A stretch of DNA of 44,740 nucleotides from Escherichia phage McMelon. Numbering within the stretch: position 1 is the first letter of the stretch; every line of letters starts with the position of its first letter. A program made the position numbers and the translations under genes. The notes below the pieces were generated by a model. The model saw nothing but the letters and a program-made list of their open reading frames with translations, made no database searches and was not told the origin of the DNA. Below are positions 1 to 44,740 of the stretch, one piece after another. The DNA lies in the sequence record OR896838.1. One strand, written 5' to 3'.

Positions 1-1386
1 ATGCGTAACTATGCGGCAGAACACCGCGCACTCGAACGCTCGATCGCAAAGCGCAACCGACCGCCACGCCCTACGCGCGTTGCGCAGGCCGTTCGCCTGT
101 ATCAGCCTGATTGCCTACCGCACCAGGTGGAATTACTGCGCGACACGAAGACCAAAATACTCGGCCTTTGTTCCGGCTTCGGTGGCGGCAAGTCATGGGT
201 AGCGGCGCGTAAGGTAATCCAGCTTCTCACACTTAACCCTGGTCATGATGGCATCGTGACAGAACCGACTATTCCACTCCTGGTTAAAATCATGTACCCG
301 GAGCTTGAGAAGGCTTTCGACGAGGCTGGATTCCGGTGGAAGTTCAACAAGCAAGATAAAATTTACAGCGTGCTGGTGAAAGGCAAATGGACGCGCGTTA
401 TTTGTGAGTCAATGGAGAACTACACCCGCCTGATCGGGGTTAACGCCGCGTGGATTGTTGCCGACGAGTTCGACACCACGAAACAAGACGTCGCTATGGC
501 GGCGTACCACAAATTGCTTGGTCGTCTGCGTGCGGGTCTGGTGCGCCAGTTCGTCATCGTGTCCACGCCTGAAGGCTTCCGGGCGATGTACCAGATTTTC
601 GAAGTGGAGAAGGATAGCCAAAAACGTTTAATCAGGGCGAAGACTACCGACAACCACCACTTACCGGCAGACTTTATAGACACGCTGCGAAGCCAGTACC
701 CGGCAAACCTGATTGATGCATACCTTAACGGCCTGTTTGTCAACCTTACGTCTGGCGCGGTCTACAAGATGTTTAATCGCGAGGAGAACGCCAGCACCGA
801 GGAAGTGCAACCGGATGACACGCTGATTATCGGTATGGACTTTAACGTCACGAAAATGGCGGCGGTTGTGTACGTCAGACGGCAGCGCACTACCGAGAGC
901 AAGGAGTTCCGCGACGAGATTCACGCAGTGGATGAATTTGTGGACCTGTTTGACACCCCGGCTATGATTGAGGCGATCGAAGAGCGCTACCCGGAACATT
1001 GTGCTGCCGGTCGGGTAGTCGTTTACCCGGATAGCAGTGGCAAGTCGCGTAAGACTGTTAACGCGTCGTCGTCCGATATCGCGCAACTGGAAGACGCTGG
1101 CTTCGAGGTGGAATATGACAGCGTTAACCCGCCAGTAAAAGATAGATTGATCGCGATGAATACGATGATGTGCAACTCGAAGGGCGTGCGCCAGTATTTT
1201 GTCAACCTGGATAAATGCCCTACACTAGCGAAATGTCTGGAACAGCAGGTTTATGACCTGAAGAAAGGCGAGCCGGATAAAACCGCCGGTGTGGACCACA
1301 TGAACGATGCCGCGGGCTATCCGATTGCGCACCTGTTCCCAGTGATTCGTCCAATCGCCGTTGTTCCAACCGTAGACTTCTACTAA
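1..1386 (+). CDS. terL: terminase large subunit
   Basis: 461 aa ORF; Walker A GFGGGKS, Walker B-like IVADEF, C-terminal nuclease-like acidic motifs (IGMDFN, HMNDA); followed by portal and head genes. ATG at base 1, so N-terminus may be at window edge. Confidence 0.85.
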   Translation: MRNYAAEHRALERSIAKRNRPPRPTRVAQAVRLYQPDCLPHQVELLRDTKTKILGLCSGFGGGKSWVAARKVIQLLTLNPGHDGIVTEPTIPLLVKIMYPELEKAFDEAGFRWKFNKQDKIYSVLVKGKWTRVICESMENYTRLIGVNAAWIVADEFDTTKQDVAMAAYHKLLGRLRAGLVRQFVIVSTPEGFRAMYQIFEVEKDSQKRLIRAKTTDNHHLPADFIDTLRSQYPANLIDAYLNGLFVNLTSGAVYKMFNREENASTEEVQPDDTLIIGMDFNVTKMAAVVYVRRQRTTESKEFRDEIHAVDEFVDLFDTPAMIEAIEERYPEHCAAGRVVVYPDSSGKSRKTVNASSSDIAQLEDAGFEVEYDSVNPPVKDRLIAMNTMMCNSKGVRQYFVNLDKCPTLAKCLEQQVYDLKKGEPDKTAGVDHMNDAAGYPIAHLFPVIRPIAVVPTVDFY

Positions 1387-1396
1387 GGAAACGACC

Positions 1397-2917
1397 ATGA
1401 CCGTTAACGTTGACAACCAGCACCCACTCTATGCGCGCATCGCGCAGGAATGGAAGATGATCCGGGATTGTGTAGCAGGGGAGCGCGCCGTGAAGGCGTG
1501 CGGCCCTTTGTACCTGCCACACCCCGCCAGCGGCGACAATACCGACCCGAAAGCACGGGCGCGATATAAGGCGTATAAGCAACGTGCTGTATTCCTGAAC
1601 GCCACCGCACGTACACTTAACGCGCTGTTAGGCGTGGCCTTCGCTAAGCCGGTAAGTCTCGACCTTTCCGGGGCGATGGCTGACCTGATTGATGACGTTG
1701 ACGGCAGCGGTATGCCACTGCCGCAACTACTGCGCGGTGCTATGTCGGAAGTGCTGCAATCGGGCCGCGCGGGCTTTATGGTGGACTACGACCGCCAGGC
1801 TAACTTTGATGAACTGGGTAACGTAGTGCCGCAGACCGCCGCCGAGATGGCGTCGCACCGCCCGCTTATCCGCCTGTATACGGCAGAACAGATCATCAAC
1901 TGGCGGCAGACCCACGGCGTTGATACGCTAATTGTGCTGAAGGAAACGGACGAAATCAGCACCGAAGACCCGGACGACTTCGCAAACCACGAAGTAACAA
2001 TCTGGACCGAGCTTCGCATGATTAACGGTGCGGCACACGCCCGCCGCTGGTACTACAACGCGGACACGTCCGAGGTGCAAATGGATTTGCCGCGTGGATT
2101 CACCCGCACCGACCTGGTGCCGCTGGTGGATGCCTCCGGTAATGCGCTTACACAACTTCCGTTTTGCTGGTGTGGTGCGGTGGACAACAACGCAACGCCT
2201 GACGCCGCTCCGCTGGCGGATATCGCATCCATCAACATTAAGCACTACAACGCCGAAGCGGATGTCGCCGAGATTGCGCACATCGTGGGTCAGCCTACTC
2301 TGGTGGCAACTGGCTTGACTCAATCATGGGCGGACAAAAACCTGAAGGGCGGCATTGCCCTCGGTGCGACTAAGGGCGTTATCCTGGGCCAGAACATGGA
2401 CGCTAAACTGATCCAGGCGGAGGAGCGCAACTTGTCGGTTGCACTGTGTGAGCGTCGCGAATTGCAAATGGCTAAACTTGGTGCGGCCCTGGTTGAGAAG
2501 GGGACTGCACCTAAGACGGCAACTGAAGCGGCCTACGATGCGCAGACTGATAACAGTATCCTGTCGCTTATTGCCGGTAACGTTGAGAAGGCTTTCAACC
2601 GCGCGTTGCAAATCGTCCAGCTATTCACGGGAGACACCGCCGACCAACGCGTAACGCTGAACAAGTTCTACACCGAAATCACGGTTGATGCGCAGCTTAT
2701 GACCGCGATGATGTCGGGGGTGCAGACTGGCACGGTCCGCCTGGCTGACTTCATCAAGTGGATGATGGCGCAGGGCGTCATCGACGACTCGCAAACCGTC
2801 GAGCAGGTGGAAGACGAATTGCGAAATCAGAATCCATTGCCTCAAATGTCCCCTGATGCGGTAGAATCTACCGAAGAAGACCCGGACAAGGTAGCGGACA
2901 ATGGCGAAGACAATTAA
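1397..2917 (+). CDS. portal protein
   Basis: 506 aa ORF immediately after TerL, RBS AAGGAAA before ATG, acidic C-terminus; assigned by size and synteny. Confidence 0.75.
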   Translation: MTVNVDNQHPLYARIAQEWKMIRDCVAGERAVKACGPLYLPHPASGDNTDPKARARYKAYKQRAVFLNATARTLNALLGVAFAKPVSLDLSGAMADLIDDVDGSGMPLPQLLRGAMSEVLQSGRAGFMVDYDRQANFDELGNVVPQTAAEMASHRPLIRLYTAEQIINWRQTHGVDTLIVLKETDEISTEDPDDFANHEVTIWTELRMINGAAHARRWYYNADTSEVQMDLPRGFTRTDLVPLVDASGNALTQLPFCWCGAVDNNATPDAAPLADIASINIKHYNAEADVAEIAHIVGQPTLVATGLTQSWADKNLKGGIALGATKGVILGQNMDAKLIQAEERNLSVALCERRELQMAKLGAALVEKGTAPKTATEAAYDAQTDNSILSLIAGNVEKAFNRALQIVQLFTGDTADQRVTLNKFYTEITVDAQLMTAMMSGVQTGTVRLADFIKWMMAQGVIDDSQTVEQVEDELRNQNPLPQMSPDAVESTEEDPDKVADNGEDN

Positions 2918-4004
2918 TCAATATATGGCGGATCGAATGATTCGCCGTCACATCTTCACCCAGCGCCTGAGCAATGACCAGGCGCGACGGGTGCTGGCTA
3001 TGTGGGAGAAGTTCCGGCCCACTTTACTTGGTAAGCTGACCGAGTTACTTGATGGCAAAAAGTCCATGAGCAACAAGGCACTTACCACACTGTTAACTCA
3101 AATCGACAAGACCGTCAAAACGGAACTGCGCGCAGAGTTTAAAGTGCTGGCGGAGAGCCTTCAGGAGTTCGCCGACACCGAGGCTGATTATCTCGCGGAC
3201 ACATTAACGGCAGCGATCCAGCCCGCGGTCGCTGTGCCTGCGGTCGAAGTAGTGGGCGTTGTGACCGGCGCGCAGATTGCAGCGACTGCAATGAAAAACC
3301 CGTTCCAGGGGAACACCATGATGCAATGGCCTGATTCACTTTCCGAGTGGACCAGGACGCAGATCGGCAATCAGGTGCGCGCTGGATTCATCCAGGGCAA
3401 GCCGACTATGGAAATTATTGCGGACGTGAGGCGCGCGCTCGGCGGTCGAAGTGCGCAAGCTATCTCAAGCGTTGTTAAGTCCGCGGTCAACCACTATGCG
3501 GCGACCGCCCGCGAACTAATGGTAAAAGCAAATGACGATATTCTCGAAGGTCGCCAATGGTTGGCTACATTGGACACGCATACTTCTCCCATGTGCCAGC
3601 TACGCGATCGCCTGTTTTATCCGGTTGATGTTACTCCCGACACCAAAGGAAAGCGCGGCGGGAAAGTGGTGGCGGGGTCACAATATGGCGCTGGTCCGGG
3701 CAAGCTGCATTATTGCTGCCGTTCGACGGAGACGTGGAAAGTCAAAGGTATGGAAGATTGGCCCAGTGGTAAGCGTCCGGCACTGAAGGCTGACGCGGGC
3801 AGATTGCTGAGCGAGCAGGTCGACGCGCAGACTGATTTCTTCTCATGGGTGCAGCGCCAGCCGCGCCATATTCTGGAAGAATTATACGGAGTGCAACGCG
3901 CCGACCAGATTATGCGCGGAGTGAAAGTGCCGAAGATGTTCACCGATTCCGGCGAACTAATGACTATCGCACAGCTTAAAAACCGGGGGTTATGGCGTGA
4001 TTAA
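2901..4004 (+). CDS. head morphogenesis protein (SPP1 gp7 / Mu F-like)
   Basis: 367 aa; conserved LDTHTSPMCQ...GK-type motif; sits between portal and scaffold; overlaps portal 3' end. Confidence 0.7.
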   Translation: MAKTINQYMADRMIRRHIFTQRLSNDQARRVLAMWEKFRPTLLGKLTELLDGKKSMSNKALTTLLTQIDKTVKTELRAEFKVLAESLQEFADTEADYLADTLTAAIQPAVAVPAVEVVGVVTGAQIAATAMKNPFQGNTMMQWPDSLSEWTRTQIGNQVRAGFIQGKPTMEIIADVRRALGGRSAQAISSVVKSAVNHYAATARELMVKANDDILEGRQWLATLDTHTSPMCQLRDRLFYPVDVTPDTKGKRGGKVVAGSQYGAGPGKLHYCCRSTETWKVKGMEDWPSGKRPALKADAGRLLSEQVDAQTDFFSWVQRQPRHILEELYGVQRADQIMRGVKVPKMFTDSGELMTIAQLKNRGLWRD

Positions 4005-4326
4005 ATATGCAGCGATTGGACTGGTTATCGGTCTGGCGGTAGGATTCTGGCTAGGCGACTCCTATCGTACTGGCGTAGTGGCGGAGGCGGCGCAAGAAGC
4101 GCAAGCCAAAGCCCAACGGCAGCAAACTAAAGTTGTTGAGCGCTCCGTGCAGGCCGAACAGGCCCGCGACGTAGAATACCGGACTATAACGAAAGAGGTT
4201 GTTAAATATGTTACGCGCCCTAACCGCCCTGATTGTAGTTTTGATGCTGAGCGCGTGCGGATCAAGCAACGTGCCGTTGATGCCGCTAACGGAGTCGGCA
4301 CTGCGACCGCCGTGCAAGTTCGATAG
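3997..4326 (+). CDS. Rz: i-spanin (Rz-like)
   Basis: 109 aa; GTG start overlapping upstream stop; N-terminal TM helix (IGLVIGLAVGFWLG) then Q/A/E-rich helical region; Rz1-like ORF overlaps its 3' end in +1 frame. Confidence 0.6.
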   Translation: MIKYAAIGLVIGLAVGFWLGDSYRTGVVAEAAQEAQAKAQRQQTKVVERSVQAEQARDVEYRTITKEVVKYVTRPNRPDCSFDAERVRIKQRAVDAANGVGTATAVQVR

Positions 4327-4438
4327 CCCGTCCGCAGACCCCGACGAAGACTTGCTGGTCGATGTTAAGAATATGGAATGTGGTGCGAAGCTGAGGGCGC
4401 AAGTGCTGGAGTTGCAGAAAATAATTCGGGGGCCGTGA
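4208..4438 (+). CDS. Rz1: o-spanin (Rz1-like outer-membrane lipoprotein)
   Basis: Signal peptide with lipobox LSAC, Pro-rich mature region with second Cys; begins inside the Rz-like ORF in another frame and extends past it; RBS AAGAGG upstream of ATG. Confidence 0.6.
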   Translation: MLRALTALIVVLMLSACGSSNVPLMPLTESALRPPCKFDSPSADPDEDLLVDVKNMECGAKLRAQVLELQKIIRGP

Positions 4439-4452
4439 TGGCCCCCTTTTTG
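4427..4452. terminator. rho-independent terminator (likely bidirectional, between convergent genes)
   Basis: GGGGGCC-gtgat-GGCCCCC hairpin followed by TTTTT; the minus-strand gene stop lies at 4453. Confidence 0.7.
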
Positions 4453-5217
4453 TTAGCGCGGAATACCGCAGATTTCGTTTAACGTCTTAACATCCAGCGC
4501 CACCGCCGTGGATTTAGGCTTGTCCGGGTATGGAATGAACTGTTCCACTTCAGGCCACGCCTTGATCAGCTTCTTATCGGTATTGTGCATATCCAGCACG
4601 CCGGTAACGGTTAGTTTGAACGCGTCATACTTAGCTCGCAACTCGCGTCGGGCCTTGTCATTACGGTCCAGGCGCTTGCAGAAGTCGTGATTCGCCGGGT
4701 AGTCTATACGACCGCGTGGCATATATATCGGCAGCGCTTTTCCGTCATCGTCCAATTCGCACACTGACGCTAACAAAATTTCCTCACACCCAGGCACAAT
4801 ATCGCCGAGATCGGGAGACAGCTTATTCATGTATTTATATTCCCAGTATCCGCGATGTACTCGGAATCGGTGTCCGTCTCCGCTCAATGACACGGTACGG
4901 ACGTTTCCGCCGGCGTTGATTTCGAAAGTGGCGTCATAAACGCGGCCGATACCATACGGGCGGTCAGCGTTATAACTATACGTCGCCTTGTTGGTGTATA
5001 CGCTTACTCCGTACATCTGCGACGGGTCATCGCCGATTGCTTTAATGCGCGCGAGTAGCTCGGCGAAAGTGCGAATGCCTTCCGGCATACAGTCCAGCGT
5101 AATGGCGTACGCAAGGTCGCGAGAGTCCATCATGATGGATTTGGCTTCGGTCGCGATTTCATGGTCGCGCAGGATGTTAGCCAGAATCTGGTTTTTAATG
5201 TCTTTTGTCAGTCTCAT
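4453..5217 (-). CDS. hypothetical protein (orphan reverse-strand gene in structural module)
   Basis: 254 aa from the internal ATG (MRLTKD...) with RBS GAGGA 8 nt upstream; the longer track ORF upstream is an S/A/R-rich antisense shadow of the scaffold gene; no recognisable domain. Confidence 0.55.
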   Translation of the reverse strand: MRLTKDIKNQILANILRDHEIATEAKSIMMDSRDLAYAITLDCMPEGIRTFAELLARIKAIGDDPSQMYGVSVYTNKATYSYNADRPYGIGRVYDATFEINAGGNVRTVSLSGDGHRFRVHRGYWEYKYMNKLSPDLGDIVPGCEEILLASVCELDDDGKALPIYMPRGRIDYPANHDFCKRLDRNDKARRELRAKYDAFKLTVTGVLDMHNTDKKLIKAWPEVEQFIPYPDKPKSTAVALDVKTLNEICGIPR

Positions 5218-5246
5218 TTTTATGTCCTCGTTGTTGGTGTGCAACC

Positions 5247-5275
5247 AATATATGCAACCAATACGCGGATTGCAA
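5247..5275 (-). promoter_or_regulatory. sigma70-like promoter (TTGCAA-17-TATATT) for 4453..5217
   Basis: Minus-strand reading: TTGCAA, 17-nt spacer, TATATT, then GGTTGCACACCAACA and RBS; same -10 and downstream 21-mer as the promoter at 39364..39392. Confidence 0.45.
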
Positions 5276-5282
5276 GCGAATT

Positions 5283-5310
5283 TTGCGATTATTTTTATCA
5301 CTGATAATAT
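5283..5310 (+). promoter_or_regulatory. candidate sigma70 promoter for scaffold/capsid genes
   Basis: TTGCGA-16 nt-TAATAT upstream of the scaffold gene. Confidence 0.3.
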
Positions 5311-5365
5311 TAGAGGCGTGAAGTCGAGCGGGTGGCCCGCTCTGCCACAATCCCAGGGGGATAGC

Positions 5366-6067
5366 ATGAAACTTACTAAAGCAGAATATGACGCGTTGCC
5401 GGAAGGTATGAAGGCGCTTTTTGTTGCCGATGGTGACGGGTATAAATCAACGTTCATGACCGCAGAAGAAGTACAGGCGGAGATCAAGGGTCTGAAAGAC
5501 AACAACGCGAAGCTGGTGAGCGAGAAGAAAGCAGAAGCTGAACGTCGCGCCGAAGCCGAGCGCCTTGCGAAAGAGAAAGAGGAAGCCGCCGCGCGCAAAA
5601 ATGGCGACCTCGAAGCGATCGACAAGTCTTGGAAAGATAAGTTTGCGAAACACGAAGCAGACACATCGGGAAAAATCGAAGCCTATCGCAAGCAGATCCA
5701 CGATCTAACCATCGGCAGCGCGGCCAAAGACCTGGCGTCGAAGCTGTTCGGTAAGAATGCGGGCATCATGCAACGCCACGTAATGGACCGCCTGACGCTG
5801 GAAGACGGCGAAGACGGCAGCTTGAAAGTGCGTGTCTTGCAGGATGGCAAACCGTCCGCGCTGACTATGGAAGAGCTTGAAAAAGAGTTCCGTAATAACG
5901 CCGATTTCGCATCCGTCCTGGCTGGCACGCCAGCAGGAGGCGCTCCTAGCAAACCGACGCAGGTTGTCGAAGATGTGAAGTCTAAAATTACGATGGGCCA
6001 TAGCTTCGGTATCACCGATCTCACCAAACAGGCCGGGGATATCATCGCTAAAATGGGCGACGAGTAA
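5366..6067 (+). CDS. scaffolding protein
   Basis: 233 aa, strongly helical E/K/A-rich composition, directly upstream of major capsid gene; internal ATG of track ORF 4988..6067 with RBS GGGGGA. Confidence 0.65.
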   Translation: MKLTKAEYDALPEGMKALFVADGDGYKSTFMTAEEVQAEIKGLKDNNAKLVSEKKAEAERRAEAERLAKEKEEAAARKNGDLEAIDKSWKDKFAKHEADTSGKIEAYRKQIHDLTIGSAAKDLASKLFGKNAGIMQRHVMDRLTLEDGEDGSLKVRVLQDGKPSALTMEELEKEFRNNADFASVLAGTPAGGAPSKPTQVVEDVKSKITMGHSFGITDLTKQAGDIIAKMGDE

Positions 6068-6069
6068 GC

Positions 6070-6098
6070 GGATTGCCCGCGAAAGCGGGCAATTTTGC
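6070..6098 (+). terminator. putative terminator / attenuator
   Basis: ATTGCCCGC-gaaa-GCGGGCAAT hairpin followed by TTTTG. Confidence 0.45.
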
Positions 6099-6164
6099 GA
6101 GCGCGTAAAACTAAGGTAACATTAATGCCACTGGGCGAATGCTCACAACTCAAAGGATTTCGAT

Positions 6165-7259
6165 ATGTCTTTAACAGTGTTCCAGCGTAAACTCGTTACC
6201 GCGGTTACGCAAATGATCCCCGACAACCTGAACGTTTTCAACGCCGCCGCCAATGGCGCTGTTGTTCTCGGTACTGGTGAAGTGCTGAAGGACGTTATTG
6301 AGAAAATGTCCGTAGGCTTGATCGCCAACCTCGTTACCGACCGTAACGCCTACGCCCCCGTCGGCACTCCGGCGACCGCGAAAGTGCTGGCGCGTATGCT
6401 AACCAACTCGGTTAACCTTTCCGCAAAAGTGGGTCCGGTAGCAATCACTAAGGCTATGATGGCTAAGATCGAAACCAACGTTAACAGCGTCGCGGCTGAG
6501 ATTGCGGCACAGGCTACTCAAGCGATTATGCTGCACTACCTGAAAGCTGGTATCGGCGCAAGTAAAGCGGCGATCGAAAGCAACGCAGCGGCAAAATATA
6601 CCCAACCGGCGCGCGTTGACGGCGTTGGCGGTCGTACCTTCCCGACCCTGGCAGACTTCCCGCTGGCGGCTTCTAAGTTCGGCGATCAGGCGTCTTTGAT
6701 TAAGTCTTGGTTTATGGACGGCGTTACCTGGGCAAACTTCATTGCGTACCAGGCACTCCCTTCCGCTGAACAGGTATTCGCAATTGGCGATCTCCAGGTA
6801 ATGGGTGATGGCCTGGGCCGTCGCTTCATTATCTCCGATGCCGCTGCCGATGCTATGGGCGCGGGTAACATGCTGGGCCTGGTCCCTGGCGCGGTTGCAG
6901 TTACCACCAACGGCCTCGATATGCTGGCGCAGGAAAAAGGCGGTAACGAGAACATCGAACGCTGGTGGCAGGGTGAGTTCGACTTCAACGTGGCTGTTAA
7001 AGGCTACCGTCTGAAGGCGTCCGCTCGTACCCCGATCGAAGGTGTGCGCTCGTTCAAACTGGACGACATCACCACTTCCGCTAACTGGGAACTGGACCAG
7101 GGCCAGGTAGACAACGCACCGGCAACCGTGCAGGATGTTGGCGGCGATAGCGATACTAAAGGACGTCGTAAGACCCAGGCCGCACAGGCAGTGCCTACCC
7201 GTCACATCAAGGAAACCGCTGGCGTACTGGTTACGCTGACTGCGACCACCGCGTCTTAA
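6165..7259 (+). CDS. major capsid protein
   Basis: 364 aa ORF after scaffold, RBS AAAGGA, flanked by terminators; assigned by synteny and size. Confidence 0.75.
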   Translation: MSLTVFQRKLVTAVTQMIPDNLNVFNAAANGAVVLGTGEVLKDVIEKMSVGLIANLVTDRNAYAPVGTPATAKVLARMLTNSVNLSAKVGPVAITKAMMAKIETNVNSVAAEIAAQATQAIMLHYLKAGIGASKAAIESNAAAKYTQPARVDGVGGRTFPTLADFPLAASKFGDQASLIKSWFMDGVTWANFIAYQALPSAEQVFAIGDLQVMGDGLGRRFIISDAAADAMGAGNMLGLVPGAVAVTTNGLDMLAQEKGGNENIERWWQGEFDFNVAVKGYRLKASARTPIEGVRSFKLDDITTSANWELDQGQVDNAPATVQDVGGDSDTKGRRKTQAAQAVPTRHIKETAGVLVTLTATTAS

Positions 7260-7276
7260 TCGACGCACATCCCAAA

Positions 7277-7302
7277 GGGGCGGGCTTATGCCCGCCTTTT
7301 TT
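7277..7302 (+). terminator. rho-independent terminator
   Basis: GGGGCGGGC-ttat-GCCCGCC hairpin followed by TTTTTT. Confidence 0.75.
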
Positions 7303-7317
7303 ATAGGAGTGAATACA

Positions 7318-7818
7318 ATGTATGGCGACCCGCAAACCTTTGTCGATTATGCCACTGCGCGAGGCGTTGAAATTACGCTGGGCGATGCAACGCGACACAT
7401 TACCATCGTTAATGACTTCCTTAACGGCATCAACTGGATCGGCGAACAGGCGGACCAGACAGGAATAGACGCATGGCCCCGCATCAATTACCCATCGGAC
7501 GGGAAGCCGGTGCGCGACACGCAAACCGAAGCCGTGGCGGTAGTGCCTGTCGGGCAAATCGTAGACTTTGCATCAATCCCCGTTGCCGTTGAGCAAGCTG
7601 TTTACCGGCTGGCGCTGTTGGTGGCTGACGAGATCGATATTTCTCCTGTCGGCGATGGTAAAGAGACTATTCGCGAAACGGTCGGCCCGATCACGATGGA
7701 ATATGACCCGGCGTCGATTGGTAGCGGGGTGTCGTTCCCGTGGTGGGATGGCTTGTTAGGCCACTGGGTTGATTCAGGCGGCAACGCCGCAGGCAATTTC
7801 GACGTATACAGGGGGTGA
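7318..7818 (+). CDS. putative head-tail connector / head completion protein
   Basis: 166 aa from ATG with AGGAG RBS (the track ORF's first ATG lies in the terminator loop); position between capsid and neck genes. Confidence 0.5.
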   Translation: MYGDPQTFVDYATARGVEITLGDATRHITIVNDFLNGINWIGEQADQTGIDAWPRINYPSDGKPVRDTQTEAVAVVPVGQIVDFASIPVAVEQAVYRLALLVADEIDISPVGDGKETIRETVGPITMEYDPASIGSGVSFPWWDGLLGHWVDSGGNAAGNFDVYRG

Positions 7819-7925
7819 TATGAATCCTGCATTACTCGCAGCTATTATCGCTGCAAATACTAAACAGCCGACGGAACAAGAACCGGAGCCAGAACCAGTA
7901 CCACCAGCACAGGAGAGTGAAGAAG

Positions 7926-8279
7926 ATGGCGGGCTTTAATTACGCGGGGTTAAAGCGGAAAGTCAATCCGCTGATTAAAAAGTTCGGCATGACGGCTACG
8001 GTGACGCGTCCGGGATCGGTTGACCGCGTAGACGGCGACGAAGTGATAATCCCGCCAACGTCGTTCGACGTCATCGGTCTTCGCGAGGAGTACAAGCCTA
8101 GCGAGATCGACGGAACGCGTATCGTTGCCGGTGATGTGAAGTTTTTATGTCGGGCGGTTGAGCAATTGCGGGTGGGAGACCTGGTTAACCTGGACGGCAC
8201 TGACTACCGGGTCGTCAACCCTAACCCGCTGCAACCGGCTGGCACTACCATGCTGTTTCAACTACAGCTAAGGGGCTAA
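7926..8279 (+). CDS. putative head-tail joining protein
   Basis: 117 aa, ATG with AGGAGA RBS; synteny only. Confidence 0.5.
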   Translation: MAGFNYAGLKRKVNPLIKKFGMTATVTRPGSVDRVDGDEVIIPPTSFDVIGLREEYKPSEIDGTRIVAGDVKFLCRAVEQLRVGDLVNLDGTDYRVVNPNPLQPAGTTMLFQLQLRG

Positions 8280-8280
8280 C

Positions 8281-8874
8281 GTGGCTGAAGTCTACTCATT
8301 CGCCGCCACTATTGCTACGTGGGTGGATAAGACGAAGGAGAACAACGACAAGGCGGTGCGGGCGTACGGTATGCAAATACTCGGACGCCTTATTGAGATC
8401 TCCCCGGTGGGCGACCCCCGCCGGTGGAAAATTAACAAGGCTTACGCGCTTGCACGCGAACACGCGAACAAGGTGAACGCCGCACAGCGCCGCAAGAACG
8501 GCGGTAAACTGAAGCGTGGGCAGAAGAAGCACGCCAGTGTGCTTGTATCATTCAAAACTAAAAACGGCAACGTCACGTTCCGCCAGCGTGGCTGGGCTGC
8601 GAAGAATTACACCGGCGGACGCTTCCGGGGAAACTGGCAGGTTACGTTCGACCGCCCGGCTGTCGGCGCTATTGACCGCGTGGACAAGGCAGGAACGGCA
8701 ACATTAGCCGCAGGGCGTGAAGTGCTGGCGCATTACGATTCAGGTGAATACGGGTCTATCTGGTTTACTAACAATGTGCCGTATGCCCAGCGACTGGAAT
8801 ATGGCTGGAGTAAACAAGCGCCTGCGGGGATTGTTCGCGTCGTAGCGGCAGAAATTAATTCGAAGGTGAAATAA
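8281..8874 (+). CDS. putative neck / tail completion protein (HK97 gp10-like)
   Basis: 197 aa, GTG start; C-terminal YAQRLEYG resembles the conserved motif of HK97 gp10-family proteins. Confidence 0.5.
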   Translation: MAEVYSFAATIATWVDKTKENNDKAVRAYGMQILGRLIEISPVGDPRRWKINKAYALAREHANKVNAAQRRKNGGKLKRGQKKHASVLVSFKTKNGNVTFRQRGWAAKNYTGGRFRGNWQVTFDRPAVGAIDRVDKAGTATLAAGREVLAHYDSGEYGSIWFTNNVPYAQRLEYGWSKQAPAGIVRVVAAEINSKVK

Positions 8875-9296
8875 TGAGCAATACTCTAATCCGCAAGGCG
8901 CTTAACAGCGTAGTAGAAGAATTATCGGTTAGCCTGAGCACTAGCACGCGCCCGATAAAGGTTAACTGGGAGAACGTGAGTGGCGACCACGCAAACGGCA
9001 GCGGTGTCTACCTGGAACCATATCTGCTTCCGGCCCCTACCCAGTTTGTGGGCTTCCAGCAGAAGGGCCGGATCTATGCAGGCGTGTATCAGATTGCCGT
9101 GGTATTTCCTGCGGGCACGGGCACACAGTATGCGAGCGAACTGGCGGACACCATCGCGACGTCTGACAAGTGGCAGGCCGTAAGGCTTACCGGTGCTGCA
9201 TTCCAGCTTCAAGACGCGCCATACACCAGTTCGGTGATTGAGGATGTTGATCGCGCCCGCATCGTGGTTACAGTGCCCTATTCCTGTTGCGCCTGA
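8874..9296 (+). CDS. putative tail terminator protein
   Basis: 140 aa, ATG overlaps upstream stop (TAATG); immediately upstream of major tail protein. Confidence 0.45.
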   Translation: MSNTLIRKALNSVVEELSVSLSTSTRPIKVNWENVSGDHANGSGVYLEPYLLPAPTQFVGFQQKGRIYAGVYQIAVVFPAGTGTQYASELADTIATSDKWQAVRLTGAAFQLQDAPYTSSVIEDVDRARIVVTVPYSCCA

Positions 9297-9356
9297 TTTG
9301 GCGCAATTCTGCGCGTGCTGTATCATTAAACCGTATATCTAAACAGGAGCTTTATT

Positions 9357-10082
9357 ATGGGTTATCAACTTCCCAACGGGTCCAGCGTCCAGATCGGGTC
9401 CGTATTAGGCAGCGGCATCGCGGTTACGGCAGCTACCAACGCCGCCGCGTCGATCTCCGACCTTACGCAAGGTTGCGTAATTACCTGCGCGGCTTCGCAT
9501 GGTCTGGTTGTTGGCGACGTTGTTATGTTCACTAAAACCCCGTGGGCCCGAGCGCTTAAACGCGCGTTCATCGTGGGTAAAGTGGATACTAACGACGTGA
9601 CGCTGGCGCGCTTCGATACTCAAGACGTCACAAAATACCCTACCGGCGCTTTCGGCGTAGGCACGCCGGGCGAAGTGGTGAAGGTGTCGAGCTTTATCGA
9701 CTTCCCGTTTATCACTAACGTTGCCGTGTCTGGTGGCGACCAGCAGACCACCACCTTCCAGCCGTTGCAGGTGAATACCGCGATCAGTCTGAACACCACG
9801 AAAAACCCGGTGGTACAGACTTACACCTTCACCCACGACGAAGAAGACCCGATCCGCCCAATCCTGGAAGACCTGGACGACACACAGAAAACCACTGTGA
9901 TTAAGTTCACTAACCCAGCGGCAGCAAGCGGCAAAGGTGAGATTCGTATTTACCCAGCTAAGGTATCTTTCCAGAAGATTCCGTCCGCTGAAGTAAACAA
10001 CGTGGAAACGGTACAATCCACTCTGACCATGCAGTCTGATATGGTTATCTACCGTAAGGATCTGGTCGAGGCATTGTCTTGA
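9357..10082 (+). CDS. major tail protein
   Basis: 241 aa, RBS AGGAG, followed by strong terminator and the G/GT chaperone pair. Confidence 0.7.
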   Translation: MGYQLPNGSSVQIGSVLGSGIAVTAATNAAASISDLTQGCVITCAASHGLVVGDVVMFTKTPWARALKRAFIVGKVDTNDVTLARFDTQDVTKYPTGAFGVGTPGEVVKVSSFIDFPFITNVAVSGGDQQTTTFQPLQVNTAISLNTTKNPVVQTYTFTHDEEDPIRPILEDLDDTQKTTVIKFTNPAAASGKGEIRIYPAKVSFQKIPSAEVNNVETVQSTLTMQSDMVIYRKDLVEALS

Positions 10083-10111
10083 TTTGGTCGCTTAAATAGC
10101 GAGTGATAATA

Positions 10112-10136
10112 TGGGGCCAGCACGGCCCCTTTTTTA
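10112..10136 (+). terminator. rho-independent terminator
   Basis: GGGGCC-agca-CGGCCCC hairpin followed by a T-run. Confidence 0.7.
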
Positions 10137-10151
10137 TTGGAGAATACTACA

Positions 10152-10514
10152 ATGGCTAAAGCACCACTCTTCACACTTGACCCTAAGCCAACCTTTAAGC
10201 TGCCGATTGAGATCCCGCGCCCTGGTGAGAACGAACCAGGCAAGATGACGTTTACCGTACGCCACCGCCCGATCGACGAGTTTTCGCAGACCATGCAGGA
10301 CACCGAACGCAAGCTGTCGGAATATGACGACAATGACCCGGACGGCTTTAACGTTATGGTCGAGGCCATCATGCACGTCGCAGAAGGCTGGAATCTGCCG
10401 GACGAATTTAACGCGGAGAACGTCCGCCGCCTGGTGGTCAACTATCCACGCGCGTTCGGTGTGTTCCACACGTCGTACTATCTCGAACTGATGGGGTTGC
10501 GTGAAAAAAACTAA
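10152..10514 (+). CDS. tail assembly chaperone (lambda G-like)
   Basis: 120 aa between major tail protein and tape measure; ends with slippery A AAA AAC directly before the stop. Confidence 0.7.
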   Translation: MAKAPLFTLDPKPTFKLPIEIPRPGENEPGKMTFTVRHRPIDEFSQTMQDTERKLSEYDDNDPDGFNVMVEAIMHVAEGWNLPDEFNAENVRRLVVNYPRAFGVFHTSYYLELMGLREKN

Positions 10515-10828
10515 TTGAGGCGGCGCGACGCTTTTATGGCCCGCCGCCACCCTCCGAAGATTTAGCCGCAAGTTTATGGGGCGCGGCCCCCGAAGATGTT
10601 TGTCCACCTGTTGCGCTGTGGCCCGACAACGCGAAGGTAGTCGCAGTCTTCACAGATTGCTCCACGCAATGGCGCACCGGATTTGGTGGCGCATACGGCA
10701 TCGACTACGGCGTGCTGGAGTGGTTATTTAAGATGCACGGTATCGAAAACGAACAGCGCGCGTTTAAAGATATCAAGCTAATGGAACGAATAGCGCTTGA
10801 TGAGATGGCGCAGCAGAACCCCGCATAA
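10505..10828 (+). CDS. tail assembly chaperone frameshift extension (lambda T-like; made as fusion with 10152..10510 by -1 frameshift)
   Basis: Heptamer A AAA AAC at 10505..10511 followed by TAA; the -1 frame stays open about 105 codons to TAA at 10826..10828; canonical G/GT arrangement. Confidence 0.5.
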   Translation, partial: KKLIEAARRFYGPPPPSEDLAASLWGAAPEDVCPPVALWPDNAKVVAVFTDCSTQWRTGFGGAYGIDYGVLEWLFKMHGIENEQRAFKDIKLMERIALDEMAQQNPA

Positions 10829-11140
10829 TGAAGCGGGACGTCCCGCTTTGTCCCGCCCTGTAAAACCGCATATCTAATCACTTTCATTGCATAAACTCAA
10901 AGCGGGACAGGCGGGACGTCCCGTTTTGTCCCACCCATGAAATGTGCATACCTATTCGAATTTCGTGCATAAAACAAGCGGGACAGAAAGCGGGACAGAC
11001 AAGGGGCGGGACAAAGCGGGACAGCACCCCGTCCCCGCCAGTGCTGCCGCGGTTTTCAGCCGATCGGGACAAGCGGGACAAAGCCCAGTCTTTCAGACTA
11101 GACGGGGGTCAACGGCCCCCCTCGTCTGAGACTGAATAAG
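10829..11140. repeat. GCGGGACA iteron / palindrome array ending in GC-rich hairpin (copy A)
   Basis: At least 10 copies of GCGGGAC or its complement, including perfect palindrome GCGGGACGTCCCGC (10833..10846); terminal hairpin GACGGGGGTCAACGGCCCCCCTCGTC; about 150 bp nearly identical to 39030..39210. Confidence 0.7.
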
Positions 11141-11157
11141 GTTTGTTTGAAATTCGC

Positions 11158-11166
11158 TGATACAAT
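11158..11166 (+). promoter_or_regulatory. candidate extended -10 promoter (TGaTACAAT) upstream of tape measure gene
   Basis: TGnTACAAT-type element about 37 nt upstream of the TMP start; no good -35. Confidence 0.3.
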
Positions 11167-11202
11167 GACAGTCGGCAACTGCATAAAAAAGGGGACTGCA
11201 TA

Positions 11203-13845
11203 ATGGCAGATCAAGCAGCAGGCATCACGCTGAAGGCTGATGTTGCACAAATCAGAACGGCAAATACTGTGCTGGACTCCTTCGCACAGAAATCCGAGAA
11301 CACAGAAAACAAGGTTAAGAAATTAAACGACACCCTCGGCAAATCCAAAAAGGTGACGAGTGACGCCGCTGGCGGAATGGAAAAGCTGGCAAACGAATCG
11401 CAGCGCGCCGCCGACGGAATGACGAAACAGGAGCGACTCGCCAACCGGTTAGGCATGTCGACCAAAAACCTGGGCTTTGCCTCGCGTAACGCCGCATTCC
11501 AGTTACAGGATATTGCGGTAACGCTTGAGATGGGTATGCCGGTGCACCGCGTTATGCTTCAGCAGTTACCGCAGCTTACTGGGGCGTTCGGTGGATTTGG
11601 TAACACGCTGCGTTATGTTGCGGGCGTCCTCGGTCCGGTAGGGATCGGCATTGCAGCACTAACGGCAACGTTAGGCGTAGGGGTGGCAATTACGTCCCGC
11701 GCAGAGAACCAGGTCGCAGCGCTTAACAAGACGCTGGCGCTGTCAGGTAACATTTCCGGCCTCACTGCAAACCAGATCCTGGTGCTATCCGAGAACGCCG
11801 AGCGCATGGGCGGATCATTCCGCAAGACGCGAGACACAATCCAGTCGCTGGCGGCGGCGGGTGTGAAAGCGGGTGCGGACTTCGGCACGCTGGCGAAAGT
11901 GGTGAATGACTTTGCGAAGGTGTCCAGCCAGCCGATCGAGGATGTGGTCGCGGCGGTGGCGAAGTTGTCCACTGACCCGGTAGGCGGCTTGCGAGCATTG
12001 GCTGATAAGTATCACGTCGTAAACGAAGCGCAGATCCAGCAGGTGCAGTCGCTTGTGGATATGGGTCGCGAGACCGACGCGGTTGCGTTGGCTAACAAAA
12101 CCGCCGCAGCGTCGTTTACGACTATGACCAACGATATTAAGTCCAACATGGGTACGCTTGAGCGTTCGATGAACGTCGTCACATCGGCAGCTAAATCTAT
12201 GTGGGACGCTATCCTGGATGTGGGCCGCGCGCAGTCCTCCAATGAGTCAGAGATGAAAGCGCGCGAATCACTCCAGCGCATGACAACGGCTTACTATGCC
12301 GAGATGAAAGCGGTAAACGCTGCCGGTGGAGTGATGACCGAAGCGCAGAAAGCACGTATTAACATGCTTTACAGCGAACTGGTCGCACAGGAAAAAGTAG
12401 TGGCATCGCTCACCCTGCGTAACCGCGCAGAGCGAGACAACGCCCGCGCCGCGGACGAATCAGCGAAGGCGAACGAGGAGGCCAACCGCACCGCCCGTGA
12501 CCGCGCCGCGTTCGAGAAGGAATACGCCACCAACGCTAAGAAGCGCGCAGACGAGATCGCCCGCCTCAATTTGCTGAATAAGCGCGGCGTTATTGACGAG
12601 AAAGAGCTTGCTGAGGCGGTTAAGCAGGTAAACGAGCGTTACAAAGACCCGGCCCCGAAGAAGGCTGCGGCTGTTCGCGTGGATGCCGGTATGAAAATGC
12701 TGGAAGTCGCACGGAGCGAACTGGCACAGCTTCGGGAATCAGGCAAGCAGATCGAAGCCAACGCATCGACGCAGACCCGCACGCAACGCGCTCAAGCGGC
12801 CTTAAACAAGCTGATCGCGGATAATGAGCAGTTAATCGCCGCAAGCAAAGAAAGGGCGCTAACGGCAGCGGAAAAGCAGCAGATGGCAGAATTCGGACGC
12901 GTGAAGGAAGTGCGCGAGCAGATCGTCGAAGAAGCCAAATTGCTGGACGCGAAAGAGAAACAGGTCAAGGCGCACGCGCAGATCGACGCCTTCGTTAAGA
13001 ACCAGAACGCCGAGCTAAAAGCCACCGCGGCGGGCTATGCGCTTTCCACTCGCGAAGCGGCTAACCTGCGTGAAGAATTGCAGCTGATTGACCGCCTTAA
13101 GCGGGTGGGTGCTAGCGATACCGATATTGATCTGGCGGTGTCTAAGCTGCGCGAAGTGCAGGAAGCACAGACCGGTGCTAACGCCTCGCTATGGGATGGC
13201 TTCAGCCGCGGGCTTAAGGATAGCGTTGATGAAATGGGTACCGGCTATACGCAGATGACGTCACTCACAAAATTCACGTTCGGCGCCATGCAGGACACGA
13301 TGAACGAGTTTTTTGAGACTGGCAAGCTGAACGCAAAGGATATGGTTAAGTCCATCCTGAGCGAATTAATCAAGCTGGCTACATCGCAGGCGTTCAAGTC
13401 CATCGTTAGCGCTTTCGGCGGCGACGGCGGCAAAAACGGATTGTTCGGCGCTATCTTCTCTGGCCTCACTAAGAATGCGGACGGCGGAGCGTACGCAGGA
13501 GGCAATCTCGCGGCCTATTCGGGGAAAGTGGTAAGCCAGCCAACCTTTTTCAGTTATGGCGTTCAGGCGTTCGCTAAGGGCGCAGGATTGATGGGTGAGG
13601 CCGGACCAGAGGCCATCATGCCACTGAAGCGCGGCCCCGACGGCAAACTTGGAGTCGCCGCTGCCGGTGTAGGCGGGGGGATGATTGTAACGACCAACGT
13701 TAACATGGGGACCGGTAAGACGGATACCAGTGTTAGCGGACCAGACCCGCGCACCGCGCAGGCGTTCGGGAAGCAAATCACCGAGTCGGTCAAGGCCGAG
13801 ATCGTGAAGGCGACGAAACCGGGTGGTGTACTTTACAAACGATGA
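11203..13845 (+). CDS. tail tape measure protein
   Basis: 880 aa, long helical A/K/E-rich regions and Gly-rich C-terminal part; follows the G/GT chaperone. Confidence 0.85.
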   Translation: MADQAAGITLKADVAQIRTANTVLDSFAQKSENTENKVKKLNDTLGKSKKVTSDAAGGMEKLANESQRAADGMTKQERLANRLGMSTKNLGFASRNAAFQLQDIAVTLEMGMPVHRVMLQQLPQLTGAFGGFGNTLRYVAGVLGPVGIGIAALTATLGVGVAITSRAENQVAALNKTLALSGNISGLTANQILVLSENAERMGGSFRKTRDTIQSLAAAGVKAGADFGTLAKVVNDFAKVSSQPIEDVVAAVAKLSTDPVGGLRALADKYHVVNEAQIQQVQSLVDMGRETDAVALANKTAAASFTTMTNDIKSNMGTLERSMNVVTSAAKSMWDAILDVGRAQSSNESEMKARESLQRMTTAYYAEMKAVNAAGGVMTEAQKARINMLYSELVAQEKVVASLTLRNRAERDNARAADESAKANEEANRTARDRAAFEKEYATNAKKRADEIARLNLLNKRGVIDEKELAEAVKQVNERYKDPAPKKAAAVRVDAGMKMLEVARSELAQLRESGKQIEANASTQTRTQRAQAALNKLIADNEQLIAASKERALTAAEKQQMAEFGRVKEVREQIVEEAKLLDAKEKQVKAHAQIDAFVKNQNAELKATAAGYALSTREAANLREELQLIDRLKRVGASDTDIDLAVSKLREVQEAQTGANASLWDGFSRGLKDSVDEMGTGYTQMTSLTKFTFGAMQDTMNEFFETGKLNAKDMVKSILSELIKLATSQAFKSIVSAFGGDGGKNGLFGAIFSGLTKNADGGAYAGGNLAAYSGKVVSQPTFFSYGVQAFAKGAGLMGEAGPEAIMPLKRGPDGKLGVAAAGVGGGMIVTTNVNMGTGKTDTSVSGPDPRTAQAFGKQITESVKAEIVKATKPGGVLYKR

Positions 13846-13880
13846 TAAAATGGCCCTCACTACAACGTGGGGGCTTTTTT

Positions 13881-14480
13881 ATGTCACAAGGTACAATCAC
13901 ACTAACGAAAGGAAGTAAGACCGTCACGGGCGCGGGGACGGCGTTCCTGAGCGAGATTGGGAAGGTCCGCGTATTTGCCCGCATCGACGGCAACGACTAC
14001 ACCGGCAAAATTGCGGCATTCAACTCTGACACTGAAATCACCCTGGTTGATAGCTGGGCTGGCCCGACAAAAGCAGGTGCGGCTTATGAGCTAATCGAAG
14101 CGCACGACCCGCGGTCAAACGAATGGCCCTATTACTGGCACATGCAATTGCAAGGCGGCGGGGACGTGCAGTTAGCTTTCCGGTCCGAGGAATTGCAATT
14201 TGGTAACGGTTACGGTCAGAACATCGCGGACGGCCCGAACGCCGAAACGAAACAGTTCCCCGTGCAATTCATCGGACTTACTACTGACAAGTGGTGTGAC
14301 CCTAAACTGGTTTACAACTTTCTTCGCGGTCACTTCGTCAAACCGTTTGTTGTCACCGCGCCGGATGGCGAAACAGGTTTATTCGTGGTCGAGCGTTCGA
14401 GCTTGTCGTACACTGACAACGGACACTACACGGCAACGGTATCTGCAACCCTTAAGACAGCTATTGGATTCGTAAGATGA
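13881..14480 (+). CDS. minor tail protein (lambda M-like C-terminal half with N-terminal extension)
   Basis: C-terminal QFGNGYGQN...FPVQF resembles the lambda gpM motif; alternative ATG at 13842 overlaps the TMP stop. Confidence 0.55.
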   Translation: MSQGTITLTKGSKTVTGAGTAFLSEIGKVRVFARIDGNDYTGKIAAFNSDTEITLVDSWAGPTKAGAAYELIEAHDPRSNEWPYYWHMQLQGGGDVQLAFRSEELQFGNGYGQNIADGPNAETKQFPVQFIGLTTDKWCDPKLVYNFLRGHFVKPFVVTAPDGETGLFVVERSSLSYTDNGHYTATVSATLKTAIGFVR

Positions 14481-15265
14481 ATAAACTCTATCGTGAGGCG
14501 ACGCGCTTTGACCCATCGGGACGCGTTCGCCTGATTCACATTGATGCGCAGGACGTGGAGCCGGGCGACGGCGCGATCGGCGCAGGCCATCACTATTTTC
14601 ACTACTGCTTTATTCCGCACACTGCCGAGGATATTGCTGCCGCAGGCGGTGACGAGGACAAGCTAAAACCTAAATCCATCTTCTTCGGCGGGCAGGAGTT
14701 CGAATTTTGGCCCTTCGATCTTTCCGGCCTTAACTTCTCCACATCAACGGCAGCAGAACCGCAGCTAACCATCGTTGATATTGGCGGCATAATCACCCGG
14801 CTGTCGCTGAATCACGACCAGCTACTGGGCGCGAAGGTTGAAATAATCGACACGTTCGCGAAGTTCCTGGATAACGGGTCGGATCCAGACCCTACGCAAA
14901 AACGTGTCCAGGAGTATTACATCGACTCACAGGTCGGGCGCAATCCGGGCAAGCAAATCACCTTCGCATTATCCTCACCCGCGGATATGGAGGGGCAAGT
15001 AGTTCCCCGCCGCCAGATCATGAACATGTGCGAATGGGCGCTCAATGGGAAGTACGCCAGCGGGGACGGATGCACGTGGAACCTTGCGAAGCCTGGCATC
15101 AAGTATTACGACGAGCGTGGAAATGAAGTCATCGCGATGAATATGGACCGATGCGGCGGCTGTTTGTCCGACTGTTATCTTCGTTTTGGACAGGGGCTTG
15201 CGGACCCGAAAGCGGCGGTGCTGGACTTCGGCGGTTTTCCTGGGTCCAAATTAATTAAGGGGTAG
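14477..15265 (+). CDS. minor tail protein L-like
   Basis: 262 aa; C-terminal Cys cluster (CGGCLSDC) as in lambda gpL; synteny M-L-K-I-J. Confidence 0.7.
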   Translation: MNKLYREATRFDPSGRVRLIHIDAQDVEPGDGAIGAGHHYFHYCFIPHTAEDIAAAGGDEDKLKPKSIFFGGQEFEFWPFDLSGLNFSTSTAAEPQLTIVDIGGIITRLSLNHDQLLGAKVEIIDTFAKFLDNGSDPDPTQKRVQEYYIDSQVGRNPGKQITFALSSPADMEGQVVPRRQIMNMCEWALNGKYASGDGCTWNLAKPGIKYYDERGNEVIAMNMDRCGGCLSDCYLRFGQGLADPKAAVLDFGGFPGSKLIKG

Positions 15266-15267
15266 CC

Positions 15268-16008
15268 ATGCTAACGAAAAAGGTAAAACGCGATATCGCC
15301 GCACATGTCGCGGCATGTCTGCCGGAAGAAGCCTGCGGGCTGGTCGTCATGGTGGGCCGTAAGCAAGTATTCGTCCCGTGCCTGAACGTCTTCGAAGACC
15401 CGACCGGCGTGCGCTCGCGCAAAGACGCGTTTACAATTAGCGATATGGCCTGGATGGATGCCGAGGATATGGGCGACGTCGTGCGCGTAGTCCACTCGCA
15501 CCCCGGTCAGCGCGATCTAGCCCCGTCATTGGGCGACGTTAACGGATGCAACGGCAGCGGCGTCGTCTGGACCATCACTAACGAATATGGCGACTTTATC
15601 GAGATCGACCCGGAAGACCCGCCGCTGGTAGGTCGCCGATTTGTTCTCGGAATTACGGATTGTTACGGCCTCGTTATGGACTGGCACAAAAAGCAGGGCG
15701 TAAACCTGCCAGACTTCCGTGTACCATACAACTGGTGGGAGACAGGCGAAAACCTGTATATGGACAATTGGTATGGCGCGGGCTTCCGGGAGTGTGAGGA
15801 GAATACGCCAGGGGCTATGGTCATCATGCAGATTAGCGCGCCCGTGCCTAACCATGCCGGAATCTACCTTCCGGGCAACCAATTACTACACCATATCTAC
15901 GGTAGCCTGTCGAGCGTGATCCCCTTCCGGGCGGGATTTTTCCGCGACAATGTGGTTAAATGGGTACGTCATAAAGACCTACCGGGGAATATCACAGAAT
16001 GGCAATGA
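15268..16008 (+). CDS. tail assembly protein K-like (MPN/JAMM + NlpC/P60 domains)
   Basis: HSHPG...SLGD JAMM-like motif and downstream Cys-containing DCYGLV as in lambda gpK. Confidence 0.75.
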   Translation: MLTKKVKRDIAAHVAACLPEEACGLVVMVGRKQVFVPCLNVFEDPTGVRSRKDAFTISDMAWMDAEDMGDVVRVVHSHPGQRDLAPSLGDVNGCNGSGVVWTITNEYGDFIEIDPEDPPLVGRRFVLGITDCYGLVMDWHKKQGVNLPDFRVPYNWWETGENLYMDNWYGAGFRECEENTPGAMVIMQISAPVPNHAGIYLPGNQLLHHIYGSLSSVIPFRAGFFRDNVVKWVRHKDLPGNITEWQ

Positions 16009-16616
16009 CCACCTTTAAACTATACGGCGTCTTAGGACGTCGTTTCGGTAAAGTGCATAAGCTGGACTGCTTCACGCCGGGCGAGGGTATCACCGGCCTG
16101 TGTGTGAAGTTACCAGGCCTACAGGACTTTTTAATGTCGGCCCACCTGGACAACATGATGTTCAAAGTGCGCAAGGGCAATCACACTATGACCGGCTACG
16201 ATGAGTTGGGCGAGTTCCACGGCGACCGCGTAGTGACCATCGCGCCGGTTATGACTGGCGCAAAAAGCGGACTGGGCCAATTGCTGGCGGGGGTAGCAAT
16301 CGTGGTGGCGTCGTTCTATACCGGCGGGCTTGCGACTGCCGCTTTCGGAGCTTCAGCTGCGACCGCTGCCGCTATCGGTACAGCGACGTTTTCGTTTGGG
16401 ATGTCGATGGCGCTGGGTGGCGTTATGCAATTGCTGTCGCCACAACCGAAAGGATTGCAGACCCGGCAGGACGTGGATAACAAGGCGTCGTACGCGTTCG
16501 GCGGACCGGTAAACACTACCGCGCAAGGAACGGCACTTGGGGTATTATGGGGCGAGCGTGAGATCGGCGGCGCTATTATTTCAGCCGGAATCGTAACCGA
16601 GGATTTGAACGAATGA
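15999..16616 (+). CDS. tail assembly protein I-like
   Basis: 205 aa; Gly/Ala-rich hydrophobic C-terminal half; position between K-like and J-like genes. Confidence 0.6.
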   Translation: MAMTTFKLYGVLGRRFGKVHKLDCFTPGEGITGLCVKLPGLQDFLMSAHLDNMMFKVRKGNHTMTGYDELGEFHGDRVVTIAPVMTGAKSGLGQLLAGVAIVVASFYTGGLATAAFGASAATAAAIGTATFSFGMSMALGGVMQLLSPQPKGLQTRQDVDNKASYAFGGPVNTTAQGTALGVLWGEREIGGAIISAGIVTEDLNE

Positions 16617-19600
16617 CGATTATCTACGACGTCACAGGCCATAAAGGCGGCGGCGGCAAACAGCACACCCCGCAGGAAACGCCGGACAGCCTGCATTCGC
16701 TGGCTAAAATCCGCATCTTGCTTGCGCTGGGGGAAGGGGAGTTCGAAAGTATTACCAGCGCCAGCGAATTGCGGCAGCGAGTATATCTGGACGGCACGCC
16801 GATCCAAAACGCCGACCTGTCGGAAAACTTCCCAGGCGCGCGCGTGGAGTTCCGCCCCGGCACACAGCACCAGGACGTGATCCACGGATTTTCAGCGGTG
16901 GAAAGTGAGCAATCCGTCGGCGTAAAACTGGAAAACGGCACGCCGTGGGTGCGCCAGATTAACGACACCAGTCTTGACGCCGTGCGCATTCGTGTTGGTA
17001 TCCCAGCTTTGTACACCAGCGAAGATAATGGCGACCTGGTGGGCGGGCGCATCGACTATAAGATCGTTGTATATACGGATAACGCCGACCCGCGTGAGTT
17101 TACCTTCGCTGCCGTTGGCAAAACAATGTCGCTGTATGAGCGGGACCACCGCATCGAGCTACCGCCGAACGTTAACACCGGCTGGCGCGTGGAAGTTCAC
17201 CGCACAACGGCAGATTCCACATCGGCGAAAGTGGTGAACGATATCCAGGTACAATCAATCACTGAGATTATCGACGCCCGCCTTCGCTACCCGCTAACAG
17301 CGCTGTTGTTCGTTGAGTTCGACGCTAAAGCGTTCCAGAACATCCCGCGCGTATCCATTAAGTGCAAAGGACGAAAAGTTCTAATCCCGAACAACTACGA
17401 CCCGATTAATCATACTTATTCTGGCGACTGGGACGGGACGTTTAAACGCGCATGGACGGATAACCCGGCGTGGCACTGGTATGATATCTGTATTACGGAG
17501 CGCTTCGGCCTCGGTCGCCGGATAAAGCCGCAAATGCTAAACCGTTACGCGCTCTACCAGATTGCGCAGCGCTGCGACCAGATGGTAAGCGACGGAAACG
17601 GCGGACGGGAAATCCGCTTTAAGAATGATATGTACATCCAGTCGCAGACCGACGCATGGACCGTGCTTAAGGATTTAGCAGCCATCTTTGCGGGTATGAC
17701 CTGGTGGGGAAACCAGATGTTGAATATCGTCAGTGACCAGCCGGTCGCAGCGGTATCGCACACTATCACCAACGCCTCGGTAATTGATGGCAGATTCGAC
17801 TACGCGTCAGGGAGCCAGAAAACTCGCTATTCCACGTTCGCGGTAGCATACGGCAACCCGAAAAACCACTACGATGATGCCATCGCAACGGGGCAACGTG
17901 TCGAACTGGTACGCCGCCATAAGATTAACCGTCTCGATATAACGGCGATCGGCTGTACGCGTGAATCAGAAGCGCAACGCCGGGGGCACTGGGCGCTAAT
18001 CTCCAACCAGCTTGACCAGCAAGTTAGCTTTAAAGTCGGCATGGAAGGGCTGTTTTTTATCCCAGGAAGCGTAGTGGCGATCGCGGATACTAACATTTCC
18101 GGCGGCTTCGAGACACGCGGCGGACGCCTGTTGTCAGACCCAGGCACGCGTACTGTGCTGAACACAGACAGCGAAATCACGTTCCGCCCAGGTGATAAAT
18201 TCATGGTACGCACCGATAGCGGTAATGTGGAGACTCGCGAGATCGCCAGCGTCAACGGCAACAAGGTCACGCTAAAAACTGCACTGGACGCCGACCCGAT
18301 TCCCGATCAACCGTTTTGCGTTGACGGCGATGATATCCAGTTGCAAAAGTTCCGCATCACCGACCTGGAATACGACGACGCTACCAGCACTTTTTCAGTG
18401 CGCGGGATTGAGTACAACGATAGCAAATATGATGCCGTTGATAATGGCGCTCGCCTTGACCCAGGCATCTTTACGCAAGTGCCTGACGGCGTAATGAAGG
18501 GGCCGGAGTCAGTGACCATCACCCCGTCGCAGATTTCATCACAAGGCCAGCTAATCACCAACGTGGATATTGTCTTCCCGCCGGTGAAGGATGCCGTTGT
18601 TTATGAAATCCAGTGGCGACGTACCAGCCTGCAGAATATGGCGATCCAGTGGGGTAACGACTGGGTGAACATCCCACGCACGGCATCGAACGGCGCGCAC
18701 ATCCCCAACGTGTTCTCCGGTAACTATCAGGCACGCGTCCGCGCAATCGGTATGGGTGAAATCTCGTCCCCGTGGGTGTCGTCCCCCATCACGCCGATCG
18801 AAGGTCGCCTCGGGGGGCTTAATGCGCCAATCATCACCAACGCTATTTCAGGTTTGCACCAGATCCTATGGAAGTGGAACCACAACAACGCCGCGACGGA
18901 TATATCTTACACAGAGCTTGAAGTGCGCAAGACGGGCGAAACGGAATGGAAATTCCTGTCCAACGTCCCATATCCGGGGGCGGAGTATGCGCAAACGTCG
19001 CTGGAGTTCGGCATTTACCAGCAGTTGCGCGCCCGCGTAGCGGATAAAATCGGAAACCTGTCTGACTGGTCCGCCCCGTTTGAAGGCCAGGTGAGTGACA
19101 AAGTCGACGAATACATGAAGGGGCTTGATAACGAGTTCTTGACTTCCGAAGATGGTAAACACTTCCAGGAAGCAATCGACACCATGCCGCAAGGCATTTA
19201 CGAGGCTATGCTAACCGACGCCCAGCAGCTATTCATCGCCCGCGCCGAATATCAAGGGATCTACGCAGAAATCAAGGTGGCGTATAACGTGGCGGTGGAT
19301 GCTAACGAGGCCGTGGCGCAACTGGAGACGTTGATCGGCACGCGCCTTGACGATGCGGAAGCGTCAATCCACACGTTGCAGACCGCGCAAAGCACACACG
19401 AACAAGCGTTCGCCCAGTACCAGCAGACTGTTGCCGCTAAATTTGGGGAACAGGAAGCTGCCATCCAGCAGGTACAAACGGCAACGGCAGACGTAGCGGG
19501 CGCACTGGCGGAGTACAAGACCCAGGTAGCGGCACAGTTCGACCAACAGTCCGCAGCTATTGAGCAGAAGATGACGTCTTCGTTTAACCATACTGGCGGT

Positions 19601-20032
19601 AGTGCCACATACAGCCTTAAGGCTGGCGTGACGTATAACGGGACTTACTACGATGCCGGTATGCAGCTTTCCGTCGTGGCGGAAGGTGGCGCGGTTAAAT
19701 CCCGCATCGCGTTCAAGGCGGACCAGTTCTACATCATGCACCCATCTAACGGGTCGCTTTCGTCCGCGTTTATTGTAGACGGCGGGGCGGTGTACATTGA
19801 CACGGCACGCATCAAGGACGCGACTATCAACTTCGCGCAGATCACGGACACGCTTCAGTCGAATAACTACGACGGCAGCACGCGCGGATGGCGCTTAGGG
19901 AAAGACGGAACGTTTATCAACCTGGGAACCGGCAACGGCGGCGCGATGAAACAGACGAACACGCAAATCAGCGTCAGGGATGGAAACGGCGTTCTACGCG
20001 TGCAGATTGGTGAAATCACGGGTAGTTGGTAG
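16613..20032 (+). CDS. host specificity protein / central tail fibre (lambda J-like)
   Basis: 1139 aa; N-terminus (GHKGGGGKQHTPQE...) resembles lambda J N-terminus; size and synteny. Confidence 0.8.
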   Translation: MTIIYDVTGHKGGGGKQHTPQETPDSLHSLAKIRILLALGEGEFESITSASELRQRVYLDGTPIQNADLSENFPGARVEFRPGTQHQDVIHGFSAVESEQSVGVKLENGTPWVRQINDTSLDAVRIRVGIPALYTSEDNGDLVGGRIDYKIVVYTDNADPREFTFAAVGKTMSLYERDHRIELPPNVNTGWRVEVHRTTADSTSAKVVNDIQVQSITEIIDARLRYPLTALLFVEFDAKAFQNIPRVSIKCKGRKVLIPNNYDPINHTYSGDWDGTFKRAWTDNPAWHWYDICITERFGLGRRIKPQMLNRYALYQIAQRCDQMVSDGNGGREIRFKNDMYIQSQTDAWTVLKDLAAIFAGMTWWGNQMLNIVSDQPVAAVSHTITNASVIDGRFDYASGSQKTRYSTFAVAYGNPKNHYDDAIATGQRVELVRRHKINRLDITAIGCTRESEAQRRGHWALISNQLDQQVSFKVGMEGLFFIPGSVVAIADTNISGGFETRGGRLLSDPGTRTVLNTDSEITFRPGDKFMVRTDSGNVETREIASVNGNKVTLKTALDADPIPDQPFCVDGDDIQLQKFRITDLEYDDATSTFSVRGIEYNDSKYDAVDNGARLDPGIFTQVPDGVMKGPESVTITPSQISSQGQLITNVDIVFPPVKDAVVYEIQWRRTSLQNMAIQWGNDWVNIPRTASNGAHIPNVFSGNYQARVRAIGMGEISSPWVSSPITPIEGRLGGLNAPIITNAISGLHQILWKWNHNNAATDISYTELEVRKTGETEWKFLSNVPYPGAEYAQTSLEFGIYQQLRARVADKIGNLSDWSAPFEGQVSDKVDEYMKGLDNEFLTSEDGKHFQEAIDTMPQGIYEAMLTDAQQLFIARAEYQGIYAEIKVAYNVAVDANEAVAQLETLIGTRLDDAEASIHTLQTAQSTHEQAFAQYQQTVAAKFGEQEAAIQQVQTATADVAGALAEYKTQVAAQFDQQSAAIEQKMTSSFNHTGGSATYSLKAGVTYNGTYYDAGMQLSVVAEGGAVKSRIAFKADQFYIMHPSNGSLSSAFIVDGGAVYIDTARIKDATINFAQITDTLQSNNYDGSTRGWRLGKDGTFINLGTGNGGAMKQTNTQISVRDGNGVLRVQIGEITGSW

Positions 20033-20034
20033 CA

Positions 20035-20058
20035 TAGGGGCTTCGGCCCCTTTCTTTT
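20035..20058 (+). terminator. rho-independent terminator
   Basis: GGGGCTTCGGCCCC hairpin followed by TTTCTTTT. Confidence 0.7.
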
Positions 20059-20069
20059 GGAGGTAATGC

Positions 20070-20372
20070 ATGGCTTTTGGAGTAGAAACATGGGACGCGC
20101 AAGGGCGTCCGAACAACTACGGGATCAAGCCGGTGTCGGTTGCCGGAATTATCAAACTGGCTCAAGGTCAAACATGGGGGGCGTGGTCGTTCAATATTCC
20201 GTCAGGTATGAAAGTAGGTTTTGCGGTTACTCTGGACGTAGGAGGCACTACGGTCGGTCGGGCGATCCGCGCCAGCGGGAACACGATAACAGTATCTGCG
20301 GCAAACAGCGCCGGTATTGGAAACTACCCAGCGTCAGAATGTGAGGTAGTAGTTTTTGTGGAGAAAGCGTAA
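20070..20372 (+). CDS. hypothetical tail-associated protein
   Basis: 100 aa, RBS GGAGG, between J-like gene and fibre genes. Confidence 0.5.
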   Translation: MAFGVETWDAQGRPNNYGIKPVSVAGIIKLAQGQTWGAWSFNIPSGMKVGFAVTLDVGGTTVGRAIRASGNTITVSAANSAGIGNYPASECEVVVFVEKA

Positions 20373-20374
20373 AA

Positions 20375-21046
20375 ATGGCAAACTTCGGCGCGTTAATCGA
20401 TAACAACAACGGCAACCCATTCGTCACGCCAAACTCAACGCCATTCGTGCTCTATGCTAAGGTGTCGGCAAATTCAGTTGACGCAGGCGCGGCTTATAAG
20501 ACGGCTAGTGGCGCAGTGGATATCCCCGCGAACTATCCGGCGATGGTGTTTATGCGGTCAAACAACCGTTGCGTCTTGGCGGCGTCACGATCAGGTAATC
20601 GGATTATATTTAGCGGAAGCATTCAGGGTAAGAATAACCCACATTTTACCGTCACGGCGTACGTATTCGCGAGATTTCCGCAACCGCTGCCGAAATGGGG
20701 CTTTGCTATTTGGGACGCTAGCGGTACTTGCATACTAACCAACGAAAGCAAGGTTCTCACCGATCTAGTCACTGTCGGCAGCTTCGGTAGTAACGGGGGG
20801 ATCAACATAGACCAGACGCTGCCGGGTAAGTACGCGGTATCGCCTATGTTAATGGGCGCTACTCTGATCCAGATCTTTGTACAAGGGCAGCCGCAGATTA
20901 TCCAGATCTCGGCAGGGGCTGGGGCTTACGACAACGGAAGCGGCACTCGCATTAACGCCGTCGCTACGCGGGCGGGGTCTGGTAGCATCGCCGGGTATCA
21001 AAACACCGGCGTTGCGCTGACAGCAATTAACGTTGATGGGATATGA
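20375..21046 (+). CDS. hypothetical tail-associated protein
   Basis: 223 aa, Gly/Ser/Asn-rich; synteny only. Confidence 0.5.
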   Translation: MANFGALIDNNNGNPFVTPNSTPFVLYAKVSANSVDAGAAYKTASGAVDIPANYPAMVFMRSNNRCVLAASRSGNRIIFSGSIQGKNNPHFTVTAYVFARFPQPLPKWGFAIWDASGTCILTNESKVLTDLVTVGSFGSNGGINIDQTLPGKYAVSPMLMGATLIQIFVQGQPQIIQISAGAGAYDNGSGTRINAVATRAGSGSIAGYQNTGVALTAINVDGI

Positions 21047-21072
21047 ATAAGCCCCTTTCGGGGCTTATTTGC
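21047..21072. terminator. putative bidirectional terminator
   Basis: AAGCCCC-tttc-GGGGCTT hairpin between convergent genes; T-rich flank. Confidence 0.55.
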
Positions 21073-21283
21073 AGGTTGTGCTTTTGAAGTGGTCAACTGA
21101 CACATACTGGAAGTTAAACGGGTAGCCAGCCCTAAGCATTTTGTGACCGCTAAAATCTGCTACCCCAAACACGGGGACTGAGTAGTCCAAGCCGCTATTC
21201 TGGTATGTCGCGTCGCAGACTTTAGCTGGCATGTTGGCACAACCGGACAAAAGAACCGCACAAATCATAATTAAAGTTTTCAT
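21065..21283 (-). CDS. small outer-membrane lipoprotein (candidate Cor/Llp-like superinfection exclusion protein)
   Basis: 72 aa from ATG with AGGAGA RBS; signal peptide MKTLIMICAVLLSGC with lipobox; antisense to and embedded among tail fibre genes. Confidence 0.6.
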   Translation of the reverse strand: MKTLIMICAVLLSGCANMPAKVCDATYQNSGLDYSVPVFGVADFSGHKMLRAGYPFNFQYVSVDHFKSTTCK

Positions 21284-21363
21284 GGTATCATCTCCTATAT
21301 TTGGTTGAGTTTTAGTATTACACCTCTCGACCAGGATTGCAACCAATTTATGAGGATTCAGCT

Positions 21364-23187
21364 ATGGCAGCGGGTACACTATCCGTAACGAATAACAGCA
21401 AGGCGGTTGTTGGGGTCGGCACAACGTTTACCTCGTTTAACGCTGGCGACTTCTTAACGCTGGTGGTAGGACAAATCCCCTACACCGTAGCAATCGCGTC
21501 CATTGAAAGCGACACCGCTCTTACGCTGGTGCTGCCGTTCGACGGCCCATCGGCAACCGGCCTTGCGTGGGATGGCGTTACGCGCGATACCATGTCGCTG
21601 GCAACGATGGGCGTAACCGTACAGGCACAGAAAGCATTGCGCTTGATGATTGCAGATGAAAACAACTGGCGTGCAATCTTCGGCGACGCTGAAGAAGTCA
21701 CAGTAACGTTACCTAACGGGCAGGTAATGCAGGGTATGTCATGGGGCTATCTGTCGCAGTTGATGAAACAGATCGACCTAGTGGAGATGCGCAACCTGCA
21801 ACAACAAGCTGCCGCATCGGAAGCAGCCGCGCAGGGCTTCCGCGATCAGGCCGAAGGCTTCAAGACCGAGACGGCGGGCATTCGCGACGCCACCAATCAG
21901 ATTAAGGCGGATACGCAGGCGATCCACGACGCCACTAATACCATCAAGACGCAGACTGACCAGATTAAGACTGATACTCAGGCCATCAAGGACCAGACGA
22001 ACCAGATCAAGACTGACACCGGCGTTATTCGTGACGAAGCCAATATGGCGAAGGCGGACGCGCAAGCCGCCAGCACTGCCGCGGAGGGATTTCGCGACCA
22101 GGCCGAGGAATGGGCGCAAAGCGTTAACGCGGATAACCTGCTAACCAAATCCGGCAACCTCGCGGGGCTTGCGGACAAAGGTGCGTCGTGGGCTAACCTC
22201 ATGCCGTCCGGCCCGCTTCGAGTAGGCGCTGATCCCGTCGACAATCTGGACGCTGCGACTAGAGGATGGGTGTGTCGCGGTCTTGATGACGTGGGGGTGT
22301 GGGCCTTACGCAATAACTATGCTTCGGAACCCGCTGGCGGCGCAGAAGTATACGGCGGTCGCTTCGACTCATCTGCGAACGTCGCAGGGGTCGAAAAATA
22401 CAGAATGTCGCTGCAACTTCAGGGATTTAATAACGTAGACGCCTGGACACGTTTGGTTACCGCGAACGCCCCCGGCATGGTGAACGCGGCGTCGTGGGAC
22501 TTTAAGTACGATGGTAAGTTGCTTTTCAACAAAGGATTGGTTCCATCATCCACCTCGGCGTCGCCCGGTAACACCTATGTCACCCTTGCGAATACATGGA
22601 GTGACAGCCAATACTCGAACCACGTAGGTTTTGTCGGAGGGGGAACTGGGGTGTCTAATGGTGGGTGGCGTAACTTTATTTCGTTCGGGGCGCTGATCCA
22701 CCCACCAACCGGTAACTCACACCCCCACGCTATGATTGCGCAGGTCTTTGACTATGATTTGGCGTCGGGGGTACAGCCCAACGGCGATAGCATTCGAAAC
22801 ACAACATTCAACCCCGAAGCATATGATATTACCTTCGGCAACAACTCAGGGACTGTTAACTATATTTTCGCAAAGTCACCAGTATCCGATAGGGCGCTGA
22901 AGCATGATATCGCCAGGATCGATACTCAAGTTGCGTACGATAACGTTATGGCGATGGAATACTCTTCCTTTGTTTATAACTACGACAAAAAGGAGACGGT
23001 CAGACGTGGTTTTATCGCGCAGCAGTTGGAAGAGATCGACCCGCAGTATGTTCGTAAGTACGCCGACGCAACGGGTAAAGAGTTTCTGGCATTAGATGAA
23101 AACGTCCTGTTACTTGACCTTGTCGCGACTGTTCAGCATTTGGCGGCGAAGGTTGAGGCGTTAGAAAGTAAGTTAGCGGAGAAATGA
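21364..23187 (+). CDS. side tail fibre protein with C-terminal intramolecular chaperone (peptidase S74-like) domain
   Basis: RBS GAGGA; internal 11-aa repeats; C-terminal region (ALKHDIARID...AQQLEEIDPQYV...) resembles auto-cleaving chaperone domains of T5 L-shaped fibre and K1F endosialidase. Confidence 0.75.
   Translation: MAAGTLSVTNNSKAVVGVGTTFTSFNAGDFLTLVVGQIPYTVAIASIESDTALTLVLPFDGPSATGLAWDGVTRDTMSLATMGVTVQAQKALRLMIADENNWRAIFGDAEEVTVTLPNGQVMQGMSWGYLSQLMKQIDLVEMRNLQQQAAASEAAAQGFRDQAEGFKTETAGIRDATNQIKADTQAIHDATNTIKTQTDQIKTDTQAIKDQTNQIKTDTGVIRDEANMAKADAQAASTAAEGFRDQAEEWAQSVNADNLLTKSGNLAGLADKGASWANLMPSGPLRVGADPVDNLDAATRGWVCRGLDDVGVWALRNNYASEPAGGAEVYGGRFDSSANVAGVEKYRMSLQLQGFNNVDAWTRLVTANAPGMVNAASWDFKYDGKLLFNKGLVPSSTSASPGNTYVTLANTWSDSQYSNHVGFVGGGTGVSNGGWRNFISFGALIHPPTGNSHPHAMIAQVFDYDLASGVQPNGDSIRNTTFNPEAYDITFGNNSGTVNYIFAKSPVSDRALKHDIARIDTQVAYDNVMAMEYSSFVYNYDKKETVRRGFIAQQLEEIDPQYVRKYADATGKEFLALDENVLLLDLVATVQHLAAKVEALESKLAEK
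21877..22041 (+). repeat. tandem 33-bp (11-codon) repeats inside tail fibre gene
   Basis: Five consecutive units of pattern xIKxDTxxIxDxT, flanked by duplicated GFRDQAE-coding segments. Confidence 0.55.
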
Positions 23188-23191
23188 GAAT

Positions 23192-23216
23192 AAGGGGCCA
23201 TACGGCCCCTTTTTTA
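23192..23216. terminator. rho-independent terminator (bidirectional)
   Basis: AGGGGCC-atac-GGCCCCT hairpin with T-runs on both sides between convergent genes. Confidence 0.7.
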
Positions 23217-23789
23217 GTTTGAGTTTTCCCAGTCCATTTTGCGCCGCACCAGCGGGCTTTCGTAATACTCCTTTCCTTCCACTTCCACCAAAGGCCAGTC
23301 GTTCACAATCACGTACGGCTCCGCGATATCCTCAATCACGCCGTGCGCGCTTTGTGGCCCTAACGACACACCCACCAGGATAACACCGGCAACGCGACGT
23401 GACAGATACTCGCGAGCGCAACGCGCCTCCACCAGTCCGCGACGGATGCCGCTGGTGGCTTTAACCTCGTAAGTCCAAACGGCATCGATCACATGCTCGC
23501 GGAAGTCGGGGCCGGATTTAACCTTGCGCTTACCGACCATAATAATATCGCCGCGGTCAATGGTGTTGGCGCTAAACAGGCCGGTACGCATTAGCAAACC
23601 TTGCGGGATACAGCTACGCCCGCCCGCCTGCCCTTCGAGGTACATGCCTGCAAACATTTCGCCCAGCACACCGACGAGTCTGCTTTGCTTGCACGCGTCG
23701 GACTTATAACGCCACTGGTCAAACTCTATGCTTGCGATCATTGCCGCCAGGTGGAATTGTTTACCTGTTATTTCATATTCGCCGTACAT
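23214..23789 (-). CDS. hypothetical protein (possible PD-(D/E)XK-like fold)
   Basis: 191 aa, last gene of leftward operon; GDIIMVGK ... YEVK spacing resembles a restriction-endonuclease-like motif (weak). Confidence 0.5.
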   Translation of the reverse strand: MYGEYEITGKQFHLAAMIASIEFDQWRYKSDACKQSRLVGVLGEMFAGMYLEGQAGGRSCIPQGLLMRTGLFSANTIDRGDIIMVGKRKVKSGPDFREHVIDAVWTYEVKATSGIRRGLVEARCAREYLSRRVAGVILVGVSLGPQSAHGVIEDIAEPYVIVNDWPLVEVEGKEYYESPLVRRKMDWENSN

Positions 23790-23831
23790 TGTGTGGCCCT
23801 CATTGATGCGGGCCGAAGCCCGCGATTAGAA

Positions 23832-24386
23832 TTATTTAAGTGCGCCAGTCACCAGTGTTTTTTCCATGTTACGGAAATCTTCCTGCGTCATGCAGATTTT
23901 CGATCCGTCTTCGCCGGCGAGCACGACCATAGGCTGGACGTCTTGCGCTACAACCCCAAAATCGTGGGCCTTCACCGTCTTGCCGAACGAGGCCACCGTA
24001 TCTTCTGCAACGCGAATTGCGTCGTTATACGCATTAATCTCACCGTCAAGACGTACGGACAGCCCTTTGAGGCTGCCGTATTGCGCTGCCGTTGTATCGA
24101 TCTGAATCTCGTCATGCCCGGTAATGTAAGACTCACCCAGCAGTGCGGCATATGCTACCAGGTCCACGATGTTATCTTCCTGGTGCTTACGGTGCTGGCG
24201 CACCAGCTTCAGGCAGATCAGGAAGGTCCAGGCTTCTTGCTCGGTAAGGTTGCGCCCGGTAAGCGCGTTAAACACGGCGGCGACCTGTTTAGCGCTGCGT
24301 TCGTCTTTCGCGTTGTCATAGCCGTTTTCTTTCCCGCGCTGTTCCATAGTGGTGGCGGCGTTTTTGCAGTATTCGTATGCTTTCAT
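23832..24386 (-). CDS. hypothetical protein
   Basis: 184 aa, strong RBS AAAGGAGA; no confident domain assignment. Confidence 0.55.
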   Translation of the reverse strand: MKAYEYCKNAATTMEQRGKENGYDNAKDERSAKQVAAVFNALTGRNLTEQEAWTFLICLKLVRQHRKHQEDNIVDLVAYAALLGESYITGHDEIQIDTTAAQYGSLKGLSVRLDGEINAYNDAIRVAEDTVASFGKTVKAHDFGVVAQDVQPMVVLAGEDGSKICMTQEDFRNMEKTLVTGALK

Positions 24387-24402
24387 GGTTTGTCTCCTTT
24401 TA

Positions 24403-24423
24403 GGGGAGGCAGTATTGCCTCCC
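24403..24423 (-). promoter_or_regulatory. conserved intergenic stem-loop element (copy 2)
   Basis: GGGAGGCAGTATTGCCTCCC with flanking CGATGTGGTT; near-identical copy at 24729..24748; lies immediately upstream of RBS of 23832..24386. Confidence 0.45.
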
Positions 24424-24437
24424 GATGTGGTTGTGTG

Positions 24438-24707
24438 TTATTTCTTGGCCCACTCCAGAGTTTTACACTCGTAGTCTTCTTCGGCCTGGCTGAGCACACA
24501 CGTCATCATGTGCTCCGCATTGTCAAATCCGCTGGATTTAGCGTATTTATCTGCTCCTCCAACCTCTGCAATCTCGGCGTTTAGCGCCTCTACAGAATGC
24601 AGTTCGATATTATTAAGATAAGGGCTTGAAACGCCTTCTTTGTCTTCAATCATTGACCAGAATGCGTTGATTTTGTTGTCCAGGTCCGCACTAATGAATT
24701 GTTTCAT
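24438..24707 (-). CDS. hypothetical protein
   Basis: 89 aa from internal ATG with RBS AGGTGA; acidic. Confidence 0.45.
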   Translation of the reverse strand: MKQFISADLDNKINAFWSMIEDKEGVSSPYLNNIELHSVEALNAEIAEVGGADKYAKSSGFDNAEHMMTCVLSQAEEDYECKTLEWAKK

Positions 24708-24728
24708 AATATTCACCTTTTTGTTGCG

Positions 24729-24748
24729 GGAGGCGGTATTGCCTCCCG
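24729..24748 (-). promoter_or_regulatory. conserved intergenic stem-loop element (copy 1)
   Basis: GGGAGGCGGTATTGCCTCCC; directly downstream of the predicted start site of the 24757..24785 promoter. Confidence 0.45.
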
Positions 24749-24756
24749 ATGTGGTT

Positions 24757-24785
24757 AATATAGTTGGTTGCATTATTGGTTGCAA
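24757..24785 (-). promoter_or_regulatory. sigma70-like promoter (TTGCAA-17-TATATT)
   Basis: Minus-strand TTGCAA, 17-nt spacer containing AATGCAACCAA, then TATATT; same family as 5247, 26426 and 39364. Confidence 0.45.
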
Positions 24786-25243
24786 GTGAATTTTGCAAGA
24801 TTCACAGAATAAATATGCGGGACCAGTTCTTCACACGCCCGTTTGATGGCGGCGATGTTCTTCGCGCAGTCGTCAATGATGACCAGTTCGTTAACTTCTG
24901 CATAGCACACCAGGCCAAATACGGAACGGGCCTTGTACTCTGGAGGCGGCGTGTCATCAAGCATATGGCGTAAGAACAGACGACCTTTCGGGAATCTATC
25001 CAATTGCTCTTTCGTTGACTCCCAGCAATCTGACTGGCGGTTTGACAGGTACGCAATGTCGAAGCCCTGTTTAGCGTACATGCGCAATAACGGCAGCATG
25101 TCATAATTAATGTCTTCGCGGACGTGGGCCTTATGCCACTTCGCCCAAAACGTTGATTTAGTCTTGATCCCCGGAACTAGGTCGTCGCGCACACTGCTTG
25201 ACCCGTTGATAACGCCATCTAAATCGCAAATCAGTAGTTTCAT
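24773..25243 (-). CDS. HAD-superfamily phosphatase (nucleotidase / PNK 3'-phosphatase-like)
   Basis: 156 aa; N-terminal ICDLDGV matches HAD motif I (DxDG[TV]); later IIDD acidic motif. Confidence 0.6.
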   Translation of the reverse strand: MKLLICDLDGVINGSSSVRDDLVPGIKTKSTFWAKWHKAHVREDINYDMLPLLRMYAKQGFDIAYLSNRQSDCWESTKEQLDRFPKGRLFLRHMLDDTPPPEYKARSVFGLVCYAEVNELVIIDDCAKNIAAIKRACEELVPHIYSVNLAKFTCNQ

Positions 25244-25461
25244 TTTAATTCCGCCATTAAATTTTCACGTACAATACGGGCCGAGAATGCGTCGCACACA
25301 AGATGGCAACGCGCCGTCATGACAAGCCAGCCAGTTAGGTCAAGGCCCAGCAATTGATGAGGTTGGCTTGCGCGCCTTACTTTATTTCCAGGGAAAACCT
25401 GGTAGCGTTTAATTATTTCATCCACGACGCGAGGACTTCGGTCGACGACTAAGATATTCAT
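25240..25461 (-). CDS. hypothetical protein
   Basis: 73 aa; stop overlaps downstream start; overlaps 3' end of methyltransferase gene so start uncertain. Confidence 0.3.
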   Translation of the reverse strand: MNILVVDRSPRVVDEIIKRYQVFPGNKVRRASQPHQLLGLDLTGWLVMTARCHLVCDAFSARIVRENLMAELK

Positions 25462-25954
25462 TTAATTCACCTTCGCTCATTATTTCGATTTGTGCGCTGC
25501 CGTTTGGCGGCACTTCGTCAAAGATTATCAACTGCTGGCACTTGTTATTGCTCGGCCCGACTTCACCGGTTACAGCGTGTATAAATCGGATACGCCAGTC
25601 CAGAAGAATTATCAGGTTTGCAGTCTTCCGGGCCAACCGCGCCCACTTCGTCGACGTGTCCTGATTCAGCAGCATGACAGTCCGGCGTCCGTGCGCTGCA
25701 CACTCGACCCACGGCAGCGGATCGGAATACGGCGGGTTGCACCACTTCCACCCTTTCAACTCTGACCAGTCCACATCGAGCGCGCTGTGCTCTGCCGTGA
25801 AGTAACGCGGTAGCAGGTGGTTGGCGTCGCTTGCCGCCATATCGTAACGGAATCGGTATTTCCGTCGAAGCGGTTTAAATAAAGCTGGCGGCGTGCGCCA
25901 GCTATCTTTTTGCTCACTCTCCGTCATTCTGCGGGTCCAGTGCGTATAGGGCAA
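25418..25954 (-). CDS. DNA N6-adenine methyltransferase (phage Dam-like)
   Basis: 178 aa; WRTPP near N-terminus, DMAAS and catalytic NPPY motifs; alternative start at 25927. Confidence 0.75.
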   Translation of the reverse strand: MPYTHWTRRMTESEQKDSWRTPPALFKPLRRKYRFRYDMAASDANHLLPRYFTAEHSALDVDWSELKGWKWCNPPYSDPLPWVECAAHGRRTVMLLNQDTSTKWARLARKTANLIILLDWRIRFIHAVTGEVGPSNNKCQQLIIFDEVPPNGSAQIEIMSEGELNEYLSRRPKSSRRG

Positions 25955-26378
25955 TTTTCTCTTTACTGTTTAGCACACGCCGGACTCGGGCCGTATCCGC
26001 CGGACCAAGAGGTCGGCAATCGGAATAGTAGCTGCCGTTTGTGGGATTGCGCCACGCCACAAGCACCAGGTCTTTACGGTCGATCTTAGACTGGCGGCCC
26101 TTCGGACGCACGTACTCCTCGGCGCGTTTACAATGTTCACGCAGACCTTCGGCAGTGATGCGGTTTAGTGCCACGCTGGTGGTGTATCCGGTGCGCTGCA
26201 TAATACCCATCAACTCGAAAAGCAGTTCGAAGCGTTCCTCTAACTCCTGGCGCACTTTCTTCTCTCCTTCATATAGCGCCTTGTTGGTGTCCGCCACCGC
26301 GTTCGCCCGTTCGGCCTGTTCACGGGCTTCTAGGCATTGCGCGGCCCAGTATGCCTTTTCTTCTTGTAAAATTCTCAT
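25914..26378 (-). CDS. hypothetical protein
   Basis: 154 aa, RBS GGAGA, helical N-terminal half. Confidence 0.5.
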   Translation of the reverse strand: MRILQEEKAYWAAQCLEAREQAERANAVADTNKALYEGEKKVRQELEERFELLFELMGIMQRTGYTTSVALNRITAEGLREHCKRAEEYVRPKGRQSKIDRKDLVLVAWRNPTNGSYYSDCRPLGPADTARVRRVLNSKEKIALYALDPQNDGE

Positions 26379-26402
26379 CGTGTTGTCTCCAAGTATTAAA
26401 AA

Positions 26403-26423
26403 GGGTGTCCAAACCGGACACCC
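26403..26423 (-). terminator. hairpin with downstream U-run (terminator/attenuator overlapping promoter start site)
   Basis: GGGTGTCC-ggtttg-GACACCC followed on the minus strand by TTTTAATA; sits at the predicted +1 of the 26426..26454 promoter. Confidence 0.4.
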
Positions 26424-26425
26424 TC

Positions 26426-26454
26426 AATATAATGCAACCAATATGATTATGCAA
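26426..26454 (-). promoter_or_regulatory. sigma70-like promoter (TTGCAT-17-TATATT)
   Basis: Minus-strand TTGCAT, 17-nt spacer containing ATTGGTTGCAT, TATATT. Confidence 0.45.
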
Positions 26455-26459
26455 CCAAT

Positions 26460-26783
26460 TTACGAATAAAAATTTGGGTCGCGTGCAACGTCTACTAGAT
26501 ACAGGTTACTCATGCGATTGCCGTAGTGCCCCGGTGTGCGCTGGCGGCACACAACGGCGAAGCCTGGCGGAATTGTATTGCCCGTCTCGATAATCCACGC
26601 CACGCGTGCGCCAGACAGCGTCTTGCCGTTGTATTCGATGCGCGTGCCACCATCGGCAGTGTTAAGGTTGCCAATCTTACAGCCTGTGGACTTCAGGCGA
26701 ATGACACCGGTCTTGCTGTCGTAGGAAAAAAGCTGATTGGTCATTGCCACTGAAAAGTCGATTGCGTCGAATGCAGTATTCAT
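26460..26783 (-). CDS. hypothetical protein, HNH_3/NUMOD-like (possibly degenerate homing-endonuclease-like)
   Basis: 107 aa; pattern GxxxEYNGK...ARVAWIIETGNTIPPGFAV...NLYLV resembles HNH_3-type proteins, but no His-Asn-His catalytic triad was recognised by eye. Confidence 0.4.
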   Translation of the reverse strand: MNTAFDAIDFSVAMTNQLFSYDSKTGVIRLKSTGCKIGNLNTADGGTRIEYNGKTLSGARVAWIIETGNTIPPGFAVVCRQRTPGHYGNRMSNLYLVDVARDPNFYS

Positions 26784-27490
26784 TTTAAATTTTCCTCGTT
26801 AACCGCTATCGCGAAGCCGCGCGGGGTGAGTGAGCGGATTAATTTTGTACGAGCGGATTTACCACCGAGGCGACTATACTGCTTCGAGTACCCTTTTTCA
26901 ACGAAAACAGGTTTCTTCTCGGGCATACGGAAGCCGTTTCCAGTCCATAAGCAGGTCAGCTTCGGATATGAATCGCGGGCGTTGATGTATTCAGGGAAGA
27001 GCGGGTGTACGTCATCCTCTGGCAGATATCCGCCATACTCCCACGGGTCAAACGAGTGGTCCGGCTTACGCCACTGGGTGGAAAGCACGCTGCGCGGATT
27101 CTCAATCATATATGGCACTTCGAAGAAATCACCCAGGTAAGCTGCGATCTTCGCGGTGCGCACCGCCTTAAGCTGGAAGGCAGGGTCGCGGGCGCGTTTG
27201 CGCGGGAAAGCTGGCGCACCGCTAACCGCCAGATCCGTACACGGCGGGAATGCGTAAATGATATCCGGCGTGCCGAAATCGCCATTCATCGCGCGATCCA
27301 CGAAGTCCAGGTCGATAAACTCATTACGATAGCGAATGCCGCGACCATAAATCCGGTAGTCAAGGTAAGACCCGTGATCGGCTTCGGAGTAGTTGAAGCA
27401 ATAACACTTATGCCCCATCTCGGCGGCACGCTCAATCATCAAGCCGCTGCCGTCAAACAATGACCAGATTGTCATTTTAGCAATAGTCAT
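26780..27490 (-). CDS. C5-cytosine DNA methyltransferase-like protein (compact, apparently lacking target-recognition domain)
   Basis: 236 aa; motif I-like LFDGSG, motif IV-like FPPC (catalytic Pro-Cys), motif VI-like IENP; far shorter than typical C5-MTases. Confidence 0.55.
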   Translation of the reverse strand: MTIAKMTIWSLFDGSGLMIERAAEMGHKCYCFNYSEADHGSYLDYRIYGRGIRYRNEFIDLDFVDRAMNGDFGTPDIIYAFPPCTDLAVSGAPAFPRKRARDPAFQLKAVRTAKIAAYLGDFFEVPYMIENPRSVLSTQWRKPDHSFDPWEYGGYLPEDDVHPLFPEYINARDSYPKLTCLWTGNGFRMPEKKPVFVEKGYSKQYSRLGGKSARTKLIRSLTPRGFAIAVNEENLK

Positions 27491-28911
27491 TTGCGCGCCT
27501 TTTTAGCTTTCATATATTCCATCAAGTCGTCCTGTATATCTCGCTTACTGTCGCGACGCTCGGCGACCAATTCGTCCAGTGTCCCGCGAGCCTGGATAAT
27601 GTAGACGAATACCGGTCGAGGGTGTCCGGCCTGCATCTGGCGAACCGGCCCGATACGTTCAACGATCTGCGAAAAGTGCTCAAAGTTCCAGGTATCGGAG
27701 AATATTGCCAGGTGATGTCCGCCGTCCTGCAAGTTAAGGCCGTGGCCCGCCGATGCCGGGTGTGCAAACATGATGGGGATCTCGCCCCTGTTCCACGCTT
27801 CCATATCCTTATTGCCCTGCTTACCTTTACCCAACGCAACGCCGTGCGGAAATTTCTTCTTAAGACGTGCCAGGTCATGCTTATACTGATACGCAACGAG
27901 CAACGGCGCGCCGTTCAACTCCTCCACGATACTTTCCAGCGCGTCCAGTTTGGCGTCGTGAATCTTCACCCACTCGTCGGTCCTTTCGCCGTCTTCGTCC
28001 ACCTTATACACAGCGCCGGAAGCAAGCTGAAGGCACTTAATTGTCTTCGATGCCGCGTTCGCCGCTTCCACAGTCCCGCTTTCCAGTTCGGCGAATAGCT
28101 CGCTTTCAAACTGGTCGTAAATCTTGCGGGCTTTCTTCGGCAGGTCCACAACAACAGGCGTATAGATTGGCTTGTCGCACCCGAAATATTCAGCCGCGTC
28201 AACGGTGAGGGATACATCTGACAGGCGTTGTTGTATTTCTTTCTCGGAGTTCTTTAGCGGGGCGTGCTGCATCGTGAAGCTGCCTGGCTTAACAGGCTTG
28301 CCAATAAACCAGCGATCGGTAAATGCCTTATAGCTACTGCCGAGGCGTTCGCCGCCGTCGACAAACCACGTCTGCCCCCATAAGTCTTTCAAGCCATTTG
28401 GCGCGGGTGTGCCGGTAAGGTTAATCCAGCGCTTGACGTGTTTATGTGCAATCGCTGCCAGTGCGCGGGCGCGCTTACTCCCCTGCTTACTCCTGTAGCC
28501 TTTCAGCTTAGTGGATTCATCGGCAACAACGACCGTAAAAGGCCACTCGTCGCCGCAATACTCGACAAGCCACTCAACCACATCATAGTTGACGCAAACC
28601 ACGTTAGCGTTGCTCTCAAGCGCTGCAATGCGGTCCTTCTCTGGTCCGGTGCCGTCTACTACCAGCAGGGCGGGGAATCTCCATTTTTCTTGTTCCGGGG
28701 GCCACGTACCAGACGCAACGCGAAGCGGGGCCAGCACCAGTACGCGGTCCTCCTGGTTGGACAGGATGCCAGTCTGGAACATTTTGTTGAGCGCCCACAT
28801 AGTCGCGCCGGTTTTGCCGGATCCCATTGTCGCCCAAATATTGCAACGCTCATGCTTAAGAATAAACGCGGTTATCAACTTCTGATATTCGCGACGTCGG
28901 AATCGTGCCAT
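27487..28911 (-). CDS. SNF2-family (DEAD/DEAH-like) helicase
   Basis: 474 aa; Walker A MGSGKT, DEST(K) box, C-terminal helicase motifs. Confidence 0.8.
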   Translation of the reverse strand: MARFRRREYQKLITAFILKHERCNIWATMGSGKTGATMWALNKMFQTGILSNQEDRVLVLAPLRVASGTWPPEQEKWRFPALLVVDGTGPEKDRIAALESNANVVCVNYDVVEWLVEYCGDEWPFTVVVADESTKLKGYRSKQGSKRARALAAIAHKHVKRWINLTGTPAPNGLKDLWGQTWFVDGGERLGSSYKAFTDRWFIGKPVKPGSFTMQHAPLKNSEKEIQQRLSDVSLTVDAAEYFGCDKPIYTPVVVDLPKKARKIYDQFESELFAELESGTVEAANAASKTIKCLQLASGAVYKVDEDGERTDEWVKIHDAKLDALESIVEELNGAPLLVAYQYKHDLARLKKKFPHGVALGKGKQGNKDMEAWNRGEIPIMFAHPASAGHGLNLQDGGHHLAIFSDTWNFEHFSQIVERIGPVRQMQAGHPRPVFVYIIQARGTLDELVAERRDSKRDIQDDLMEYMKAKKARK

Positions 28912-28915
28912 ATCT

Positions 28916-29140
28916 TTATTCCGCCTTTTTCCAGACTTCAGTCTTACTGTTCCAATTCCTCTTTGTGGCGTCGTAGTTGGTGTCGTGCCCGATATGCACG
29001 CCGGTCGAGCGGAAGCTCTTAAACTTCTGCCAGCACACCGTCAACGGCAGCGGGTCATTCATGCCTGCGATAAACCATACGCGATCACCTGGTTTGCATT
29101 CGCCCAGCTTGGTTAGTCGGTAATGTTCTTTCATCGTCAT
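28916..29140 (-). CDS. hypothetical protein
   Basis: 74 aa ORF between helicase and Zn-ribbon genes. Confidence 0.4.
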   Translation of the reverse strand: MTMKEHYRLTKLGECKPGDRVWFIAGMNDPLPLTVCWQKFKSFRSTGVHIGHDTNYDATKRNWNSKTEVWKKAE

Positions 29141-29176
29141 GTCTCCGAAAAGGGCGGGACAAGCCCGCCGTATTGA

Positions 29177-29350
29177 TTATTCTTGTTCTGCGCGGTAGCG
29201 GCGCTGCCGTTCGCGCTCTTTCTTATTGCGGCACGATTTGCACTCGGCCCGATGACCGTCTGGACTGCGCGCGGTCTTGCCGGTGTATTTGTGGAACTGG
29301 GATAGCGGCTTGATGCATCCGCAATTACTACAACGTTTTTCTTCAATCAT
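29177..29350 (-). CDS. small Cys4 zinc-ribbon protein
   Basis: 57 aa from ATG with GAGGA RBS; CSNCGC...(about 20 aa)...CKSC followed by basic tail KKERERQRRYR. Confidence 0.4.
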   Translation of the reverse strand: MIEEKRCSNCGCIKPLSQFHKYTGKTARSPDGHRAECKSCRNKKERERQRRYRAEQE

Positions 29351-29390
29351 TTCTAAAATCCTCGACAGGGCTAACCGGCACACTATACCG

Positions 29391-29669
29391 CTACGCGACC
29401 AATTCAGCAACCAATAAATCGCAATCGGCTATGTTGTCAATAACGCGAACGTCAGCCCCGCGGCGGGCCATTCGCTCATGTTCTCGCACCTGGTGCGGCT
29501 TCGGTTTTCCACCGGGGCGCTTCACTTCGACGAATACTACGATGCCGTTGATGATAATAATCAGGTCGGGCGCACCTGCGCGCCCCTCCCATGCCAGTTT
29601 GCGGCAGAATCCGCCAACCTCTTTCACCCGTCGCATCAGGTGACTTTGTATCTTGCCTTCTGGAGTCAT
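29391..29669 (-). CDS. VRR-NUC domain nuclease
   Basis: 92 aa; PD-(D/E)XK-like core GAPDLIIII...VEVK typical of VRR-NUC. Confidence 0.65.
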   Translation of the reverse strand: MTPEGKIQSHLMRRVKEVGGFCRKLAWEGRAGAPDLIIIINGIVVFVEVKRPGGKPKPHQVREHERMARRGADVRVIDNIADCDLLVAELVA

Positions 29670-29857
29670 TTGGTTTGCAACTCCACGTTACGCAGACGGA
29701 GGTCTACCGGTATGTCAGATCGACCGGTTAGCGCCAGCGCCAGGTTTTCAGGCGTGACAAGTGCCGTAATGGTCTTGCCACGTTCCAGTCTAAGGACGAT
29801 GCGAATCTCGTCATCGTCCGTCGCGCCAGCGCGCATTATGCTTAATTCTGCTTTCAT
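29666..29857 (-). CDS. hypothetical protein
   Basis: 63 aa from internal ATG with AGGAAG RBS; coupled to flanking genes. Confidence 0.35.
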   Translation of the reverse strand: MKAELSIMRAGATDDDEIRIVLRLERGKTITALVTPENLALALTGRSDIPVDLRLRNVELQTK

Positions 29858-29861
29858 AATC

Positions 29862-32153
29862 TTACTTCCTGTACCGGTACATGATGTCGCCTTCGGCGGC
29901 AAGTGGGAAACCTTTCGCCCATATAGGCAGGTCGCACATCAGCGCGCAAAGCTCATCGGTCGTGTAGTCGTCGGTGTCTGGCACTTCGGTGATCAATTCA
30001 TCGTGCACTGACAGGACGATTTCATAGCCCGCAGCCTCAACGCCAGGCATGGACCATGCGAGAATATCGCGGCACAACGCCTGTACGATGTTCTCCGTAA
30101 GTTTGCCGCCGTAGGTGTACTGGAATCCCCACTGGCGCGTCGTCTGATTCTCGCCCTGGTATTTGATGCGGGTGCTGGTGCGCTTCTTGCCGGTGTCTTC
30201 GTCGATCTCGGTAGTGACAGACAGCGCGATGCCGGGGTAGCTCATGATGCGCCCTGACGGCAACTCAACCTTCAGCCACCGGCCCGCCGCGTTCGGGTCG
30301 TCGCGCTCATCGTCGAATGTCGGGTCGTGCTTCGCCTTCGTGCGAACAATTTTGAGCGCTTTCTTGCCATCAGGGCGAACGTTCGCGCCAGCCCAGTATG
30401 CCTTACCCGGATTACGGATCGCACATAACACCGCTTCCTCAAGCTCGGCCCAAAAGGCTACGGTCTTCGGGTGAGACTCACGCCACATACGTTTGATCGC
30501 GTCGCATGTCAACCACACGTTTTTAGGCAGTATGTAGGTTGGGCGCTCGTCTTTCTTGCCAGGCTTCGGCGGGCGCTTCGCTTCGTTGATGCGGGCAAAC
30601 TCATAACCGCGTTTAGCCGCCGCCCAAATGTGATCCGGGAATGTCCCCTTCATGACGTCCGCCATTGCGTACAGGTCGAGGCCCAGGTTTTTAGCGAACT
30701 GCAAGAACGCCGCGACGCCGCCACCATAGCCCAGCCCCAATTCGCACGCCTTACCGATCTGGCGCAAGTCTTTGCGGTTGGCTTTAATGTAGTCCGGGTC
30801 AAGGCCAAACATCTTACCGGCAGTCTCACAATAGATATCGCGACCGGCCTTAAACACCATTAGCGCGGTTTTCTCGCCTGCGATCCAGGCAAGTCCACGC
30901 CCTTCCACGTTGGAGTAGTCCGCTACGACAAACTTCTTGCCCTTAGCCGGGATAATGCACCCGCGAACGGTCGAGGCTGTTAGCTTAGATATGTCATACG
31001 CCCAGTGCGCGGTCCCGCGTAACAGGGAATTGATGCCGTTGGTGAGCATGTGCGACCGGACCCAAAAAGCAACGTCGCTCTCGCCTTCGCGGCGCTTAAT
31101 CTTCCCTTCGTGATCGTCGCTATACTCGCCGCGTGCCAGGTTTTGAGGCTGGAAGCCTTTACCCGCCCAGCGCAGCGTGCGCTTTGCGCCACCATACTGA
31201 AGACACCCACGGCGGCGACCGTCAGCAGACAGGCCATTAACGAGCGGATTGTACTTAGTCGATGCCGTTGATGACGCACCGAGGCGCATTTCGATAAGCG
31301 CTTTGCCTTCGTCGGGGAAGTCCGGGTCTTCAAGCAGGTCGTTAAGTGTGGATTTCTGCGCGTTGTGGATCGTGAACGCCGGGGCGATATCACGCAGGAT
31401 TGGCAGGAAGTCATTGCCGGTCAGCTTACCGCCAAATCGCTCCCAGGCTTCCTCCTTCAATTCTTCCTTATGCGCCTGCACCGCTTTGATCGCGGCGTTC
31501 GCCAGGTCAACGTCCACATAGAAGCCGCGGTCGTTGATCAACTGGTCAATAAGCAGTATCTCGTCTTCCTTCGGAGTATTACCCCAGTCCGGTATGCGCC
31601 AGTAGACCTCACGCATCGCGATAATATCCAGCGCTGCATATCGCAGAAATTTGGCCCATTCTTCAGGGTGAGTCTCGCGCGTGTAGCGGCGTATTTTGTA
31701 GGTCTTAGGGGTAGGCTTACAGAATCGTTTGATCAGCGCCTTGCCTGCCTTATCCTTCGCGTGCTCTGCGTCAACGCCCAACACCTGACACTGCATATCG
31801 AGGCTACCCGGCAGCGCGTGGCGAAAGGCCATAATCATTGTGTCTTCGATCTGGCTTACCGGCAGGTCAATACCCCACTTCTCGCGGATAACCAGGCGGT
31901 CAAACAGGAGGCCGTTAGCCATCACTATTTTTGCTTTCTTGCGGGAAACATGGCGGAGCGCCTTGCGCAGTTCACGCGGCATTGTGGGGGATTCAGTGCA
32001 ATCCCATGTCTGCACGCGGCCCTCGTCGATGGCGTATGTGCAAATCATAATCTCGGTGGTTGGGTGCTCTGCGTAGGCGTACGCCCCAACCTTCTTTAGG
32101 TCCACCCCGCTAAATGTCTCGGTGTCGAGAAACAGACGTTCGAAGTCTTTCAT
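29862..32153 (-). CDS. DNA polymerase I (family A) with N-terminal 3'-5' exonuclease domain
   Basis: 763 aa; N-terminal exo motif LFLDTETF; polymerase motif C VHDELITEV. Confidence 0.9.
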   Translation of the reverse strand: MKDFERLFLDTETFSGVDLKKVGAYAYAEHPTTEIMICTYAIDEGRVQTWDCTESPTMPRELRKALRHVSRKKAKIVMANGLLFDRLVIREKWGIDLPVSQIEDTMIMAFRHALPGSLDMQCQVLGVDAEHAKDKAGKALIKRFCKPTPKTYKIRRYTRETHPEEWAKFLRYAALDIIAMREVYWRIPDWGNTPKEDEILLIDQLINDRGFYVDVDLANAAIKAVQAHKEELKEEAWERFGGKLTGNDFLPILRDIAPAFTIHNAQKSTLNDLLEDPDFPDEGKALIEMRLGASSTASTKYNPLVNGLSADGRRRGCLQYGGAKRTLRWAGKGFQPQNLARGEYSDDHEGKIKRREGESDVAFWVRSHMLTNGINSLLRGTAHWAYDISKLTASTVRGCIIPAKGKKFVVADYSNVEGRGLAWIAGEKTALMVFKAGRDIYCETAGKMFGLDPDYIKANRKDLRQIGKACELGLGYGGGVAAFLQFAKNLGLDLYAMADVMKGTFPDHIWAAAKRGYEFARINEAKRPPKPGKKDERPTYILPKNVWLTCDAIKRMWRESHPKTVAFWAELEEAVLCAIRNPGKAYWAGANVRPDGKKALKIVRTKAKHDPTFDDERDDPNAAGRWLKVELPSGRIMSYPGIALSVTTEIDEDTGKKRTSTRIKYQGENQTTRQWGFQYTYGGKLTENIVQALCRDILAWSMPGVEAAGYEIVLSVHDELITEVPDTDDYTTDELCALMCDLPIWAKGFPLAAEGDIMYRYRK

Positions 32154-32320
32154 TGCTTTATCCTCACTACGGCGTCAGCGCTGCCGATCATGGAGAAGAT
32201 GCCGTCTGACAGGGCAATCTCTTCGCCGTTGTTGCGAATCTCGGCAACTGTGAAATATTCCCCCAGTAGCTTAGACCATACCCGCATTCCGACTTTTACT
32301 TCGCTGGCTTTAATACGCAT
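32150..32320 (-). CDS. small hypothetical protein
   Basis: 56 aa ORF not in the track (below 60 aa); its TGA overlaps the polymerase ATG (ATGA), suggesting translational coupling. Confidence 0.35.
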   Translation of the reverse strand: MRIKASEVKVGMRVWSKLLGEYFTVAEIRNNGEEIALSDGIFSMIGSADAVVRIKQ

Positions 32321-32329
32321 TTTTCATTG

Positions 32330-32362
32330 TCCTATTAAAAAGCCCGCATTAAGCGGGCTTGA
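32330..32362 (-). terminator. putative terminator after SSB-like gene
   Basis: AAGCCCGC-ttaat-GCGGGCTT hairpin followed on the minus strand by TTTAATAGG. Confidence 0.5.
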
Positions 32363-32378
32363 ATAGTGGGCTTTGCCC

Positions 32379-33158
32379 TTAACGGCGGCGACGTTTACGT
32401 GGCGCTTCGTCTTCGTCGTCGTCCTCATCTTCGTCATCGCGTGGCTTACGACGTTTGCGAGGTTTTTCATCTTCCTCATCGTCGTCGTCATCGCGGCGCT
32501 TGGATTTCTTGGACTTGCGCGGCTTGTCATCTTCATCATCGTCATCACGACGTTTTGACTTTTTGGACTTGCGCGGTGCTTCGTCTTCGTCGTTGTCCAG
32601 GTCTTCATCGGAGCAAGACGACCCGCCACCTCCGAAAGCTTCGCCGTCTTCACGGAATCGCAGACCCAGCAAGCCAGCCCCGAGACCCTTGCCGTTGGTA
32701 TTGTTCCACGCCCAAATATCCAGGGACACATTGCAATAACAACCGGAGTAGATCTCCTGGCCTTCGATCTCGTCGCCTTCTACGGTCAGACCTTGTTCCG
32801 TCTGCTTCTCTCCGAGTGACGTTTGAATGATCGGCTGTTTGAACGATTTGGCGTTGATGTACAACATGCCTTCGAATTCTTCGGTTACTTCGTCGCGCTC
32901 GTCACCGTCGCGAACTGCGCATTCCTTAGAATCCTGGGCGTAGTGGCGGTCCATCCACTTATCGGCATTCTTCTCGGATTTCAGCTTATCGGTGAGCACT
33001 GCGCGCGCTGCCGCTTCCACTTTGTCCACCTGCGGATCTTCTTTATCCAGAAGAATAACGGCACGGTATGCCGGTTTTTGACCATCCTGTTTAGGGGTAT
33101 CACGTTCCCAAATTTTAAGGAAGCATACGCGCACATTTTTCAGGTTGACTTTAGCCAT
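32379..33158 (-). CDS. single-stranded DNA-binding protein (T7 gp2.5 / DUF2815-like) with C-terminal acidic/basic repeat tail
   Basis: N-terminus MAKVNLKNVRVCF typical of gp2.5-like SSBs; C-terminus has about 3 tandem repeats of KPRKSKKSKRRDDDD(E/D) encoded by about 60-bp DNA repeats. Confidence 0.55.
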   Translation of the reverse strand: MAKVNLKNVRVCFLKIWERDTPKQDGQKPAYRAVILLDKEDPQVDKVEAAARAVLTDKLKSEKNADKWMDRHYAQDSKECAVRDGDERDEVTEEFEGMLYINAKSFKQPIIQTSLGEKQTEQGLTVEGDEIEGQEIYSGCYCNVSLDIWAWNNTNGKGLGAGLLGLRFREDGEAFGGGGSSCSDEDLDNDEDEAPRKSKKSKRRDDDDEDDKPRKSKKSKRRDDDDDEEDEKPRKRRKPRDDEDEDDDEDEAPRKRRRR

Positions 33159-33248
33159 TTTCCAATTCCTCATTTTCACATGTATCGGGGTTATTGGAGG
33201 CCACCCCGTTCGGCTTGGTTGCCAATTTACTTGGTTGCGCTTAAGCGG

Positions 33249-33491
33249 TCAAGCATTTTCATTAAAAAGATTTCTGGTCACGTAGTTGGTAGCGTTCTCG
33301 ATCCAGCTTAACGGCGGGCGGTCGATGTTCTTCTCCACCCAATCGACGGCAACTTCGCTATAGCCGTCATCCAGCCAGCGGGTCGGATGGCGAATCATCC
33401 ACGCCACCATTAACACGCCTTGCACGCAATGCAGGATAAAGCCCAGCGCTCCGAGCAAAAACATCAATAAGATTGCGAATACTTTATTCAT
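33249..33491 (-). CDS. small membrane protein
   Basis: 80 aa with two hydrophobic helices (ILLMFLLGALGFIL; LMVAWMI). Confidence 0.4.
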   Translation of the reverse strand: MNKVFAILLMFLLGALGFILHCVQGVLMVAWMIRHPTRWLDDGYSEVAVDWVEKNIDRPPLSWIENATNYVTRNLFNENA

Positions 33492-34881
33492 TGCTTAAGT
33501 CCTCGTCAGTAGCTTCCGACCACGCAGGGCGCGGGTCGTCGATTGGTGCTAACACCGGTTTGGCAGGTGCGCGCGTGATTTTATCACACAGCTTCGCCCA
33601 CACTTTCGGTTTTTCGTCCTTCAGTACCTTCTCGGCATCCGTAGGGCTGAGCAATGTTTCTTTGTACATCACATCGCGCTTGATCCGGGCCTTCGTGAAG
33701 ATTTCAATCACTTCGCTTTCGTCTGCCCACTTGCGAATCCCTTTCTTACCGGCAACCATCTTGAGGCCCAGCGATTCGCCATCGCCCGCCATAACCGCTT
33801 TGAATACCGCGGACTCGATAGCCTTGATGTGCTGGCGCATTGCGTCCAGACCCTCATATGCCTTGCGCAGTTCCGCCGCGCTCATAGCGCCTGGTGCCGC
33901 TTTTCTGGCTTCGCGGGCCATATTGCGGTCGTGATTGGCGCATTCTTCCTCTGTCGCAATACTCACGTCGTCTCCCAGGTCTTCGTCTGTTGCCGTTGGT
34001 GGGGTCATCGTGTCGATTGCGGCCTTAGCGCGGGCGCTACACTGATCCGCAAATCTGCACCACTGACACGCATCAACGCTCGGTCGGAAGTCGGCACGGG
34101 TGAGTCCCTTCTTGCCGCGGGCGTACGCTTCCAGGGCGGCGATAGCACGCTTGGACGCAAACTTCGCGAATATCTCCAGCGCTTCCACTGTAATATCCCA
34201 CTCCGACGCCCCGCCGCAATACGGCTGGAAGATAACCAGGCGCACGGTCGTGATGTCGTACATGGATTGCAGCTTGCGCAGCAGGCCGAGCGCGTACAAC
34301 ATAAGCTGTTTGTTTTCTTTCGCCTCGACCTTATGCCGCCCGGTCTTCAGGTCGCCAACAATCAGCATGTACGTGCCGTCGGTCTTTTTCATGACCATGA
34401 CCATATCGGCAGTACCGAACGTTTTAATCCGGTTGCCGTCGATCTCGAAGCCAGAGTGTAGGACGCGGGTGAGATCGGCGCGCATCTCAAGCTGAACAAA
34501 CTCCGCCACTTCGAGGAGCGGTCGCCAGTGGTCTATGTACGCGTCGCACTGTTTCACCATGTCGTCGTTGACCAGTACGCCGCCTTTCGGTGCTTTCGGG
34601 TGCGCCTTTACCGGCCCCTTACCTTCGTTCTCGACGTAGCACCCTTTGTACGTTTTCGCGGTTATAAGCTTCTCACCGGCGATAATGCGGTTGAGCACGA
34701 CTTCCGATACTGTGTGCATACTCGTACCGTTAATAGCCGCTTGCCCGGATTCGTTCGGGATACCCTGTTCTACCACCAGGGCCGCGGGACACCCCATCCA
34801 TTTTTTAGCACCGGATGGCCCGAGTAATGAATGTTCCGTATTACTACCAGATTGTGTTTTGCGCTTCGGTTTAATCGCCAT
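33484..34881 (-). CDS. PD-(D/E)XK nuclease, DUF2800-like (Cas4-like exonuclease)
   Basis: 465 aa; nuclease core GDLKTG; C-terminal Cys cluster CQWCRFADQC; classic partner of DUF2815 SSB and Pol A. Confidence 0.7.
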   Translation of the reverse strand: MAIKPKRKTQSGSNTEHSLLGPSGAKKWMGCPAALVVEQGIPNESGQAAINGTSMHTVSEVVLNRIIAGEKLITAKTYKGCYVENEGKGPVKAHPKAPKGGVLVNDDMVKQCDAYIDHWRPLLEVAEFVQLEMRADLTRVLHSGFEIDGNRIKTFGTADMVMVMKKTDGTYMLIVGDLKTGRHKVEAKENKQLMLYALGLLRKLQSMYDITTVRLVIFQPYCGGASEWDITVEALEIFAKFASKRAIAALEAYARGKKGLTRADFRPSVDACQWCRFADQCSARAKAAIDTMTPPTATDEDLGDDVSIATEEECANHDRNMAREARKAAPGAMSAAELRKAYEGLDAMRQHIKAIESAVFKAVMAGDGESLGLKMVAGKKGIRKWADESEVIEIFTKARIKRDVMYKETLLSPTDAEKVLKDEKPKVWAKLCDKITRAPAKPVLAPIDDPRPAWSEATDEDLSNE

Positions 34882-35069
34882 TATTCCACCCTTGAAAATT
34901 GAGCAATGTAATAATCGTGTTCAACATTGGCCCGCTTCGCGGCATTGTTCATGGTAGCCGCCAGTCCTCGAGCTTGCATCCAGCAGCAATTCCAGTTTTG
35001 ATTCATAACGATTTCTGGTTGCTCGTCGCCGGTAATACGGCAACGAAATAAAACAAAGAATATAGCCAT
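34881..35069 (-). CDS. small hypothetical protein
   Basis: 62 aa; start abuts upstream stop (TAAATG) and its stop overlaps the downstream start (TAATG). Confidence 0.35.
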   Translation of the reverse strand: MAIFFVLFRCRITGDEQPEIVMNQNWNCCWMQARGLAATMNNAAKRANVEHDYYIAQFSRVE

Positions 35070-35321
35070 TTATTTTGTCTCCCAGCGGTCAATTGTTTTT
35101 GCTTCGGATGCAACTGCGAAGCGAACATATTCAAGATTGGAATCAGCCCAAATATAAAAGTCTGGATTAATAAAGGTGGTGCGCTTAATTTGCGCGGGAG
35201 TATTGCGGCGTTTATCTATTACGGCAACGCGTGACTGAAAGTTGCCGATGCGTTCGAATAGCCAATAATAAGGGCGTTGGTCGCGTGAATCCACCGCCTC
35301 GATTAGCGTGAAGCGTGCCAT
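35070..35321 (-). CDS. hypothetical protein
   Basis: 83 aa, RBS GAGGA. Confidence 0.45.
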   Translation of the reverse strand: MARFTLIEAVDSRDQRPYYWLFERIGNFQSRVAVIDKRRNTPAQIKRTTFINPDFYIWADSNLEYVRFAVASEAKTIDRWETK

Positions 35322-35330
35322 TGTCTCGTC

Positions 35331-35361
35331 CTCTAAAAAGAGGCCCGCAGATCAGCGGGCC
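35331..35361 (-). terminator. rho-independent terminator
   Basis: GGCCCGC-agatca-GCGGGCC hairpin followed on the minus strand by CTTTTTAGAG. Confidence 0.6.
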
Positions 35362-35369
35362 GGAATATA

Positions 35370-35879
35370 TTAATCTTCCAGTTCGAAATAGGTTTCGACG
35401 ATTTCTTTTAAATCTTTGTGGAAGTCTTCGACGTCGTCGTCTTCCAGCTTGGCGATTGATTTGATCTCGAACGCTTCCAGCAGGTCGTCAAATTCGTCGT
35501 TAGCATCGTCGTCATCGCCACCGGCGATAATCGCGGCGTACTGCTTGATCTCGTCGCGCATCTCTGCCAGCGGATCGGCATCTTTCTTCCCTTTGCCTTT
35601 CGCCGGAGCTTTTTTACCCTTCGCCGGTTTTTCGTCTTCGGCTTCTTCATCGTCGTCATCTTCTACGACTTCTTTTTTGGCCTTACCTTTAGCCGGGGAT
35701 TTTTTAGATTTAGCCGGTTTTTCGTCATCGTCGTCATCTTCGACAACTTCTTTTTTGGCCTTAGACGGCTTCTTATCTTCCTGTTTACCAACGGCAGCGC
35801 CAACGGTTTCATAATGCTTTGCAATGGTTTCCAGTGCTACTACGCCGCGAGTGATCAGGTTTACGATTTGCTCAAACAT
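35370..35879 (-). CDS. highly charged repeat protein (alternating poly-Lys and poly-Asp/Glu blocks)
   Basis: 170 aa from ATG with GGAGA RBS; internal tandem repeats KKEVVEDDDDxEKPAKxKKxPAKGK; the track ORF extends to 36059 but that region looks like a 5' leader. Confidence 0.5.
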   Translation of the reverse strand: MFEQIVNLITRGVVALETIAKHYETVGAAVGKQEDKKPSKAKKEVVEDDDDDEKPAKSKKSPAKGKAKKEVVEDDDDEEAEDEKPAKGKKAPAKGKGKKDADPLAEMRDEIKQYAAIIAGGDDDDANDEFDDLLEAFEIKSIAKLEDDDVEDFHKDLKEIVETYFELED

Positions 35880-36075
35880 GGTATATCTCCGATTGGTTAA
35901 GTTTAGGTGTCGGCAGTTAACTTCGTCGGTGGCCTTAACATATTGCCAGGTTACGCGTTCTCCCGTTCGGGTAGTGGACCTGGTTATATACTCACGGTTG
36001 GGAATCCTGACACTTCGATCCGGCCCCTGCGTTGCCCCTCTCCAGTTTGCGTCCTGCATCCTGTCGACGGAGTGA

Positions 36076-36105
36076 ATGATAGATTGGTTGCAGGATGGGT
36101 GTCAA
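36076..36105 (-). promoter_or_regulatory. strong sigma70-like leftward promoter (TTGACA-18-TATCAT)
   Basis: Minus-strand perfect -35 TTGACA, 18-nt spacer containing CTGCAACCAATC, -10 TATCAT; heads the leftward operon. Confidence 0.55.
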
Positions 36106-36114
36106 CAACTAATT

Positions 36115-36150
36115 TCAAAAAAAAAGCGCCGAGGCAAAATGCGACGGCGC
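36115..36150 (-). terminator. terminator-like hairpin between divergent promoters
   Basis: Minus strand AGCGCCG-tcgcattttgcct-CGGCGCT followed by T9. Confidence 0.45.
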
Positions 36151-36221
36151 TAACCAATAAGAGACAATGAGACGAGAATTATTATTACACGCGTGCGCGC
36201 CCGTTTCAATATCCAAAGGAT

Positions 36222-36250
36222 TTGACACCGTGCAGTTTTGGGTGTAGTTT
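36222..36250 (+). promoter_or_regulatory. sigma70-like rightward promoter (TTGACA-17-TAGTTT)
   Basis: Perfect -35 TTGACA at 36222..36227, 17-nt spacer, TAGTTT; 32 nt upstream of the HTH gene. Confidence 0.5.
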
Positions 36251-36281
36251 TGTTGGTCATTAACCAACTGAGGGCAGAGCA

Positions 36282-36611
36282 ATGAATGTAAACGACGCAA
36301 TCGAAATGTTAACGAAGACTGTTTGCAGTGAGACAAGCCGGTCGTGGGCATACACCGATGCCGTGGGGGCTGTGTTATTTGAAATCGAACGACTGCGGCT
36401 TACCGAAAAAGAATTGCGCGCCAGGCTGGAACTACTCAACGGTACAGCAGCAAGCAAGCTGCAAAAACACAATGAAGAAATGGAAGAATACAAAAAGCAG
36501 GTTATCCGTTTGCGCGCCGAGGGTAAATCATGGGCGATGATTGCCGAGTTGACCGGGATTAATCAGAGCACAGTGCGCTCCTGGGTACGCAATAATAAAA
36601 CTTCTAAGTAA
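36282..36611 (+). CDS. HTH DNA-binding protein (putative transcriptional regulator)
   Basis: 109 aa; helical N-terminus; C-terminal helix-turn-helix SWAMIAELTGINQSTVRSWV; first gene of rightward operon. Confidence 0.6.
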   Translation: MNVNDAIEMLTKTVCSETSRSWAYTDAVGAVLFEIERLRLTEKELRARLELLNGTAASKLQKHNEEMEEYKKQVIRLRAEGKSWAMIAELTGINQSTVRSWVRNNKTSK

Positions 36612-36621
36612 GGCCACGGCA

Positions 36622-38886
36622 ATGAGCTTGATTAAATTCGCTGTAACAAAACCCGCTAAAAAAGGCGAAAAAGCCAGGGCGGAAAACTTCCAGATGACGA
36701 CCGATGAGTTTTTCGAATTTATCAAAGATGCGAAAGAAATCTCCTCGGTGCATATCAACAAGACGGAAGATAGAGCCGAGTATGCGCGCCGCAAGCGTAA
36801 GGCCGATGGCATCGTGGCGTATACCAGTGACGGATTGCGTCGTAAGACCAGTGCGGTGGACCGCTCGATCCTGTTCTTTGATATTGACCGCACCGACACC
36901 CGCACCCTGCGCCGCTGCCGTAAGGCGTTCATCGACGCGGGACTGGAACATGTATTTCACACCACAACCGGCGACCGCCACCCGCTGAAAGGTGGCACGC
37001 GTTGCGCTCGTTTCCTGGTGCTCACCGACAAGCCTGTACCGGCGGAAGACCTGGGCCGCGTACAGTATGCACTGTTACACCAACTGGGCCTGTCAGATGT
37101 GGACTTCGATGATTGTACGAAAGACACAAACCGCCTTATGTACCTGCCACACCAGCAGTCCGTTGTTAAGTGTCACTACGGCAAACGTGCCCGCGTCCGT
37201 CGTCTGCTTCGCCTGGCGGATAAGCTGGGAGTGGAAAAAGAGGAAGTACGACGCGAACTGACCCAGGGCGATGACGGCGTTGCGGACGGTATTCTGGATT
37301 GGTGCTTCCAGGCAGGATTCGAACCGCTGTCGTCCGGTCGTGGCTATGAAGTGCCATGCCCGAACGAACATCTGCACAGTGGTGAAGGGTCCACCGCTAT
37401 CATGGTTAAGGATGGCGAGATCCGTTTCAAGTGTATGCACACCGGCAACGAGTGCTGTTCCGAACTGAACAGACACCAGCACCTGGCGCTACGTCTTATC
37501 GGGATCCCGGACCACTTGAACGTCGAACCGCACAACATGTCACGTAAGCAAATCGCCGCCATCCTTCCGGGACTGGACGATGAGGAAGTGGAATCGTGCT
37601 ATGAACATATCGTTGATGCGGTCGGAGACGGCGACGAGTACGGCGGATGTACAGATGCAGACCTGGACAACGAGCCGGTTGCGCTGTTCAGTAAGCACGA
37701 CCCGATCATCGAGGGGCTGATTAACTTCAAATCGACCTGGTATCTTGCTGGCGGGTCGAACATCGGTAAATCGTTCTACGTGCTGGGCCAGATGGCGTCA
37801 GTATCTGCCGGTATTCCGTTCGGCGGCGCGAAGGTCGTCCAGTGCCACAACTTCTATTTCGACGCGGAAGGTGGTGAAGCCTCCAACCAGCGTAAGGAAG
37901 CATTGCAGATCAAATATGAGCACGACCTGGACAAGCTGCACATTATCGATCTGCAGTCACGCGGCTGGGATATCACCAGCAAATCCGGCTTGCGTGAAGT
38001 TATCAGCTTTATCAACCGCACCGCTAACGGCGAGCCGGTTGGCCTGGTGGCGTTCGACTCACTCAACCAGACTGTCGCGTTGCGGTCAGCCGATGCTAAA
38101 CCGTTCGACGAGAACAACGCCAGCGATATGGGCGAAGTGGTCAAAGCGCTGAAGGCTATTGCGGAAAACACAGGCGGCAGTGCGGGAGTCATCCACCACC
38201 CGGCGAAAGGTGCAAACGGCAGCAGATCTCCCCGCGGGTCCGGCGCGCTGCATGGTGCTGTCGATTCCGCGTTCTTCCTGGAGCAACCGGACGACAATCA
38301 GCCGGGCCAATTGAACCTGTACCATGAGAAGGCACGTAACGGCATCAAGCAAGCGCCGCGCGGCTTCGTTCTGCTTAAGTGCAAGGTTAAGGTGGATCTC
38401 CGCAAGTCAGAGGCGTTCGAATCGCACCAGTCCACCAGCACCGGGCCTGATTTCGGTGATGTGGTTGCAGGATGGGACGTCAAGCCGATCGCATCAACGC
38501 CACGCGACGAGACTCTTTACCTCGTACCTGTCGCCCTGGCACCGTTCGCTATTGAGCAGGCGAAGGCCGCGGGTAAGGCAGCAGTTAAGGAAGAGAACCC
38601 CGCAGGACCTCGCAACGAAAAAGAGAAAGTGCTTTATGCGGCGCTGGAAAAACTGATGGAAGATAACCCGGACCATACCGGATTCAGTAAATCGGCAATC
38701 GTCCGCCAGGCTGGACTTGCGAAAGGTGGCACATCGACGAAGGCAATAGACGATATGGTCGAGCGCGGCGTGCTCGGTTTCTATACAGATCCGCACACCG
38801 GGGCCATCTATGGGTCATCGAATATCGTCATCAAAACGAATATACCCATCACGCTTTCGGCGACCGACGATGATTTAAAAGATTAA
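36622..38886 (+). CDS. DNA primase-polymerase (AEP-type) fused to P-loop ATPase/helicase domain
   Basis: 754 aa; N-terminal acidic motif ILFFDIDR (DxD) typical of prim-pol; central Walker A GGSNIGKS. Confidence 0.8.
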   Translation: MSLIKFAVTKPAKKGEKARAENFQMTTDEFFEFIKDAKEISSVHINKTEDRAEYARRKRKADGIVAYTSDGLRRKTSAVDRSILFFDIDRTDTRTLRRCRKAFIDAGLEHVFHTTTGDRHPLKGGTRCARFLVLTDKPVPAEDLGRVQYALLHQLGLSDVDFDDCTKDTNRLMYLPHQQSVVKCHYGKRARVRRLLRLADKLGVEKEEVRRELTQGDDGVADGILDWCFQAGFEPLSSGRGYEVPCPNEHLHSGEGSTAIMVKDGEIRFKCMHTGNECCSELNRHQHLALRLIGIPDHLNVEPHNMSRKQIAAILPGLDDEEVESCYEHIVDAVGDGDEYGGCTDADLDNEPVALFSKHDPIIEGLINFKSTWYLAGGSNIGKSFYVLGQMASVSAGIPFGGAKVVQCHNFYFDAEGGEASNQRKEALQIKYEHDLDKLHIIDLQSRGWDITSKSGLREVISFINRTANGEPVGLVAFDSLNQTVALRSADAKPFDENNASDMGEVVKALKAIAENTGGSAGVIHHPAKGANGSRSPRGSGALHGAVDSAFFLEQPDDNQPGQLNLYHEKARNGIKQAPRGFVLLKCKVKVDLRKSEAFESHQSTSTGPDFGDVVAGWDVKPIASTPRDETLYLVPVALAPFAIEQAKAAGKAAVKEENPAGPRNEKEKVLYAALEKLMEDNPDHTGFSKSAIVRQAGLAKGGTSTKAIDDMVERGVLGFYTDPHTGAIYGSSNIVIKTNIPITLSATDDDLKD

Positions 38887-38961
38887 ATTCTGCGCGCATT
38901 GGTTGCCGATATGGGAATTCCCATATCGTTAGAAGATTAAATTTTGCGCGCATTGGTTGCC
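38876..38961. repeat. direct repeat - 22-bp perfect palindrome - direct repeat structure (candidate origin/operator)
   Basis: 31-bp direct repeats A(A/G)AAGATTAAATT(C/T)TGCGCGCATTGGTTGCC at 38876..38907 and 38930..38961 flanking CGATATGGGAATTCCCATATCG (38907..38928); third ATTGGTTGCC at 38986..38996. Confidence 0.6.
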
Positions 38962-39029
38962 ATTTTGAGTGTTTTTATCTGGTCGTATTGGTTGCCGTGT
39001 AGTGTAAATATAGTGAATAGTTATGCAGT

Positions 39030-39210
39030 TTTATTGCATAAAGCAAGCGGGACAAAAAGCGGGACAAACAAGGGGCGGGACAAAGCGGGACAGCACCCCT
39101 GTCCCGCCCCGGATGACGCGGCTTCCAGAGGAGCGGGACAGGCGGGACAACTCCCAGTCTTTCAGACTAGACGGGGGTCAATGGCCCCCCTCGTCTGAGA
39201 CTGAATAAAA
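39030..39210. repeat. GCGGGACA iteron / palindrome array ending in GC-rich hairpin (copy B)
   Basis: Near-identical to 10970..11140: same order of GCGGGACA units, GGCGGGAC...GTCCCGCC inverted repeat and terminal hairpin (loop differs by one base). Confidence 0.7.
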
Positions 39211-39363
39211 TCCGGGTATTGCAAAATACACGGCAGCATGATGCGAATTGCGGTCGTCGATGAACTAGGCAACCAATGCGGGTTGTATTATGCTGAGTGA
39301 AAAATGCGGTTTGCAGTCACAGCAGATAGCGATCAGCTTTTTCATGCGCGTGATTAATATTGG

Positions 39364-39392
39364 TTGCACCCACCCTGGCACCCTGCTATATT
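39364..39392 (+). promoter_or_regulatory. sigma70-like promoter (TTGCAC-17-TATATT) for rightward early ORFs
   Basis: TTGCAC, 17-nt spacer, TATATT, then GGTTGCACACCAACA and RBS GAGGAC; -10 plus downstream 21-mer identical to the 5247..5275 promoter. Confidence 0.5.
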
Positions 39393-39420
39393 GGTTGCAC
39401 ACCAACATGAGGACCGAACA

Positions 39421-39732
39421 ATGCGAGCATTAATCTGGAATTACACAATGGCGGTGGCGAAGCTGAACGAAGCGAAGGCACTAAACGGCAACGTAGACGA
39501 CGCGCGCCAGTTAGCCGCGCTGGCACACCAAGCTATAATGTGCGCCTTCGACGAAATGGACGCCTGTCTGGAAGGGCCAGAGTCCGGGCCGCTGCGCAAG
39601 GCAGTCCACGAATATGCGCTTGCGTTCTCCGATGAGCGCCTGGCGTATCGCTTCGGGATCGGCGAGACGGCAGTGACAAACGTCGCCCGGATTAAAGCCC
39701 AGCGCGAACTATTTGCCCAGCTTGCGAAATAA
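39421..39732 (+). CDS. hypothetical early protein
   Basis: 104 aa from ATG with GAGGA RBS; no domain recognised. Confidence 0.5.
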   Translation: MRALIWNYTMAVAKLNEAKALNGNVDDARQLAALAHQAIMCAFDEMDACLEGPESGPLRKAVHEYALAFSDERLAYRFGIGETAVTNVARIKAQRELFAQLAK

Positions 39733-39741
39733 GGGGTCAAA

Positions 39742-40011
39742 ATGGGCCGTAGACGAGCTAAACAGCTTTCGTGGCATATTCCCCTACATTGCATACGAAT
39801 ATGGGCTGAGAATGCGAATGAGGGGGATTCTGTATTCTGGTGCTATCGCGATGATGTGAAGCCGTTAACGCAGACTCGCTACTTGCACCAGTTCGCAGCA
39901 CAACACGATTTCAGGGTGCGGACTTCCTTGCAACCAATGGGAATACGTATTACATTACGCCGGAAGCCCGCCATTGAGCGGGTAGGCAAACACTGGAGAC
40001 TGAGCAAATGA
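39742..40011 (+). CDS. hypothetical protein
   Basis: 89 aa, basic, RBS AGGGG. Confidence 0.45.
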   Translation: MGRRRAKQLSWHIPLHCIRIWAENANEGDSVFWCYRDDVKPLTQTRYLHQFAAQHDFRVRTSLQPMGIRITLRRKPAIERVGKHWRLSK

Positions 40012-40181
40012 ACAAACAAACCGAGTTATTCGAGAAGTGGCAAAGCAAGACCACGCGAATAATTTATTTTTTGACCCAGGAAACAAACGGCAACGTCACG
40101 ATATTACACCCTAAGAGTGGTCTGAGTCGCACTATTTCGCGTAGCACACTGATTTGTAACTACAGGAAACTGGAAAAATGA
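40008..40181 (+). CDS. small hypothetical protein
   Basis: 57 aa ORF below track threshold; ATG overlaps upstream stop and its stop overlaps the downstream ATG. Confidence 0.35.
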   Translation: MNKQTELFEKWQSKTTRIIYFLTQETNGNVTILHPKSGLSRTISRSTLICNYRKLEK

Positions 40182-40717
40182 AACTGATATTCCGCAATAA
40201 GCATAACGGGCGATTCCTTACCCCGATCGAAGTGCTGCCGAACTATGTGCGCATGTACCATGAGCCGAGCGACCGCGTATTCTGGTACAAGAAATACGGC
40301 CTACATGAACATTTGCAGGTTGTGCATCACGACGTGCGGGTCGGGGATGTGCTGCGTGATGCGCGTGACGGGTCGCTGTTAGCGGTGCTCCGCGTTAGCA
40401 CGGACGGCGTTATGCTGCGCAGTGGTAAAACACAACGCGGCGTTCTGCTCACGGGCCTGGTGAATTACGCCCGCGTAGGCCGTAACTATAAACTTAAGCG
40501 CCCTGGTGTAGTGGCGAAAGAGATCACCCGTACGGAACACCCATATACCAAATACAACGAGCGCAAGGTGCGCGAGCATATCGACAACGCCAGGGCGCAA
40601 GCTGCCGCTATGATTCAGGCCGGTGATGACGCAAAGCGCTTTGGCATTGGCGTGCTTCTGGTATACCCTGACGGCAGCATGAAGTCTACCGATCCGCGCG
40701 GGGTCGTTCTGAGATGA
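40178..40717 (+). CDS. hypothetical protein
   Basis: 179 aa; no recognisable motif. Confidence 0.5.
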   Translation: MKLIFRNKHNGRFLTPIEVLPNYVRMYHEPSDRVFWYKKYGLHEHLQVVHHDVRVGDVLRDARDGSLLAVLRVSTDGVMLRSGKTQRGVLLTGLVNYARVGRNYKLKRPGVVAKEITRTEHPYTKYNERKVREHIDNARAQAAAMIQAGDDAKRFGIGVLLVYPDGSMKSTDPRGVVLR

Positions 40718-40860
40718 GTGCGACGATCCGTGATATGCTGATGCACAACCGCTTTGAGATAGGCGGTCGGGTGTTTCGCAATTACTTCGTGGCGCGAGCA
40801 TGGGCGCGCCATATTGGCAAACCGGAAGGGGCAATTCGATGCTATACGTCTTCGCGGTAG
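40714..40860 (+). CDS. small hypothetical protein
   Basis: 48 aa ORF, ATG overlapping upstream stop (ATGA); weak. Confidence 0.25.
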   Translation: MSATIRDMLMHNRFEIGGRVFRNYFVARAWARHIGKPEGAIRCYTSSR

Positions 40861-40894
40861 TATGTGGCGGTAGTATGTGGCGGTAGTCTGGCGG
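40854..40894. repeat. tandem direct repeat (13-bp unit GCGGTAGTATGTG, about 3 copies)
   Basis: GCGGTAGTATGTG GCGGTAGTATGTG GCGGTAGTCTG GCGG read directly from sequence. Confidence 0.6.
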
Positions 40895-40949
40895 CCCTGG
40901 TGTTGTTGGCGGCTGTTATTAGTCTGGTTAAATACCTATGGAGCAGATT

Positions 40950-41237
40950 ATGATTCATGATGTGATTTATTGGTTTGGTATGGCCAGCATGTTATGCCTG
41001 GTTACGGGAGTGCTGGGCGCAATATGGGTATTCCTGGTATGGCCCGCCGTGGAAGCTGCCAGCATTACCCGGATGACGTTCCAGATATACAAGCGCCGCG
41101 GGATCACGGAGCACCCGACCAGGTTGCGCATGTGGTGGCTGTGGTATCGCGATATGATAGGGGGCAGGATGTTCGAGGCCGTCCGATCGGAAGGGTGGGA
41201 GTGGAAAGGCGTCGGCAAGTGGTCCATTTTCGATTAA
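40950..41237 (+). CDS. small membrane protein
   Basis: 95 aa from second ATG (GGAG 5 nt upstream); one strong TM helix; Trp/Arg-rich C-terminus. Confidence 0.4.
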   Translation: MIHDVIYWFGMASMLCLVTGVLGAIWVFLVWPAVEAASITRMTFQIYKRRGITEHPTRLRMWWLWYRDMIGGRMFEAVRSEGWEWKGVGKWSIFD

Positions 41238-41254
41238 TTATGCAAGCGTGATAT

Positions 41255-41289
41255 AGTCCCAGTGAGCTAAAACTTACTGGGACTTTTTT
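41255..41289 (+). terminator. rho-independent terminator
   Basis: AGTCCCAGT-loop-ACTGGGACT hairpin followed by TTTTTT. Confidence 0.6.
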
Positions 41290-41580
41290 ATGGATAAGCT
41301 AAACGAGTGGTTATTCGCCCTCGCATGTCTGGCTGGCGGCTTCGTAGGCGCACGCATTCATGGCGAGGCTACGAAGGGGTCGCTAAACTTCGTTTTGTAT
41401 GTTGTAGTTGGCTTCCTGTGTGCCATATTTGGCGCACCGGCTATTGCCGAGTGGGCTGGTTTGTCGGGGGAGCGCACTGTCGCCGGTTTGGGCTTCGTAA
41501 CCGCAATCTTCTGGATGCCAATCGCCGACCGGATCAGGGAGACTATTGCGTCGTTCCGACTTCCGGGGGGTGCAAAATGA
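41290..41580 (+). CDS. holin-like membrane protein (3 predicted TM helices)
   Basis: 96 aa; three hydrophobic segments, charged C-terminus; precedes second membrane protein and lysozyme; ATG abuts terminator T-run with no SD. Confidence 0.4.
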   Translation: MDKLNEWLFALACLAGGFVGARIHGEATKGSLNFVLYVVVGFLCAIFGAPAIAEWAGLSGERTVAGLGFVTAIFWMPIADRIRETIASFRLPGGAK

Positions 41581-41822
41581 TTATCTCCGTCCTGTTGTTT
41601 GTTATCATCGGGGCTTCGTCCCTGTTTAACGTGTATGCGCCGTCCGTCCGGGATGGCATTTTCGGTCGGGTGCTGTATCTGTTAACGGCAATGGTCTGTA
41701 TTATCGGATTGTTGCAAACAGGAGACGTATCAGATGCCACCTGGACCGCGTTAATCTGGCTGTTTGCATTGCGCACCCTGCGTAATGCTGTTTTGAATGG
41801 GGTAAAACATGCGATTCAGTGA
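41577..41822 (+). CDS. holin/antiholin-like membrane protein
   Basis: 81 aa, 2-3 hydrophobic helices; ATG overlaps upstream stop; overlaps lysozyme start. Confidence 0.45.
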   Translation: MIISVLLFVIIGASSLFNVYAPSVRDGIFGRVLYLLTAMVCIIGLLQTGDVSDATWTALIWLFALRTLRNAVLNGVKHAIQ

Positions 41823-42300
41823 CAACGGTCTAAGATTCACGGCAGCATGGGAGGCTTTCAGCCCGGTGCCGTATTTCGCGACCAAGAAAGAGCAGGCCCG
41901 CGGCCTGTACACCTGGGGTTATGGTCATACCGGCACTAATCCGCCTCGAAGCATTACCCGCGAGGAAGCGCTGGCACTGCTCAAGCGCGATGTGGCGTAT
42001 GCTGAGGACTGGGTGAACAAATACGCACATCCGAGCATTAACCAGGCGCAATTCGACGCGCTGGTGGACCTGGTAATCAACGCCGGTCCGGGTCCGATCG
42101 TACCGGATGACGTCGCGAATGATTTCGATGATGCGGTCCGCCTGGGCGACTGGGCGAAGGTACGTGCTACTCTGCCGCAGTTCCGCAAGCAAGGTGGCGA
42201 AGTGCTTAAGGGTCTGGTGCGCCGTGCAATCGGCAGACAGGCGTTGTTTGATGGTAAGCAGTGGGACGTTGCCGAACGAATCGGTCGTAACGCTGCATAA
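41809..42300 (+). CDS. endolysin (phage lysozyme, GH24-like)
   Basis: 163 aa; N-terminal catalytic-region pattern typical of phage lysozymes (WEAF...GLYTWGYGHT), conserved ALVDLVINAG. Confidence 0.8.
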   Translation: MRFSDNGLRFTAAWEAFSPVPYFATKKEQARGLYTWGYGHTGTNPPRSITREEALALLKRDVAYAEDWVNKYAHPSINQAQFDALVDLVINAGPGPIVPDDVANDFDDAVRLGDWAKVRATLPQFRKQGGEVLKGLVRRAIGRQALFDGKQWDVAERIGRNAA

Positions 42301-42316
42301 TACGAGGTGACACGAT

Positions 42317-42484
42317 ATGTTAAAAAGTATTCTTGATCATAATGCGGACGCGCTTGCCGCACTGGCTAAAACCGAAGACCCAGGCGCACGCGCTATCATC
42401 GCGGACTCTATCAACCACGCCGGGGTCTTCGATGCGAAGCTGCCAAGCCCACCACCGCAGGAGGAATCTGACCCCGCAGCGTAA
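42317..42484 (+). CDS. small hypothetical protein
   Basis: 55 aa ORF below track threshold with RBS GAGGTG; acidic, Pro-rich C-terminus. Confidence 0.35.
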   Translation: MLKSILDHNADALAALAKTEDPGARAIIADSINHAGVFDAKLPSPPPQEESDPAA

Positions 42485-42489
42485 ACAAT

Positions 42490-42517
42490 TAAGCCCGGAA
42501 TTAACCGGGCTTTTTAT
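42490..42517 (+). terminator. rho-independent terminator
   Basis: AAGCCCGG-aattaa-CCGGGCTT hairpin followed by TTTTATT. Confidence 0.7.
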
Positions 42518-42520
42518 TGC

Positions 42521-42550
42521 TTGACTCGCAACCAACATAGGGGCCATACT
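42521..42550 (+). promoter_or_regulatory. candidate promoter (TTGACT-18-CATACT)
   Basis: Directly after terminator; followed by GCAACCAATCAAC motif and strong RBS. Confidence 0.35.
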
Positions 42551-42579
42551 GCAACCAATCAACGAGAGGAGTAATCAAG

Positions 42580-42660
42580 ATGGCACGTAAAGATATTTGG
42601 GTATTAGCGATCTGGACCACCGCGGCTTTTATCGGCATGGTTATTTGCGAATTGATATAG
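42580..42660 (+). CDS. very small hydrophobic peptide (26 aa)
   Basis: Strong SD AGAGGAG 8 nt before ATG; MARKDIWVLAIWTTAAFIGMVICELI looks like a single TM helix. Confidence 0.25.
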   Translation: MARKDIWVLAIWTTAAFIGMVICELI

Positions 42661-42721
42661 CCCGCCGCCATATGGACCGTGGTATATTGTCCTCGGACCA
42701 ATAACCAGGAAGTTAATTAAC

Positions 42722-43864
42722 ATGCACCCGCAAACTAAAATCACCGACGAGCAATTGATCGCTGAAGTGCAATCAGGCACTACCCCGAAAGATATTGCGA
42801 AGAAGTACGGTCTTTCCCTCCGAAATGTCTACATGCGAAAAGCCCGCCTGTCGAAGAAAGGGATTGGTCACGGCAACGATGCCGTAATCCGTAAGCGCGT
42901 TGCCGATGGCTTCGGTGTTAAGCGCGTATCCGCCCTGGTGCGCGGCAATGGCGAAGAGGTCATGTCGTGGGTTATCACTGAGCAGGACAAGGAGCGCCAG
43001 CTTGAAGCAATGCGCGCCGTTGTCGAGGGTATGAACAGCGAAATCACACCGGCAGCGCCCGTAAACGCCCCGCCAGTACCGGTCCATGCACTGGACCTAC
43101 TCAACCTGTACACCGTGTCCGACTTCCACCTGGGCATGTTGGCCTGGGGCGAGGAGACTGGCGAAGACTGGGATATGGCGATTGCAGAAGACCTGTTTTA
43201 CCGCTGGTTTGTCGAAGCCTTCGCACGCGCACCGGACGCAGGCACTGCCGTAATTAATATCCTCGGTGATATGGCGCATTTTGATAGCCTTGATGCGGTC
43301 ACCCCAGCCAGCGGGCACGTACTGGACGCGGATACCCGCTACCAGAAACTGGTCCGCTACATGATTCGCATGGTGCGCAACGTGGTAGACCTGGCACTGC
43401 AAAAACACCACAAAGTCAAACTTCTAATCGTCCAGGGGAATCATGACGAATCGGGCATGATTTGGCTGGCTGAAATGTTCAACACCCTGTACGAGAACGA
43501 GCCGCGCGTCGATGTGGATACGTCCCCGGACGTATACAAAATGGTGCAACACGGCAAGACCACGCTGTTCTTCCACCACGGGCACAAAGCGCGCTTCGAT
43601 GCTATTGAAACCGTAATGATTTCCAAATTCAGACAGGCGTTCGGGTCCAGCGAGTACAGCTACGCGCATGTAGGCCACTTGCACCACCAGAAGATTGTAG
43701 AATCCCGCAACATGATTGTTGAACAACACCGGACCCTCGCCGCGAAAGACGCATATGCCAGCCGCGGCGGTTGGATGTCCGGTCGTAGCGCCAACGTAAT
43801 AACCTACAGCGCCAACTACGGCGAAGTAGCGCGCTTAACCATTAGCCCGGAAATGTTGAAATGA
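42722..43864 (+). CDS. HTH domain fused to calcineurin-like metallophosphoesterase
   Basis: 380 aa; N-terminal HTH (TPKDIAKKYGLSLRNVYMRKA); phosphoesterase motifs DFHLG, GDMAHFD, GNHDE, HHGH, GHLHH. Confidence 0.6.
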   Translation: MHPQTKITDEQLIAEVQSGTTPKDIAKKYGLSLRNVYMRKARLSKKGIGHGNDAVIRKRVADGFGVKRVSALVRGNGEEVMSWVITEQDKERQLEAMRAVVEGMNSEITPAAPVNAPPVPVHALDLLNLYTVSDFHLGMLAWGEETGEDWDMAIAEDLFYRWFVEAFARAPDAGTAVINILGDMAHFDSLDAVTPASGHVLDADTRYQKLVRYMIRMVRNVVDLALQKHHKVKLLIVQGNHDESGMIWLAEMFNTLYENEPRVDVDTSPDVYKMVQHGKTTLFFHHGHKARFDAIETVMISKFRQAFGSSEYSYAHVGHLHHQKIVESRNMIVEQHRTLAAKDAYASRGGWMSGRSANVITYSANYGEVARLTISPEMLK

Positions 43865-44073
43865 TTAGACAAGTATTCATGAGCACGCAGGCTGACCGCC
43901 TGAAGGAATTACGCAAACAACTCGAAGGCTTGCGCCGATTCGAACGAACGGCAGCGGCTATAGGCATGTCTATCAGCGAGCGGATCGAGATACTATCGCA
44001 AATACGCTACACAGAAGGCGCTATAAGCGAAGTAGAAAGCATGTTAACCCGATACTACGGTCGCCACGTTTAA
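43861..44073 (+). CDS. hypothetical protein
   Basis: 70 aa, start overlaps upstream stop (ATGA); helical. Confidence 0.4.
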   Translation: MIRQVFMSTQADRLKELRKQLEGLRRFERTAAAIGMSISERIEILSQIRYTEGAISEVESMLTRYYGRHV

Positions 44074-44079
44074 CCCTCC

Positions 44080-44107
44080 TAGCCCGCCGATTTGGTGGGC
44101 TTTTTTG
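44080..44107 (+). terminator. rho-independent terminator
   Basis: AGCCCGCC-gatttg-GTGGGCT hairpin (one G-T wobble) followed by TTTTTT. Confidence 0.65.
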
Positions 44108-44111
44108 TGCC

Positions 44112-44120
44112 TGTTATAAT
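44112..44120 (+). promoter_or_regulatory. candidate extended -10 promoter (TGtTATAAT) upstream of TerS
   Basis: Perfect TATAAT preceded by TGn; 70 nt upstream of the TerS ATG. Confidence 0.35.
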
Positions 44121-44189
44121 CCCCTTAGATGGCAGGGCCGTCTCTTATGTTGCCGATGGTCGGCGCATATGCACAAAAGGGCTTATATC

Positions 44190-44740
44190 ATGGCAGAAAT
44201 TAAAGTTAAGGGCCGACGCGCCAAACTGGACGGACGAGTAGCAGTAACCCCGCGCCGTAAACCAGGCGAGCAAACCGAGCATACCAATCTCGGACCTGAA
44301 ATCGAGTACGGAAAGCGCCGTAAAGGCGGCAAATGTGGACGCCCTACTGACTACCGATCCGTTTACTGCGACCAGCTTCGCCGCTATTTTGCCGACGCCG
44401 ACGCCTGGCGGGTCAACTACTCCGATAAAGGCGCTGCGCAAGTAATCCCCCGGAACAAAATGCCAACCTTCGGCCGATTTGCCGCTGAAATCGGCGTGGG
44501 CGTAGCTTGCTTGTATCGCTGGGCGCGTGCGCATGAGGAGTTTGCCGAGGCGATGGCGGACGCTATGGAGTTGCAGAAAACTTTCCTGATGGAAGCCGGT
44601 GGCGTGACCATCGCGGCAGGCTTCGCTACGTTCCTGCTTAAAGCAAACCACGGCGTCCGCGACGATGTGCCGCTGGATGACGACGAAGATGATAACGGCG
44701 ACGTCGTAGTGGAACCTACCGGCAAAGGCCAGGGTGAATA
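44190..44740 (+). CDS. terS: terminase small subunit (3' end at window edge)
   Basis: ORF open to the last base (183 codons plus TA); HTH-like FGRFAAEIGVGVACLYRWARAHEEF; acidic C-terminus; base 1 of the window would complete the stop. Confidence 0.6.
   Translation, partial: MAEIKVKGRRAKLDGRVAVTPRRKPGEQTEHTNLGPEIEYGKRRKGGKCGRPTDYRSVYCDQLRRYFADADAWRVNYSDKGAAQVIPRNKMPTFGRFAAEIGVGVACLYRWARAHEEFAEAMADAMELQKTFLMEAGGVTIAAGFATFLLKANHGVRDDVPLDDDEDDNGDVVVEPTGKGQGE

Follow-up and report, generated by a model that had tools for sequence, protein, structure and literature searches.

A duplicated iteron and hairpin element beside the primase-helicase gene is a candidate replication origin of Dhillonvirus phages

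Two copies of one iteron element in the McMelon genome

We analysed a 44,740-nucleotide stretch of DNA from Escherichia phage McMelon (record OR896838.1; 'the window' is this whole stretch), a Dhillonvirus genome of the HK578/SO-1-like coliphages. An element composed of GCGGGACA iterons and hairpins occurs twice in it, with copy B (39021-39203) downstream of the gene for a 754-residue primase-helicase and copy A in the block of tail genes (Table 1). The preliminary description had proposed that both copies share one order of units, and their coordinates and a MAFFT alignment (mean column identity of 91% over 212 columns) bear this out. The window contains 17 occurrences of GCGGGACA, compared with 2.0 ± 1.3 in shuffled sequences, none of which (0/100) reached 17. 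The repeats are thus not a product of low complexity, and the likeness of the copies, with its conserved order, goes beyond GC-rich runs. The terminal hairpins lie on the same strand and 28,069 bp apart, in agreement with the roughly 28 kb given before, and the duplicated element is confirmed as real.

The primase-helicase, which we propose as the initiator, has a RepA-family AAA_25 core at residues 357-531 and matches PHROG 3228, 'replicative helicase-primase'; a search of PDB sequences returned RSF1010 RepA only, as a marginal match. An AlphaFold2 model of residues 630-754 was of low confidence overall (mean pLDDT of 55) and reached a pLDDT of 70-78 over a unit of three helices and a beta-hairpin. 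The top Foldseek matches of this model were all winged-helix proteins (E of at least 0.011), and we predict, with low confidence, a winged-helix fold for the C-terminal domain (about residues 665-722). When the C-terminal 153 residues were used in a word-indexed search for homologues, only two proteins were retrieved, one of which led to the sister genus Cornellvirus.

The helicase gene has its stop at 38886 and the first iteron of copy B is at 39047, so that a gap of about 160 nt separates the two. The AT-rich stretch ahead of it carries the motif GTGAATAGTTATGCAG (39013-39028), present at the same place in Cornellvirus, and a TTATGCA/TGCATAA inverted repeat with conserved arms, the loop of which is flipped (GTTTTAT vs ATAAAAC) between B copies from different phages. 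The four spaced iterons noted earlier were all found; two further direct copies, at 39133 and 39142, had been overlooked, so that copy B consists of four direct, one inverted and two direct iterons, partly phased at 9-12 bp. A 27-nt block, GGCGGGACAAAGCGGGACAGCACCCC, is nearly invariant in 29 copies from related phages. The inverted repeat at 39072-39110 folds as DNA with -16 kcal/mol (z = -4.0), and its arrangement of iteron, GC-rich loop and inverted iteron also occurs in unrelated phages that share the iteron. Between the two iteron sets lies a spacer of 65-70% GC. Of the differences between the copies that had been reported, the single loop base (TCAATGG vs TCAACGG) stands, and the divergent centre measures about 22-26 nt, not 40. 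Downstream of the spacer, the iteron pair shows two spacing variants, CGGGACAGGCGGGACA and CGGGACAGCGGGACA, each found in A and in B copies of relatives. The element ends in a hairpin with a G5/C5 tip, a loop of 7-8 nt and a 5' arm interrupted by two 2-nt bulges; its two strands fold alike (-13.4 and -14.1 kcal/mol).

Table 1. Coordinates of the primase-helicase gene and of the units of copies B and A in the window.
Feature	Position	Strand	Remarks
Primase-helicase gene (754 aa), proposed initiator	36622..38886	+	Pfam AAA_25, E = 3e-19
AT-rich stretch, candidate unwinding region	38995..39046		27-37% GC (GC profile)
Inverted repeat TTATGCA / TGCATAA	39021-39027 / 39035-39041		Inside the AT-rich stretch
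Four direct GCGGGACA iterons, copy B	39047-39054, 39059-39066, 39075-39082, 39085-39092	+	Spacings 12, 16 and 10 nt
Inverted repeat GGGGCGGGAC / GTCCCGCCCC	39072..39110 (arms 39072-39081 / 39101-39110)		Holds iterons 3 and 4 and the inverted iteron
Single inverted GCGGGACA iteron	39100-39107	-
Copy-B-specific GC-rich spacer GGATGACGCGGCTTCCAGAGGAG	39111..39132		Copy-A counterpart at 11039-11064
Two more direct GCGGGACA iterons	39133-39140, 39142-39149	+
Terminal hairpin, copy B (49 nt)	39155..39203		18 Watson-Crick pairs; RNA and DNA folds
Region A extra units: two palindromic iteron blocks	10833..10935		Additional GTCCC(G/A) copies
Palindromes of region A	10833-10846, 10912-10923		GCGGGAC/GTCCCGC; CGGGAC/GTCCCG
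Copy A core	10966..11134	+	TGCATAA at 10966; GCGGGACA at 10978, 10990, 11006 and 11016
Imperfect inverted arm, copy A	11031-11039
Copy-A-specific spacer	11039-11064
(T/G)CGGGACA units, copy A	11064, 11073
Terminal hairpin, copy A	11086-11134

The core of copy A has the same order of units. Region A proved larger than previously stated: two extra iteron units precede the core, and after each comes an AT-rich stretch containing (T)GCATAA. The first iteron of region A lies 5 nt past the stop codon (10826-10828) of the tail-chaperone frame that precedes it. All Dhillonvirus records examined have copy A between the tail-chaperone and tape-measure genes; Cornellvirus lacks it and has one homologous element, at the place of copy B. 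As a duplicate of the copy B module, copy A is thus specific to Dhillonvirus.

Conservation of the element

All 158 related phage records have both copies, always at the same two positions and never elsewhere, except for a partial record in which just one place is seen. An apparent third or fourth copy in phage PNS1 was an artefact of overlapping record ends. The GenBank record of Sodalis phage SO-1 already labels both copies as repeat "region A/B", without an established function. Our literature search on the motif and on Dhillonvirus origins, repeats and transcriptomes found no description of the element and no experiment or replication-profile data for any Dhillonvirus.

Two copies on one strand with many inverted repeats could be a selfish, MITE-like mobile repeat, or a recombination hotspot without a function for the phage. 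In the 3' third, polymorphisms are common to A and B copies, and differences average 7.7 within a genome compared with 9.5 between genomes (permutation p = 0.05), which suggests occasional gene conversion and fits such a repeat. The fixed positions do not, and terminal inverted repeats and target duplications are absent, as is the element itself from 5,426 E. coli genomes and 72,556 plasmids. Its iterons and hairpin stems are also better conserved than the coding DNA that flanks them. We therefore consider this explanation highly improbable. The earlier suggestion of a recombination substrate is likewise weak: it gains from the shared 3' third, but the central segment is strictly A- or B-specific in the genomes compared (spacer differences between genomes of 2.1 for A-A, 3.7 for B-B and 10.9 for A-B), and the relatives examined included no rearranged genome.

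The element might instead act as RNA, for example as a terminator, antiterminator, processing site, mRNA-stabilizing structure or small RNA gene. Both copies are co-oriented with transcription of the flanking plus-strand genes, and the element folds strongly over 186 nt (-75 kcal/mol, z = -3.4). Across 29 copies the terminal hairpin combines a conserved stem with a variable loop, and the record of the relative vB_Eco_CS16 labels the first inverted repeat 'terminator'. Neither terminal hairpin is followed by a U-tract (GAATAAAATCC and CGGATGACG come next), and a terminator scan of 38600-39800 was negative. Rfam 15 gave no match in the window at the gathering threshold, and only chance-level matches to miRNA hairpins in permissive mode. 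The stem has 18 pairs, all Watson-Crick and none G-U; the complementary strand forms an equally good fold; and the flip of a loop to its reverse complement is an event at the level of DNA. A check for covariation in the stem (RNAalifold, pair counts) is uninformative within the genus, because all 18 pairs are invariant in the 29 copies. Compensatory changes are absent, and in A copies the 3' arm of the first inverted repeat has drifted, whereas the 5' arm, which bears the iteron, is invariant. An RNA function also leaves unexplained why helically phased repeats occur in both orientations and change with the helicase lineage. We thus regard it as distinctly unlikely. The cis element is most likely an origin of replication and not a structured RNA.

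We also considered that the element encodes a small protein, because the window has open reading frames of 61 aa (39023-39208) and 65 aa (10942-11139) at the two copies, and a 'hypothetical protein' is annotated at this place in several GenBank records. Open frames are expected here by chance, as GCGGGACA is without a stop codon in any plus-strand frame. Neither frame is kept across the 29 copies, with several A and B copies broken, and phages with the flipped loop have a stop right after the start of the 61-aa frame (ATG CAA TAA). The predicted product would be a low-complexity translation of the iterons. Both frames were rejected as coding, and the probability that we attach to this explanation is negligible.

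In IMG/VR, the 18-mer of the terminal hairpin stem was found in Dhillonvirus contigs only.

Iteron arrays at the stop codon of related helicase genes

We scanned viral contigs for two adjacent GCGGGACA and recorded clusters of at least five CGGGAC, which yielded 61 loci outside Dhillonvirus. At the 27 distinct loci with a recognizable helicase, the helicase reading frame ends at the cluster, with the first iteron mostly 0-12 nt past the stop codon and a repeat period of 10-11 bp. Direct copies come first in 25 of the 27, and inverted copies last in 18. Of the proteins encoded in the window, the helicase alone was consistently shared with these loci, and a common small DNA-binding gene beside it was not found. 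One uncultivated CGGGACA locus had no DNA match to known phages by BLAST.

The association also held in reverse. Among 76 distinct viral loci chosen by helicase similarity alone, 60 had a top 6-mer repeated at least five times within 380 nt at the stop codon, compared with 4 of 76 inside the gene and 6 of 71 in a segment 700 nt further on. The motif varies by lineage, including CGGGACA, CGGACA (as in Roseobacter phage CRP-701), GGGGACA, CGTGACA, AAGTGAG, GCGGAAG and others. The Cornellvirus element has GGGGAGA iterons; in phage FSL SP-031 the order of units is the same, and the helicase is 44% identical to that of McMelon overall and 33% at the C terminus. Downstream of more distant AAA_25 helicase genes, those of Jerseyvirus, mycobacteriophage Maskar and Vibrio phage 1247, no iterons were obvious.

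Iteron and protein covary in a set of E. coli satellite island loci. These 16 loci encode helicases of the same family and have the canonical AT-rich centre in the array. Their iterons vary together with the C-terminal helix of the protein, MK[N/H]FRRWL: Asn occurs with AAAAGTGAG (8/8) and His with AAAAGTGGG (8/8), a switch of one A/G base in the iteron. The comparison includes helices that differ at that single residue only. In a general test at fixed core identity, C-terminal identity carried a weak signal of iteron class (0.23 vs 0.18). Compared with the C termini of other helicases associated with CGGGACA, the one encoded in the window gave no significant match (E = 0.3 by hmmsearch and 0.03 by hhalign).

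These data bear on whether the iterons are instead transcriptional operators at both arrays, serving an early/late switch or autoregulation without an origin function. The binder could then be the primase-helicase or a small helix-turn-helix (HTH) protein, the gene of which (36282-36611) immediately precedes that of the helicase; Cornellvirus encodes an HTH protein at this position too. The targets would be the small genes after 39421 and the tape-measure and tail genes after 11203. Indeed, both copies lie in long intergenic gaps directly upstream of co-oriented transcription units, and copy A is followed by a conserved extended -10-like TGATACAAT (11158-11166). Around copy B there are six ATTGGTTGC motifs and a weak promoter-like TTGCAC-17-TATATT. 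The latter is all that we found of the 'early promoter at 39364' of the preliminary description, which had rightly placed the element downstream of the primase gene; a promoter scan of 38600-39800 reported nothing. Regulatory and origin roles of iterons are not mutually exclusive. However, in at least 27 unrelated loci the only common neighbour of the array is the helicase, other genes not being conserved, and the placement of the array at the stop codon holds family-wide whatever gene comes next. Moreover, the iteron covaries with a residue in the helicase's own C-terminal helix, and phage-inducible chromosomal islands (PICIs) with the same organization have proven origin function (PMC6092414). 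Operators alone are therefore an unlikely explanation, although less so than the alternatives above.

Origin model and comparison with known systems

We favour a model, with a probability of roughly two-thirds, in which copy B is an origin module, the primase-helicase its self-loading initiator and copy A a matched duplicate. That the element is a functional cis element, as first proposed, is supported, and it can be specified as a probable protein-binding array of iterons and hairpins tied to the primase-helicase gene. Copies A and B share identical iterons, which points to one common binder. From the arrangement of the locus and its relatives, we infer that the McMelon primase-helicase binds the GCGGGACA iterons (six direct and one inverted), most likely through its predicted C-terminal winged helix. 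Binding would distort the DNA, and the AT-rich inverted repeat at 38995-39046, the two GC-rich inverted repeats or both would open or extrude. Next, the helicase would assemble on single-stranded DNA, and the primase fused to it would begin synthesis. Copy A may be a second origin or a second high-affinity site for the initiator, acting as a cis enhancer or fork barrier, in line with proposals for SPP1 oriR or P4 crr. Cumulative GC skew tracks gene orientation and, being confounded with it, cannot locate the origin.

A more far-reaching version of this model adds several elements that we propose only tentatively and that we doubt would all hold together. Copy B would fire, and copy A, as a programmed initiator-bound barrier or a second origin in the tail operon, would time the switch to concatemer synthesis or link replication with the expression of late genes. 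For the unusual N-terminal primase domain, the start signal would be the 49-nt hairpin specific to the genus. A large, undescribed family of lytic phages with self-loading primase-helicases of the RepA type would have the supposedly 'PICI-only' rep-ori as its native replicon, and a recognition code of one residue and one base would be readable from sequence alone.

Dhillonvirus and Cornellvirus are common phages of E. coli and Salmonella, used in therapy and in studies of defence systems, and the model offers a precise candidate origin and a named candidate initiator for genera without a described replication origin. The rep-ori organization also appears, on a RepA-family helicase, in a virulent phage genus and many uncultivated viral contigs, which bears on the origin of satellite replicons. 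The covariation of Asn/His with A/G would be a simple handle to predict or re-engineer origin specificity. The conserved second copy in the tail operon parallels SPP1 oriR and may provide a second system for control of replication mode by a duplicated origin.

In kind, the proposed origin is most likely of a familiar type that is new for this phage group. In PICIs and Staphylococcus aureus pathogenicity islands (SaPIs), iteron arrays directly 3' of rep drive plasmid replication and are read by the C-terminal winged helix of the initiator (PMC6092414, PMC9371898). Like these, McMelon combines a candidate helicase initiator, a protein that is sometimes fused to a primase in the islands, with an array 3' of its gene, in which direct and inverted iterons adjoin an AT-rich region; a C-terminal winged helix that would read the short iterons is predicted with low confidence, and iteron specificity likewise shifts by lineage. 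E. coli capsid-forming PICI-like islands even encode a RepA-family helicase homologous to the core of the window helicase, followed by an iteron array. By contrast, McMelon is no satellite but a virulent 45-kb siphovirus, the complete genome of which supplies structural, polymerase and lysis genes, and its helicase belongs to AAA_25 (RepA family), whereas SaPI Reps are SF3/MCM-like. The McMelon array is set off from the stop codon by 160 nt instead of following it directly. The canonical PICI origin has two opposed iteron sets around an AT-rich centre; in McMelon, the spacer is GC-rich, the AT-rich stretch lies upstream and copy B has just one inverted iteron. McMelon also adds the conserved 49-nt hairpin and carries the entire module twice.

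The duplication has a counterpart in Bacillus phage SPP1, in which two similar origins lie in the initiator gene and in a site interrupting the late genes; one initiator binds both, and the second site has been proposed to stall forks, triggering the theta-to-sigma switch (PMC6316719). Both McMelon and SPP1, a siphovirus of ~44 kb, have two similarly organized regions of repeats and AT-rich DNA, one at the initiator gene and the other in an intergenic gap within the late (virion) genes. SPP1 oriL differs in lying inside gene 38, and it has no sequence similarity to the McMelon element. SPP1 also uses separate proteins for origin binding (gp38), loading (gp39) and unwinding (gp40, a DnaB-type helicase), whereas McMelon has one fused primase-helicase as the candidate; no gp38/gp39/gp40-like trio was recognized in McMelon.

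By analogy, copy A recalls the paired sites oriL/oriR of SPP1 or ori/crr of the satellite phage P4. P4 alpha is a fused primase-helicase of SF3 with a C-terminal winged-helix origin-binding domain that recognizes octamer iterons (TGTTCACC), and ori and crr, 4.5 kb apart, are both needed in cis and are not copies of each other. McMelon resembles P4 in the fusion and in having two separate cis iteron regions per genome; it differs in that its regions are copies of one another and its helicase is AAA_25, not SF3. RSF1010 oriV, in turn, combines iterons and a RepA-family helicase with the hairpins ssiA and ssiB, on opposite strands, as primase start signals, and its iteron binder RepC, helicase RepA and primase RepB' are three separate proteins. 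For the terminal hairpin, which is specific to Dhillonvirus, the ssi hairpins offer a possible model, by which it might serve the fused primase.

Layout of the repeat element and its surroundings

By its length and gene order, the 44,740-base window is a complete Dhillonvirus genome. Its 38000–40000 segment matches 158 phage records at 80–95% identity (megablast), nearly all of them Dhillonvirus, comprising Escherichia and Shigella phages (HK578, SSL-2009a, Sodalis phage SO-1 and others). Copy B of the element (39021–39203) lies 3′ of the primase-helicase gene, about 28 kb from copy A (10966–11134) among the tail genes. All units listed for copy B in the preliminary description are present, including the iteron GCGGGACA (core CGGGAC), and its claim that copy A keeps the same unit order was borne out; the two copies are 91% alike over a 212-column alignment. 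They do differ, as proposed, in a copy-specific centre and one hairpin-loop base, whereas the centre is shorter than the 40 bp claimed (the 22-nt spacer, or 25 nt). The resemblance goes far beyond chance or low complexity: GCGGGACA occurs 17 times in the window versus 2.0 expected, no shuffle reached 17, and unit order is kept. The inverted repeats are extrudable according to DNA folding.

Positions of genes, element units and ATTGGTTGC motifs in the window
Feature	Position	Strand	Remark
Virion genes	1 to ~23.2 kb	+	
Replication genes	23.2–36.3 kb	-	
Third gene block	36.3 kb to end	+	opens with small HTH protein, then primase-helicase
Small HTH protein gene	36282–36611	+	
754-aa primase-helicase gene	36622–38886	+	
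Region A, two extra units of palindromic iterons	10833–10935		start 5 nt past tail-chaperone frame stop
AT-rich stretch before copy B iterons	38995–39046		27–37% GC
Copy B AT-rich inverted repeat TTATGCA/TGCATAA	39021–39041		
Copy B four direct GCGGGACA	39047, 39059, 39075, 39085		
Copy B inverted repeat GGGGCGGGAC/GTCCCGCCCC	39072–39081 and 39101–39110		holds one inverted iteron
Copy B GC-rich spacer			22 nt, after inverted repeat GGGGCGGGAC/GTCCCGCCCC
Copy B two further direct GCGGGACA	39133, 39142		
Copy B terminal hairpin	39155–39203		49 nt
ATTGGTTGC sites, part 1	5241–5262(-), 24763–24783(+), 26434–26459(-), 29395–29415(-), 33214–33238(+)		
ATTGGTTGC sites, part 2	38898–38995(+), 39269(-), 39359–39398(+), 42528–42559(-)		

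Several other motifs lie in the window. A perfect 22-bp palindrome, CGATATGGGAATTCCCATATCG, occupies 38907–38928, 21 nt past the primase-helicase stop codon (DNA fold −8.2 kcal/mol, z = −4.6), with no T-run after it. An extended −10-like sequence, TGATACAAT (11158–11166), lies 24 nt past the copy A hairpin, with the tape-measure start codon 37 nt further on, and may be an internal promoter of the tail genes; CGCTGATACAAT is kept in all aligned A copies. A second repeated motif, ATTGGTTGC, unrelated to the iteron, is present in 18 exact copies; allowing up to one mismatch raises the count to 27, versus 13 ± 3.9 expected. Its copies are usually paired, 12–31 bp apart and mostly near ORF boundaries; six flank copy B, and Cornellvirus has TGTTGGCTG or TTGTTGCCG at equivalent places. 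Probably it serves as a promoter or operator throughout the phage genome. The 380-aa protein encoded at 42722–43864, a 'putative transcriptional regulator' in the SO-1 annotation, matched only calcineurin-like phosphoesterase (Metallophos) families, below Pfam cut-offs, and Pfam found no DNA-binding domain in it.

Conservation and ancestry of the two copies

The element is carried by all 158 records, in at least two places in all except one partial record. It was noticed, without explanation, in one GenBank record: that of SO-1 places a 'region A' before the tape-measure gene and a 'region B' after the helicase/primase gene, describing them as mutually similar regions of direct, inverted and palindromic repeats. 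In another relative's record the first inverted repeat is marked as a terminator, several records annotate a hypothetical protein across the element, and a literature search found no paper discussing it. In the linear record of phage vB_EcoS_PNS1 (MK138527.1), both ends fall within region A and share about 130 nt, an overlap that accounts for an apparent extra copy there; the record probably reflects a break of the assembly at the repeat and not the true end of the genome.

In an alignment of 29 distinct copies from 15 genomes, the iterons and the 27-nt block GGCGGGACAAAGCGGGACAGCACCCC are nearly invariant and the 25-nt centre is fixed per copy type (2.1 differences for A–A and 3.7 for B–B, versus 10.9 for A–B). 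Neither small ORF is conserved, and a protein-coding role was rejected. The 18 Watson–Crick pairs of the terminal hairpin are invariant except for two disruptions, each in a single sequence; its loop exists in at least eight versions, and its stem 18-mer occurs in IMG/VR in Dhillonvirus contigs only. In the first inverted repeat the 5′ arm, which bears iterons, stays fixed, whereas in A copies the 3′ arm accumulates uncompensated changes. Phages differ in the 7-nt loop of TTATGCA/TGCATAA, which reads either GTTTTAT or exactly the reverse complement, ATAAAAC; this is a DNA-level flip, a small inversion between the repeat arms. Action of the element as RNA is unlikely given this flip, the lack of compensatory change, and stem pairs that are all Watson–Crick, with the opposite strand folding equally well; we also found no U-tract, terminator call or Rfam family, and the repeats track a DNA-binding helix, as described below.

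The 3′ third carries polymorphisms common to A and B copies and is slightly closer within than between genomes (7.7 versus 9.5 differences, p = 0.05), which suggests occasional A/B gene conversion. To that extent the copies may be the recombination substrate proposed earlier, although their positions never change. Those two fixed positions in 158 genomes, and the absence of the element from the E. coli genomes and plasmids searched, contradict a mobile or selfish repeat.

In the sister genus, Cornellvirus, Salmonella phage FSL SP-031 carries a single element. It directly follows the gene for a helicase-primase with 44% overall identity to the window protein, falling to 33% across the C-terminal domain. 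Unit order and the GTGAATAGTTATGCAG motif are as in the window, the iteron is GGGGAGA, and the GC-rich terminal hairpin differs in sequence. No second element lies near the FSL SP-031 tape-measure gene. The copy B position is thus ancestral, and copy A is a Dhillonvirus-specific duplication that retained the iterons of B.

Iteron arrays beside RepA-family helicases

Scanning IMG/VR for two GCGGGACA at 10-nt spacing returned Dhillonvirus copies and 61 unrelated viral loci with clusters of 5–17 CGGGAC. The sole window protein common to these loci is the helicase core of the primase-helicase (aa 356–590); N-terminal primase domains (Toprim/zinc-finger, Prim-Pol, other) and neighbouring genes vary. 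In 27 distinct loci the cluster adjoins the end of the helicase gene: its first iteron is typically found 0–12 nt past the stop, the repeat interval is 10–11 bp, and direct copies precede inverted ones. A hairpin of iteron, GC-rich loop and inverted iteron, resembling that of the window, also occurs in CGGGAC loci. Against selection bias, we chose 76 distinct loci by helicase protein only: the commonest 6-mer occurred at least five times within 380 nt at the stop codon in 60 of 76. The same count was reached in 4 of 76 loci when the gene itself was scanned and in 6 of 71 for a stretch 700 nt farther on. The motif varies with lineage (CGGGACA, CGGACA, GGGGACA, TGGGACA, CGT(A/C/G)AC, AAGTGAG, AAGTGGG, GCGGAAG, ATGTGAAA and more). 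A purely transcriptional operator role is less probable, though a conserved extended −10-like TGATACAAT lies after copy A and a weak promoter-like site after copy B; it may coexist with origin function, but it leaves the helicase gene as the one constant neighbour unaccounted for.

Iteron and protein covary, as in the Cornellvirus case above. In Roseobacter phage CRP-701, whose helicase shares 58% identity with the one encoded by a CGGGACA-type contig, the iterons are CGGACA. Sixteen loci are E. coli chromosomal islands next to tRNA-Pro, with the gene content of capsid-forming phage-inducible chromosomal islands (PICIs): int, HTH regulator, icd, 'helicase RepA family protein', ssb, capsid and terS. 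Their helicase C-terminal helix, MK[N/H]FRRWL, has Asn with AAAAGTGAG (8/8 loci) and His with AAAAGTGGG (8/8), including helices differing solely at this residue, and the pattern holds in two helix backgrounds. From this match in 16/16 loci we infer that the C-terminal helix reads the downstream iterons in this helicase family. Among comparison loci L136–L215, the C-terminal helices ARMAFKRA, ARTAFMRA and ARQAFKRA, which are closely related, pair with CGTAAC, CGTCAC and CGTGAC, respectively (1–2 loci each), a hint that recognition follows a readable code. Of 5,426 complete E. coli genomes, 1,211 have a RepA-family helicase gene belonging to a capsid-forming PICI-like island; in the island loci (L175–L215; for example, L217, NZ_CP015244.1 2455614–2470912), the helicase gene is followed by an AT-rich centre with iteron arrays on either side.

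For the 754-aa window protein, Pfam reported AAA_25 only, PHROGs a replicative helicase-primase, and the nearest solved structure was RSF1010 RepA, at a marginal score. The AlphaFold2 model of aa 630–754 was poor overall (mean pLDDT 55), with a three-helix and β-hairpin unit at pLDDT 70–78; for this model Foldseek gave only winged-helix proteins as matches (MarR family, ORC2 WH), with E = 0.011 at best. This C-terminus showed no significant sequence similarity to those of other CGGGACA-type helicases.

A candidate origin compared with known replicons

On the best-supported reading, the element is an iteron-type replication origin, present in duplicate and linked to the RepA-family primase-helicase of the phage. 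We give this roughly a two-in-three probability and are more confident that the element is an array of iterons to which an initiator binds. In SaPIs and other PICIs, where this kind of replicon was first defined, an initiator helicase, sometimes primase-fused, binds iterons directly 3′ of its own gene through a C-terminal winged helix, and the rep-ori segment drives plasmid replication (PMC9371898, PMC6092414). The window's anatomy and the family-wide helicase/array rule match this replicon, which is why we read copy B as the putative phage origin and the primase-helicase as its initiator, which would be self-loading. Candidate sites for melting or loading are the AT-rich stretch at 38995–39046 and the inverted repeats, which can be extruded; the genus-specific hairpin might serve as a primase start.

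The second copy, inside the tail operon, also has parallels. Bacillus phage SPP1 carries oriL within its initiator gene and oriR in a gap that splits the block of late genes. One protein binds the two, and fork stalling at oriR has been proposed as the trigger for switching to concatemer synthesis (PMC6316719). Copy A, lying between the genes for the tail chaperone and the tape measure, has a parallel in oriR and likewise in the ori/crr of satellite phage P4; by analogy, it could have roles of either kind. The interest of the element lies in this tail-operon copy, in the readable residue–base covariation and in the extension of a 'PICI-type' rep-ori layout into lytic phages. Several features depart from the PICI canon: an array that begins 160 nt past the stop codon, a GC-rich spacer separating the two iteron sets, a single inverted iteron, a helicase of the RepA family instead of the SF3/MCM-like kind, and a virulent phage as carrier. 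Given these departures, we file the element as a PICI-type rep-ori in its working and not as a PICI.

Follow-up and report, generated by a model that had tools for sequence, protein, structure and literature searches.

The block of small genes ahead of the lysis cassette of the Dhillonvirus McMelon and its possible regulatory role

Organization of the block

The DNA analysed here, referred to as the window, is the 44,740-nt sequence of Escherichia phage McMelon at its full length, and it is a complete genome of Dhillonvirus, a genus of HK578-like E. coli siphophages. Between the replication gene encoding the helicase-primase and the lysis and late genes, the plus strand carries five small open reading frames: ORF1 (39421–39732, 103 aa, pI 6.1), ORF2 (39742–40011, 89 aa, pI 11.1), ORF3 (40008–40181, 57 aa, pI 10.0), ORF4 (40178–40717, 179 aa, pI 10.2), and ORF5 (40714–40860, pI 11.2), the last encoding 48 aa, or 41 aa if its second ATG, at 40735, is used. 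With pI values of 10.0–11.2, the products of ORF2 to ORF5 are strongly basic. The lengths given in the preliminary description of this DNA stand for the four latter frames, while the 104 aa ascribed there to ORF1 include the stop codon. The overlapping stop and start codons it reported are found at three junctions, each a 4-nt ATGA, at 40008, 40178, and 40714; ORF1 and ORF2 are separated by a 9-nt gap that includes AAGGGG, and the ATG of ORF1 is preceded, 8 nt upstream, by GAGGA.

The chain is indeed led by a promoter, as had been proposed. A sigma-70-like promoter, read from the sequence at 39364–39392 of the plus strand, heads the block with a TTGCAC −35 element (39364–39369), a 17-nt spacer, and a TATATT −10 element (39387–39392), and is overlapped by two direct repeats, ATATTGGTTGCAC, at 39357–39369 and 39388–39400. 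As it fits the sigma-70 consensus at only 8 of 12 positions, it was missed by a generic promoter scan. This promoter cassette is kept in 29 of 31 related loci, always ahead of the first gene of the block; a second copy of the cassette, TATATTGGTTGCACACCAACA..GAGGA, is located on the minus strand at 5275–5247. Directly after the promoter there is an insertion slot, occupied in some relatives. Host RNA polymerase would transcribe the block from this promoter, producing a leader of about 25 nt, from approximately 39399 to the ORF1 ATG at 39421, which contains no hairpin.

Downstream of the five frames, two copies of GGTAGTATGTGGC form a 13-bp tandem duplication (40856–40881, plus strand) that is absent from all 16 relatives compared. 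It breaks a hydrophobic mini-ORF of 33 aa, which roughly half of the relatives have in unbroken form, leaving here a GTG-started 29-aa remnant at 40864–40953. The terminal gene of the transcription unit, ORF6 (40938–41237, plus strand, 99 aa, phrog_2531), is found in 16 of 16 relatives and has a dN/dS of 0.24; its product has a hydrophobic N-terminal stretch and is annotated as a membrane protein in some of them. It is followed on the same strand by an intrinsic terminator at 41255–41289, with a 12-bp stem, a 6-nt loop, and a T6 run. The fold of this terminator has a z score of −5.8, it is kept in 29 of 31 loci, and in one relative, L005, the stem contains a compensatory extra G-C pair. The block is a genus-specific operon, extending from a conserved sigma-70-type promoter to a conserved intrinsic terminator before the lysis cassette, and its transcription unit comprises ORF1 to ORF5, the disrupted mini-ORF, and ORF6.

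The T-run of the terminator abuts the holin ATG at 41290 and there is no room for a promoter of the holin's own, which leaves read-through as the only way to the lysis genes. Further plus-strand terminators are located at 42491–42512, 44081–44101, 4428–4446, and 10113–10129. A separate extended −10 promoter, TGTTATAAT (44112–44120), serves the late operon ahead of the small terminase gene; a late-gene activator or an antiterminator from the block is hence not required, a point against a regulatory role of the block.

Distribution and conservation of the genes

The distribution of the genes was assessed against the 156 phage records whose helicase-primase is at least 80% identical to that of the window. 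Tblastn matches to ORF1, ORF2, ORF4, and ORF5 are present in 156, 156, 151, and 151 records, respectively, and these four are genus-wide core genes (151–156 of 156 Dhillonvirus genomes). Each of them has a full-length match to a PHROG family annotated as of unknown function: phrog_9839 (E = 2.5e-47), phrog_12533 (5.4e-58), phrog_10243 (5.2e-70), and phrog_13628 (9.4e-38). The order of the genes between the helicase-primase and the holin is the same in all 16 relatives examined. They correspond in order and locus to the 'hypothetical protein' genes gp49–gp53 of HK578-like phages such as SECphi4, Bas84, SM_S22, and HK578, present in more than 150 deposited genomes; the window's genes do not differ from these in kind, and only its ORF3 and ORF4 alleles are rare.

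The core genes were found in Dhillonvirus only, and their products are lineage-restricted orphans. Nothing above threshold was found for any of the ORFs in Pfam, NCBIfam, or PADLOC, and for the five ORFs and ORF6 PADLOC, which covers known anti-phage defence proteins, gave no match at E values up to 1. Sequence and profile searches of the PDB with ORF1 to ORF5 were likewise negative, as was an Rfam scan of the whole window. A collection of 5.8 billion proteins queried with ORF4, ORF2, and ORF1 returned close Dhillonvirus-type relatives only; the ORF1 family comprises 103 protein clusters, on contigs up to the size of a Dhillonvirus genome. A phmmer comparison of the five ORFs with all 433 ORFs of the window yielded self matches only, i.e., no paralogues. 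The earlier statement that the products carry no recognisable domains thus holds at the sequence level (Pfam, NCBIfam, PADLOC, and PDB searches), and no homologue is annotated with a housekeeping phage function, all of them being labelled 'hypothetical'. In the literature no Dhillonvirus transcriptome, toxicity screen, or function at this locus was found. Since there is no significant homology to any characterised protein, functional assignments rest on fold class, charge, and position.

Selection was estimated as pooled Nei–Gojobori dN/dS over the window and 16 relatives. The values for ORF1 to ORF5 are 0.44, 0.20, 0.32, 0.44, and 0.09, with 0.11 for the holin; the constraint on ORF2 and ORF5 is comparable to that on the holin. 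Taken with the tblastn matches across phage records, values of 0.09–0.44 indicate that the ORFs are not chance frames. The contrary notion, that the frames, or the two under 60 aa if not all five, arose by chance and are no genuine genes, might draw on the failure of ORF3 to match a family in any library (Pfam, PHROG) and on the weak Shine–Dalgarno sequence of ORF5, but it can practically be dismissed: ORF5, with a dN/dS of 0.09 at a pS of 0.28, is present in 151 genomes, at 95% or higher amino-acid identity in 129 of the 151 records, the frame of ORF3 is intact in 24 records at identities down to 44%, and the ATGA coupling is kept.

In contrast to the core genes, ORF3 is an accessory mini-gene filling a swap-in cassette slot between ORF2 and ORF4. 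It occurs in 24 of 156 genomes, with a best identity of 64%, and its dN/dS of 0.32 was computed from eight copies. Its GC content of 41%, compared with 54% for the genome, represents a foreign composition. In relatives the slot contains a basic gene of the ORF3 type, an unrelated acidic gene of 44–50 aa, both, or neither. A paralogous relation of ORF3 to an ORF4 barrel was considered and rejected (hhalign probability 0.3%).

Predicted properties of the core products

Judged by its sequence, ORF1 is apparently all-helical, and it is composed of two unequally conserved parts. Its N-terminal two-thirds are variable, with numerous mosaic alleles that diverge strongly although the neighbouring sequences are highly conserved, whereas the C-terminal helix-turn-helix (HTH)-like motif, ERLAYRFGIGETAVTNVARIKAQRELFAQLAK, is invariant, and the C-terminal 35 residues are nearly so in 34 diverse homologues; accordingly, dN/dS is 0.12–0.22 in the HTH part and 0.4–0.6 upstream of it. 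The HTH candidate is a sequence pattern, LAYRFGIGETAVTNV. Its score against Pfam HTH_Tnp_4 is sub-threshold (13.7 bits, cutoff 27), and weak HTH matches recur among the 34 homologues, 21 to HTH_Tnp_4, none with E below 0.028, and five to Cro; no curated Pfam gathering threshold is reached and no PDB profile is matched. In an hhalign comparison with the 109-aa regulator of the window (36282–36611), the motif falls in register with the genuine HTH of that protein, at a non-significant E of 0.11. A HMMER profile search of 1.84 billion representatives with ORF1 retrieved its own family and one marginal unrelated match.

Small phage transcription regulators of two parts, in which a helical domain precedes a C-terminal HTH, include Mor and C of phage Mu and late activators whose genes lie ahead of the packaging genes in other siphophages. 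ORF1 may be likened to such regulators in its similar size, its apparently all-helical nature, and its C-terminal HTH-like motif, and it is also encoded in a corresponding position, where the replication region ends and before the lysis and late genes. In sequence, it matched neither Mor nor another family of regulators.

For ORF2 the predicted fold starts with an N-terminal basic helix (GRRRAKQLSW...), followed by a generic alpha/beta sandwich of beta-alpha-beta-beta-beta order (pLDDT 80). ORF2 looked shortened at its N-terminus in some relatives, but in the one checked, CEC_Kaz_2018, the frame is open and only the ATG is changed, and the N-terminus is therefore not claimed to be dispensable. 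ORF5 (phrog_13628) is ultra-conserved.

The structural model of ORF4 contains two tandem SH3/Tudor-like beta-barrels (residues 1–102), confidently predicted, with the five strands of the fold; past residue 102 a disordered linker leads to a long helix and to a small hairpin at the C-terminus. Among the fold neighbours of the modelled barrels are the C-terminal Tudor domain of PcrA/UvrD, the RNA polymerase-interacting domain (RID) of CarD and Mfd, the N-terminal domain of RapA, and the KOW domains of NusG/Spt5. With these RNA polymerase-interacting Tudor-like and KOW domains ORF4 has no sequence-level relationship, the identity being 8–16%, and ribosomal SH3-like proteins, PsaE, and NdhS score nearly as high. 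Neither CarD/TRCF-RID, UvrD/PcrA Tudor, nor KOW families are among the Pfam matches of 33 ORF4 homologues at E values up to 1. No relative of ORF4 turned up in the 185,579 species genomes of bacteria and archaea that were scanned, and a fold search of BFVD returned only its own family. The UniRef name of the phiEco273 homologue, HNH endonuclease, was rejected, since no HNH-family Pfam match exists in the 33 members and the ORF4 model lacks the beta-beta-alpha-metal core; the GenBank label of the same protein is 'hypothetical'.

ORF4 is represented by many recombining, divergent mosaic alleles, while the flanking genes are highly conserved, and only two records contain an ORF4 more than 90% identical to that of the window. 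In some plaque-forming phages, e.g., Bas84 and CS16, it is naturally truncated or split. A dN/dS above 1 was obtained solely for one gappy segment of this gene (approximately 1.1), and positive selection was not accepted, as the alignment there is unreliable.

Gene regulation or counter-defence

Considered together, the evidence leans to nucleic-acid-binding regulators over classical anti-defence proteins, with the exception of one swappable mini-gene. The proposal is that the core products are small nucleic-acid- or RNA polymerase-directed factors that would tune the expression of phage and host genes or DNA transactions before lysis; it is put forward tentatively, as quite possible if short of probable. 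In this scheme ORF1 is a putative regulator that would bind DNA by the invariant HTH-like motif at its C-terminus, while its variable N-terminal part may touch a partner that varies as well. ORF2 and ORF5, both conserved and basic, would bind nucleic acids, and ORF4, as modelled, would be a basic adaptor with two SH3/Tudor-like barrels whose alleles are shuffled by recombination. The SH3/Tudor-like fold docks bacterial proteins on RNA polymerase or nucleic acids. The familiar DNA-mimic inhibitors are acidic; the basic character of ORF2 to ORF5 and the HTH-like motif of ORF1 fit a nucleic-acid-binding, regulatory role better. Classical exchangeable accessory behaviour, possibly anti-defence, is seen only in the ORF3 slot and in the post-promoter slot of some relatives.

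The main competing explanation, in line with the preliminary description, takes the block for an early anti-defence or host-shutoff arm, in which each small protein binds and inhibits a host immunity or housekeeping target. This is rather unlikely and only partly supported. In its favour, the proteins are lineage-restricted orphans and the ORF1 N-terminus and ORF4 are hypervariable mosaics with conserved flanks. The allelic diversity of both would also be expected from an arms race with host immunity, and so would the truncation or splitting of ORF4 in viable phages, which counts against the regulatory proposal. Two cassette slots, the post-promoter one and the one that the low-GC ORF3 fills between ORF2 and ORF4, point the same way, as does a chain of unrelated genes in a sister subfamily, the Guernseyvirinae: in Serratia phage Tsm2 a long gap after the helicase-primase gene is followed, in the same position and style, by eight small ORFs of unknown function and then by holin, holin, and lysozyme genes; for the two Tsm2 ORFs compared (89 and 173 aa), hhalign showed no relation to ORF1, ORF2, or ORF4 (E above 0.1). 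On the other hand, four of the five ORFs occur in essentially every Dhillonvirus genome, and ORF2 and ORF5 are under purifying selection as strong as that on the holin, features unusual for accessory counter-defence genes. The anti-defence explanation is further weakened by the strongly basic products, the lack of dN/dS above 1 except in the ORF4 segment mentioned, and the absence of PADLOC, Pfam, or PDB matches.

The known loci of this kind in the genus also map elsewhere. The sole characterised Dhillonvirus anti-defence gene is the anti-Tmn gene, ORF35 of SM_S22 (Yamashita et al. 2025, PMC11846954). Its homologue in the window, at 25914–26378 on the minus strand, encodes a protein 74% identical to that of SM_S22 and is preceded by a promoter (TTGCAT, 17 nt, TATATT) with ATTGGTTGC repeats. 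The genes of the block resemble it in being small, Dhillonvirus-restricted orphans and in their similar type of promoter, a likeness that speaks for the anti-defence explanation; yet anti-Tmn is another gene, encoded elsewhere, and shows no resemblance to any of the five ORFs. Those published defence-escape mutations of SECphi4, SECphi6, and SECphi18 that could be traced map to the genes for DNA polymerase, SSB, the primase-helicase, and a 56-aa protein that is not among the five ORFs.

Two other functions may be considered for the block. It could encode accessory replication or recombination proteins that assist the helicase-primase encoded upstream, at an origin close by, with a cluster of GCGGGACA at 39047–39149 as iterons. 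The block comes straight after the helicase-primase gene and a gap of approximately 530 nt, in which there are strong hairpins and seven copies of GCGGGACA (17 in the whole window, compared with two expected), and the basic products and the HTH-like motif of ORF1 would suit such a role. This is nevertheless improbable: the block has its own conserved promoter, the hairpins separate it from the helicase-primase gene, a duplicate of the repeat element precedes the tape-measure gene, an odd site for an origin, and no similarity to replication protein families was found in Pfam, PHROG, or NCBIfam. Alternatively, one of the products could be a processive antiterminator, Q- or N-like, for read-through of the 41255–41289 terminator into the lysis genes. 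That these genes are reachable by read-through only, that further plus-strand terminators lie at four sites, and that NusG/Spt5 KOW domains are among the fold neighbours of ORF4 would favour it. The arginine-rich start of ORF2 (RRRAKQLSW) may recall the arginine-rich motif of lambda N, but lambda N is disordered while the prediction for ORF2 is a folded protein of the alpha/beta type, and with no nut/boxB site or boxB-like hairpin in the short leader and no Rfam match in the window, a lambda N-like role of ORF2 was rejected. ORF4 has no cysteines and so cannot have a cysteine-based zinc finger such as that of lambda Q, nor was there a match to any Q family. As the small terminase gene is preceded by an independent extended −10 promoter and leaky termination would suffice for lysis, an antiterminator in the block is very improbable.

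A more specific form of the regulatory proposal, itself quite improbable, would make ORF4 a tandem Tudor-like protein docking on the host RNA polymerase in the manner of CarD, the PcrA/UvrD C-terminal domain, and the Mfd RID, and forming with the HTH-like ORF1 and the ultra-conserved, basic ORF2 and ORF5 a Dhillonvirus-specific system for reprogramming the polymerase. If true, reprogramming could mean, for example, shutting off the early promoters with ATTGGTTGC repeats or read-through into the lysis genes, and the many alleles of ORF4 and ORF1 would stem from co-evolution with a partner that varies; such a system would be previously undescribed.

The block consists of ordinary, already annotated hypothetical genes and by itself answers no open question. 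Dhillonviruses, which feature in the BASEL collection and in phage engineering, are among the most often isolated coliphages. For these phages the analysis separates the genus-core genes, ORF1, ORF2, ORF4, and ORF5, from the exchangeable cassettes, i.e., ORF3 and the post-promoter slot, and defines the limits of the operon by its promoter and terminator, which guides the choice between deletion targets for regulators and candidates for anti-defence screening.

The five-ORF block and its genomic setting

Used as a megablast query, positions 38900-41300 matched 158 phage records at 80-95% identity. Nearly all of these records belong to the genus Dhillonvirus (HK578-like, ~44-kb siphophages of Escherichia or Shigella), and the window is a complete genome of the Dhillonvirus type. 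Packaging, head and tail genes are located at 1-23 kb on the + strand and the replication and modification arm at 23-36 kb on the - strand, followed on the + strand by genes for a small HTH protein (from 36.3 kb), the helicase-primase (36622-38886), the five-ORF block treated here, and the lysis proteins (two holins and one endolysin, 41290-42300); after the lysis genes come those for an exonuclease and the small terminase.

The chain of five small coupled ORFs proposed in a preliminary description was recovered at the same coordinates in the ORF listing and the sequence, all on the + strand: ORF1 (39421-39732, 103 aa), ORF2 (39742-40011, 89 aa), ORF3 (40008-40181, 57 aa), ORF4 (40178-40717, 179 aa), and ORF5 (40714-40860, 48 aa). 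ATGA overlaps occur at three junctions, and the 9-nt gap between ORF1 and ORF2 contains AAGGGG. Pooled Nei-Gojobori dN/dS values for the window and 16 relatives (8 copies for ORF3) are 0.44, 0.20, 0.32, 0.44, and 0.09 for ORF1-ORF5, respectively, with 0.24 for the downstream ORF6 and 0.11 for the holin in the same set; ORF5 is among the most constrained genes of the region. In a tblastn search of 50,697 phage records, ORF1 and ORF2 were each found in 156, ORF4 and ORF5 each in 151, and ORF3 in only 24, with a best identity of 64%; as a yardstick, 156 records encode a helicase-primase at least 80% identical to that of the window. Both ORFs shorter than 60 aa, ORF3 and ORF5, are therefore real. 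Chance open frames are excluded, as all five ORFs have dN/dS of 0.09-0.44 and occur across 24-156 phage records.

ORF2 and ORF5 share >90% identity in most genomes. Of the 151 records with ORF4, 127 have an allele <60% identical to that of the window, and the ORF4 alignment shows segment-wise mosaicism. This diversity looks like a reshuffling of old alleles rather than rapid positive selection, because synonymous divergence is high too (pS of 0.48 versus 0.28 for ORF2 and ORF5); dN/dS reaches ~1.1 in a single ORF4 segment, a gappy one. Two plaque-forming phages lack an intact ORF4, which is truncated in Bas84 and split in CS16. Between ORF2 and ORF4 lies a cassette site, occupied by a basic ORF3-type gene, by an unrelated acidic gene of 44-50 aa whose product ends in NGIATVCDGDTKTIEEIEETEQ, by both, or by nothing. 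The acidic gene is present in many relatives, sometimes beside an ORF3-type gene, and lies in the ORF3 slot of the related loci L003 (4270-4422), L006 (40739-40891), L007 (1703-1837), L011 (1724-1858), and L004 (2870-3004). The GC content of the window ORF3 is 41% versus 54% for the genome.

Limits of the transcription unit

A promoter ahead of the block, alluded to in the preliminary description, was located on the + strand (TTGCAC at 39364-39369, a 17-nt spacer, TATATT at 39387-39392); it was missed by a generic scan because it agrees with the consensus at just 8 of 12 positions. GAGGA lies 8 nt ahead of the ORF1 ATG, and 29 of 31 related loci retain the arrangement ATATTGGTTGCA[C/T], variable spacer, TATATTGGTTGCACACCAACA, GAGGA. 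In some relatives an extra ORF of 59-65 aa is inserted between the promoter and ORF1, and the promoter therefore heads the block. A short gap after ORF5 separates it from ORF6 (40938-41237, +, 99 aa, phrog_2531), whose product has a hydrophobic N-terminal stretch and is annotated as a membrane protein in some relatives. A strong intrinsic terminator follows (41255-41284, +; 12-bp stem, fold z = -5.8), with the holin ATG (41290) directly after its T-run. Again 29 of 31 loci share this layout, one of them with a compensatory extra G-C pair. The transcription unit therefore consists of the promoter, ORF1-ORF5, ORF6, and the terminator. The lysis genes would be reachable only by read-through of this terminator, which their expression seems to need.

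Within 41255-41292, the sole Shine-Dalgarno-like GGGA ahead of the holin sits in the 3' arm of the terminator hairpin, and the hairpin might gate holin translation as well. At 40856-40881 the window carries two tandem copies of the 13-bp GGTAGTATGTGGC, a duplication that none of the 16 relatives in the comparison has. About half of the relatives have an intact 33-aa hydrophobic mini-ORF (MLYVFAVVCGGSLAALVLLAAVISLVKYLWSRL); in the window the duplication shifts its frame and regenerates a GTG-started version of 29 aa (mini-ORFs at 40839-40886 and 40864-40953).

Repeats shared with other promoters

The 9-mer ATTGGTTGC occurs 27 times with one mismatch allowed, versus 13 expected, a count reached by 0 of 100 shuffles. 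Most copies form close direct-repeat pairs that lie across part of a sigma-70-like promoter (-35, spacer or -10) on one strand or the other, with sites at 5241-5262(-), 24763-24783(+), 26434-26459(-), 29395-29415(-), 33214-33238(+), 36083(+), 38898/38952/38987(+), 39269(-), 39359/39390(+), and 42528-42559(-). The promoters so overlapped include a strong leftward one at 36105-36076, one at 42521-42550 (+), and those of the nmad5-like, anti-Tmn-like, and Lar-like genes. Because the block promoter shares its repeats with several other promoters, among them the strong divergent ones near 36.1 kb, we infer that the promoters so marked may form a shared regulon. The pairs resemble operators for a phage regulator, and two proteins are candidates to bind them: ORF1 and a 109-aa HTH protein (36282-36611) that matches Pfam HTH_23 and Sigma70_r4_2 above threshold.

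On the - strand at 5275-5200, a promoter (TTGCAA, 17 nt, TATATT) and the ORF1-type leader that follows it (GGTTGCACACCAACA..GAGGA..ATG) sit inside the longer annotated nmad5-like ORF (4453-5664, -). Translation therefore probably begins at the ATG near 5205 and yields a ~250-aa protein, which would account for the same escape mutation being numbered K296E in phage SM_S22 and K216E in SM_A8 (PMC11846954). Two intergenic gaps of the + strand share a duplicated ~200-nt element whose copies are ~90% identical; one copy (10945-11140) precedes the tape-measure gene, and the other (39013-39208) lies after the helicase-primase gene, ahead of the ORF1 promoter. The stretches 10849-11080 and 39047-39149 hold 14 of the 17 copies of GCGGGACA in the window, versus 2 expected by chance. 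A pair of strong hairpins (RNA fold z = -3.4) is predicted in the 39-kb copy of the element, which had no match in Rfam. The query matched at two places in most related genomes, which suggests that they may share the duplication; the element could represent iterons or an origin, a protein-binding array, or a structured RNA. A strong terminator at 44081-44101 is followed immediately by a perfect extended -10 element, TGTTATAAT (44112-44120), with the small terminase ATG (44190) ~70 nt further on; host RNAP may use this candidate promoter to transcribe the packaging and structural operon.

Protein families and possible functions

The absence of recognisable domains noted in the preliminary description holds in sequence searches: none of the ORFs of the block had a significant match in Pfam, NCBIfam, PADLOC or PDB. 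ORF1, ORF2, ORF4, and ORF5 matched PHROGs end to end, all of the function-unknown class, and ORF3 matched none. Large-scale protein searches with ORF4, ORF2, and ORF1 returned Dhillonvirus-type relatives only, an exhaustive profile search of 1.84 billion representatives with ORF1 gave its own family and one marginal unrelated match, and ORF4 had no relative in 185,579 bacterial and archaeal species genomes. ORF1 looks all-helical from its sequence; its N-terminal two-thirds are highly variable (103 clusters when grouped at 90% identity; two or more length classes), and its C-terminus, ERLAYRFGIGETAVTNVARIKAQRELFAQLAK, is practically invariant (dN/dS 0.12-0.22), with a helix-turn-helix sequence pattern whose matches are all sub-threshold. 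ORF4 (pI 10.2) is predicted to fold into two tandem SH3/Tudor-like barrels (residues 1-102, pLDDT ~90 or higher), followed by a disordered linker, a long helix, and a small hairpin. Its fold neighbours include Mfd, RapA, and the NusG/Spt5 KOW domains, with ribosomal SH3-like proteins scoring nearly as high; a fold search of BFVD gave its own family alone. ORF3 (pI 10.0) and ORF5 (pI 11.2) are also basic.

The block is thus a genuine operon, specific to the genus and delimited by a promoter and a terminator. Four of the five genes are core and the fifth is exchangeable, and the products are small orphan proteins, mostly very basic. Tentatively, the core products may act on nucleic acids or RNA polymerase and so regulate gene expression of the phage or the host ahead of lysis. 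On this reading ORF1 would regulate by binding DNA, ORF4 would serve as a Tudor/SH3-type adaptor, and the ORF3 slot would come closest to a classical accessory or anti-defence cassette. A serious though somewhat less likely rival is the original proposal of an anti-defence or host-shutoff arm. It is favoured by the orphan status of the proteins, their allelic diversity, the cassette slots, and a positional analogue in the Serratia phage Tsm2 of the sister subfamily Guernseyvirinae. The helicase-primase of Tsm2 is 46% identical to that of the window, and eight small ORFs lie between it and the holin (7342-9652 of the Tsm2 record, L032), the two compared being unrelated to ORF1, ORF2 or ORF4; across these siphophage lineages the position is conserved and the content is not. 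For most of the block, however, strict core conservation and basic charge count against this proposal, as does the strong purifying selection that ORF2 and ORF5 are under.

The only experimentally characterised Dhillonvirus anti-defence gene, anti-Tmn (ORF35 of SM_S22; 25924-26388, -), whose activity is allele-specific (PMC11846954), has a 74% identical homologue in the window at 25914-26378 (-), outside the block, with a promoter at ~26455-26427 (-) consisting of TTGCAT, 17 nt, TATATT, and two ATTGGTTGC repeats. The published escape mutations of phages SECphi4/6/18 that were located lie in DNA polymerase, SSB and primase-helicase genes, and others affect a 56-aa gene or the sequence ahead of it; the product of that gene is none of ORF1-ORF5. 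No transcriptome, proteome or toxicity data for the block locus were found in the literature. A replication-accessory role of the block is unlikely, and a dedicated antiterminator role is less likely still, as the small terminase gene has an extended -10 promoter of its own directly after the 44081-44101 terminator.

The genes of the block are already deposited in >150 genomes, where they are annotated as hypothetical proteins, and PHROG families exist for them; new are the operon limits, the division into core and cassette, the fold predictions, and the negative outcome of exhaustive homology searches. The block is typical phage 'dark matter' with a few testable leads.

Follow-up and report, generated by a model that had tools for sequence, protein, structure and literature searches.

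A conserved helix-turn-helix metallophosphoesterase encoded near the terminase genes of Escherichia phage McMelon, a candidate DNA-tethered nuclease

What does a metallophosphoesterase (MPE) that carries its own helix-turn-helix (HTH) do in a virulent phage, and does its position next to the terminase genes reveal anything about its function? This question is raised by a gene at positions 42722-43864 of Escherichia phage McMelon (OR896838.1); the window, i.e., the whole stretch of 44,740 nucleotides that was analysed, is the complete genome opened at the TerL ATG. All features described below from position 42491 to the end of the window are on the plus strand. The gene extends from the ATG at 42722 to a stop codon ending at 43864, encodes 380 amino acids and is a member of PHROG 704. 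The original prediction had placed an HTH and five MPE motifs in this one ORF, and both were recovered: behind the N-terminal HTH, the motifs DFHLG (residues 134-138; 43121-43135), GDMAHFD (residues 182-188; 43265-43285), GNHDE (residues 239-243; 43436-43450), HHGH (residues 285-288; 43574-43585) and GHLHH (residues 318-322; 43673-43687) follow each other in the canonical order (DxH, GD, GNH[D/E], H, GHxH).

The AlphaFold model of the protein (pLDDT 89.6) displays three parts: a three-helix HTH, a β-hairpin with a helix, and the MPE domain. The tri-helical HTH domain occupies residues 1-50 (42722-42871), with helices at residues 9-17, 22-29 and 33-45, and this bundle matches known DNA-binding domains of the LuxR/GerE, σ70 region 4 and resolvase class. 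By class, this is a genuine HTH of the DNA-binding kind, and it is predicted to bind DNA. The middle module (residues 64-107; 42911-43042) consists of a conserved long β-hairpin with the consensus GF.vKG.STL..G....W.K, in which W83 is conserved at 96% and G77 at 93%, and of a subsequent helix of about 17 residues; no recognisable counterpart of this module was found among solved structures. The MPE domain (residues 126-380; 43097-43861) adopts the α/β-sandwich fold of the calcineurin-like metallophosphoesterase superfamily without a capping domain, and contains a family-specific insert, VTPxSGHxLDxDxR (residues 193-206), with an invariant T194. Its Pfam scores stay below the gathering threshold (22.9 bits against a cutoff of 27 for Metallophos, 20.1 against 21.5 for Metallophos_2), which is due to a divergent branch of the superfamily rather than to a failing fold or failing motifs.

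The fusion of an HTH to an MPE had been put forward as unusual. Instead, it turned out to be the standard architecture of PHROG 704, a family with homologs in 2,006 of 50,697 phage records (about 4%), among them phage T1 gp16, and the gene is persistent in 508 of 522 Drexlerviridae (PMC13164509). The protein matches the "DNA repair exonuclease" profile of PHROG 704 with an E-value of 8.7e-161, residues 5-380 aligning to positions 2-390 of the 390 in the profile. Identity amounts to 95-98% with the genes of more than 150 sequenced Dhillonviruses, to about 75% with Guernseyvirinae orthologs and to about 45% with T1-like phages over 98-99% of the length (tblastn). In addition, homologs were found in 4,664 clusters built at 50% identity, most of them with the same architecture. 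Nothing essential differs between the McMelon protein and the family members T1 gp16/ST16, Sodalis phage SO-1 gp58, K1ind1 gp21 and SRT8 gp76, which share the three-part architecture and the motifs. There is nothing exceptional about the McMelon gene: it is highly conserved and belongs to a very large phage family that is already catalogued.

Annotations across this family conflict, ranging from 'DNA repair exonuclease', 'phosphoesterase' and 'oxidoreductase' to 'transcriptional regulator', 'sigma-70 region 4 protein' and 'winged HTH protein'. The name 'DNA repair exonuclease' is itself a homology-transferred annotation, and our literature search returned no biochemical or genetic study of any PHROG 704 member; the BASEL papers do not mention the gene. 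All of 54 aligned relatives (32-47% identity) retain the metal ligands D134, H136, D183, N240, H286 and H321 as well as the catalytic H241 (100% conservation), so that the loss of metal-ligand residues that would have spoken against an active enzyme did not occur. Compared with four Dhillonviruses, the gene has a dN/dS of 0.02-0.04; amino-acid changes in the MPE domain number 0-2, synonymous changes 27-48. The gene is under strong purifying selection, and the full-length PHROG 704 match together with this dN/dS indicates that the assignment is not a chance one. Mean column conservation among the relatives is 0.54 for the MPE domain and 0.37 for the HTH; no other part of the protein is as constrained as the MPE domain.

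These observations bear on a reading in which the protein is primarily a transcription factor, with the σ4/LuxR-type HTH switching phage or host promoters, for instance when late genes are turned on, while the MPE acts as a sensor or accessory. The HTH class is that of transcription activators, several GenBank records carry the regulator name, the gene sits at the boundary before the structural operon, and a second function is possible for a phage MPE, Bxb1 gp47 doubling as a recombination directionality factor. However, invariance of all catalytic residues and the stronger constraint on the MPE domain argue against this reading, the same HTH fold is used by resolvases, transposases and small terminases, and the place before the late genes is not kept in other lineages. 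We regard a primarily regulatory role as unlikely.

Which branch of the MPE superfamily the domain belongs to was addressed by fold comparison, in which nucleases, PPP phosphatases and cyclic-nucleotide phosphodiesterases had to be told apart. The nuclease clade scores 15-16, followed by LpxH (13.9), MJ0936 (13.6), the cyclic-nucleotide phosphodiesterase Rv0805 (12.2) and the λ-type PPP phosphatases (about 9), although the margin of the nucleases over the non-nuclease small MPEs LpxH and MJ0936 is modest. PPP phosphatases and Rv0805 thus both fall below the nuclease clade. With an HTH present and a PPP score of only about 9, the protein did not prove to be a canonical λ NinI-type phosphatase without a DNA-binding domain. 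Motif I points in the same direction, as SDFHLG has the same form as SDWHLG of E. coli SbcD and differs from GDLHG of λ NinI. When the MPE profile was aligned by hhalign with SbcD and CpdA of E. coli, λ NinI and Bxb1 gp47, only local motif matches emerged, each of the four with a probability below 6%, which is uninformative on the subfamily. Searching PDB sequences with the MPE domain by phmmer gave no match, and NCBIfam returned matches at noise level only (UhpA, E 0.059; PdeM, E 0.14). A phmmer match to designed armadillo-repeat proteins (4rv1, E 3e-6) was discarded as a repeat-summed artefact, no single domain being significant.

The same scores weigh on the proposal that the protein is a cyclic (oligo)nucleotide phosphodiesterase destroying second messengers of CBASS, Pycsar or type III CRISPR systems. 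Such enzymes score under the nuclease clade, and a DNA-binding HTH would have no role in their reaction. PADLOC returned no match, which also led us to set aside a defence or anti-defence role in general, and the anti-defence literature contained no link to the family; the anti-Tmn gene of Dhillonviruses encodes a different, small rod-shaped protein (PMC11846954). Furthermore, the gene is a persistent core gene tied to genes of DNA metabolism, whereas anti-defence genes are usually variable accessory genes. Taken together, a signal-destroying activity appears highly improbable.

We then considered the surroundings of the gene. Upstream, an intrinsic-terminator-like hairpin (42491-42512; 8 bp stem with 6 GC pairs, followed by TTTTTATT) would end the transcript of the preceding lysis genes, and since its stem is palindromic, it would serve as a terminator on the minus strand too. 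The stem is invariant in five Dhillonviruses, with the loop inverted in McMelon relative to the other four. A sigma-70-like promoter candidate follows at 42521-42550 (TTGACT, 18 nt spacer, CATACT; 9 of 12 matches). Both hexamers are kept in four of five Dhillonviruses, SO-1 having CATACG, and the site may act as a promoter, while the count of sigma-70-like sites is no higher than in shuffled sequence. Between this element and the HTH-MPE gene lies a putative hydrophobic ORF of 26 amino acids, MARKDIWVLAIWTTAAFIGMVICELI (42580-42660), preceded by the Shine-Dalgarno sequence GAGAGGAG; it is kept in four of five relatives, shortened by a 45-bp deletion in SO-1, and has no PHROG match.

On the downstream side, the ATG of an accessory ORF of 70 amino acids (43861-44073; gp59-like, phrog_20931) overlaps the MPE stop codon (ATGA). 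Phage PaulFeyerabend (Bas15) lacks this ORF through a clean indel that lies after the MPE stop and before the terminator, and we thus excluded it as an obligate partner of the HTH-MPE protein. A strong intrinsic terminator (44081-44101; 9 bp stem with 6 GC pairs, then TTTTTTGTG) closes the transcription unit and is essentially invariant in the relatives, Bas15 with its missing 70-aa ORF among them. It is followed by an extended -10 element, TGTTATAAT (44112-44120), which is invariant in all four aligned phages and may be the promoter from which TerS, TerL and the structural genes are transcribed. The TerS gene (44190-44740; 183 aa; phrog_3064 terminase, E 7e-73) has its stop codon completed by base 1 of the window, the A of the TerL ATG, at which TerL (1-1386) opens the window.

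The gene is thus literally just upstream of the terminase genes, as had been claimed, but the 70-aa ORF, the strong terminator and the promoter-like element intervene before TerS. The functional link that this adjacency seemed to imply did not survive comparison with T1-like, webervirus, Kagunavirus, Rhodobacter-phage and metagenomic relatives, in all of which the gene is located elsewhere. Dhillonviruses carry it after the lysis cassette and before TerS, whereas Drexlerviridae carry it before the lysis cassette; in T1 the homolog lies downstream of a helicase and Dam, about 32 kb from TerS, and the Kagunavirus copy is surrounded by tail genes. Proximity to the terminase genes is thus an incidental trait of this lineage, and the non-conserved synteny and the intervening terminator led us to reject a terminase-linked function. 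An accessory packaging nuclease that aids the terminase cut at pac, comparable to the HNH proteins adjoining some terminases, is accordingly the least probable of the readings considered: the conserved terminator and the separate promoter-like element isolate the gene from TerS, and its distant copy in T1, its place in Kagunavirus and its occurrence beside helicases elsewhere do not fit a packaging role.

The neighbours in relatives display a different association. Metagenomic relatives adjoin DEAD or SNF2 helicases, DnaB-primase, PolA and a 5'-3' exonuclease, and in Kagunavirus and Webervirus the MPE heads an operon that continues with a HAD_PNKP-type 3'-phosphatase and a dNMP kinase. The HAD phosphatase and the dNMP kinase are also the most frequent followers of the gene in Drexlerviridae, where they were read as nucleotide supply (PMC13164509). 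In McMelon, the HTH-MPE gene adjoins no replication gene, and the same HAD phosphatase family is present elsewhere in the genome (phrog_415, E 4e-30). The McMelon PolA has about 390 N-terminal residues without a domain assignment, which may still contain an exonuclease domain.

A gene annotated as 'polynucleotide kinase' (PNK) often adjoins the HTH-MPE gene, which might hint at nucleic-acid end healing: the MPE would remove 3'-phosphates or 2',3'-cyclic phosphates, or trim damaged ends, on DNA or RNA, and together with a HAD phosphatase and a kinase would repair breaks made by host defence nucleases. In bacterial Pnkp, end healing is performed by a binuclear MPE domain, which offers a precedent, and the NCBIfam match to PdeM, a ligase-associated endonuclease, is weakly in line with this role. 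However, we had considered kinase-only neighbours with the MPE supplying the 3'-phosphatase, and found the opposite. The 'polynucleotide kinase' neighbours are HAD 3'-phosphatase domains only, so that the MPE would not be needed as a 3'-phosphatase, and the P-loop neighbour strongly matches dNMP kinase (phrog_139, E 1e-46 to 1e-49) rather than a polynucleotide 5'-kinase. There is no convincing ligase either, as the 'DNA ligase' phrog_10530 (153 aa) lacks Pfam support, and the MPE of bacterial Pnkp is λ-phosphatase-like, which that of McMelon is not. End healing therefore seems unlikely.

A link to replication could also take the form of proofreading, with the protein serving the phage DNA polymerase in trans as its 3'-5' exonuclease; PolD DP1 has such a role, and one has been proposed for Bxb1 gp47. 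T1-like phages, however, carry the gene without any annotated DNA polymerase, and the McMelon gene is not linked to a polymerase gene, which makes proofreading very unlikely.

The reading that we favour, and consider somewhat probable, is that of a Mre11-like nuclease that is tethered to DNA, works independently of Rad50 and takes part in phage DNA metabolism, its DNA substrate, nuclease activity and biological role being inferred. The resolvase/LuxR/σ4-type HTH, perhaps aided by the conserved β-hairpin and helix module, would keep the enzyme bound to double-stranded DNA. The C-terminal MPE, which appears to share the fold and motif flavour of the Mre11, SbcD and PolD DP1 nuclease clade and has neither a capping domain nor a Rad50/SbcC partner, would hydrolyse phosphodiester bonds with two ions of the Mn2+/Mg2+ type, presumably held by D134, H136, D183, N240, H286, H319 and H321, with H241 as the catalytic histidine. 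Such a nuclease would serve phage DNA metabolism rather than packaging. Most likely, it would break down DNA of the host (or other DNA foreign to the phage) and thereby feed dNMP salvage, with the processing of replication or recombination intermediates as a close second. A related activity has been described for A10ZJ24 gp48, a Bxb1 gp47 homolog to which DNA in linear, plasmid and genomic form is a substrate in vitro, and which breaks down the genome of the host in vivo (PMC12287305). On the other side, recombination in McMelon is already served by a PD-(D/E)XK nuclease and an annealing protein of the gp2.5 type, so that it is not evident why the phage would need another nuclease.

More speculatively, PHROG 704 as a whole could form a new class of Rad50-independent Mre11-like nucleases, in which the HTH and the unique β-hairpin/helix module replace Rad50 and the capping domain in DNA engagement. 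It could supply the long-sought enzyme with which virulent siphoviruses of the T1-like, Jersey-like and Dhillon-like groups degrade the host chromosome and recycle its nucleotides, and the HTH might provide selectivity for host DNA over Dam/Dcm-modified phage DNA; we consider this broader proposal doubtful. The family might also correspond to T1 'gene 2.5', the classical host-DNA-degradation function of T1, which is not known to have been sequenced; our literature search retrieved nothing on the genetics of host-DNA degradation in T1. PHROG 704 is among the largest conserved families of virulent enterobacterial siphoviruses with a function assigned by homology, and many of the T1-like, Jersey-like, Dhillonvirus and Webervirus phages that carry it are therapy candidates or notorious laboratory contaminants. 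If a core enzyme of these phages degrades host DNA, this bears on how small phages secure nucleotides and on transduction risk, because breakdown of host DNA limits generalised transduction. For the family at large, the position beside the terminase genes thus carries no functional message, and the 'polynucleotide kinase' genes linked to it elsewhere encode phosphatase-only proteins.

Comparison with known systems sets the McMelon protein apart from each of them. λ NinI (Nin221), a PPP-family Ser/Thr phosphatase, shares the superfamily fold and the binuclear metal centre, but its PPP signatures GDxHG, GDxVDRG and GNHE are not matched. Class III cyclic-nucleotide phosphodiesterases (CpdA/Rv0805) display no specific sequence or structural similarity above that of other MPE branches. 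The MPE of Cluster A mycobacteriophages (Bxb1 gp47, A10ZJ24 gp48) is a protein of about 255 aa without HTH or hairpin module. Bxb1 gp47 belongs to phrog_221 (E 2e-115), in which the McMelon protein has no match (hhalign probability 5.6%), and has DTQ instead of DxH as motif I; its additional role as recombination directionality factor is irrelevant in McMelon, a virulent phage without an integrase. With Mre11/SbcD and DP1, sequence similarity is undetectable beyond the motifs, and E. coli SbcD belongs to phrog_100, which the McMelon protein does not match at E≤0.01. Neither the curated annotation of Bas15, a near-identical genome, nor the ORFs of the window that were inspected include a Rad50/SbcC-like, SMC-like or DP2 partner. 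Mre11/SbcD possess a C-terminal capping domain beside the active site, whereas the McMelon protein ends with the MPE sandwich, and where Mre11 and DP1 have accessory domains of their own, the McMelon protein has the N-terminal HTH and the hairpin-helix module in their place.

The HTH-MPE gene (42722-43864, plus strand) encodes a protein of 380 aa, in which the five metallophosphoesterase (MPE) motifs of the original prediction are all present in canonical order (DFHLG, residues 134-138; GDMAHFD, 182-188; GNHDE, 239-243; HHGH, 285-288; GHLHH, 318-322). Across 54 relatives with 32-47% identity to the protein, D134, H136, G182, D183, D188, T194, N240, H241, H286, G318 and H321 are 100% conserved, and conservation of H186, H285, H288 and H319 is 93% or more. 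Between motifs II and III, the family has a segment of its own, VTPxSGHxLDxDxR (residues 193-206). Compared with four Dhillonviruses, the gene displays a dN/dS of 0.02-0.04, with 27-48 synonymous versus 0-2 amino-acid changes in the MPE domain. The active site is intact and constrained; strong purifying selection acts on the enzyme, whose catalytic activity is almost certain.

The joining of a helix-turn-helix (HTH) to an MPE had been regarded as an unusual fusion, but such an arrangement is standard in a common family, PHROG 704 ('DNA repair exonuclease'), which is matched along the entire protein (E 8.7e-161). The very large size of this family speaks against rarity: homologs occur in 2,006 of 50,697 phage records (tblastn), and an exhaustive search of 1.84 billion representatives returned 4,664 clusters (50% identity) at E≤1e-3 and 1,137 at E≤1e-30, with members mostly of 370-420 aa and many alignments extending into the N-terminal region. 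Identity by tblastn is about 75% in Guernseyvirinae and about 45% in Drexlerviridae (including T1 gp16), and further homologs are found in Dhillonvirus, Webervirus and phages of Vibrio, Rhodobacter, Ralstonia, Aeromonas and Campylobacter. The gene is present at 94-97% DNA identity (megablast) in over 150 Dhillonvirus genomes, among them that of Sodalis phage SO-1 (gp58), under labels that disagree (phosphoesterase, DNA repair exonuclease, transcriptional regulator, HTH LuxR-type protein, hypothetical). It was also reported in 2026 as a persistent gene in 508 of 522 Drexlerviridae (PMC13164509). The gene is thus a near-identical ortholog in a very large, already catalogued family, and what keeps it of interest is that PHROG 704 is an abundant core family for which our literature search found no experimental function.

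The AlphaFold2 model, built from the alignment of the 54 relatives, is of high confidence (mean pLDDT 89.6, pTM 0.79). It displays a three-helix bundle (helices at residues 9-17, 22-29 and 33-45), a poorly ordered linker, a long β-hairpin (residues 64-73 and 79-88, with near-invariant G77 and W83), a helix (residues 90-105) and the MPE sandwich (residues 126-380), with nothing C-terminal of it. For the hairpin-helix module no counterpart could be recognised. The highest structure scores of the MPE domain are those of nuclease-clade entries, by a modest margin: the PolD DP1 3'-5' exonuclease scores 16.0, S. aureus SbcD and T. maritima Mre11 15.1 each, and other Mre11/SbcD entries 12.4-13.4. LpxH (13.9), MJ0936 (13.6), GpdQ (12.1) and the P. 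putida nuclease MPE (9.4) also match. Foldseek agrees, with T. maritima Mre11 as top match and PolD DP1 second, so that the fold comparison proposed in the original prediction points to these two rather than to a λ NinI-type phosphatase. The latter is ruled out both by the fold neighbours (PPP phosphatases, 8.9-9.4) and by motif form, as λ NinI carries GDLHG and GDLVDRG whereas our protein carries SDFHLG, the same form as SDWHLG of E. coli SbcD. A cyclic-nucleotide phosphodiesterase would find its structural counterpart in Rv0805, which scores 12.2 against 16.0 for PolD DP1, and we regard this activity as highly improbable.

The N-terminal HTH is borne out by the three-helix bundle, whose structure scores are 5.6-6.6 for LuxR/NarL-type regulators, 6.0 for the GcrA DNA-binding domain, 5.7 for a small-terminase DNA-binding domain and about 5.5 for σ region 4. 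Two sequence-based results agree with these scores: the family profile matches GerE in the PDB sequence set (E 0.005), and among the 54 relatives 11 match Sigma70_r4_2 (best 1.5e-9) and 6 match GerE (best 2.4e-8), with HTH_1, HTH_8 and others also matched. As a single sequence, the protein reaches E of about 0.1 at best with Pfam HTH models and scores slightly under the gathering thresholds of generic MPE models. An HTH of this DNA-binding type would also suit a transcription factor, a role we hold to be distinctly unlikely for a protein with so constrained an active site.

Upstream of the HTH-MPE gene lies a terminator-like hairpin (42491-42512), a perfect palindrome that reads as a terminator in both strand directions; its loop is inverted, reading GGAATTAACC in the window versus GGTTAATTCC in four relatives, while the stem is unchanged. 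A candidate promoter (42521-42550; TTGACT, 18 nt, CATACT) is proposed by inference only, because the count of promoter-like sites does not exceed shuffle expectation. Between this site and the HTH-MPE gene lies a possible 26-aa hydrophobic ORF (42580-42660, plus strand; MARKDIWVLAIWTTAAFIGMVICELI) with a good Shine-Dalgarno sequence; it is kept in four of five Dhillonviruses, a 45-bp deletion truncating the SO-1 copy, and has neither a PHROG match nor an annotation in the relatives examined. Downstream, the ATG of a 70-aa gp59-like ORF (phrog_20931; 43861-44073, plus strand) overlaps the MPE stop codon (ATGA), and its translation is presumably coupled to that of the MPE gene. We considered this ORF as a partner of HTH-MPE and rejected it, since it is cleanly absent from PaulFeyerabend (Bas15; L013 44405-44550), where about 200 bp are gone exactly from the MPE stop codon to the terminator. 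It is an accessory insertion, moron-type in behaviour. A strong terminator (44081-44101) follows, and directly after it an invariant extended -10 element, TGTTATAAT (44112-44120, plus strand), 70 nt ahead of TerS, is likely to drive the packaging and structural operon. With the exception of the 70-aa ORF, the locus elements are conserved among Dhillonviruses, and the HTH-MPE gene is predicted to form a self-contained transcription unit.

The gene does lie upstream of the terminase genes: TerS begins at 44190 and extends to the last base of the window, window base 1 completing its stop codon, and TerL occupies 1-1386, as the window is a complete phage genome opened at the TerL start codon. The terminase link implied by this position does not hold, however: only in this lineage are the genes adjacent. 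In T1, a helicase and Dam lie before the MPE gene and an HNH gene and the lysis cassette after it, with TerS about 32 kb off, and SRT8 shares the T1 arrangement. A packaging accessory is therefore the least probable of the roles we weighed. In several other lineages the gene is linked with genes of DNA metabolism and nucleotide supply. In Webervirus and Kagunavirus the MPE gene comes first in an operon, ahead of genes for a 'polynucleotide kinase' and for either an 'ATP-binding protein' or a dNMP kinase. Rhodobacter phage RcMcDreamy has it after the lysis genes, with a methylase and ThyX facing it, and in metagenomic relatives it adjoins DEAD or SNF2 helicases, DnaB-primase, PolA and a 5'-3' exonuclease. 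Its P-loop neighbours match dNMP kinases strongly (phrog_139, E 1e-46 to 1e-49), and in K1ind1 and Webervirus this kinase is the gene after the HAD 3'-phosphatase. The annotation 'polynucleotide kinase' in K1ind1, Webervirus and T1 (L015 5122-5607, L019 6035-6649 and L018 4948-5478, in phage loci with the MPE gene) is a misnomer, because these proteins hold a HAD_PNKP 3'-phosphatase domain alone (E 1e-17 to 1e-20), without a kinase domain. The window has its own gene of the same HAD family (24773-25243, minus strand), which matches phrog_415 (E 4e-30); Pfam finds only a weak HAD likeness in it (Acid_phosphat_B, E 1.5e-4), and its Bas15 ortholog is labelled 'putative phosphatase'. That the HTH-MPE protein is an end-healing phosphoesterase we consider unlikely.

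Homing-type HNH genes directly adjoin the MPE gene in T1 and Vibrio phage 91E33-1 (L018 42028-42510; L017 6010-6519), a homing endonuclease is annotated beneath the match in Salmonella phage S102, and the partial match in Shigella phage 2019SD1 is split over two places, which suggests that homing elements recurrently target the MPE gene or that it is interrupted. Near the HAD phosphatase gene of the window, a DUF6378 protein (23832-24386, minus strand; phrog_474) is labelled 'phosphofructokinase'. Bxb1 gp49 (L024 6961-7515), a 'phosphofructokinase' by product label only, lies two genes from the gp47 MPE of that mycobacteriophage, and MPE and DUF6378 may recurrently co-occur in unrelated phages. 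RefSeq puts 'site-specific recombination directionality factor RDF' on the 46-aa gp46 of Bxb1 (L024 5876-6788); the RDF of the literature is the adjacent gp47, and the name probably sits one gene off. A further label that looks doubtful is 'DNA ligase' for phrog_10530, matched (E 2.6e-90) by a 153-aa window ORF (25914-26378, minus strand) with no Pfam domain whatsoever, because 153 aa is too small for a ligase. The family A DNA polymerase (29862-32153, minus strand; 762 aa) matches the Pfam polymerase domain alone, at residues 392-481, and its N-terminal residues, about 390, hold no 3'-5' exonuclease domain recognised by Pfam. That the HTH-MPE protein proofreads in trans is very improbable, a reading weakened because T1-like phages carry the gene without an annotated polymerase.

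Of the options first put forward (DNA-targeted nuclease or phosphatase, regulator, cyclic-nucleotide phosphodiesterase), a nuclease is judged the best, and on balance we favour a DNA nuclease. The HTH would tether the enzyme to DNA, which the two-metal MPE phosphodiesterase would cut in the service of phage DNA metabolism. Its leading role may be host-DNA breakdown for dNMP salvage, followed by processing of replication or recombination intermediates. If true, such an Mre11-like, HTH-guided host-DNA nuclease working independently of Rad50 would be a useful, if modest, advance.

At best, the HTH-MPE protein works like an Mre11-type nuclease, not as a member of the Mre11 family: its model lacks the capping domain that Mre11 has, and no Rad50/SbcC-like ATPase is encoded among the window ORFs examined or annotated in Bas15. 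Sequence-level comparison cannot assign the MPE domain to a characterised branch. Alignment of the family profile with SbcD, CpdA, NinI and Bxb1 gp47 (hhalign) gave local motif matches alone (probability <6%), phmmer against PDB sequences gave no match, NCBIfam and PADLOC nothing useful, and neither phrog_100 (the family of SbcD) nor phrog_221 (that of Bxb1 gp47) was matched. In the literature, experimental data on phage stand-alone MPEs come from cluster A mycobacteriophages only. Since these form a separate sequence family and lack an HTH, they offer a functional analogy rather than evidence of orthology. Within that analogy, A10ZJ24 gp48 is an active phosphodiesterase that breaks down DNA in vitro, whether linear, plasmid or genomic, and the host genome in vivo, which blunts host defence expression (PMC12287305).
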